DNA of 64,000 nucleotides from Yuukianura sp. NJ FZ-2021. Its lineage: Eukaryota. The stretch is from contig CM102286.1 in the NCBI GenBank assembly GCA_046563655.1, forward strand, positions 7,750,001 through 7,814,000. Direction: 5' to 3'. The notes beneath the pieces were generated by a model, which saw only the letters and a program-made list of their open reading frames with translations, did no database searches and had not been told where the DNA came from. Each line of letters starts with the position of its first letter. Within the stretch, counting starts at the first letter, position 1. Positions 1 through 64,000 of the stretch are shown here, in pieces. Both the position numbers and the translations under genes were made by a program.

Positions 1-167
1 GTTTCTGGACGTCAGTAGATCCCAAGATGTGCTGTATCAAAATGATATTGATATTGATGAGTACATAGGTGAATTGCAATTGGATTTTACAACTATACAA
101 TAAGGCTTGTTTACGTAATCGACAATCGTACTCATTCTTACTTACATCTAACTTACTTTTACTTTTT

Positions 168-869
168 GGTTGAAGTAAACTTTGACTCTGTCCGTTGTAC
201 CCCCCGAATTGCATTGTATTGTACCCCCCTGTGTTAATCCATCGCGGGAAATTCAAAAAAACAACAAATCACACCCTCTAGTGTTTGTTTCTTTAGTTGC
301 ACAGAGATTTCTTCACTGTACCCCCTCACTGTACCCCCAATTGTATTTAGGAAGTGGCAACGCCGGAGGTTTTGAAAATAATGATTGAATTGATTTGTTA
401 TGGTAATTATTTCAATTTCGATATTCAATTAAATTAGCCGAGCGAAGCGAGGCTAGGTTAGGTTAGGTCAACTTACGAAATTGCTAACCTAATACTGATT
501 ACTTCGTTTTTCTGGTCACAACTGTAATTAATGCAATCACTATTTCGCAAGTTGACCTAACCTAGCCTCGCTTCGCTCGGCTAATTTAATTGAACATTAG
601 AATTGAAATATTTACCAGAAAATGATTGTTTGCAGAGGGGTACAATGCGACAAATGACTAAAAAAAAATCCTTCGTTGCCACTTCTTAAGCTCAATGGAG
701 GGGTACAGTGAGGGGGTACAAAGCAAAAATCTCTTCGAAACTGAAGACAGTTGCACTAGAGGGCGCGACTTGTTGCTTTTTTGAATTTGCCGCCACGGAT
801 TATAATATGGGGGTACAATACAATGCAATTCGGGGGGTACAACGGACAGAGTCAAAGTTTACTTCAACC
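168..869. mobile_element. Non-autonomous foldback/Mutator(MULE)-like DNA transposon, almost entirely palindromic
   Basis: ~205-bp imperfect TIRs (GGTTGAAGTAAACTTTGACTCTG... at 168-375 vs 660-869), 8-bp TSD TACTTTTT at 160-167 and 870-877, and a second inner inverted pair at ~424-480/541-595. Superfamily is inferred from long G-starting TIRs and the 8-bp TSD. Confidence 0.8.
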
Positions 870-1458
870 TACTTTTTAGAAGAGAATCAGATCAATCAAA
901 GATTTAAATGCTGCTCTGCTCGGTGAACCCAAAAATCAGCTTAACGTTGTGTATTTTTTACTTACTAGTAGGTTCCAGCTTCCTCTATTCCACTGTTATG
1001 AAGATGAATAAGATTAAGATTACGATCCTTCAATTACGTTCACAGGTTAAGATAACATATTTAACCGGAAAATTCATCTACGTAAAAATTCTAAAATTGC
1101 ATTCGTAAAAGTGAAAATCAGCTGACTACGTGTTCACTAGAAATAGACACATCTCATCGCCAAACAACGCTGGGCTGGGCATCGGAACCAACTACTAATT
1201 AGTAAGCTAAAGAAGTTTAGCAGGAATTATAATTAGCACATCGTTTTTAAAACTGAGGTTTTTATTTAATTAAATAGATACCCAAACTAACAACGGCCCA
1301 ACTCCTCAATTTTCGTCGATAGAAAATCCAATTTATTTTGCCGACAAGAGCTAATAATGTACTCGAAGGGACACCAAATCTCCAATTTAAAATTGAAGCA
1401 CGTTAAGGTTAATGCATTTTTCCAGTTTTGATTAGCTTTATAATAGTACATAAATTAG

Positions 1459-2736
1459 TTAGCACTGCAGAGACTGCTGCAAGTCAGAGAGATCAACAGT
1501 GTCCATCGTGGATTTCTTTTCAGCATTAGGTTTCTTCTGCATTGCGAAGACTTGGCGCGGGATGAACCTCGCACCATGATGACCGAAGCTAATGTGAACC
1601 GGCTTCTTTTTCTCAGGTACAATTTGCGGAGTGCCTTCAGTCTTCGGAGTTAGCAACTTTTTTGTCGAAGCTAACTCTTCCTTGAGTGGAACATCTTCTT
1701 CCATTTTGTCAACGGCGTGGGGTTTCTTAACCTTCACGGGTACTTTTTGCTCTTCACTGGAGAATGCCTCTACAGCAATTATTTTGGAGTCAGACGCATT
1801 CTGTAAAAACTTCTTAAGATATGGATGCTCATTTATGCAGTGAACCCTCCGTTCTTCTGGATTCATAAAAAGTTGAGAACAGGACTCAATCAGGCACAAG
1901 AACTAAAAAAAACACGATTAGAACGAATACATCAATTTCACTCAAAAGGTTGTAGTATTGAAGGGACTCTACGTCAACACACGTCAACAGACTCAACGTC
2001 AGCGTTAGTTAAACTAGGTTTAATTAAGTAGTACTTACCGATGGTTTCTTCAATGAGACAGCGGCAAAATAAGAGTCATGCTTCTCCATCAGATGTAAAT
2101 CCAGAAGGTGACGTGATTTTAACGAGCGCTTACATTCTGTGCACACGTTGCAATGCCGAGATCGGTAGTGAACGTCATGCTCGGCTAGAGATTTGAATTC
2201 TTCGTGACAGCCTGGTCCTTGGCACAAGTATCCCGTATTCCTGTGTATACATTAAGATTAAAGTTATCAAATTATCGCTCAGTTATGTTACCTAACTTAT
2301 GTACTTCATAATTTAATAAATGCACAATGTACGGCAATTAAAATTACCCGTGTTGTTTTGTCTTCTTGAACTCAGTCTTCTGTGCAACATGAAGCGTTTC
2401 TGGTTGCCAATAATTTTTGCCGGTACTGTTGATATTCCCCTCCTTTTCATCACAAACGCTACTCACATTTTGAGGTTGCACGGTATCTTGATCCATAGAT
2501 TCGGCGGAAGGAGAAATTCTGACGTTTGCCGGGATGTCGTCATTTGTGTCATTGGATTTGTCTTGTTCAGAGTCAGATGCGTCCGTCCACTCCATGGTTC
2601 TCAATTTCTTTCTGGGAGAAGGGGCCATCGTGCAAAATTCTGCATAAGGATTATCCAAGACGTCAATACATTCACGTTTGTTCCCCACGTTCTTGTGACT
2701 TGACATTTTTCTATCAGTGTTTTTGTGGCAGTCCAT
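1459..2736 (-). CDS. ZNF511: C2H2 zinc finger protein, ZNF511 / l(2)k10201-like (3 coding exons: 2348-2736, 2039-2240, 1459-1902)
   Basis: GT-AG joins stay in frame. Translation contains CQGPGC..H..RH, CTECKRSLKSRHLLDLHLMEKHDSYF and FLCLIESC..ERRVHCINEH, the three-finger pattern of the ZNF511 family. An in-frame TGA lies upstream of the ATG at 2736. Confidence 0.8.
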
Positions 2737-4023
2737 AAATTCAGCTTCGGCCGTCCCAAATCACAAGCGGAGGAGAGTAACAAGAGCCTGGAAAGAGCAT
2801 TAATGTACATTATTATTACATACAATATAAAAAACGTATCTGGAACAATGGATAACTTAAATCTTACCAGCCTTGCTGCTATCAGTGCTACCCACCGCCT
2901 GGATAATCTGTTAATTTTTATTTCTCCTAAAACCCGGTCCGGGTAGCGTATACAATTTCGATTTGTTTCCGAAAGTCTGTTCTGAAACCCGTCGATTATC
3001 GATGTAGAAAGAGATGAGAGCTTGAATCTGTCCGTCAATTGACTTGATCCAGTCAATCCAGTGTAAATAGTGAATTCTCTAATTATGAAACCAATTGAAT
3101 GAAGAATGAGTAGGTTTATATGATACTATGTAATGTTGCAACATTCCGTTTTGCTAAGATTACTCTACGAAATTTACTGTGTTGAACTCTGATTAGTCAT
3201 TTCATTTATGTTTTTGTCTTAAAATCTCCTCATTACATAAGGTCTAAAAAATGTTTAGTTTTGAAAGCCTAGGTAGAAAATACTTATCTAGATTCTAGAT
3301 AAAACAAAACTAAAATTCGGTTATGTTATTTTGTTTGACCAACTTCGTTTTCCCACTCCTTGTATCAGCACTATTTCCGTCGTGAGACATTAATCCTATT
3401 GTTGGTACAATTTCAAAATAACAATGTCTGATTGTCTTAATTTGTTAATTTAATTGTAATGGTATTGAAGCATCGTTGCAATTTTTCAGTTAGTGCCTGT
3501 AAAACTTCATTTTTTTTTGATTTATTAAATACTTTCTCTGGCTACAGGGCATGAGACTCTCACCGACCTAGAAAGTGACGGGAACGTATGAATTTTTAAA
3601 CATTTGAGACTCTCCGCATTGCAAATTTTGAGACAGATTAAAATGGATTCCATGTCTGCGTCCATCTTTTACAGTCGCTGTCAGTCAGAAAAGCCTTTCT
3701 TATTTATTGGACGTTAGGTCCTTAGCATTGGGATTTTGTAAATGTTAAGATGTGTGTGTGGTGTATGGTGTTAAGGATTCGGAGCAGACGTGGAACAGCA
3801 AGCGCGGAAACAAAAGAAAAGGTGAAAGCAGGAGAAAGTAGTTTGACTCGAGTCAGTAGTCCGCAGAGGCAACTCGAGCATTCATTCCAGTGTGTTGGAT
3901 GCTCAGGTTGTCCGTTTACAAAGCAATTCAAATAACTCTAAAATATTTAAACTTCACTGCGACACCTATCTCCAGCCCTTTGTCGGTTCCAGAGGACACG
4001 CATTACATTTCACAAGGACTAAA

Positions 4024-5743
4024 ATGGTGTCATTGCGCCATCACAGAGTAAGTTTAAATGAACATTAACTTCCTAGGTTAGCTAAACCCAACACTACACT
4101 AACCATAATAATCCTTTTATTCTCAATTGCTAATGTTATTGTTATTTAGGAACCGACAATAACACCGTTTCCGGATTTCAATCCCTTGGATGACGCTCGA
4201 GCATTAAAGAAACTTCTGAGTTCCCACGACGAAGCTGGTGCAATTAACCTTCTTGCCAAAAGATGTAATCGACAAAGGGAGGAGATCGTCATAGCTTACG
4301 CTGACACCTCTGGGAAGGTAACATATTCTTGCCAAGTAGAAATACCAAAACTAGGCTAACGCAGCCTAGCCTAGCTTTGGATCGTACTGAACCTAATAGA
4401 AAGCATGAGGAGAAAGTTGTGGGGTCGATGTAGTAATGTTTACCCATTTATCTTTGGCTGGGCAGGAACTGCTGCAGGACTTGTCTTCAGTATTCAGCTC
4501 CAAATGCCTCAAAGTATTAAGTGCTCTACTGGAAACACCCGATGAATTTTTGGCTAAAGAGCTAGATAGAGCTCTAAATCGTTTAGGAACTGACAGCGAA
4601 GTCATCTCGGAGGTATAAAAAGAAATCCAATTTTTTCCGTGGAGACAAAGGATTTTTTCTTGATAAACCGACAGCACATGGATAAATGTCAAAAATTGTA
4701 AATCTTCCGTAGATTCTTTGTACAAGATCAAACGCCAAAATTTCTGGAATTCAATTGGCCTACCAAAAACTTTATGGAAAAACGCTCTTGTCCGTAATTT
4801 CATCCGAATTTAATCTATCTGCAGACTACAAAGAACTCATGTCCATGCTGCTACAGGTGATGTTTTAAAATTTTTCAAATTGACACATTAAAGTCATAAG
4901 ATTAGTTTTTAATTACAAAAAATTGCATAGCCGATGAAATTTCGAATGTTTTATTCAAGGGATTGCGCAACGAAGTGAAGGAAACAAGTAAGGAAAAAGC
5001 AAAGCGTCGGGCTGCTTCAGTTCACAGCGCAGGTTTGAAAATCAATTTCAATTTATTCTGAAATGAATATTCAGTGTTATAATCAAATGCTGTTGACTTA
5101 ATTTTATTGATTGGATTGTTTTCCAAAAACACAAAGGAATAATTTTGAATGATTTTAATAGTTGAAGAGGGCTGGAGCACTTCAACCAAAATATTTTTGC
5201 GACTTCTAACACACGAGTCCTTCGACCAACTTCGCCTCGTTTTTGACGAGTATAGATTAATATCGGGACTAGCGATGGAACAAGCAGTCAAATCTGCATT
5301 TTCAGGAGACGTTGAGCATGCCGCCATGGCCATTGGTAAAAAACAGCTTTTTAACTTGCTTGTTAAATAGAAATAATGTTCTACTTCGCCTTTTGCAAAG
5401 CAGCAGTTGAATAATCCTCTGAGGCTTTTATTTTATTGACCATTTCATGACTCCCCGAGCACGTAAAAGTTTTAACTAGGCCATTTTCTGTTGAACTTTC
5501 ACAGTGAAAGCAGCTCTAAACAAAAATCAATTCTATGCAGAGACAATTGAAGCCTCACTTAGAAAATTTCGGAGGGACGACAACACGCTGATTCGAATAT
5601 TTGTGTCGAGGTCAGAGGTTGACCTAGAATCCATCAAGAGTGAGTACCTAAAAATCTACCATAAAACACTCTACCATTCTGTTCAAACGGAAATGAGCGG
5701 TGCTTACAGAGAAATTATGCTCGCACTGCTCAATACGCCTTGA
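4024..5743 (+). CDS. Divergent annexin (7 exons: ~4024-4047, 4150-4317, 4467-4613, 4712-4856, 4960-5032, 5162-5335, 5505-5743)
   Basis: In-frame spliced translation gives four annexin repeats: FNPLDDARAL..R.NRQREEI..AY; A.EL..AL.RLGTD..ILCTRSN; SFDQLRLVFDEY..EQAVKSAFSGD; LIRIFVSRSEVDL..SGAY. Confidence 0.9.
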
Positions 5744-6096
5744 GCCTAACTTTAAGGTTGAATGTTTTAGGTTAAAAGCTTTTACTATTTAACATGGCAC
5801 TTTTAACTTTAGAAAATCCCTTGCTCGCATTTAACCTCTCAGGACCAAAGGAGTCAGGGTTAGCTTTTAAAGTTCTTGTTTCTCTTGACCTTTGACCTAT
5901 CACTACTTCGGAAGCACTTGCCATCATGATATTAAAAACAACTTCACATTTAATAGCCTTAGTTTAACTGTTAAAAATAAGTTCACTAGATATTACATTC
6001 CACCGACCACGTTTTGTCTAAACATGTCAAGAATAAAAGACATCTTTGCTTCAAATTTGATTTACTCAAAATTATCCAATTAATTTCGGTCATAAA

Positions 6097-7223
6097 TAGG
6101 GGTCGAAATTCGGATTTTGACTTCGGATTCAAATCCGAATTTTTGACGAATCCGAATAATTCGGAATTCGGATTTGACAGCATGCGAATTCGGATTCAGA
6201 CGAATTTGAGACTTAAATAGATGTAGGCGCGAATTTAAATTTTAAGGAGCCTTATTTTCGACGCTAATCGCTAATCGACACGAACCTTGAAATTCGGTTT
6301 GAAGATTTTGAGTGGCGTGGATTGGAAGAACTAGTGGCAGCTCTGGGACCAGTGAAATTGACAGTTGAAGCGTTATGTCGGCGGGATGCTAATTTGCTTA
6401 CCGCTGATTCTGCAATTAATTTTGCGCTTTAACAACTAAATGAAAGGGATTCTGGAATCAGCCTGGAACTTGCCACTGCACTGAGTAACCGAATTCAAGA
6501 ACGTTGCACAACACTCTCTGGCGTTTTACAATACTTACATATTGGATCACTGCAGCAAGATGACAATTAAGACCCAATTTTTAAAATTCCGACAAGGAAC
6601 AGAATCGTCAAGTTCTTGCAGGAAATGACGAAAAAAGTAATAGTCGAAGCAGACGCCGAGCAAGAAATTGAAGTAACTGAAGAACCCCAGAATTTAGCAA
6701 AAAAGAACAAACGCTTACGCACAGAACTGGAATCAAAACTCGACCAGGCATTACATGACGTTTCAAAGCGTGCTCATCGATTCAAAATAAAATCTGGTGA
6801 AAAGGACTTAACGGCAACAATTAAGAAGGAAATGATCATGTTCGAAAATGGCGGTAACCGGGGACTCCATTTGGAGCTCTGCTACAATTTCCTAAAAATT
6901 GTTCCACCAACAACAGCAGTTGAAGCGGAGAGATCATTTTCCTCTGCCGGATATATTTATAACAAAATACGATCACGCCTAAGCGATGACACTTTAGACA
7001 AACTCTGCTTTCTTCGTTCGTATTTTCAGGTTCTCTCAACATTGACGGGTAGTTATAGTGTTCAATTATAAATAAAAGTGTTATTTTTTTTTAATTTCTA
7101 TTATGTAAGGGCGAATTTCTTTAAAAAATGAAATCCGAATCTGAATTCGGATTTTGCCGAGATCAAATTCGGATAAATTCGGAATTCGGATTTGGGCAAA
7201 ACCACCACGAATTTCGACCCCTA
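6097..7223 (+). mobile_element. Internally deleted hAT transposon with a decayed C-terminal transposase
   Basis: Perfect 16-bp TIRs TAGGGGTCGAAATTCG, 8-bp TSD GTCATAAA (6089-6096, 7224-7231), subterminal ATTCGGATT repeats. ORF 6616-7071 carries the hAT dimerisation motif PPTTAVEAERSFSSAG..RSRLSD. In-frame stops lie upstream. Confidence 0.93.
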
Positions 7224-7482
7224 GTCATAAAAAGTCAGTTGCCAAAAGTTAATCATAATAAAACACTTTAATTGACTTTGGCATTCAGAATTAATTTAAG
7301 GCTTTTTAAGCCGTTATTTTCGGTACTTCGGTAGCATTCTGACGCATTTGAGCTGTTTTTGAAAGTACGTGCAAGTTACTTGAACCAAAAGCACACAACT
7401 TGCGGTTGTTGGTGAAAGTTAATAAGAATCTCTGGTTTGAATCCGAAATGAGTTTGAAAGCGAATGCAACAAGAGTGAATTT

Positions 7483-10400
7483 TTAACCAGAAGGCGGCTT
7501 CTTCCCACGCTTATGTGTTTGGCCAAATATGTCCATATGACATCGATCCGTTTCCTGAAAGGTTTATGAAGTTGACATTTTGATTTGCAGTTCATCATAC
7601 GAAAATATTTGATTAGGATTTTACCTTCAGCTGGCGCATAAAATCAATAGCTTCCTCATCAGATAAGCTTAGAGCTTCTTTGATCAAGGTTTGAAGTGTT
7701 CTGAAAACGTCTTCCGCCATTGCCGCGTCTCCGCAGATGTAAATAATTGCGTTTTCATCCACGACTTCTCTGACTATTTGGTCTTTATGCTCCAAAATTA
7801 AATCTTGCACGTACGTCTTGCGCAAAAAAAAAATCAAAAGTTAGACATTTCTGCTGATTTGGAAATCATAACGTGTGTCAAATGTTGAAATTTGATTTGG
7901 GCCTAACTTTCTTTTGATGTTTCTCCCTGGAGAAAGCTACAAAATAATTCGTAATGACTTCATCCTTCTGCATCTGCTCTATCTCAGATCCATACAAAAG
8001 CATCTCCTTTGAACGACAACCAAAGAACAAGCTCAGTTTGCCAAGCTCCCTTCCCCCTTCCTTGCGTAGGAAATTTCTTTCTTGCCAAAATCCACGGAAT
8101 GGTGCAATACCCGTTCCGGGACCAACCAAAATAATCGATCGGCCAGTGTCCTGTGGAAGCCGAAAAGTTGAACTGGACGTGCTGAAAACAAAGAAAAAAA
8201 ATTCCAGCATCAACTTAGATCAAAGAAATTAAAAATGACTGAAATTTTTGCCGAACTTCGTTTTTGACTTACTTTCGAACAAAACACATAACTTTAGAGC
8301 CTATGTTTAGTCGATTCAGGTAATTGGAGCATACTCCGTAGTTGGCTTCTGCGTGTCCATTTGGCGTGTACTTTACCACGCCAATGGTCAAATGAAATTG
8401 GTTTGGAAAAACTTTGGATGAGGAAGAGACGCTGTAGTATCGTGGTTGTAATATGGGAAGTAGAGTGCAAATCGCTGCAGCGTCGGGGGAGCAAGATGGA
8501 TGCCATTTCAGAACAGTAAGAAGATTAGGTTGATAAGCTCGTTTCCAGGAATCGTAAAGTGAACCGTCCTAAAAAATCGAAGCAACGTGTTAGCAAAAAC
8601 CATGAATAATTTTATACATAATTTATGGAGAAAGTTTGGATTAGTTTGAGATAAAGTCAAGTTACATTAGAAAGTTTTTGCAAAGCCTCCCCATCTGGTT
8701 CGTTTGTAGCAACTGAAGCCAAGTACGAAAGCATTTCCTGGGAAGGCGGTGTCGTAAAATCTAAAACATTTCCGAAAAGTTCTCTCAATGAGCAAATTGG
8801 AAGCCGCTCAGTCGCCGTCCATTGTCCACCGTGACCTGCGAAAATTACGTTTGGATCAAGTTCACTTTCAATTGTACTAAAAACTCTGTGTTTTACTTCT
8901 GAATTGAAGTTCAACTTGGGTGTCATGCCCTTCTGGTTTGTTTTTCAATTTAGACAAAAGTCCAGTGACAAGTTCTGGGTGGTTTTGTGGCAAGATTCCA
9001 ATGTGATCTCCAACATGATAGGCAAAAGGAGGCACTTCGTCACTACTGGGTGCCTCCAGGACAATCCTTATGGTCTGGACACTGGAAAAAAAAGTGGTTA
9101 GGTTAAAGCTTTCATTGAAGTAGAATTTACCGCTCTTTTTATGACTCCCCTGCACTCACTCGTCTAATGGCTCATGAAGCTGATCCCGTTGCATTAGGCT
9201 GTAAAATGCCAACTTCCTTCCATGCAACTGCTCGTACCCTGGAGATAAACGTTGCGTGAAAAGTTCTCATTAAACTGTTTACTTTGAGCAGAAGCGCGTC
9301 TATTTGCAATGCCAAAACTGACTTGGTAATTGAACGCCGCTGCTCTCCGCTGCAGTCGATAACGCTGCTTGTAGTCTGAAATTTCCAGTGGGAATAGCTG
9401 GAACGACCTGCTCTTTGGCCTCAATTGTTTCAGGTTTCAGCGCGTAGGCGTCGCACGCAGCCTAGTATGTTTCAAATACTCGTAAGAAAATGTGTAAGAA
9501 AAAACTGCCTCTGAGGATAATTCACTTCATTTCTTCTACCTTATAAGCATCGACACACCAACTTTGGAACGTGACCTCTTGACCTTCCAGCTCATCTCCG
9601 CAAGGAACGCTGAGAAGTCGTTGACCTCCGAGTAAATTAAAATTGTAGTCAAGATTTCTTCCAAAGGCACAAATATTTGGGTATGCACTTGACCCTAACG
9701 CGAATACTGCGAATCTAAAATTTTGGCAAATTTTGCAATTTCATTTATAAAAATTTCAACATCGATAGCACTTGAGAAATCGATTTCAATTTTGGGTTAC
9801 CTCAACTGTGTTAGCGGAAATTCATGTTTATTGTCGGCTGCTTTCCGTTGCGATTTCAACTTCGCCAAATACTTGTCCAATGGTTCCCCATTGGCCGGAG
9901 GATCGCCGTTTCCAAATGTTGACGTGATGACAAATAATAATGACTTTTGATGCAGTTGAGACAAATCGTACTGGTCCATTTGATATGTCTTGAAAATATT
10001 TTTTTAAAAATTAAAGTTCCTCAAGAGTAGTGATTTAAAGTGAGACGCACTTTACCCACCTTTGCATGAAACGAATTTTTCAAAACCGATTCCAGCTTTT
10101 GGGCAAACTTCCTTGACTTTCCAGTTTCTGTTGCGTAGAGAATTGTAGCAACTGGACGTGCTCGTAACCGTTTTCCAAACAACATTGAACAAAATGCCAC
10201 ACCCAACGCTATTTCCTTTAAGCTAAGACGTTTGACAGTAGTTTGAGTACTTCCAAGTATATTTGGATTCTTCCAGGTATGCACTTTCCACGCCTGCGCT
10301 TGGTACTCGAAGCTTGGTTTTAGAAAGTACAGAGCCATTTCTTGGTGGAACACTGGCACCGTGGATCCCGAAATTGGCGGTACGATCCAAGCCCAATCTG

Positions 10401-12276
10401 CAGGACATCCTCCGCGTTCTCGCTTTTCTGTTTCCAAATGGCTCATAAACTGTTCGGCTACAGTGTGGTGGTCAATGATTGTCACTCCAGCTTTCTGTGA
10501 AGTAAAATAGAAATTTTAAAGTATTATTCCTGTTTAAAAAACGATTTGTGTTTTTTTAAAGTTCACAAACACGATTTTTATAACTGCTTTCTCATACTAC
10601 CTGAAAACTATGCAAAACAGCAACGTTCATCTCTACCATGGCCTTGTCCTTCCATAAACTGGTCAATGTGTCAGTCCTAAGCCCCATTCTCGTCGCCACC
10701 TCCTAGTATAATTAGTCAATAATTTATCGTAGTAACATATTTATAGTTTTATTAGATCATAGAGGGACCCATAGAGGGACATGCTACGCATGTTCCCTCT
10801 TACCGGCAAATAGTTGTAACGGTCCACGTCACCCAACTCACGCGACGCAATTTCCGGAGCTGTAAACCAGGCGTTGAACGGTGCTGCAGGAAACTGGAGT
10901 CCACCACAATCAAATAGCATGGCGGCCAGGAAGGGTAAAGTGTAAAACCGAATGCCCATGTCTTTGAACCATGGATATCTTACAAATAAATCAAAATGCT
11001 ACAACAGCGTCTCTAATTTTTCCTATTTTGACTTTGTATTGTTTTGTACTTGTAGGAATTTTCAACTTACTCTGGATGTTCTAAATGTACTTCCATGATG
11101 AGTTCTGGAGGGATAATGAAAAGTTCTGGATCGTTTCCATTCGCTGAAACTACGAGTGGCAGTACGTCGAACTTGGTTTTGGGTTCCGGACTTTTCCAGC
11201 CCAATTTTAGACAAATCTGAAAATGGAAAAAAAAATGGAAAATAATAGTTAAAGTGACAAAGCTGAGTGAGCTAAAAATATTAACTCACATTTGTTAGCT
11301 CTTTGTTTATGGAGTGACCGAGGATAGTTCCATCCGGATTTTCGTATCCCGCATACCCGATTATAAAGTGATTCCAAATTCTGAAATCCGGCTTGCCTTG
11401 ACGTCTCACCGGAAAAACTGTGATTGTTGTCCTGAATGTCATAAAGTCAACGGTTTTTTCTATACTTAACCTGCTTTTCATTTCTGCGCTTGTGCAAATC
11501 TTGATTTTTTATTGGAGCTTACACATCTGCAGTACATACCTGATATTCCCACCGTTATTAGTGTACTCCAAGTGCCTACAAATGGCGTCAAACACCTCCC
11601 TCGCTGTAGATATTTTCCTCTCGTCGAGTACCTATATCAAAATATTGTTAATTAGGATTAATTTTGTTTAATAAACTATTTAAAATTCAACTTGAGAAGT
11701 AATGATGAATGATCTTTATATCGATGGAAAGTGGACCTTGATATTTCTCCATTGAATTCTGCCTATGCAGCGAGGAGCATTTCGCCAAGCCAATCGTACT
11801 CCAAAATTCAATTCGGCTTCCGTGAGGTCGTAAGTTCCACTTTCTGCTATTTCATTTTTTACTTGCTGGAAACGCTGTTCAAAATCTTGAGTATGAGTCC
11901 TAAAGTAAAAGGGAAAAAAATTTCAAAATTGTTGAATTAAATCTTAAATACTTTCAAGATACAATGTTCGGTACTAACTTGTCAATTGACTCATAATATT
12001 GCATCAGAAATCCACGAGCGTCATGCTCAACTTCGTCCGGAGGTCGACACTTTGTGTCAACGTTGTTCCTTTTTCCAGCAATTCCAAACGTACTTCCCAA
12101 GCAAACATTGTCCAAGCACTTTCTCTCCTACCATAATGTTTTGATTTATATGGTAATGCAAGGTAAATTACAAAAAAAAAAAACTTATAGTTATAGTTTA
12201 CCTTGTCAACGCGGGCCTTCCGGTTTAGCCTATCAATATCCTGTTCGCCGGACAGATGGTTGCGTAACTTGATCAT
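7483..12276 (-). CDS. Nos: Nitric oxide synthase (oxygenase, calmodulin-binding and FMN/FAD/NADPH reductase domains), ~19 exons, apparently intact
   Basis: Zn motif CLDNVC, heme motif [30 protein letters not shown], CaM helix [69 protein letters not shown] and terminal DIFG. Junctions checked by eye keep the frame. The last exon boundary could differ. Confidence 0.95.
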
Positions 12277-12825
12277 AGTTTATTTCACTTAAGTCAAAAT
12301 TTAATAACGTTTCTAAGTCTTTAGTCAAAATGCAAAAGCTTAACCTCAAAAACTTTAACGACGTGCGTTGCTAAACGTTGTTTGCAACAGTTGTTTAAAC
12401 GTTGTTAAAGATAATCTAACCTTTTTAAACGTTGTTTGAAAGGACAGATTATCTTTTTACTGCCTCAATTGTACTTTTCAAGTATTTCAAGTGGATTATT
12501 CTAAAGTCCGTAATAAATAGTATTGGAAAGTAGTATCCGTATTGCATCAGGATAAAATCATCGCTATCACAAACATGTCATCATTTTTTTAAAACGACAT
12601 TTGAAATTTTGTTTATCACCTCACCTTATGGTGTTATGGTTGATGACGCCATAATTCAGCGGTATTTCTTGTGCCTCCATCTTGCACTCCTCAGCTGACT
12701 TAACAGAAGTCAGCATCTGGAAATTCGGTTGGAGTAAGGCTTGACGATAGCTGTTGTAGTAACAAAGTGTTTCTACTTTGCATTTACCCTGGCTAGCTAC
12801 GCTGTGCGGCTAATTAGTCATTTAA

Positions 12826-12943
12826 CCTAAAGAACGGCACTGCTTGAATTCAAAAAAATTCATGCAAATAACTCTCCCTTGAACTAAATGTGAAAAATTC
12901 GCGCGAAACGTTTTTTGGAATTTAAACAGTGCCGTTCTTCAGG
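12826..12943. repeat. Small inverted repeat / MITE remnant
   Basis: 33-bp arms CCTAAAGAACGGCACTGCTTGAATTCAAAAAAA with 4 mismatches. TTAA is present on the left side only. Confidence 0.6.
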
Positions 12944-37182: not shown

Positions 37183-40100
37183 AATTGTGTTGCGGGAGCT
37201 TTTTGTATCCGCTGTTATGAGTAGACCTGCTTCATGACCTTCTTCGATATTTTAGTAATATATCTTTTGGTTCTAATATATCTTTGTCAACTGAAGGGAA
37301 TGACTATTGATTAAATTTAAAAAACAAGAGAGGGAATGCAGGAAGGCGCTATTATTATTCAAACTGTTGAAAAGAAAATAAGAACGTATATGTCCAAGTT
37401 AAATGAAGTGAAGAGAGTAACTATTACTGAAACTGTAAAAAAAATGCTACCAAGGGTTACGTTACAGACTGTTACCCTACCCTAACCTAACCTTTACACA
37501 GAAAACAATTTATGAACTTTTTTTTTAAATTTAATCCAAGGCACGAAAATCTTGATTTTTTGATTTTCATTTACCTGTACTAGTGGTGATGATAATGCTG
37601 TTTTAGTGGATCAAGTCAGTGTCAGACGAGCAGTTTTTCTTTTGTTTCTATGCGCAAATTCACTTTTATAATTGAAACATGTTCGAAAATGGTTAATTCC
37701 TTAATTTTCCACTTTATTTCATAATTATTCATGATTATCCATTTAGGAATAATTATTCATAATTTTGAATTTTACTCACTTCATTCTCTTTGAATTTCTT
37801 TCAAGTAACTAGTTGTTATGTGACGCGTTACTAATCATAGCTTTTGTATAGGCTCTTATAATCCAGGTAGGAAATAATCATCATTCTTTTCGAAATGTCT
37901 AGAGTAGTTTAATTCAGCCGTTTGTAAAATGAAGGGAGTAACTACAATTCAATTTCAACAAAAACAGAAAATGAAAGAAAAGAAAAGGTAAAAGAAGTCC
38001 GCATGTACATGTACTGTAAGTTACATGTACATTGCTTAAGAAAAAACCCCGTTGAAACGAGTGAAGGGAGTAACTAAGATTCAAATTGTTAAAAAGGCAA
38101 AGGTGAAATTTAAACAGAATAGAGGGAGTAACTATTGAAAGTGTTGAGGTCTTTATTAGCCTCATATAATGGTTTCAAAAATTCAAAAAGGGAAAGGACG
38201 GTGGAAGGTATGGTTATTTTTTTCTAAAATAGCATTTCGCTACCAACTTTCTAAAAACAAAAAAAGTTACACGAAGCAAATTAGTAAAGCGTGAATTTTT
38301 CCTAGCATTTTCTAACCACTTTGACAGTTGACACGGCAGATGCCGGCTGGTTTTTATGATTTATAGAATGAATCGGTTTGGATCCCTTGGGCCTTTGTAA
38401 AATTGAAAGGAGGCAAAAAGTGAGACCTTAAAAGAAGTAGCAACATCCTGTGAACCCCGTTCTCGAATAAAAACAGATACACTTTAGTATAAAAAACTTG
38501 GGAGCCTTGGCATTTTTTATATCAATTCAATTCGGCTAAGGGCCCCCTTTTCAACTTTTATTCAACTTTTTATATGTTTCTGATTTTATGAAAGGGTGAA
38601 ACGAAACCCTTTGGTGATGTTCCTTATATAAAAAATTAATGTTTCCTCTGATCCTTCATTGTCATTTGGCTCAAAAGCACTGATCCCAACCGTCCTCCGC
38701 CATGAGGTTACACTTTAGGTAAGGTTAGGTTAGTCTGGTAACGTTAGGTTTGTTAGGTTAGTCTCGTGTGCTTCCGTGGAAGGCTTCAAGGGGTTTAAGG
38801 GTACTCCTCGGCTTGTGCCCTAAAGAAAAGAAGAACCATTTTTTGCCAAGTTCAATTTTTTATATCAAACAATTGGAATTTTCAAAGGGTACATGCCATA
38901 ATTCCCGTTCTGATTCCTCCGTTAAGTTGAATCGGATTCAAGGGATCCAATGTTGTATTGGCGTCATGCTTTTTCAGTTTATATCCACCGTTGAATCGGG
39001 CTTGATCATACTACGTTAGTGTTGGACATCCTCCCAGTACATGGTAAAGGCTTAAAGCCTCGTAGAGCCAGCATCGCATAAGCATTTAGAAGTCGAATGT
39101 TCGTTCCCCGAGTGGCGTATTCGGTTATGGGTTGAATTTTACAGAGATGAAGCCGCCTTCGATCGAATCGTATCCACCCTTTCAATTTACAACTTTGTCC
39201 AGGCAGCGTTCGGTTTGTCATGTTTATATTCTCCGAAGTGCTTCCGAACTTCAGCACTGGATCTTCAACTCTTTACTTCGTCACCAGAAACAGAATCGGA
39301 AGCAGCCTCGAACGCAGTCGCACGCTACAAAGAGTTCATTTTGCTAGGCTTTCCAACGGATTTGTACTGGAAATGGGAGGAAGGAATCCATGTTCCAAAC
39401 CTTCCTCGTCTGCCTCCAATTGCATTCGGGAATTCAGTCCTACAACATCATTTCAACGTCTACTGGAGCTCCGACTTGGAAATCTGCAAAAACAGAAAGA
39501 TTAAGTTAGGCTGGAAGGCTTGAAATCATCATGCCTGTTGGAAATTGTGATAAAATTTGTTCAGAATCCTTACGAAATCTAGGAAAAGTCAAGAATCGTC
39601 CAAAACCGAGTCCACTCGTTTGTGCGGAAGTGAAGTTCACCTGAAATTGAAACCAACAGAAATTGTTTAGAATCAAGATTTGAGTTCAATTTCCAAATTT
39701 CATTATTGGAAGCAATCAAGACACCGGAATGGATCATGGTGTGACTGATTGTCACCGGAAGTAAAATTGGATCTTAAATGTCAAACTGTGAGATTTGATC
39801 ACCTAAATACTCGCATGTTGTGTTTGATGTAAACTAGCATAGTGTAGAGAGCATGAAAAATTGCTGTAGTGAGCATGTTTGTTGCAATTTTGTGATAACT
39901 TTAAGTTTAGTTTTAGCTTTTGCGCCATTTTTGATAATTTCTGGACTTTTCAAGTTCAGACATTCCACAAAAAGTCTATTGCCAGACTAGTTATACTGAA
40001 GTTTTCAAGAATCTTTTATCTCCGTAAAAGTCGTAAATGGTTAACGTTAAACGTCGAATTTCAAAATATCGTTAAATGAATTCAAAAGTTGCACTAAAAC

Positions 40101-43100
40101 TATTTTTATAATTGAAAAGTTTTAAATTGTTTTTCAATTAATGTAAGGTTCCTGAAATTTAGTTCGTATTAGTACAATTTGTGAGAAAGAAAGAAATTGT
40201 TTAAGTGGATTACGAAAATTTTGGTTTTTCGGGGTTTTGATTATGAAACATCCATAACAGCAATCTGAAAATTTTCAGAAAAGTGAAACAGGTTTGAAGA
40301 GTGTTTGTTGAATTGATGATCTGGTAAGATGCTTGTTGAAAATTCATGTTTGCTTAGCCTACCCCTTTCAGTTTATTGTTGAGTCATGAAGTGGCAATTG
40401 AAAATTTTTTGAAAAGGTGGTCCGCTCGTGCCTCCTGTTTGATATAAAAAAGAAAGAAAGTAATTTATTATTCCAATTTCAACCCTCTCATCCCCTTATT
40501 ATAAAAAGTTGAATAAAAACCCTGGGTTGGGTTTTGAATCTTGCTTCTATTCAACCCGTTGAAGTTTCATCCCCTTCGGTTGAATTTGATATCATTGTTA
40601 CACATTAATCGAGTCCGGGTCCTGGTTCCTGGAGCGTGGATCCGATTAATTTGCTTTATCCATTGTTCATCTTTACACCAGTCACCGTTTTAAAATTGAA
40701 GGGGTTGAAATCATCGCACACGATCCGGGTATGCTTTTGATGCCCACACAAACTCACCTAACGACAAAATTAACACCAAATTAACCACATTTATATTTTG
40801 ATTAGCATAAGGAAAACATGAATAAAAAAATGGAACCTTTTACGGAATTGAAAAAAAATTCTCAGAACGAAAACCAGGTTTTAAAAAAATTACTTATCGC
40901 ATTTGTGATTTTTAGACAAACTAAACTAATTGTAGTTTAAACCACATGGAGTGTGTAGCTTAACACTATATATGTGATGTATTCAGCAACATCCTGGTAT
41001 GGTCCTGTAGAATCTCGTAATCTGCATAAAAAATATGTAACGTAAAAAAAAAACAATTTTCTAAACATTATAAGTAAAAGGACTTACCAATTTATATAAC
41101 TTTTTTGTTTGCAAGTGCAACATAGATTGGAATAATTTTTTCTTCCTGTCTTATGAAATCATTTTTTTCAGATTCACTGACTTCTGCAAATTGAGATTTT
41201 TATACATTTCAAAAAAGAATTTTGAGAAATCAAAATATTTTTTTTTCAGCAATCTTGAAATTCAAAATTTTAGCATCGCATTGGTATCATTGTTCTCACC
41301 AAGGGAGCGCTGACATAGCCCTTTACTCTTACTAATTTCGAAAGCTGTTGAATAGGAGGAACAGAATCGGAAAGGGACGCTACATTTTCGGTATTTTCCG
41401 TGTCCGCGAGATTGGTACAAAAAGCCCACGCCGTTTCCAAAAAATTGTGAAAAAGTAAAATGAGGATTTCAGGGCACAACTGAATCTACCGGCGGCACAA
41501 AAACTTTCGAACAGATGGAGCAGCATTCCTAAAAATTTGAGAGAAAAATTAAACGTTATAGAAGGCACAGATGTACAGCTTTTGCTCATTAATTCTTTAT
41601 GTGCTTGTGAATTTTCAACTAAAAATTGTAAACTAAAAATTATTATACTCTGCCTTTTATTGTTGGCTTATTTTCACTAATTCCAGACTGAACACTCAAT
41701 CACCAAAATTTCAAAAATATAAGATCAAAGTATAACAATTAAAAATAAACGAAAAGTTTAAGATTTTTACGTAGTAAACTCATCAATGAAATGAAACACT
41801 GCAAACCTTATTTTTTTTCATTGACTATAACTTCTGAAATGCTTTTATTCCAATTTTATTTTTCATCGGACTCGCTCCATACGCTAAGGCGAATTAAAAA
41901 AAACTTTAATTAAAAAAAAATTTAAAGAGCATGCAAAATTTAAGTGATAAAAAGAAATTCAAATGAATTTGTAATTCGTAAATCTTCGGTTGCTGTAAAA
42001 AAAAAAAGGAACATAAAGTAGCGTCCCGGTTAAGATATTTTACTCCTAGGAAATGTTGGCTTGCTGATTCCGTCAGAAACATGCTTTCTCCCATGCACGC
42101 TTCCTTTTAAGTGAAGTTCCTTGCATCCATGTTTCAATTCGCAGTAGGCAGGAAAGGAGCAGAAGCATCTTAAATCACAGCATGAATAATTTGGAGGGGA
42201 AAGGAAAGTCTAAAAAGCATTGCTGCATAAACCTCTCTCCTCCTTGACATTATTCTGACCTCCAGTAGCCTTGTAGAGGGTTGGCAGACGAAAGGAAAAG
42301 GCGCTGGATTTTGAGCATGAGGATATACTTTAACTGACCTCATAAATTTTGATGCCTGGAGATTTTAGTTCATCCGAGGAAGCCCCAGAGCGTGCTACAC
42401 TTTATCCTAAAGTTCTTACTTTCTGACTTCTGCTGACCTCAGCTTCGAAAGGGAGCGCGGGAAGTCCTAGTCGTGCGGAAGTGAAAGGTTCATGTCACTT
42501 TACTTTCTCTCTTTCGAATATTCATGGCTTTTCAAAAACTCCCGCAGTTTGGCTCCTATACAAAGCGAACTTCGCGGGAGGCAGTGCTACAGTGTCGGTC
42601 AGGTTTCGAAAAATTCTACCCTAACGTTATACCAACCACTAATCGCTATTACCCCTAACGTAACAAAAGTTGAGAACTTTTTTTTAAATTACAATCTCAG
42701 TGCAAAAACACAGTTTTTTCAGAATTTTCTAAAAGTTTTCATATTTTTTGCAAGGTTGGACAATATGTAACCCTTTTGCTAGAAACGTCGATATGGAAGG
42801 GTTCGGCGGCTGTAAAGTCCATTAGCGCTGTGTTCAGAGAATCAAGGCATTCCAATTTGTCATACGCGTCGTACGAGGTGGCCTTTGACCTCCGCGTGAC
42901 TGTTACGAGGGTACGCTGGGTTACGCTAGGGTGTTCAAGACTACACTAACGTTTTTGTGGAAGATGGTAATGATGAGTATGCAAAGATAAAAGGTCCTCT
43001 GGGCTGTCAGAAGTAATGGAGGGCCTTTGGAATCGCCCTGTCTCCGCAGGATAATGTATTACAATCCAGGCCTTTCTCTTGGGTGAAAGCCCAATCCCAA

Positions 43101-46100
43101 AGCCCCTTCCCTTCAATTTCCAGAAACAAGGGAGAAGAAGGCCTGCCTGTCACAAGATATAATGAAAATCCACGTCTTTCTTCTTTCTCCTTTAGTTTTT
43201 CTAACCCAACCTAAACCTTAGAGCCTCTGTTAGTAGCATAGGAGGCAGAAATTGTTAAGGTTTAGAAGGGGAAGAGAAGGCGGGGATGTTCTTAAGGATA
43301 TCTTTTCTGCTGTCACTCCACACTCACACTTTCCCTTTCTACTTTCACCCGAAGCCTAAGATAAAAGAATACAAATCCCATTCCTTCCACAACCTAACCG
43401 AAACAACGGGAACTTGAAAAGAAGAAAGCACTAGGAATAAGAGCGACTCAGGGAAAAATTACACACTCAAAGGCCGTTTTGCAAAGGAAAGAATCCCATC
43501 AAAATAATCACAATCCGCCGAACGAAGTCCACTGAAGTGTCCAACGAATCCAAAAAAAAAAATTCGGTAGGCTAAAGCTCTCCCGGGCAAAACCTCTCTC
43601 ATTCCTTTTCTTAAATCAAAGGACTTGGAAACAGGAGCGGGAAAAAAGTTTTCAATCATGTGAATGCCTTCAGCCCCTCGACAACTAAAGGCAGCAGCAG
43701 AAGCAGCCCAGTCTTTCTTTTGATCTCGTTTGAAACTATACTATGCGCTTGACTTTGACTTGATCTCATACTATAAACAAGCATTTTACTTTTACCGCTT
43801 TTTTCTTCTTCAAAGCTTCAAAGGCTCGTAGGATCATGTAAGTGTCTGGATTCTTAGAAAGAGGAGACAGGAAAGGGATAAAGTGAAATAGAATCAAATG
43901 AGATTCGGAAGATTCCTAAAAGTCACAAGGCTTTTTGTGAGCGGGAAACGTTAGAACTTGGAACGAAAAAATAACATAAGAAGGAATTTAGACTCGAGCG
44001 CTTTCACTTTTGAAGCGCTTTGGGTTTCAATTCAATTCAAAATGGTTTCCGGGATGAGAGGAAGAAAATTTCAGAAAATACCGGGAACTGTTCTTTTTTC
44101 AAACGACTAGAGATTTTGAAATTCAGCTTGTACCAGAGAAGCTTTTTTTCTGTAGAAGATTTCAACTTTGAGAAAATGATTTGGATTAGAAAGTTGGCTT
44201 GAAATTGGAGAAATGAAAAGTGAAATTTCAAACTTTCTCGTTCGTTTTTAAAAATCTATTCCCATTCTTGCTATAGTACTGTTTCATCTGAGAACTCAAC
44301 TTTGACTAAATCCCGTTCAGTTTCATTGCCCAATCTTTCAAATTGATGAGGAACCATTTCCAAAAACGAAAATGGCCAAGAGGAAAGCTACTTGAGATTC
44401 TTGAAACATATTCCATACCAAAGAAAAGTACTTTCGATGGGAGCTTTTTTACTTTCACAATGAAAATCCTAACTTTTAAAATCCAAAGCCATCCGTTTCA
44501 AATGACTGAATAATCCATTTTCTTTTCCAATAGGATTTATTTTTATTTCGAATTCGTTTCCAATTTTCAAAAAATTTCCTACATCAATATTTTCAGCCGC
44601 ACGTCTCAACTCTCTAAGTTTGTTTAATTTACGATACCGATTTTTTTCGTGTCTTTTTTTGAATCTACTAACTCTGAGCCTGAGCGTAACTTGAAAATTG
44701 AAAATGCGCCCCGCGGTAGCGCATTACTTCAAAAAAAGTTGTTGTTTTTTTTTGGCAATTATAATTTGAAAAGTCAGAAGAAGCTTGTCAGAAGCACAGA
44801 ATGGGGAAAGTTAGAGAAAGTAAAGCTTGTATCTCCACTTGCCTTAATAATATATACTTGAATGGACAGCCGGGAGGGATAGTGTATCCTCTAAGTAGGA
44901 AGTAGTTTGATCGTGCAGCATTTCAGTATTTCAGAAGCTACTGGACCATTTGTGATGACCCAGCATTGGACCCTATCTTATTCCAAACCGAGTAATTCAT
45001 ATTTCCCAGCAGAGTTTTCCCTTTCTGTCCAACAAAATAAGATCTCAAAGTAGAAAAAAAAAACTAAGAGAGAGAGGCTAAACCCACAAAGTTTTCATCT
45101 TGTATGGAACAAGATTCGAAGGGAATAAAGTGGAGAAGGAGAGTTAAGATGAAGATGGAAATCGAATGGGAAAATCTTGACCAAATTTGCTTGACCATCA
45201 AAGTGGAAAAGGAGGATCGAAGGGAACCCAGGGAAGGAGAGACTACGGTTCTATCTGAAAATGAAGAAAAAACGAAACGTTGGGAGTAGAAAAGTGCTTC
45301 CATAGGGAATATGTATTAGTATTACGGTGCTGGTGAAAAGGAAAACGAAAGGCTCTGGTCCTGATCCTCTTACGCATCGATGTTAGTCCAAGTATTTGTA
45401 TTATGGAAAACCAATATAAAACCTAACCTAACCGTCTCCAGAGACCTGCTCTCGTATTCCTCCCTCGTAGGTATCATATGTAATGCATTATAGTTGTCGC
45501 CTAGGACCTACAGTAGTGGCCACACCAATTTCTTCCGTAGCTTTTTTTCCCTTTTGTTAGTGAAAGTGGTCAAGTGAAAGAAATAAAATCGGTGAAAGGC
45601 TGGCCATCACTACGTTATGTTAGGTTAGAGCCTTGTGTATGTGTGAAAGCCTCTTTGATTATCGTCCAAGGCTTCAACAAGCGAACTGGGAATAGGATTC
45701 AACTCCCTGGAAGATTAGTTTTACATTCGCCGTCTTCACGATGCAGCAACCAGCTCCTTTTTTTACTCTTGTTGCGATATCTCAGAAAAACAGACAAATT
45801 GGAATAGAATAGCAAAAGAAAAGATAGAAAGTGTAAGACGCAGGGAGAAAGTTCTAAGGGCTCTGGACACATAGTACTCTAGTACACGATCACAAGAAAA
45901 CCATTTCCGAAATTTATCTCTTTTTACAGTGCGAAAAATTTTGGTTCTGAAATCGGAAAAAATATTTTCGGTTTAGACCGAAGCCATTTTTGTGAAAAAG
46001 AAAACATCTCTTCTTTTTTCGAGTTTGGTTGTTTCCTGACACTTTTTGTTTTAAACTTTGTTCTCATAAAAATTTAAATCAGTTTTGGCAATAATAATGC

Positions 46101-49100
46101 CGAAATTACTTCTTTTGATGTTGATATTTAGCAATGTTGAACTATGGTGTTGCAGCTTATACAGAAGAAAACTTAGAGGTAACAAAAATGGTGTTTTTTA
46201 AACATTTTTTTTAAAGCGAAAGGAGTTGTCAGAAAACAGAGACTCGTTTGATGGCGCTTTTGACTTGATTGGATTTTGTTGTTCAACCTATCTTGTTTTA
46301 AAACAACTTTTTTTTTTAAACTCGATGACAGTAGGTGCTGCAAAAACTAGATTGGGGTGCAGTTTGTGTTGGAATTCGTTTATTCCGTTTTATTGTGGAC
46401 TTATCTTTTGGTGAAAGTGCGGAGAGACACATTACTGGCTGCTGAGGCGGGAGTGGATGCTCATTGTATTCTGGACTATGGAGCCCATAAATCTGGAATC
46501 GAATCAAGAGTGAAGTGTAAATGAGTAAGCCAGAGGGTGGGCAGAAAGTGGAGGGAAAACAGTAAAAATAAACTCAATTCTCGTTTCTTTCGGGTGTAGC
46601 TCAGAATTGCTGAAAGCTAGAAATTTGGTGGATGCTCAAGTGCAGGAATGAAATGCAAGGGAAAAGGACTTTTTCAGAGTAAAAGCTATATCGTAGGCAG
46701 AAAGAAGACAAATGGAAATAATGCAATGAATGATTTGTTCACTTGACTCTCAAGATCCCATTGTCCCGGCGTCCCTGACTCTCAATTTTCAAGTATTATT
46801 TTATGCCTAGTGCTCAAGCGCAGTTACTTCCTTCCATATATTTGAACTATCAATTCTAAGTTATGTCACCCTGAGGGGGAATGCTAGCAGTGAAAGTGAG
46901 CTTTCACTTTTTTCAAACCCATTTCAATTTTATATTTATGTATGACTAAAGTGATCTCATTTCATCACTGACGAGACGGCATCTGGCAAGTTTTTAACCG
47001 CAAATGCAACTTCTCATCAGAAAGTTGTTGACATATTGTTATTGATTTATTGTCGAAACAAAGCTTATGCAATTAAACGTAATCCAAACAACTTTTATTG
47101 CTATCATGTTTCAATTCCACCAATGTTAAAACACGAAACTTTTCTAAAACGTCTTCAAAAACAAACTCTAGCATTTAAATTAAGCTGAGGACGGTTTTCT
47201 TGCTTAAGGTTGGTAGGAAGTTGAAAATACGTTTTTTAAATGCCTCAGAAGAATTTTTTTCTATTTGTTCCAACGCAAAAATGCAAAAGTTTATTTTCAT
47301 TTCAGATACAGCAACTGAACTAACCCTGACCATCAGAGTTTAGTTCGGAATAAGCAATGAAGCGTATAAAAGTGAAAGTGAAGTGACTCCAGTTGAAAAT
47401 TTAGTTTACGGTTGAAGAGGGAATGGGCTAGTGCAAGGAAGTAGATTCAGCAGAGGGGGAGGTCAGTTGAAGGAAGCTGCGATGGCAATAAAAATTGACA
47501 TTCAAATTCCGGCACTGCTCCATCCAATCCCCCTTCCTCTCACGTATTCGCTTGAGTCAAATGGAGAAAGTTGGACATGGAGGGTGGGCAAGGAAATTTA
47601 ACTTTCCTAGCAGCATTACTTCTATTCCAATTGCCATGGAACATTGGGCAGTAGGGATTCAGTGGAACAAGGCTGGAGTAATACATATGTATGAACAAGG
47701 AATGAGGAAAGACTCCTACAGGGATTCATGATCTTCCTCCTTCCGCTTCTTTACATGAGTCTCCTCCATTTCTTAGATGTAATTCTAGAAATAAGGAGTC
47801 ATGAACTGCAGAGCTGAAAGATGTAAGAAAGGCCATTTCAGGATTTGGAATTCCGAATTTCGGTGTGGTCTTTTCCAGGCTTTTGCTTGTGCTGGAGCAT
47901 GATTCTTTCCAGCAGCCCCAAGTGAGAAAATCAATAGGAAGATGTAGCAGGAGAAAGCATGAATGCAAAAGCCTTCCCGCCTGCAATAAAAACCAAATCG
48001 TCTCTGAATCTCATTTTGAGAGACTTTACCTACTGCCTTTCACACCCAGCTTCCCTTAAGGGCTCCTGCGTACTCCGGAGGCTTTACTACATATCCTTAC
48101 GAGTTTTATGGATTCTGCTAGCTTCGGAGTCGACGCGGGAAATTTTAGGATGAGAAATCTTGAATGCCAAAGAAACTTTCCTTTTGGAATAAGGACGAAC
48201 GCTGAGGAATTATGTGGAATAGGCTAGTAAAAGTGAAGGAAAATGCGTTGGTTTCTTTTTGTATGTTTTGGTCCAGGGCGTTTATTAATCTTGTGCCATG
48301 TGGAGCTATATGCCACTGGCGTGCTGATGACAAGAGAAATTGATTTAATAAGGAACCAAGTGGAAATGAAGTAGAGGCAGCAGATGGGCATGTTTAGGAA
48401 CTAACCAGTTTTTTCTGAAACTTGCATATTGCTGTTTCTTGCAAAAGAAAAAACAACTTCCAAGAAATTAAAAGAAAAACAACTTTCTACGTCTGCCGAG
48501 TAAATACCGCTTTCAGTTTGAAAGATTTTAGGTTCTGTCTCACAAAAACAAAAAACAAAAAAAAAAAAAAAAATAACAATATTAAAATCAAAGTATAACC
48601 CCAACCTTGAGATTCACAGAAACACTTTTAGTTTTGAATTTCAAACTTTTGAAATTTGTTTTAAAATTTTTTAAAACATCTTTGCTTGCAATTTTTAGCT
48701 TTGAACGACACTTTGCGAGTGTTTTGAATTGATGATGGCACTGTGACAGAGCATTGGATTGGCTGTTTTCCACCAATACGCGTTTCCTTTGATCTGATCA
48801 ATAGTCAGGATCTGTAGGAAGTGGAAATTGGACTTTGAGATGCTATAGTACACTGGACTTTGCTGCATGAATGTCCATTGGAACTTTTCATACATAAAAG
48901 ACAGGAGCGGGAGGGGAAAGTGTCAAGGAAAGATGCGTTCAGAATTTTCTCAGATACAGTTCCCTTAGAACATCTCAGCATTCCTTTTGCCTCTATCTCA
49001 TCTCCTGTCAGAATCCTCTGGAAGACAGGATTTCTTTTCTATAATTCTCTCCTCCCTCTCTTTCCCGCACTTTCTTCTCCAACTTTTATTGTAATATTCA

Positions 49101-50134
49101 ACGGCGCGTCACGGAGGCGGGTGTCACTCAGTCCATTTCCGATTCCCGGCAGTCAGACGAAGAAGACATTCTATCAAGGGAAAGTGGAAAAGTGTCCATC
49201 CACTGCCCTCTTCGTCTTCCGTGCTTCAATTCTTCCTCCTTCCGCCTCTCCTCTCCCTTCTTCAATTTTTATAACTCTCGCTTCTCCTTCAAGTCCATAT
49301 TTTAGTCCAATTTCAATGGACATTTCACCCCGTCAAACCATTCTCCAAGATATACGATCTTCCGAGACCAGGAGCACGAACACTTTTAGTTCAACATTTT
49401 TATTTCAAACTTCCAATTGCTTTTATATTACTCCTGAATTCTGACGTTTCTTCATGTTGTAAGAAATAAGATTTCCTTTTCTCTACTTCTGCTCAAACAT
49501 TGTTTCAAGTCGGCAGTTTTTACAAAACCTTCTTAACCTTAAACAAGAAAAGTATTAAAAAAGGCGTCATAATTCTTTAATAATAAAAAATATGCACATT
49601 ATTAAAAGTTTGCTCTTTTCTTTCCAAAAATCAAAAATCTAGTTAATTTTTTTTTTCTGAAATTTTGATTCCTTGAAATGTGAAATCACGTTTTTCATTC
49701 ACGTTATTTGTTACATCAGCGATGGTTTTTTTCACGTGCGCACAATGGATTGGCTTTTCTGTCTCTGCGTGTTAACACTCAAGTATAATTTTAAAATGTT
49801 GACCAAAAAAATAGTTTCCTTGTCTGACTGAGTATAAAACACAAACAAAAATTTTAGGTAAAGATCAGGACTTCATCGACGCAACGATGCAAAGCGTGGG
49901 AGCACAGAAAAGCCTAAGGACTGTTTTTTATACGATGACATTTTGAGATATACTTGGTAATTATACTAGGAAGCTGGAAGAGAAAGTAGCGAAAACGTGA
50001 CAATTATAATGAGGAACGCGGGAAGCGGACAAAGTTACGTTATTATATTAATGTCGTCTTTCTCTCTTGTCACATCCTTCGGGAAGTTTACGTTCTGCAA
50101 GGGAAAGAATAGGAAAATGTGATGATACGGAGCG

Positions 50135-50487
50135 TAATAAAAGCACTGACTGACTTTTAAAATGTGGACTACTCGACTTCCGGTCCGAGTATCCTCATAC
50201 ACAATAATTGAGAACTCAAAGAACTCAGAGAAGAAGACGGAAGGTGTAAATGATTATTAATTTTAATTACTTGAATCAATCAAATTACACCAATGAAGTG
50301 AGAGCTCAAAACTTATATCCTTACTGCTCCACTTCTTCCTATCAACTTATACTTATGAAAAAATGTATCTCTTGGTTAGGATTCTGACAAATTCAAAAGA
50401 CAAAAAGAAACCTAACCGACAAAAATGCTATTTTAAAATTAGAGCCCTTCAGGCTCCTCCCATACAGAAAGTCTCACATTTCTAACA
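50135..50487 (-). repeat. 3' LTR
   Basis: Direct repeat of 56132-56484. Reads TGTTAG...TTATTA on the minus strand. Confidence 0.97.
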
Positions 50488-50602
50488 TCTTCCCACCTTT
50501 CTTTGACGGGAGTTAAAGAAACAATTAAAATTTAAAACTAAATTAGCCAATTAAGGAAATAAATGAAAATTAGTCAAATTATACAAAAATTCAAATTAGA
50601 AA

Positions 50603-53600
50603 TTACTGGCCGTATCTTTGTGGTTGTCTAACGGTTCTACCATGACGAGTAGTGACGATCTTCTCTTCAATCGGTGATTCTTCTTCCACAATAGTCGTCA
50701 GTTTCTTCTGCGGTTCCACTTCGACTTCCTTCGCAACTTCTTGTAGTGGCATCGCAGCTACTTCTGGTAGATCCAGTGACACTTCCAGTGGGTACAAACG
50801 TTGAATGGAGCGGAGTAAGGTTCCCACTGCAGTTTTCACTTTGACGACACGCTTGACTCCGTCCTTTCCCGGGATGATTTCAATGACCTTTGCCAATGGC
50901 CACTCGAGTCTCTTGACATTGTCACTCCCGATGATGACGATGTCGCCCATTTGGATTTCCCGCATCTTTGGCTCTTTTCCGCGTTGAACCAGGAGAGACA
51001 AGTACTCCTTCCTGAATCTGGACTTGATCTCCTCACGAACACGGGTCAGATGACGGAACTGTTTCTGTAGTTCAGGTTCCTTGGGTATGACTTGATCGAC
51101 TTCTGGAAACTGAACTTCTGTGATTTCTTGTAGGAACATGGCTGGTGTCAGGGCGATCAGATCTTCAGAATCCTCAGTGACACAGGTTAGGGGACGAGAA
51201 TTGACGACTGCTTCTGCGTCACACAAGCAAGTTAGCAATTGTTCATAATTTAGTACTCGTTTACCCAAAATTCTTTTGAGGATGTCCTTCACTGATCGAA
51301 TCAGCCGCTCCCAAAATCCTCCCCACCACGGAGATGCTGGAGGATTGAATATCCACTGGATCCGCTTGACTTGGAATTCCTTTTGTATTCGGACCCAGTC
51401 GAGATTAGCAAAGAGGTTGTCTGCTCCTCGGAAGTTCGTTCCATTATCGGAGTAGACTGTTTTGACTCGACCTCTTCTGTTGATGAATCTCTGGAAGCCC
51501 AATATGAAACATTCGGTACTGAGTGACGTTAGTAGCTCCAGATGAACAGCACGGTAGACTGCACAAGTAGCTAGTAGGATCCAAACCTTGTCACCACCCT
51601 TGAGGTACATAGGACCTGCTAAGTCTACGCCCGTCACTTCAAACACTTTGGTAGTGTTCACTCGTGCCCCAGGTAATGTTGGTAGTCCAGTGTCGGCGTA
51701 TGGTTTTGATTGAAAGCGACGACACTTGACACATCTTGAAACGATCTTGCTGACTGCCCGTCTCATCTGGAAGATCCAAAATTTCTCACGGAGTTTTGAA
51801 ATGAGAAACTGAGTTCCTCCGTGACTATTTTCCAAATGAGCTTCTCGAATCAGCTGATCTGTAAATAAATGAGAATTGGGTAAAATTAGTGGTAGTCGGA
51901 AACCAATCGTGTCGTCACGCTCCAGAAGTCTTGTTTTGAGTCTGAGGAGACCGTCAGCATCACGAATGATATGAATTCCTTTGATTATGTCTCCTGACTC
52001 CGGAAATGCTTCTGACTGGACTAAGTGCACAATCTTGTGTTCCGCTCTCTCCAATTCTGGAACCGTCAATGGGCCATTGATTCTTCTGTCCTTTGGACTA
52101 GTAGAGTTGTGAATGAATCGAAGTATGAATCCCATGACGTTAATGTTTTTCTTAAGTGATGAGAATCTTCTGAGGAACCATGGAATGAGAATTTCTGTAG
52201 CAACTGCCGATGTGACAATGCACTTTTTGAGTTCCACATTCACTAAATCCCGATCTGGAGTGAAACTTGAATTCGGCCAGTGCTCCTTCTTTTCCTTTAG
52301 CCATTCGGGTCCTTCCCACCATTTGAATTTTTGTAGTTCTGATGCCGAACATCCCCTTGACGGCAAATCTGCTGGGTTTAAGGTGCCTGGAACGAAACGC
52401 CAATCCTGTGAATTGGTAATTTTTAGGATGTCCCTCACCCGGTTCCCAACAAATGTCCCCCAACTGTTGTCTCCCTGGATCCATGCCAAGGCAGTAGAGG
52501 AGTCGCTCCAGAACGTAGTTTTGATTGAAGACAAGTCCAAGGCGGTTGCCACCGACTTCGTCAGCCTCGCCCCAATGAGACATGCCATGAGTTCGAGGCG
52601 AGGAATGGAAATTGCCTTAATTGGTGCAGCCCGGGATTTTGCTTGGAGTAAATTGATGTTGACTTCCCGCTCGTTTTCACATCTAAGGAAGACGACTGCC
52701 GCGAAGGCCAGTTTGGAAGCATCGCAGAAACAGTGTAGTTGCCAAGTTGACTGGTCTGAGATTCCCCCCGTCACATTTCTTGGAATTTCAATCTCGTTGA
52801 CGGCTCGTAGATCTTCCCACCATGTCATAAATCTTGAGCTGAACGTCTCCGGAAGCTCCTGGTCCCATCCAACTTTGCATGTCCAAGTTTCCTGAAGAAT
52901 CATTTTTGGAAGAACTAGAACTGGGCACAAGTATCCAATGGGATCGAAAATTTTCTGGACACTGGAGAGAATGACCCGTTTTGTAATTGTCTCTGGTGGA
53001 TCACTCTCCTGAAAATCAGAAAATAAAGTGTCTGAGATTAGATTCCACTTCATGCCAAGTACTGGAGTCGCAGTTAACTTGTAGGAGTGACTACTGCCGG
53101 GTTCCAATCCGCACTCCTCGCCAGTGGACGAGTCGACTCTGGAACCCTCCACAGCAGTACACGCCCACTGCCTAAGCTCCATCTTAGCTTCACCTAAAAT
53201 TTCAGTGGATTCAGATTTAAATTTTTGAAATTCTTCCATGGAGTCCACGGAAGTGATACAATTGTCTACGTAAAGACCACGGAGCAAATGAAGTGCTGAC
53301 TGTTTCCGATGGTCCTGAATTTGAGAAATGTGGTACTGGATCACAGCGGCGAGTAGAAATGGGCTCGAATTTACTCCGAACACCACTCTCTTGTGTCGAA
53401 ATGTCACTTGTCGCTCACTGTTGTCACTTTCCCACCATAAAAATCGCAGAACGTCCCTATCACTCTTCTGAACTTCAATCATGAGGAACGCCTTTCTGAT
53501 GTCCGCTGTTACTCCAATTTTCTTGAGACGGAATCGCATCAGAATGGCAGGTAGAAGTTCCAGTAGGTTTGGACCTTTCTCCAAACAATCGTTGAGTGAC

Positions 53601-55924
53601 GGTGAACGACCGCTACGACAAGAAGCGTCGAATACTGGACGAATCGGTGTGGTGAGGCTTCCAGGCTTGATGACTGCACGATGTGGAAGGTAGTATGCAT
53701 TGTTTTTGACTTCAGAATCCGGAACTACTTCAATGACGTCTTCCTGTAGCCAGGATTGAAAAACTTGGTCATACAATTGATACATACCCTTTGACCTCAA
53801 TTTGGCAGTCGTGTTGTAGAGCCTCTTTTCTGCCACAAAGCGATTGTCGGGAATTGTTTGAACGCCTCCGATCCACGGTAGTGCGACTGAGTAACGTCCA
53901 TCTCCGGAGCGAGAAACAGTAGATTTGAATTGGTTCAAGGCCAATTCCTCCTTCTCCTCCTTGGACTGAGCCACTGCCGGGTCTTGAATACCGAGGACGT
54001 CAAGTTCCCATAATTTTGAAACTTCGAAGTTGGAGACAAGTAGAGATGTGACAGTCATACCCACGGTTGACTGTGAATTGAGAGCTCCTACCAATGTCCA
54101 TCCAAACTTGGTTTCGATTGCTGAAATTCCATTGCTCAACTGCTCAATTCGACCTGTAAGTAAAGAACCATAAACGTCAGCGCCGAGCAGCAACTCTATC
54201 TCTGGGGTTCCGCTTCCAAGATCACCAATCCAAATGTTTTTGTCTTTCAATTCTTGAATCCATGCACCAGCTGACAAACGTGGAATATTTCCGCAGATTT
54301 GGTCATGGTCCAGAACGTTGATGGCTTTTTTGAATTGATTCTGGGTCCCCTCCAGGTTGACTTCGTAACTGACGTGTGTTCGACTTTCTGTTGAACAGCC
54401 AAAAAGAATGTGACGGAGTTGAACGGATCCCGTTGGTTTCAAATTCAGCTTCTCCGCCGTTGATTTTAAGATGTAGGAGCGTTGGGATCCGCTGTCGATG
54501 ATTGCTCGAACTTTATGACGTTTCCCTTGTCTCCATACGTTGAGAAGGAGAGTCTGTAGAATGACACGGTTTGAACAGTCAAGACTGGAAAATGCTGACT
54601 GTGTAGATTCATTGGTCTTCTCTTCCTTCTTCTTACTGTTGCCGACATCTGCACACATGACAGTAGGATGTTTCTTTTGGCAAATGAAGCACTTGACTGC
54701 CTTTCTGCAATTTTTCGCAAAGTGCCCCACCTTGAAACATTGACCACATGCTTTCTTGGCTTGAATTCGGCTTCTTCTTTCTTCCAAGGTCAGAGTCTGA
54801 GCCTTGAAACAATTTTGAGTATCATGAGGTTTGTCGCAGAAGAGGCAAAGATTCGACTTCTGTTGTTGACCGGAAAATAATCCTGCAGCGGTCGGCATCT
54901 CTTCGCTCAATTCAGCCGGAGCACCCTTGCGCTCATTTTTGGATGGCTTTTTTGAATTACTTGAAGTGATTCCGAATCCACTTTTGGCCAAACTTCGTTG
55001 TTCTTCGCCTTCGACCTCGTGTCTGAGAAAGGTCATGAGGAATTGAAGCTCGTTCTGTGGTGGTGAGTCTTTGGATCCATCTCGACCGTAGTTACTGCTG
55101 CGTTGCCAGGCTGTGAGAATGTCATCAGGCAGACTGGATTCCACCATGGGATAAAGAAACGTAGCGGTTTGGTCACTGGTAACCCCTAAAGACTCAAGTG
55201 CACGAAGGTGAGTTTCAAGTCGATCATAAATTTTGAGTGGAGTTACTTTGTCACGTCCCTGAATTGAATTTTCAACAACCATCTTAAGTAACTCACGGAC
55301 GTAGACTTGTTTCAAAAGTTTCTCCCTGCCAAATCGCCTTTTCAGTTCCTCGATCGCCTTTTGGTAGTTTGCTGCTGATTGTGGGAAACTGTCAATGACG
55401 TCACGAGCTTTCGATCCTTCGACAGTAGACTGGTAAAGATACTGGAACTTGTCTCCGTCGTCGATGTCTGGATCTTCGTGAATTTTGCCGAATTGTGCCC
55501 AAAATCCAAGCCACTCCCTCAAGTCCCCATCAAACTTCTTAATGGAGATCTTGGGTAACTTGTATTTCTTCTTTGAGTGGGTGTCGGCACTTTCGGAGTG
55601 AGTACTGGAAGCTGAAATAGGAGTGTCACGAGCAGCTGATCTCAGGATGCTGCATTTGATGGTGAGATACTTCTTCTCGTACTCAGCCATACTCTTCTTC
55701 TCTTCATCCAGTGCTTCGTCAGTGACATCTGATTTTGCCATCAGAGCATTGAAAATTTCAGTGTCCAGGTCACGAATCTTCTCCATTTCATTATCCATCA
55801 TTTCCAAGTTGACATGGAGTAAGATCTGATCAGGAACTGGCGTAGCGAGGATAGCGTTGACTTCATTGGTCAAATTGGTAAGTTGACGACGATGGACTCC
55901 CCTCTCTCGAACTTTGTTAGTCAT
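50603..55924 (-). CDS. BEL/Pao gag-pol polyprotein, 1773 aa
   Basis: KLPKISIKKFDGD gag domain, three Cys/His knuckles, protease DSGSQ, RT ADIRKAF..YVDN, RNase H FCDAS..WSDS..NPAD, integrase H..H..CVKC and VDLAG/SDNG/WE. Confidence 0.98.
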   Translation of the reverse strand: MTNKVRERGVHRRQLTNLTNEVNAILATPVPDQILLHVNLEMMDNEMEKIRDLDTEIFNALMAKSDVTDEALDEEKKSMAEYEKKYLTIKCSILRSAARDTPISASSTHSESADTHSKKKYKLPKISIKKFDGDLREWLGFWAQFGKIHEDPDIDDGDKFQYLYQSTVEGSKARDVIDSFPQSAANYQKAIEELKRRFGREKLLKQVYVRELLKMVVENSIQGRDKVTPLKIYDRLETHLRALESLGVTSDQTATFLYPMVESSLPDDILTAWQRSSNYGRDGSKDSPPQNELQFLMTFLRHEVEGEEQRSLAKSGFGITSSNSKKPSKNERKGAPAELSEEMPTAAGLFSGQQQKSNLCLFCDKPHDTQNCFKAQTLTLEERRSRIQAKKACGQCFKVGHFAKNCRKAVKCFICQKKHPTVMCADVGNSKKKEEKTNESTQSAFSSLDCSNRVILQTLLLNVWRQGKRHKVRAIIDSGSQRSYILKSTAEKLNLKPTGSVQLRHILFGCSTESRTHVSYEVNLEGTQNQFKKAINVLDHDQICGNIPRLSAGAWIQELKDKNIWIGDLGSGTPEIELLLGADVYGSLLTGRIEQLSNGISAIETKFGWTLVGALNSQSTVGMTVTSLLVSNFEVSKLWELDVLGIQDPAVAQSKEEKEELALNQFKSTVSRSGDGRYSVALPWIGGVQTIPDNRFVAEKRLYNTTAKLRSKGMYQLYDQVFQSWLQEDVIEVVPDSEVKNNAYYLPHRAVIKPGSLTTPIRPVFDASCRSGRSPSLNDCLEKGPNLLELLPAILMRFRLKKIGVTADIRKAFLMIEVQKSDRDVLRFLWWESDNSERQVTFRHKRVVFGVNSSPFLLAAVIQYHISQIQDHRKQSALHLLRGLYVDNCITSVDSMEEFQKFKSESTEILGEAKMELRQWACTAVEGSRVDSSTGEECGLEPGSSHSYKLTATPVLGMKWNLISDTLFSDFQESDPPETITKRVILSSVQKIFDPIGYLCPVLVLPKMILQETWTCKVGWDQELPETFSSRFMTWWEDLRAVNEIEIPRNVTGGISDQSTWQLHCFCDASKLAFAAVVFLRCENEREVNINLLQAKSRAAPIKAISIPRLELMACLIGARLTKSVATALDLSSIKTTFWSDSSTALAWIQGDNSWGTFVGNRVRDILKITNSQDWRFVPGTLNPADLPSRGCSASELQKFKWWEGPEWLKEKKEHWPNSSFTPDRDLVNVELKKCIVTSAVATEILIPWFLRRFSSLKKNINVMGFILRFIHNSTSPKDRRINGPLTVPELERAEHKIVHLVQSEAFPESGDIIKGIHIIRDADGLLRLKTRLLERDDTIGFRLPLILPNSHLFTDQLIREAHLENSHGGTQFLISKLREKFWIFQMRRAVSKIVSRCVKCRRFQSKPYADTGLPTLPGARVNTTKVFEVTGVDLAGPMYLKGGDKVWILLATCAVYRAVHLELLTSLSTECFILGFQRFINRRGRVKTVYSDNGTNFRGADNLFANLDWVRIQKEFQVKRIQWIFNPPASPWWGGFWERLIRSVKDILKRILGKRVLNYEQLLTCLCDAEAVVNSRPLTCVTEDSEDLIALTPAMFLQEITEVQFPEVDQVIPKEPELQKQFRHLTRVREEIKSRFRKEYLSLLVQRGKEPKMREIQMGDIVIIGSDNVKRLEWPLAKVIEIIPGKDGVKRVVKVKTAVGTLLRSIQRLYPLEVSLDLPEVAAMPLQEVAKEVEVEPQKKLTTIVEEESPIEEKIVTTRHGRTVRQPQRYGQ

Positions 55925-56131
55925 CTTTGGACCTTAAAATAACTCAGCAGAAAGTACTGAATTAGAAAATGGTAACTTTCTAGAAGATAACCGGAACGTA
56001 TTCACCTTAAGTACCCCCGAATGCTCAGGGTAGGGCCCACAAAGTGGCAGGACAGAAGGTGAATGATGAACTTGATCCGATCCTGTAGTCTCCTACGGCT
56101 GTCTGTTACCTCCGCTCAAAGGGTCACCAAA

Positions 56132-56484
56132 TAATAAAAGCACTGACTGACTTTTAAAATGTGGACTACTCGACTTCCGGTCCGAGTATCCTCATACACA
56201 ATAATTGAGAACTCAAAGAACTCAGAGAAGAAGACGGAAGGTGTAAATGATTATTAATTTTAATTACTTGAATCAATCAAATTACACCAATGAAGTGAGA
56301 GCTCAAAACTTATATCCTTACTGCTCCACTTCTTCCTATCAACTTATACTTATGAAAAAATGTATCTCTTGGTTAGGATTCTGACAAATTCAAAAGACAA
56401 AAAGAAACCTAACCGACAAAAATGCTATTTTAAAATTAGAGCCCTTCAGGCTCCTCCCATACAGAAAGTCTCACATTTCTAACA
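56132..56484 (-). repeat. 5' LTR
   Basis: Direct repeat of 50135-50487, followed on the minus strand by the PBS. Confidence 0.97.
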
Positions 56485-59400
56485 GAGCGATAAGGTGTAT
56501 GATGAGGACGCTGATGATGATGACTTGGAGCAATGATCCTCGAGGTCTCAGGCGCTGTTACATACGAATACAAAGCCAGAGAAAGTTAACTTTGGGCTAA
56601 GGATATAACAGTGTTGTATCTACTAGTAGTGCCCAGGACAGTTCCAAATTTGTAAAAATAAGCGAATAGGAAAAAACCTAAAGGAGAAGAAATTTGGAAT
56701 GGGAGACAGGGACAGGGCTGGAGCGAGTGAAAGTAAAAGTTTCGTAGAATTTCTTAGAATAGGGAAAGACGTGATGCGAATTTGGGTGACAGATTTTAGT
56801 ATTCTGTTCCTGAATTTGTGCCTCCTTTGAGCATGGACACACAGGGCAAAGGGACAAAGGAGAAAGTTTCATTCGTTAAGGCGCAAAGGAACGACCAGAG
56901 ACCCTTCATCTTCCCTTCAAGTTTTCCACGCTTGACTTTGTATGTCCTCTTTCATCAAAATATTGAGCACGCCTGACGTCTACATACAAAGCAGTTGGAA
57001 ACATGGAAAGTGAAAGAAAATGTAGCAAAAAAGAAATCCCTTCCGCCCATGACTCAACGTTACTAATGAAGTCGCAACTTTCACTTTGTTCCATTCGTCC
57101 AGTAGCGACAAAAATAGCTATTGCACAACTTCACGTGTGCAACGCGAATTTCGTCCAAAAATTTGGCAAATACGCAAAATGTTTGTGATTTTGTCACCGG
57201 TTTTAATTTTCTTCGATGAAAGTATCCTCAACGGTGAAAAAAGTAATGTAAGCTTAACCTTTGGTAAAAAAGAAGCATCCGATTGGTTCTAAAAATGATT
57301 TTCTAAAGTGCAAAAAGTTCAACAGGTAAATATGTCTAAAATAAGTTGACGCAACATTGTGTTCTTGTCGAGTATGGCTCAAGTTTATGGAGCAATGGAT
57401 ATGTTACCATTTGGTATTTGAGCAATTTGGTTTGAACATTTCATGTTGAACCAATGGTATGACTGGACCAAAGCAGCCTCTCGGACGCAGAGTAGCCTCA
57501 TTAGTGATGTGTTTTTGATAAGGAATCCAGAGAAAGGAAAATGGAAGAAGGGATTCTAGTTAGTTTGGGATTATGAGGAAGGCATTCCCCAGACTTCCAC
57601 TTTCTCCAACTTTCTCCCACGGCGTACCATTGCAATAGCTTTCCAGAAGAGCCAAAGTAGGAGCTTTTGTATTATTCAACGTTCGCCAGGCAGAGACTTA
57701 ATGCATTCCTCCCTCTACGAACGTCATTGATCTCAGGGTATTATATTGTATAATACAGTTTCCTAATCTTAGGCACGAAAATGCTTCTGCCTAGCATCCT
57801 CCACAACTTTCTTCTTAAAGCTCGGATAGAAAGACTAAAACTCTTTGTGATTAATGAATGTTTCGTTCGGAGGAAGGTCTCAAATGAGTCCAGGCGAAAT
57901 CCAGCTCATCATCTATTTTCATTTCCATTTTCTCTCTACTACATTATTATACACGTGTCATATCCACTATTCAATTTCATTTCCGAAGAATTATGTTTCT
58001 CTTAGAAAGTGTGAGAGACGTGGAGGAAAGTTGGGCTTATGGAACCCGTACGTTGCTATTCTACGTAGAGTTCCGTGGTTTTCTGTTCGTCGTTCCGTAA
58101 GAAAATTTAGTAATCACGGTAACATATTTACTGAAGCACTACTACATCCCCCTTTAGCTTCATTCGTTTCATAGGAAAGTAAATATTAAATTAAGTCTCT
58201 CCTTCTTCATTAGCTTCCATTCTACACGGGTTTCGGCGTTCTAAGAAAGCTGAGCTAGACTCTGCATCTATGACATTCCCAGAATGTGTAGAGACGAACG
58301 TAACTAAACTTACCTAGTAAAAAAAAAGCACGAGCTTCAAAAAGAAGCATCAAATGCAACGAAGTTCTTTACTTTATGGTTTCAGAATTCATGAAGAAGA
58401 ACTTGGTTGTGTGTAACAAAAATTTCAAAAAAAGAGGAATTCAAATTATGAAAAACTCGGCAGATCAAAGGGAAATGAGTTGAGAGTTGTTTTTTTTTGC
58501 AACAAAGGCTTGAGAATTTCAAAAAAAGCAAAGTATTTAAGATTCTTTTGAAGTTGTTTAATTTAGACTCCTGGGAACTACTTTTTTTTAAAACTTTTGT
58601 TGAAAGTAAGTAAACTTTTTTTTTGCTTTTTTTTAAAAAAGGGTAAGCAGATGATTACATTTGATTCTCATATTGTCAAAGGAGTAAAAAATTGGTTTTG
58701 AGGGGAAGTGAGATTTTCTATGAATTACAATTTTGGAAACAAGAAAAAGGGCCAAGTTCAGAGGAATAAAATCCGAAAAAAAATTCAAGTCACCCCTTTT
58801 CCATCTGTATCTCATGTAAATATTCTCCTTTTACACAAAAACCCGAATTCGGGTGAGTTTGGGGAGATCCGTAGCCTCTTTTTTGTGAAATCTCTCCCTA
58901 CTTCTTCCCAAAAAATTTCTCATCCATGCAATCCAATTCATTTCCAAAAAAGCAGAAAGGTGTTTACCTTATTTCACCCAAAAACTTAAGTACTATGCAC
59001 TACACCTTTACTTTAGTACGCCTAACCTTTACTCTTTTTTTTTCAAAATTCTCTTTTTTTTTGGAATAAAAATGGGTTTATCATCCCATTGTAAATAAAA
59101 GCACAAAACCAAACCCTTTCCCGCTTTGCTTACTTTGTATCCAATGTTCCCCCTGCGTGAGAAACTTTTTTCCAAAAAGCTGAAGGGTTGAATCGAAGAG
59201 ATTCAAGTTTTTAGCCCAAAATGCTAATTAGAAACCCACTTTTCTTTTTTAAGTTTTTCAAATCCTTTTTCATACCAAAAATAAGGAATCATTTATTTCT
59301 CAGGCATGTCAATACGGTTGCTCTTCGATTCCCGTTTTTAGGTACTTACAAGTTATGAGCAGCGTAAAATCTGGAAGTCTTTTGTTCATAGTCACTGAGA

Positions 59401-61255
59401 AGATTTTTTTCACCCAAAAAAATCCCTGGGAATGAGTGAGAATCGATAGAAAATTTTCGAATTTGAAACGCCACCTTTTACTGTAGATGATTTTTCCTCG
59501 CCTACCCCTTTTGGGGTAAAATCCTATGCGAATTTTCGAGGCTTCTGGAAATCCAAGCCTTCAGTAGGCAACTTCCTCAGTTTGCTTCTCATTACCTCAC
59601 TGTATCTAAAAATCTCAGGGTCTTCAGAAGAAGCAAAAATTCTTCAAAATTTAAAATTTTTGAAAAAGTTCAGAATTTCAAAAACTTCAAAATTCTACAA
59701 ATTGTAATTTGCATTGCTACCGAACATGAGTTTCTCATATTGCCCTGCCAGACGCCAGTAGTTCAAGCAAACCAAGGTCAGAAACTTTTTTAACTAAAAT
59801 TATATTTTAGGTTATACTCTTGCGAAGACTTGGCGTGAATTTCACCTAAATTCTAACTCTAATTTTTAACTTCGCAGCGAAGTAGGACGAAAAAAAATTT
59901 GAAATTGACAAAAACTTGCGTTTCTTTTAAAGAAAAAAGCGTGAGCTGACGCCAATTTTCAATGTAGATTCAAAACTCTTTCTGTAAGATATTTGTAAAT
60001 TATTTAAACTAGGTTAGGCTTACAGGCTAGGATGTAACGATGTATACACATAACATTAGTTTTTTTTTTTGTAGAATTTTGTTTTCGTGTTATATACTGT
60101 AAGTTTTACTTTTGTGTTATTTTCTAAACTAAAATTCTGTTTTTGTGAAAGTTGTTAAACTTTTGTTGGTAGTTTAGAATTTCACATGGATATAAGCGTT
60201 ATAAAGTAATGGATAAAATTTTTGTAAGAGGGCTATTGAACTCAGATTTTTTAGACTCAGTAGAATGAATTTTTGAAACTAGTCATTATTTAGGCTGTCA
60301 CTATTATTTGAAAGAAAAAGTCTCTATCAGAAAAGTTGGAGAAAGAAATTTCGTCGTAAGAGAGGAAGAATGGAATACATAAAGAATTCTTCTAGAATTG
60401 CACAAAACTTTCTCCAAATTCAATTACCCTATGTTCCATATAGTACCATCGGAATCTATGGCCATTTTTCTGGAAGTTGAAGAATAACTTAAAAGCGTAG
60501 TAGATTTCTCCATCATTCTTGTCCCTTACTTTAATCGTATTTTCTAATGGAACAAATTTTTAGAAAAGAAAATATATCCTCTCTCCTCCATTCCAAAATG
60601 TATTTATGTGGGTGGAAATTGAAAAGAAGAAACTTTTTTTTTCAAGTTTTAACTCTCACATACTCCTACTACTATCTTCTTTCTATTCAATTTCTGACTT
60701 TTCGGCTTCATCTAAAAGTAAAGTTTAGAAGAACCTATCAAAAAAAGTATTTTCTTCGAATATTCCCATTTCCTATTGTCGAATTCGCTTCACAGTAGTG
60801 GAGAGTTTCCATTAGAGTTTCAGCGCAGAAGTTTGAACCTCTTTCTCCTTTGTAAGTTTCATGGAAAAACGAGAACAATGAATATCGTTCTTCTTGTTGA
60901 AGATTTCCAGAAAAGGAAACATTTCCTCTGTCCAAAAAAAAGTATTTTTCAAAATTGAAATTGTAAATGTTATCAGTGAGTCAGCACTTCCTATTCATCA
61001 GTTTTGACGCTGGAAATGTTTTCGCGTCTTGCTTTTCTGGTCTTCTTCAGAAGCCTATTGATACTACTTTGTCCGGCTGTCTGTCTGTTTTTGGGGTAAT
61101 CAAACGGCTTTTTATTAACATTGTGCGCAACACCTTACACTAAGAGCACAAATTCGGGTTATAATAACAATGAATATTTAAATTTTGCTTTGCAATGTTG
61201 TATTGCAACCTATTAATTTTCTAGAATGCTTTTTAAATAGTATTTTACAAAGAAC

Positions 61256-62791
61256 TTAGTACAGTTCTGTTGGAATGGACTGCGGCTGGTTAAAGAAATT
61301 GTTAGGGTCATATTTCTTTTTGACCTCAACAAGACGTGGAAGGTTCGTTCCATAATAACGTTGCAAAGCATTTTCCAATCCTGTATCGACAAAACCTGGA
61401 AAAGAAGCATTGTGATCAAAGATTTCTTTTCCAACATCAAAGAATTTGTTCAAATATCCTCCAATTTCATTATGAAATGTTGTGTTTCCCAAATCTTGAT
61501 CACGGTGTTCAGCAACAATGTTGTAAAGTGTTCCAGTTCTGTGTACAAATGCAGTTGCATCATTTGGAATTTCATTTATTGCTCCTCCGTAAGCTTCAAA
61601 AAATATTACAATGGCTCTCGGCATTTCGTCAATGAGTTTGTAAAATTTCTGGATTCCAGCTTCATCAATTTCCTTATTTACATAAAATACTTTTTGTTGT
61701 CGAAAAACAATATCTTTCGATTTCCGTTCAATTCTTTTCAAATCCGAAGGCACATCAAGAGTGTATCCAGGAGAAAACAGTTCCAGTGCAAAAACTTTTG
61801 CACTCCGATACATAAATTCTTCATGTGACAAAAATTCTTTGGATTCTTTTCTATCTGGCGGAAATTGTTTTGAAATTTCTTCAAAATTATCACTTTGTCC
61901 AGTTGAATCTACAAACACCATGTCGATCCTGTCTTTGTAATAATCAAATTCGATTGCCAAATCTTTTGGAGCGGTGAGCACAATACGTTGCCACACGCGA
62001 AACAACTCTGGAAAACGTTCAGGCGTATAAGTCAGTATTCCAAGGAAAGTTGGATCTGGAGCGGGATAAATTTTGAACACAAATTTTGTAACAATTCCAA
62101 ACGAAGAAGCTACGCCTCCGCGTAGAGCCCAAAATAAGTCCGAATTTTTATGTTCATTGACGACTAATGGCAGACCTTGAGCTGAAACCATGGTCATTTC
62201 AATAATATTGTCACTCATCAATCCATATTTTCTAACGTAGAAACCAACTCCACCTCCAGTAGCTGCTCCAGCGACTCCCATAGTTGGGCAAACTCCGTAT
62301 GGCGTAAACACTTTACCTTGTTCCCAAAGATCCCAGGCCAATGGTGAATTTAAATATCCCGCCCCGATAGTAGCCGTCATTGTGTTTTTATCGATTTTCA
62401 ACATTGTCAATTTTTTGACATCGACAATTACAGAGTTGGCGTCACCGAATGAAAATTTTTCCAGGGAATGTCCACCTCCTTTTGGAACAAGGCGAATGTT
62501 AAATTCTCTTGCGCAAATTACAGTTGTCATCACATCTTGGTCGCATTCGACAACAATGTAGGCCATTGGGCACTTGTTTCCAAAATTTGCTTGCCATTGG
62601 TAGTTCAATTCTTTGTAAATTTGAGGAGAATCCTTTTCAGTCACAATGCTGGAAGGTTTCACGCCAGCATTAGTTAGGCAAGTAGCAAACAAACTGTAGT
62701 CACCTTGGCTTGGACTTGCTCTGGTTGCATAAATTGTTACTCCAAAATTATACAAAAGTGATACGAGAAGGCTGGTCAAAGCTAAAACCAT
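61256..62791 (-). CDS. Secreted FAD-linked oxidase, berberine bridge enzyme (BBE)/AA7-like, intronless, 511 aa
   Basis: Hydrophobic N-terminus, KGGGHS (FAD-linking His), GVCPTMGVAG (second FAD-linking Cys), GGGVG..RKYGL.SDN, DLFWALRGG..SFGIVT, and C-terminal YYGTNLPRLVEVKKKYDPNNFF..PQSI. Confidence 0.93.
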   Translation of the reverse strand: MVLALTSLLVSLLYNFGVTIYATRASPSQGDYSLFATCLTNAGVKPSSIVTEKDSPQIYKELNYQWQANFGNKCPMAYIVVECDQDVMTTVICAREFNIRLVPKGGGHSLEKFSFGDANSVIVDVKKLTMLKIDKNTMTATIGAGYLNSPLAWDLWEQGKVFTPYGVCPTMGVAGAATGGGVGFYVRKYGLMSDNIIEMTMVSAQGLPLVVNEHKNSDLFWALRGGVASSFGIVTKFVFKIYPAPDPTFLGILTYTPERFPELFRVWQRIVLTAPKDLAIEFDYYKDRIDMVFVDSTGQSDNFEEISKQFPPDRKESKEFLSHEEFMYRSAKVFALELFSPGYTLDVPSDLKRIERKSKDIVFRQQKVFYVNKEIDEAGIQKFYKLIDEMPRAIVIFFEAYGGAINEIPNDATAFVHRTGTLYNIVAEHRDQDLGNTTFHNEIGGYLNKFFDVGKEIFDHNASFPGFVDTGLENALQRYYGTNLPRLVEVKKKYDPNNFFNQPQSIPTELY

Positions 62792-64000
62792 TCTAATTTT
62801 CTACAAAAGGAAATTTTTTGAAAAAAAAAAAACTTCGGGAAAAATGATTCTCAAATAGTTTACTATTTGACTAAAATAGATATCGGTCATTGCAAGCGAC
62901 TTTGTAAAGATTTGAAACACACTTTTTGTAGTAAGAACAAAAGGAATTGTTCAAAATAAGTAACCCAAGGTTATGGAAAGTTTTCGAAATCGATTATGCC
63001 AAAGCATAACTCAACTTAGTATTGCCTAGGCACAATGCAATGCCTTTATTCAGTAATCCGCTTCTGCGCATGCGACGTTTTAAATTTGACTAGGGCTTTT
63101 AAATTGGATTGGACCTTGTCTCTACGGAGCCTAGAAATAACTAATTGGATGAGGCTCTTAGGAAGTAGGAAAAGACAAGGCGGATTTAAGCTTAGCCTTT
63201 TGCCTGGAAATGATGATGGACAGCAAGACAAGAGCATTGAGTTGGCTAGGGAAAGTGGAATGCTGCCCAGCACTTTTGGGGTTGGTGCATTTTGCAGTAG
63301 TGTTAAGGCAGCTAAGTGGAGGCTGAGAGAGCTCCAGATCATATATCTATCTCTCGTGTAATCTTCTTATCTGTCCAGAAGGGCCTGGGATCCTAGTGAA
63401 GGGCCAGTCTCTCTAAAAAGAAAAAGTCCACCATCAACAATGTGCGGAGGGGAAAGTGGAAAAGAGAAAGTGGCGGGAAAAGTCTCGACGGGTCAATTTT
63501 TGAATAATGAGAATTTACGAGGACCTATTTTTATGGTGACGGAGAATAATAAGGGAAGTGGAGGAGAGAAAGTAAAATCTCCAGAGGTTTACACATTTTT
63601 TAGCTTTCTCGGCACAGCAGAATTTTTTGGCTCGTAGAAAACTGTGGTATTCTTGCGTTATGAAAGGAACGAAGGATATTTTTTTTGGTTCAAAATGGCT
63701 TCACATAATAATAATAATATCTTTTCCATTCCAAAAGGGAAAGGAAGACTTTTGGAAAAGAAAATTTTGGTGGTGTTGTCGCTGTGTGCCAGTCGTTAGT
63801 TTATTCCAACTGGAGATATTCTGGAGAGTGTGCAAGTAAATCATGATGAACGCCGTCGCGAATATTGTAGGTCTCCATATCCTGCTTATGTGGAATAAGG
63901 AAGGGAAAGGCGCATGAATAGGCGGAGAAAGCAGGAAAAGTAGCTTTCTCCTTTTCTCATTTTATATAATGCCACTTTACACGATTTCTCAAGGGAATTT

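Follow-up and report, generated by a model that had tools for sequence, protein, structure and literature searches.

An intact, selected gene from a small clade of animal nitric oxide synthases, with a rebuilt arginine pocket and a putative carboxylate-free guanidine substrate

Nitric oxide synthases (NOS) are treated as a one-substrate family, and the bacterial members, which keep Gln478 and Tyr588 (rat nNOS numbering is used for all pocket positions), use L-arginine. We take Gln478 to be an anchor of the substrate α-carboxylate, and Asp495 and Pro496 presumably play a second-shell role. According to Olsbu 2018 (PMC6120233), the guanidine of the substrate is held by Glu592, the Tyr588 hydroxyl forms a hydrogen bond with the α-carboxylate, and Tyr588 mutations strongly alter substrate binding. 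The three mammalian isoforms are described there as having very strongly conserved active sites, from which bacterial NOS depart chiefly through a Val-to-Ile substitution (PMC6120233). Mammalian NOS are reported there to oxidise non-amino-acid alkylguanidines to NO, the alkyl groups of these substrates lying against Gln478, Val567 and a Phe/Pro/Val pocket (PMC6120233).

The window, which is the whole 64,000-nucleotide stretch of DNA analysed here, contains a NOS gene on the minus strand (12276-7483). The predicted splice model joins 19 exons into 1082 codons with 0 stops (Table 1), the introns are 61–108 nt long and all splice sites are GT-AG, in agreement with a preliminary description of this DNA that had called the gene intact. 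That description had also placed four altered motifs at 10804-11432. All four are found there in minus-strand exons, namely exon 5 (11431-11290) and exon 7 (10978-10804); the span matches exons 5–7 but is one base too long at its upper end. Exon borders were obtained by junction search and spliced alignment, including five canonical NOS queries and the NOS gene of the metagenome contig L002. With a candidate acceptor at 9149, a T8 run fell within coding sequence, and a 1-nt deletion in X5, a DNA run ∼2.6% diverged from the window, mimicked a frameshift. This acceptor was dropped because alignment of the five canonical queries and of the L002 gene gave a small exon (9238-9160) and the acceptor 9081 instead; the T8-CCAG acceptor near exon 13 is part of the following intron.

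The tail-to-tail arrangement of the NOS gene with an annexin gene is also found on L002, and the NOS genes of the window and L002 are considered orthologues because of this common arrangement. The surroundings of the window gene consist of repeat-rich DNA and adjoin an rDNA unit and transposon remnants. A BBE-like ORF has best matches of 43–44%.

Table 1. Positions of the annexin gene, the NOS exons and the pocket residues in the window (rat nNOS equivalents in brackets)
Feature	Position	Strand	Residues (aa)	Remarks
Annexin gene	4150..5743	+		Tail-to-tail with NOS gene
Exon 1	12202..12276	-	1-25	ATG at 12276; junction search and spliced alignment; L002 start alike
Exon 2	11979..12127	-	26-75	Zn-site CxxxxC: Cys29 12118-12116, Cys34 12103-12101
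Exon 3	11737..11899	-	75-129	13-residue motif; haem Cys (=Cys415) 11769-11767
Exon 4	11540..11631	-	130-160	Junction search/spliced model
Exon 5	11290..11431	-	160-207	11-residue motif and GHSIN motif
Exon 5, changed	11367-11365	-	Phe182 (=Gln478)	
Exon 5		-	Gly185 (=Arg481)	
Exon 5, changed	11316-11314	-	His199 (=Asp495)	GHSIN
Exon 5, changed		-	Ser200 (=Pro496)	GHSIN
Exon 6	11071..11216	-	208-256	Junction search/spliced model
Exon 7	10804..10978	-	256-314	10-residue and 14-residue motifs
Exon 7, changed	10929-10927	-	Leu273 (=Val567)	
Exon 7, changed	10866-10864	-	Phe294 (=Tyr588)	
Exon 7, changed		-	Phe267 (=Trp561), Phe272 (=Ala566), Ala275 (=Asn569), Ala292 (=Gly586), Thr295 (=Met589), Pro297 (=Thr591), Glu303 (=Asp597)	
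Exon 7, kept	10854-10852	-	Glu298 (=Glu592)	
Exon 7, kept		-	Pro271, Phe290, Trp293 (=Trp587), Arg302 (=Arg596)	
Exon 8	10601..10702	-	315-348	Junction search/spliced model
Exon 9	10060..10494	-	349-493	Oxygenase end (15-residue motif), CaM-type linker aa 436-458, FMN-domain start LYATETGKS
Exon 10	9801..9988	-	494-556	FMN domain (10-residue motif)
Exon 11	9540..9714	-	556-614	FMN domain, FALGSSAYP
Exon 12	9323..9461	-	615-661	Connecting region
Exon 13	9160..9238	-	661-687	Small exon, donor GTGAGT; same exon in L002
Exon 14	8897..9081	-	687-749	FAD-binding domain start
Exon 15	8666..8835	-	749-805	FAD-binding domain
Exon 16	8273..8568	-	806-904	FAD-binding domain (15-residue motif)
Exon 17	7908..8181	-	904-995	NADPH-binding domain (18-residue motif); alternative acceptor 8172
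Exon 18	7625..7816	-	996-1059	YVQD, YICGD
Exon 19	7483..7554	-	1060-1082 + stop	RCHMDIFG where canonical NOS have RYHEDIFG; short C-terminal tail

Pfam searches of the exon ORFs find NO_synthase, FAD_binding_1 and NAD_binding_1. PF02898 matches exon ORFs 5, 7 and 9 (E values of 2e-13, 6e-19 and 1.5e-27, respectively), PF00667 and PF00175 also match, and tblastn covers the reductase of three NOS queries. One chain carries the oxygenase, CaM-type linker, FMN, FAD and NADPH domains in this order, with the CaM linker assigned by sequence. The gene model contains no PDZ domain upstream of exon 1, and the insert ahead of RFAVFALG in exon 10 is short, without a long autoinhibitory loop. Among named NOS, the highest identity, 49%, is to the enzyme of the springtail Allacma.

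The catalytic and cofactor core is kept, as had been proposed for the haem Cys, Trp587, Glu592, Arg596, Trp678, the Zn site and the whole reductase. The haem-thiolate Cys is present in its WRNAxRCxGRxxW loop, the Zn site reads CLDNVC (12118-12101), and the FMN, FAD and NADPH motifs are all located. The pterin-site residues (Arg302, ADWAWIVPP with Trp676/Trp678, and VFHQEM) are present and are conserved also in L002 and in a second metagenome sequence, L001, which form a clade with the window gene. The guanidinium clamp, composed of Glu298 (Glu592) and Trp293 (Trp587), does not vary among the homologues compared (100/100) or within the three-member clade. The α-carboxylate anchors Gln478 and Tyr588 are lost, both being Phe in the window, L002 and L001. 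In the distal wall (Pro565/Val567/Phe584 and Gly586), the Pro and Phe residues are kept and Val567 is Leu in all three. After the haem loop, exon 3 reads RNIK where canonical NOS read SKLQ; Lys423, a position with an implied role in electron transfer from FMN to haem, presumably lies in this loop.

The pocket residues were mapped using HMMER. Exon 7 matches 81 distinct PDB sequences at E ≤ 0.001 and aligns to chain positions 254–312 of 1om4_A; exon 5 matches 80 PDB sequences and aligns to positions 162–206 of 1om4_A and 458–502 of the full-length 8t1j_A. The alignments to the solved NOS chains are gapless, and the residue mapping is therefore fixed. Among 101 full-length animal NOS, Gln478 and Asp495 are invariant (101/101 each), as are Trp561, Val567 and Gly586 (100/100 each), and Tyr588 is Tyr in 99 of 100. 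A second comparison set comprised the 146 sequences that aligned among the 150 best representatives of a library of 1.84 billion proteins. In this set, the window residue is absent at Trp561 (0/145), Gly586 (0/146) and Asp597 (0/146) and is found in 1/146 at Ala566, 6/146 at Val567, 6/146 at Tyr588 and 5/146 at Met589; Tyr588 itself is Tyr in 140/146.

With an ungapped mapping and residues that are rare or absent elsewhere, the preliminary reading of a pocket rebuilt where it holds the amino-acid end of arginine stands. Its inclusion of the Arg481-to-Gly change does not: the four commonest states at this position in the 101 animal NOS are Ser (72), Gly (13), Ala (6) and Met (3), with Arg not among them, and since Arg481 is not conserved in invertebrates, Gly is ordinary there. 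Asp597 is split among animal NOS between Asn (50) and Asp (50). Replacement of Gln478 by Ala, Leu or Phe and of Tyr588 by Phe occurs singly and sporadically in other uncharacterised NOS; neither residue alone is absolutely required for a NOS to be retained in a genome.

The window changes 9 of 14 pocket columns, which were chosen after the motifs had been seen, and nine other NOS change 0–1 of them. Four of these nine comparators are equally divergent overall, with 15.5–15.9% of conserved columns changed versus 16.6% in the window. When exons 5 and 7 are taken whole, the window changes 15 of 46 conserved columns there versus 16 of 122 elsewhere in the oxygenase (Fisher p=0.005). The enrichment is found in all three clade members (15/46, 13/46 and 13/46; p=0.005–0.007), and the nine comparators change 0–5 of the 46 columns, none being enriched. 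Judged by these sequence comparisons, the pocket rebuild is more than chance.

Relatives of the window gene were found in metagenomes. Among 80 metagenome loci, 54 carry one or both motifs, and the rebuilt form is observed only in L001 and L002. The L002 NOS is a complete 19-exon gene with the same exons as the window gene and 0 stops. Amino acid identities are 65.6% (window–L002), 70.1% (window–L001) and 76.6% (L001–L002), and each is ∼50% identical to canonical NOS. No orthologue was found among the longer proteins of a 5.8-billion protein set (best 59%) or among the 150 best matches in the 1.84-billion representatives (best 62%, on exon 7), and the sole protein-database lead to relatives was a 156-aa exon ORF (P0404, 64%). 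Genes of this kind escape protein databases, since gene calling on metagenome contigs misses their exons.

The three sequences form a clade with SH-aLRT support of 100%, a stem of 1.15 and tips of 0.31–0.46. They have in common Gln478→Phe, Tyr588→Phe, Val567→Leu, Ala566→Leu/Phe, Asn569→Ala, Met589→Thr, Thr591→Pro, Asp495-Pro496→His-Ser and the SKLQ→RNIK loop. Gly586Ala, Trp561Phe and Asp597Glu occur only in the window and are absent from L001 and L002. Two of these, Gly586Ala and Asp597Glu, had been listed initially as part of the altered pocket; they are present in the window but are private to it and lie outside the conserved rebuild. All three private changes could be slightly harmful.

In a first tree, the window sat on a branch of length 1.52 next to further long branches (P0163); long-branch attraction is the probable cause, and this placement was superseded once L001 and L002 were added. 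The free quick tree with these two sequences leaves the clade position unresolved. A tree constraining the clade with springtail NOS is 58.5 log-likelihood units better (p-AU 0.989), and springtail affinity is thus the best tree found, not a proven clade. On current evidence, the rebuilt clade appears nearest to springtail NOS. Canonical springtail-type NOS contigs (L003 and L023) are present in the same metagenome as L001 and L002 and are not assignable to the same organism. The window gene may be a neofunctionalised, lineage-specific duplicate of a canonical NOS.

Across the three clade genes, pS is 0.78–0.88, which is saturated, and the corresponding pN values are 0.155 (oxygenase domain) and 0.236 (reductase). 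Derived residues are encoded by differing codons in the three genes, as for Thr589 (ACA/ACC/ACT), Pro591 (CCG/CCA/CCT) and Leu567 (CTG/CTC/TTA). The derived pocket states are held by purifying selection while synonymous sites are saturated. The rebuild therefore represents a selected state, not decay, because it is common to L001 and L002, synonymous sites are saturated and pN is low.

The comparison with X5 covers a shorter time scale. The itemised differences comprise 40 of 111 substitutions and 12 of 20 indels and come from outside the pocket exons, over which X5 record 9 has 24 unclassified gap letters. Among the itemised indels, all 9 whose length is not a multiple of 3 are intronic and both exonic ones are 3 nt long, a placement with p ∼4e-5 if indels were placed by length alone. 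In the only stretch with all X5 differences itemised (8261-9466, FAD domain), 11 nonsynonymous and 9 synonymous exonic differences give an omega of ∼0.39 (p=0.03 against neutrality). Recent constraint thus looks no more than moderate. Such an omega in one reductase stretch between two close genomes, together with the repeat-rich location beside the rDNA unit and transposon remnants, could be read as signs of a gene copy in decay or lately silenced, its frame still open by chance. We consider this highly improbable given the 1082 stop-free codons, spread over 19 exons whose splice sites match the consensus, an equally intact orthologue on L002, pN of 0.16–0.24 at saturated synonymous sites and the intronic position of all 9 itemised indels of frame-breaking length.

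Selection has maintained the same remade pocket in related species, so the usual handling of free arginine has probably been lost in this enzyme. In the proposed mechanism, its own reductase would still supply electrons and O2 would be activated at the pterin-assisted haem, with the guanidinium still positioned on Glu592. Both direct hydrogen-bond donors to the α-carboxylate are now Phe, and the distal wall is bulkier; as these residues suggest, the preferred substrate is therefore most likely a guanidino compound without an α-carboxylate, for instance agmatine, an alkylguanidine or another guanidine that has lost its carboxylate. The substrate would be oxidised to NO or a related N-oxide. In the window, the private Gly586Ala, Trp561Phe and Asp597Glu changes would narrow the distal pocket further. 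We place about even confidence in the overall reading, an intact and selected member of a small clade of animal NOS that keeps its core, has a rebuilt amino-acid end of the pocket and likely uses a carboxylate-free guanidine. More tentatively, and somewhat short of an even chance, this NOS branch would have arisen probably near the springtail lineage and switched from L-arginine to a carboxylate-free guanidine (agmatine or a decarboxylated or alkyl guanidine).

The enzyme may instead be an ordinary L-arginine NO synthase, perhaps the only NOS of its lineage, in which arginine is anchored by Glu592, Trp587, a haem propionate and the acidic residue at 597. Loss of the Gln478 and Tyr588 hydrogen bonds would then only raise Km or alter kinetics, for example through slower NO release from Leu567. 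This rather unlikely reading agrees with retention of the entire catalytic and cofactor core and with the occurrence of Leu at 567 and Phe at Tyr588, each in 6 of the 146 representatives; moreover, Val-to-Ile at 567 is normal in bacterial NOS that still use arginine (PMC6120233). It accounts less well for at least eight conserved pocket and second-shell columns that changed together and were then fixed across three genomes, whereas equally divergent NOS keep each of these columns. Both carboxylate donors, moreover, became hydrophobic, and mutating Tyr588 by itself already has strong effects on how substrates are bound and oxidised (PMC6120233).

Guanidine oxidation may also have been abandoned altogether, leaving either a regulatory heterodimer partner of a canonical NOS or a haem enzyme driven by its reductase, for instance an NO dioxygenase, a haem-based sensor or a generator of superoxide or peroxide. 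The narrower distal pocket, due to Leu567, to Leu/Phe566 and, in the window, to Ala586, would suit such a role, as would the kept dimer and Zn elements and reductase and the post-haem-Cys loop remodelled from SKLQ to RNIK in all three sequences. However, Glu592, Trp587, Arg596 and the pterin-site residues, which serve guanidine binding and oxygen activation, are strictly kept in all three, and we regard this reading as improbable.

A switch to carboxylate-free guanidines, if true, would mean that NOS enzymes have a second natural reaction and that these animals can produce NO, or a related signal, by a route of its own. The clade would be a natural experiment on NOS substrate specificity, with the oxygen-activating machinery and the clamp kept and the carboxylate anchors gone. 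The gene offers a concrete candidate, amenable to cloning, for a new guanidine-oxidising activity or invertebrate NO source, and further rebuilt-pocket NOS may exist. No animal NOS with these substitutions turned up in our literature searches, and a search with the four motif peptides likewise found no paper.

Canonical metazoan NOS, represented by the rat nNOS oxygenase (PDB 1OM4), NOS1 (8T1J) and Allacma fusca P0047, share the domain order of the window enzyme as well as the haem Cys loop, Glu592/Trp587, Arg596, Trp676/678, the Zn CxxxxC site and the flavin and NADPH motifs. In contrast to these, the window enzyme replaces Gln478, Tyr588, Val567, Ala566, Asn569, Met589, Thr591, Asp495 and Pro496, reads RNIK for SKLQ and RCHMDIFG for RYHEDIFG, has a short C-terminal tail and lacks a PDZ domain and a long FMN insert. 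Two of these positions are also altered in the engineered nNOS Tyr588Phe and Val567X mutants (Sato 2001 and Giroud 2010, as cited in PMC6120233). The engineered mutants are single laboratory substitutions in a mammalian background, whereas the window clade carries at least eight natural changes conserved across species. Bacterial NOS likewise place a bulkier aliphatic residue at 567 beside the haem, and their Val-to-Ile change is reported to slow NO release (PMC6120233); the clade differs in having Leu, not Ile, at 567 and in changing the carboxylate anchors too. Daphnia NOS1/NOS2 provide an arthropod case of an extra, faster-evolving NOS copy under purifying selection, with Dn/Ds of 0.10–0.14 (PMC2724039) versus the omega of ∼0.39 between the window and X5 at 8261-9466. 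An altered pocket is not reported for the Daphnia enzymes in that text (PMC2724039), unlike the rebuilt pocket of the window clade.

At positions 10804-11432, where the preliminary description had placed an intact NOS with four altered motifs, all four motifs were recovered letter for letter, and the interval was resolved into three exons on the minus strand; the gene they belong to is a multi-exon animal gene and, by homology, a NOS. The exons were mapped by tblastn with three full-length NOS proteins followed by a GT/AG pair search at each junction, and the model was refined by protein-to-genome spliced alignment (own program; five canonical NOS queries) and by comparison with L002, an orthologous metagenome gene. 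As modelled, the gene is intact, with 19 coding exons, GT-AG introns of 61-108 nt and 1082 codons with zero stops. The small exon of the connecting region has a GTGAGT donor and is followed by an acceptor at 9081, as placed by spliced alignment and confirmed by L002. The encoded protein contains the Zn CxxxxC motif, the haem loop [13 protein letters not shown], the pterin site (ADWAWIVPP and VFHQEM), a putative basic-hydrophobic CaM-type linker and, as had been described, a reductase whose FMN, FAD and NADPH motifs were all located. It reads RCHMDIFG where RYHEDIFG is usual and lacks a PDZ domain; its FMN insert and C-terminal tail are both short.

Features of the stretch (window positions)
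Feature	Positions	Strand	Remark
Zinc-finger-like exons, C2H2-type (putative)	1459-2760	-	ORF translations; beyond annexin gene
hAT transposase C-terminal remnant	6571-7071	+	between NOS and annexin genes
NOS coding region	12276-7483	-	
NOS exon 5	11431-11290	-	
NOS exon 6	11216-11071	-	
NOS exon 7	10978-10804	-	
NOS exon 9	10494-10060	-	
NOS small exon	9238-9160	-	
Match to a second contig	11061-11135		75 nt
Low-complexity stretch	12970-13900		immediately upstream of NOS start
rDNA unit, complete	21357-27877	-	~9 kb upstream of NOS gene
LSU	21357-25282	-	
5.8S	25589-25740	-	
SSU	26067-27877	-	
Tc5-type HTH remnant	33897-34193	-	
Pao/BEL polyprotein	50603-55933	-	1776 aa, uninterrupted
FAD-linked oxidase	61256-62800	-	single exon, 514 aa

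The DNA around the rDNA unit is repeat-rich. The Pao/BEL retrotransposon, with peptidase A17, RT, integrase zinc and DUF1759/DUF5641 domains, is probably young. The FAD-linked oxidase (FAD_binding_4 and BBE domains) looks like an acquisition from microbes; its nearest relatives are unnamed contigs (43-44%), followed by sciarid fly 'chitooligosaccharide oxidase-like' genes (34%) and bacteria (~30%). The low-complexity stretch is GC-rich and strand-symmetric, with ORFs in several frames of both strands that are rich in Ala, Cys, Pro, Gln, Leu, Arg and Gly and in which PAAC recurs. The zinc-finger-like exons gave no Pfam match at E<=1e-4. The 75-nt match, found in a second contig of both X5 (a DNA run of a second organism) and X1 (another run; 15,066-nt contig, 10 mismatches), spans the 3' end of exon 6 and 10 nt of intron between unrelated flanks, and may represent a duplicated fragment or else a closer paralogue.

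The L-arginine pocket of the window NOS is rebuilt. Residue numbers were fixed by the offsets to chain 1om4_A of rat nNOS and to 8t1j_A, full-length NOS1, and the two motif-bearing exons align gap-free with solved NOS chains (HMMER). The replacements are Gln478 to Phe, Arg481 to Gly, Asp495 to His, Pro496 to Ser, Trp561 to Phe, Ala566 to Phe, Val567 to Leu, Asn569 to Ala, Gly586 to Ala, Tyr588 to Phe, Met589 to Thr, Thr591 to Pro and Asp597 to Glu. Trp587, Glu592 and Arg596 are retained, as had been stated, and Pro565 and Phe584 are likewise unchanged. Gln478, Asp495, Trp561, Val567, Gly586, Glu592 and Arg596 are invariant among 101 full-length animal NOS, and residue 588 is Tyr in 99 of 100. 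Position 481 varies among the 101 (Ser in 72, Gly in 13), and its Gly is no departure for invertebrate NOS. When exon 7 was compared exhaustively by HMMER with 1.84 billion representatives, 619 matches reached E<=0.001 (top identity 62%). Of the 150 best, 146 were aligned, and in these Phe561, Ala586 and Glu597 are each absent, and Phe566 (n=1), Leu567 (n=6), Phe588 (n=6) and Thr589 (n=5) are rare.

The control for overall divergence was a set of nine other NOS, of which four have diverged to the same degree as the window NOS (15.5-15.9% of conserved columns changed vs 16.6%). In 14 pocket columns, picked with the motifs already known, the window NOS is changed at nine and the comparators at 0-1. 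Because this selection was post hoc, the count was repeated with whole exons 5 and 7 as the unit: 15 of 46 conserved columns are changed, vs 16 of 122 in the remaining oxygenase (p=0.005) and 0-5 of 46 in the comparators.

No orthologue was found among long database proteins (best 59%). A search of short proteins with exon 9 returned P0404, a 156-aa exon ORF (64%), and six peptide patterns derived from it led to 89 metagenome relatives. Among the best 80, two loci of one metagenome share the rebuilt pocket, the partial L001 (Ga0194135_10112437) and the complete L002 (Ga0194135_10003693), which read WN(H/T)[11 protein letters not shown](I/L)N, LPLLSAM and FNGWFT(A/S)PEIASRD. The 19 exons of L002, free of stops and separated by short introns, correspond one-to-one to the window model, and an annexin gene lies tail-to-tail with NOS in both (61-88% amino acid identity per exon); this makes L002 the orthologue from a different species. 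Identities are 65.6% (window-L002), 70.1% (window-L001), 76.6% (L001-L002) and about 50% for each vs canonical NOS. The three form one clade (SH-aLRT 100%) with a long stem (1.15 changes/site) and ordinary tips (0.31-0.46; all-tip median 0.42). The free quick search alone did not settle its position; a tree constraining it to springtail NOS (Allacma, Orchesella and canonical contigs L003, L023 and L004) scored 58.5 log-likelihood units higher (p-AU 0.989). An origin in the springtail lineage is the best current reading, short of proof, of these trees.

Q478F, Y588F and V567L, all in the preliminary description, are common to the three members on which the clade comparisons rest. Also derived in all three at conserved columns are D495H, P496S, A566L/F and M589T, together with F to L at 205, A to T at 162, K/L/Q to N/I/K after the haem loop and E to M in RYHEDIFG; N569A, T591P and G594A are likewise common. 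W561F, G586A and D597E are confined to the window NOS. The reported changes at 586 and 597 are present but not clade features, and residue 597 is Asn in half of the 101 animal NOS. Other uncharacterised NOS from metagenomes also have Gln478 replaced by itself: springtail-type L003 (Ga0194135_10000608; otherwise canonical) carries Ala, L019 and L031 carry Leu, and L068 carries Phe. L068 and L069 read GWYSLPEI vs the usual GWYMxTEI. Literature searches returned no description of an animal NOS with such a rebuilt pocket.

The substrate carboxylate is hydrogen-bonded by Gln478 among other residues, and Asp495 and Pro496 form the shell behind Gln478 and Arg481. According to PMC6120233, Glu592 holds the guanidine, the Tyr588 hydroxyl binds the α-carboxylate, Tyr588 mutation strongly alters substrate binding, and Val567 forms part of a hydrophobic Phe/Pro/Val pocket; mammalian NOS produces NO from alkylguanidines that are not amino acids, whose chains curl toward Gln478 and Val567. 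The clade retains all parts for guanidinium binding and pterin-assisted oxygen activation, with the carboxylate end of its pocket predicted to be hydrophobic and an acidic residue kept at 597. Two features of arginine recognition are lost: the carboxylate anchors Gln478 and Tyr588, both replaced by Phe, and the distal hydrophobic wall, with Leu at 567. A working flavo-haem enzyme preferring a guanidine without an α-carboxylate is the best-fitting reading. The main rival is an arginine NOS with altered kinetics. A regulatory role, or one outside guanidine chemistry, ranks third, well behind these two.

Synonymous sites are saturated between the window and L001 or L002 (pS 0.78-0.88); the oxygenase domain has a pN of 0.155, exons 5 and 7 one of 0.141 and the reductase one of 0.236. 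The common derived residues are spelled by different codons across the clade, demonstrating selection at the amino acid level. Against X5 (~2.6% diverged), all nine listed indels of length not a multiple of 3 are intronic and both exonic indels are 3 nt. A decaying copy is effectively excluded. Positions 8261-9466, the sole stretch with every X5 difference listed, belong to the least conserved reductase part, outside the pocket exons; they hold 11 non-synonymous and nine synonymous exonic differences and 12 differences in 337 nt of intron. The dN/dS of this stretch departs from neutrality (omega about 0.39, p=0.03), a weaker constraint than the 0.10-0.14 given for Daphnia NOS in PMC2724039.
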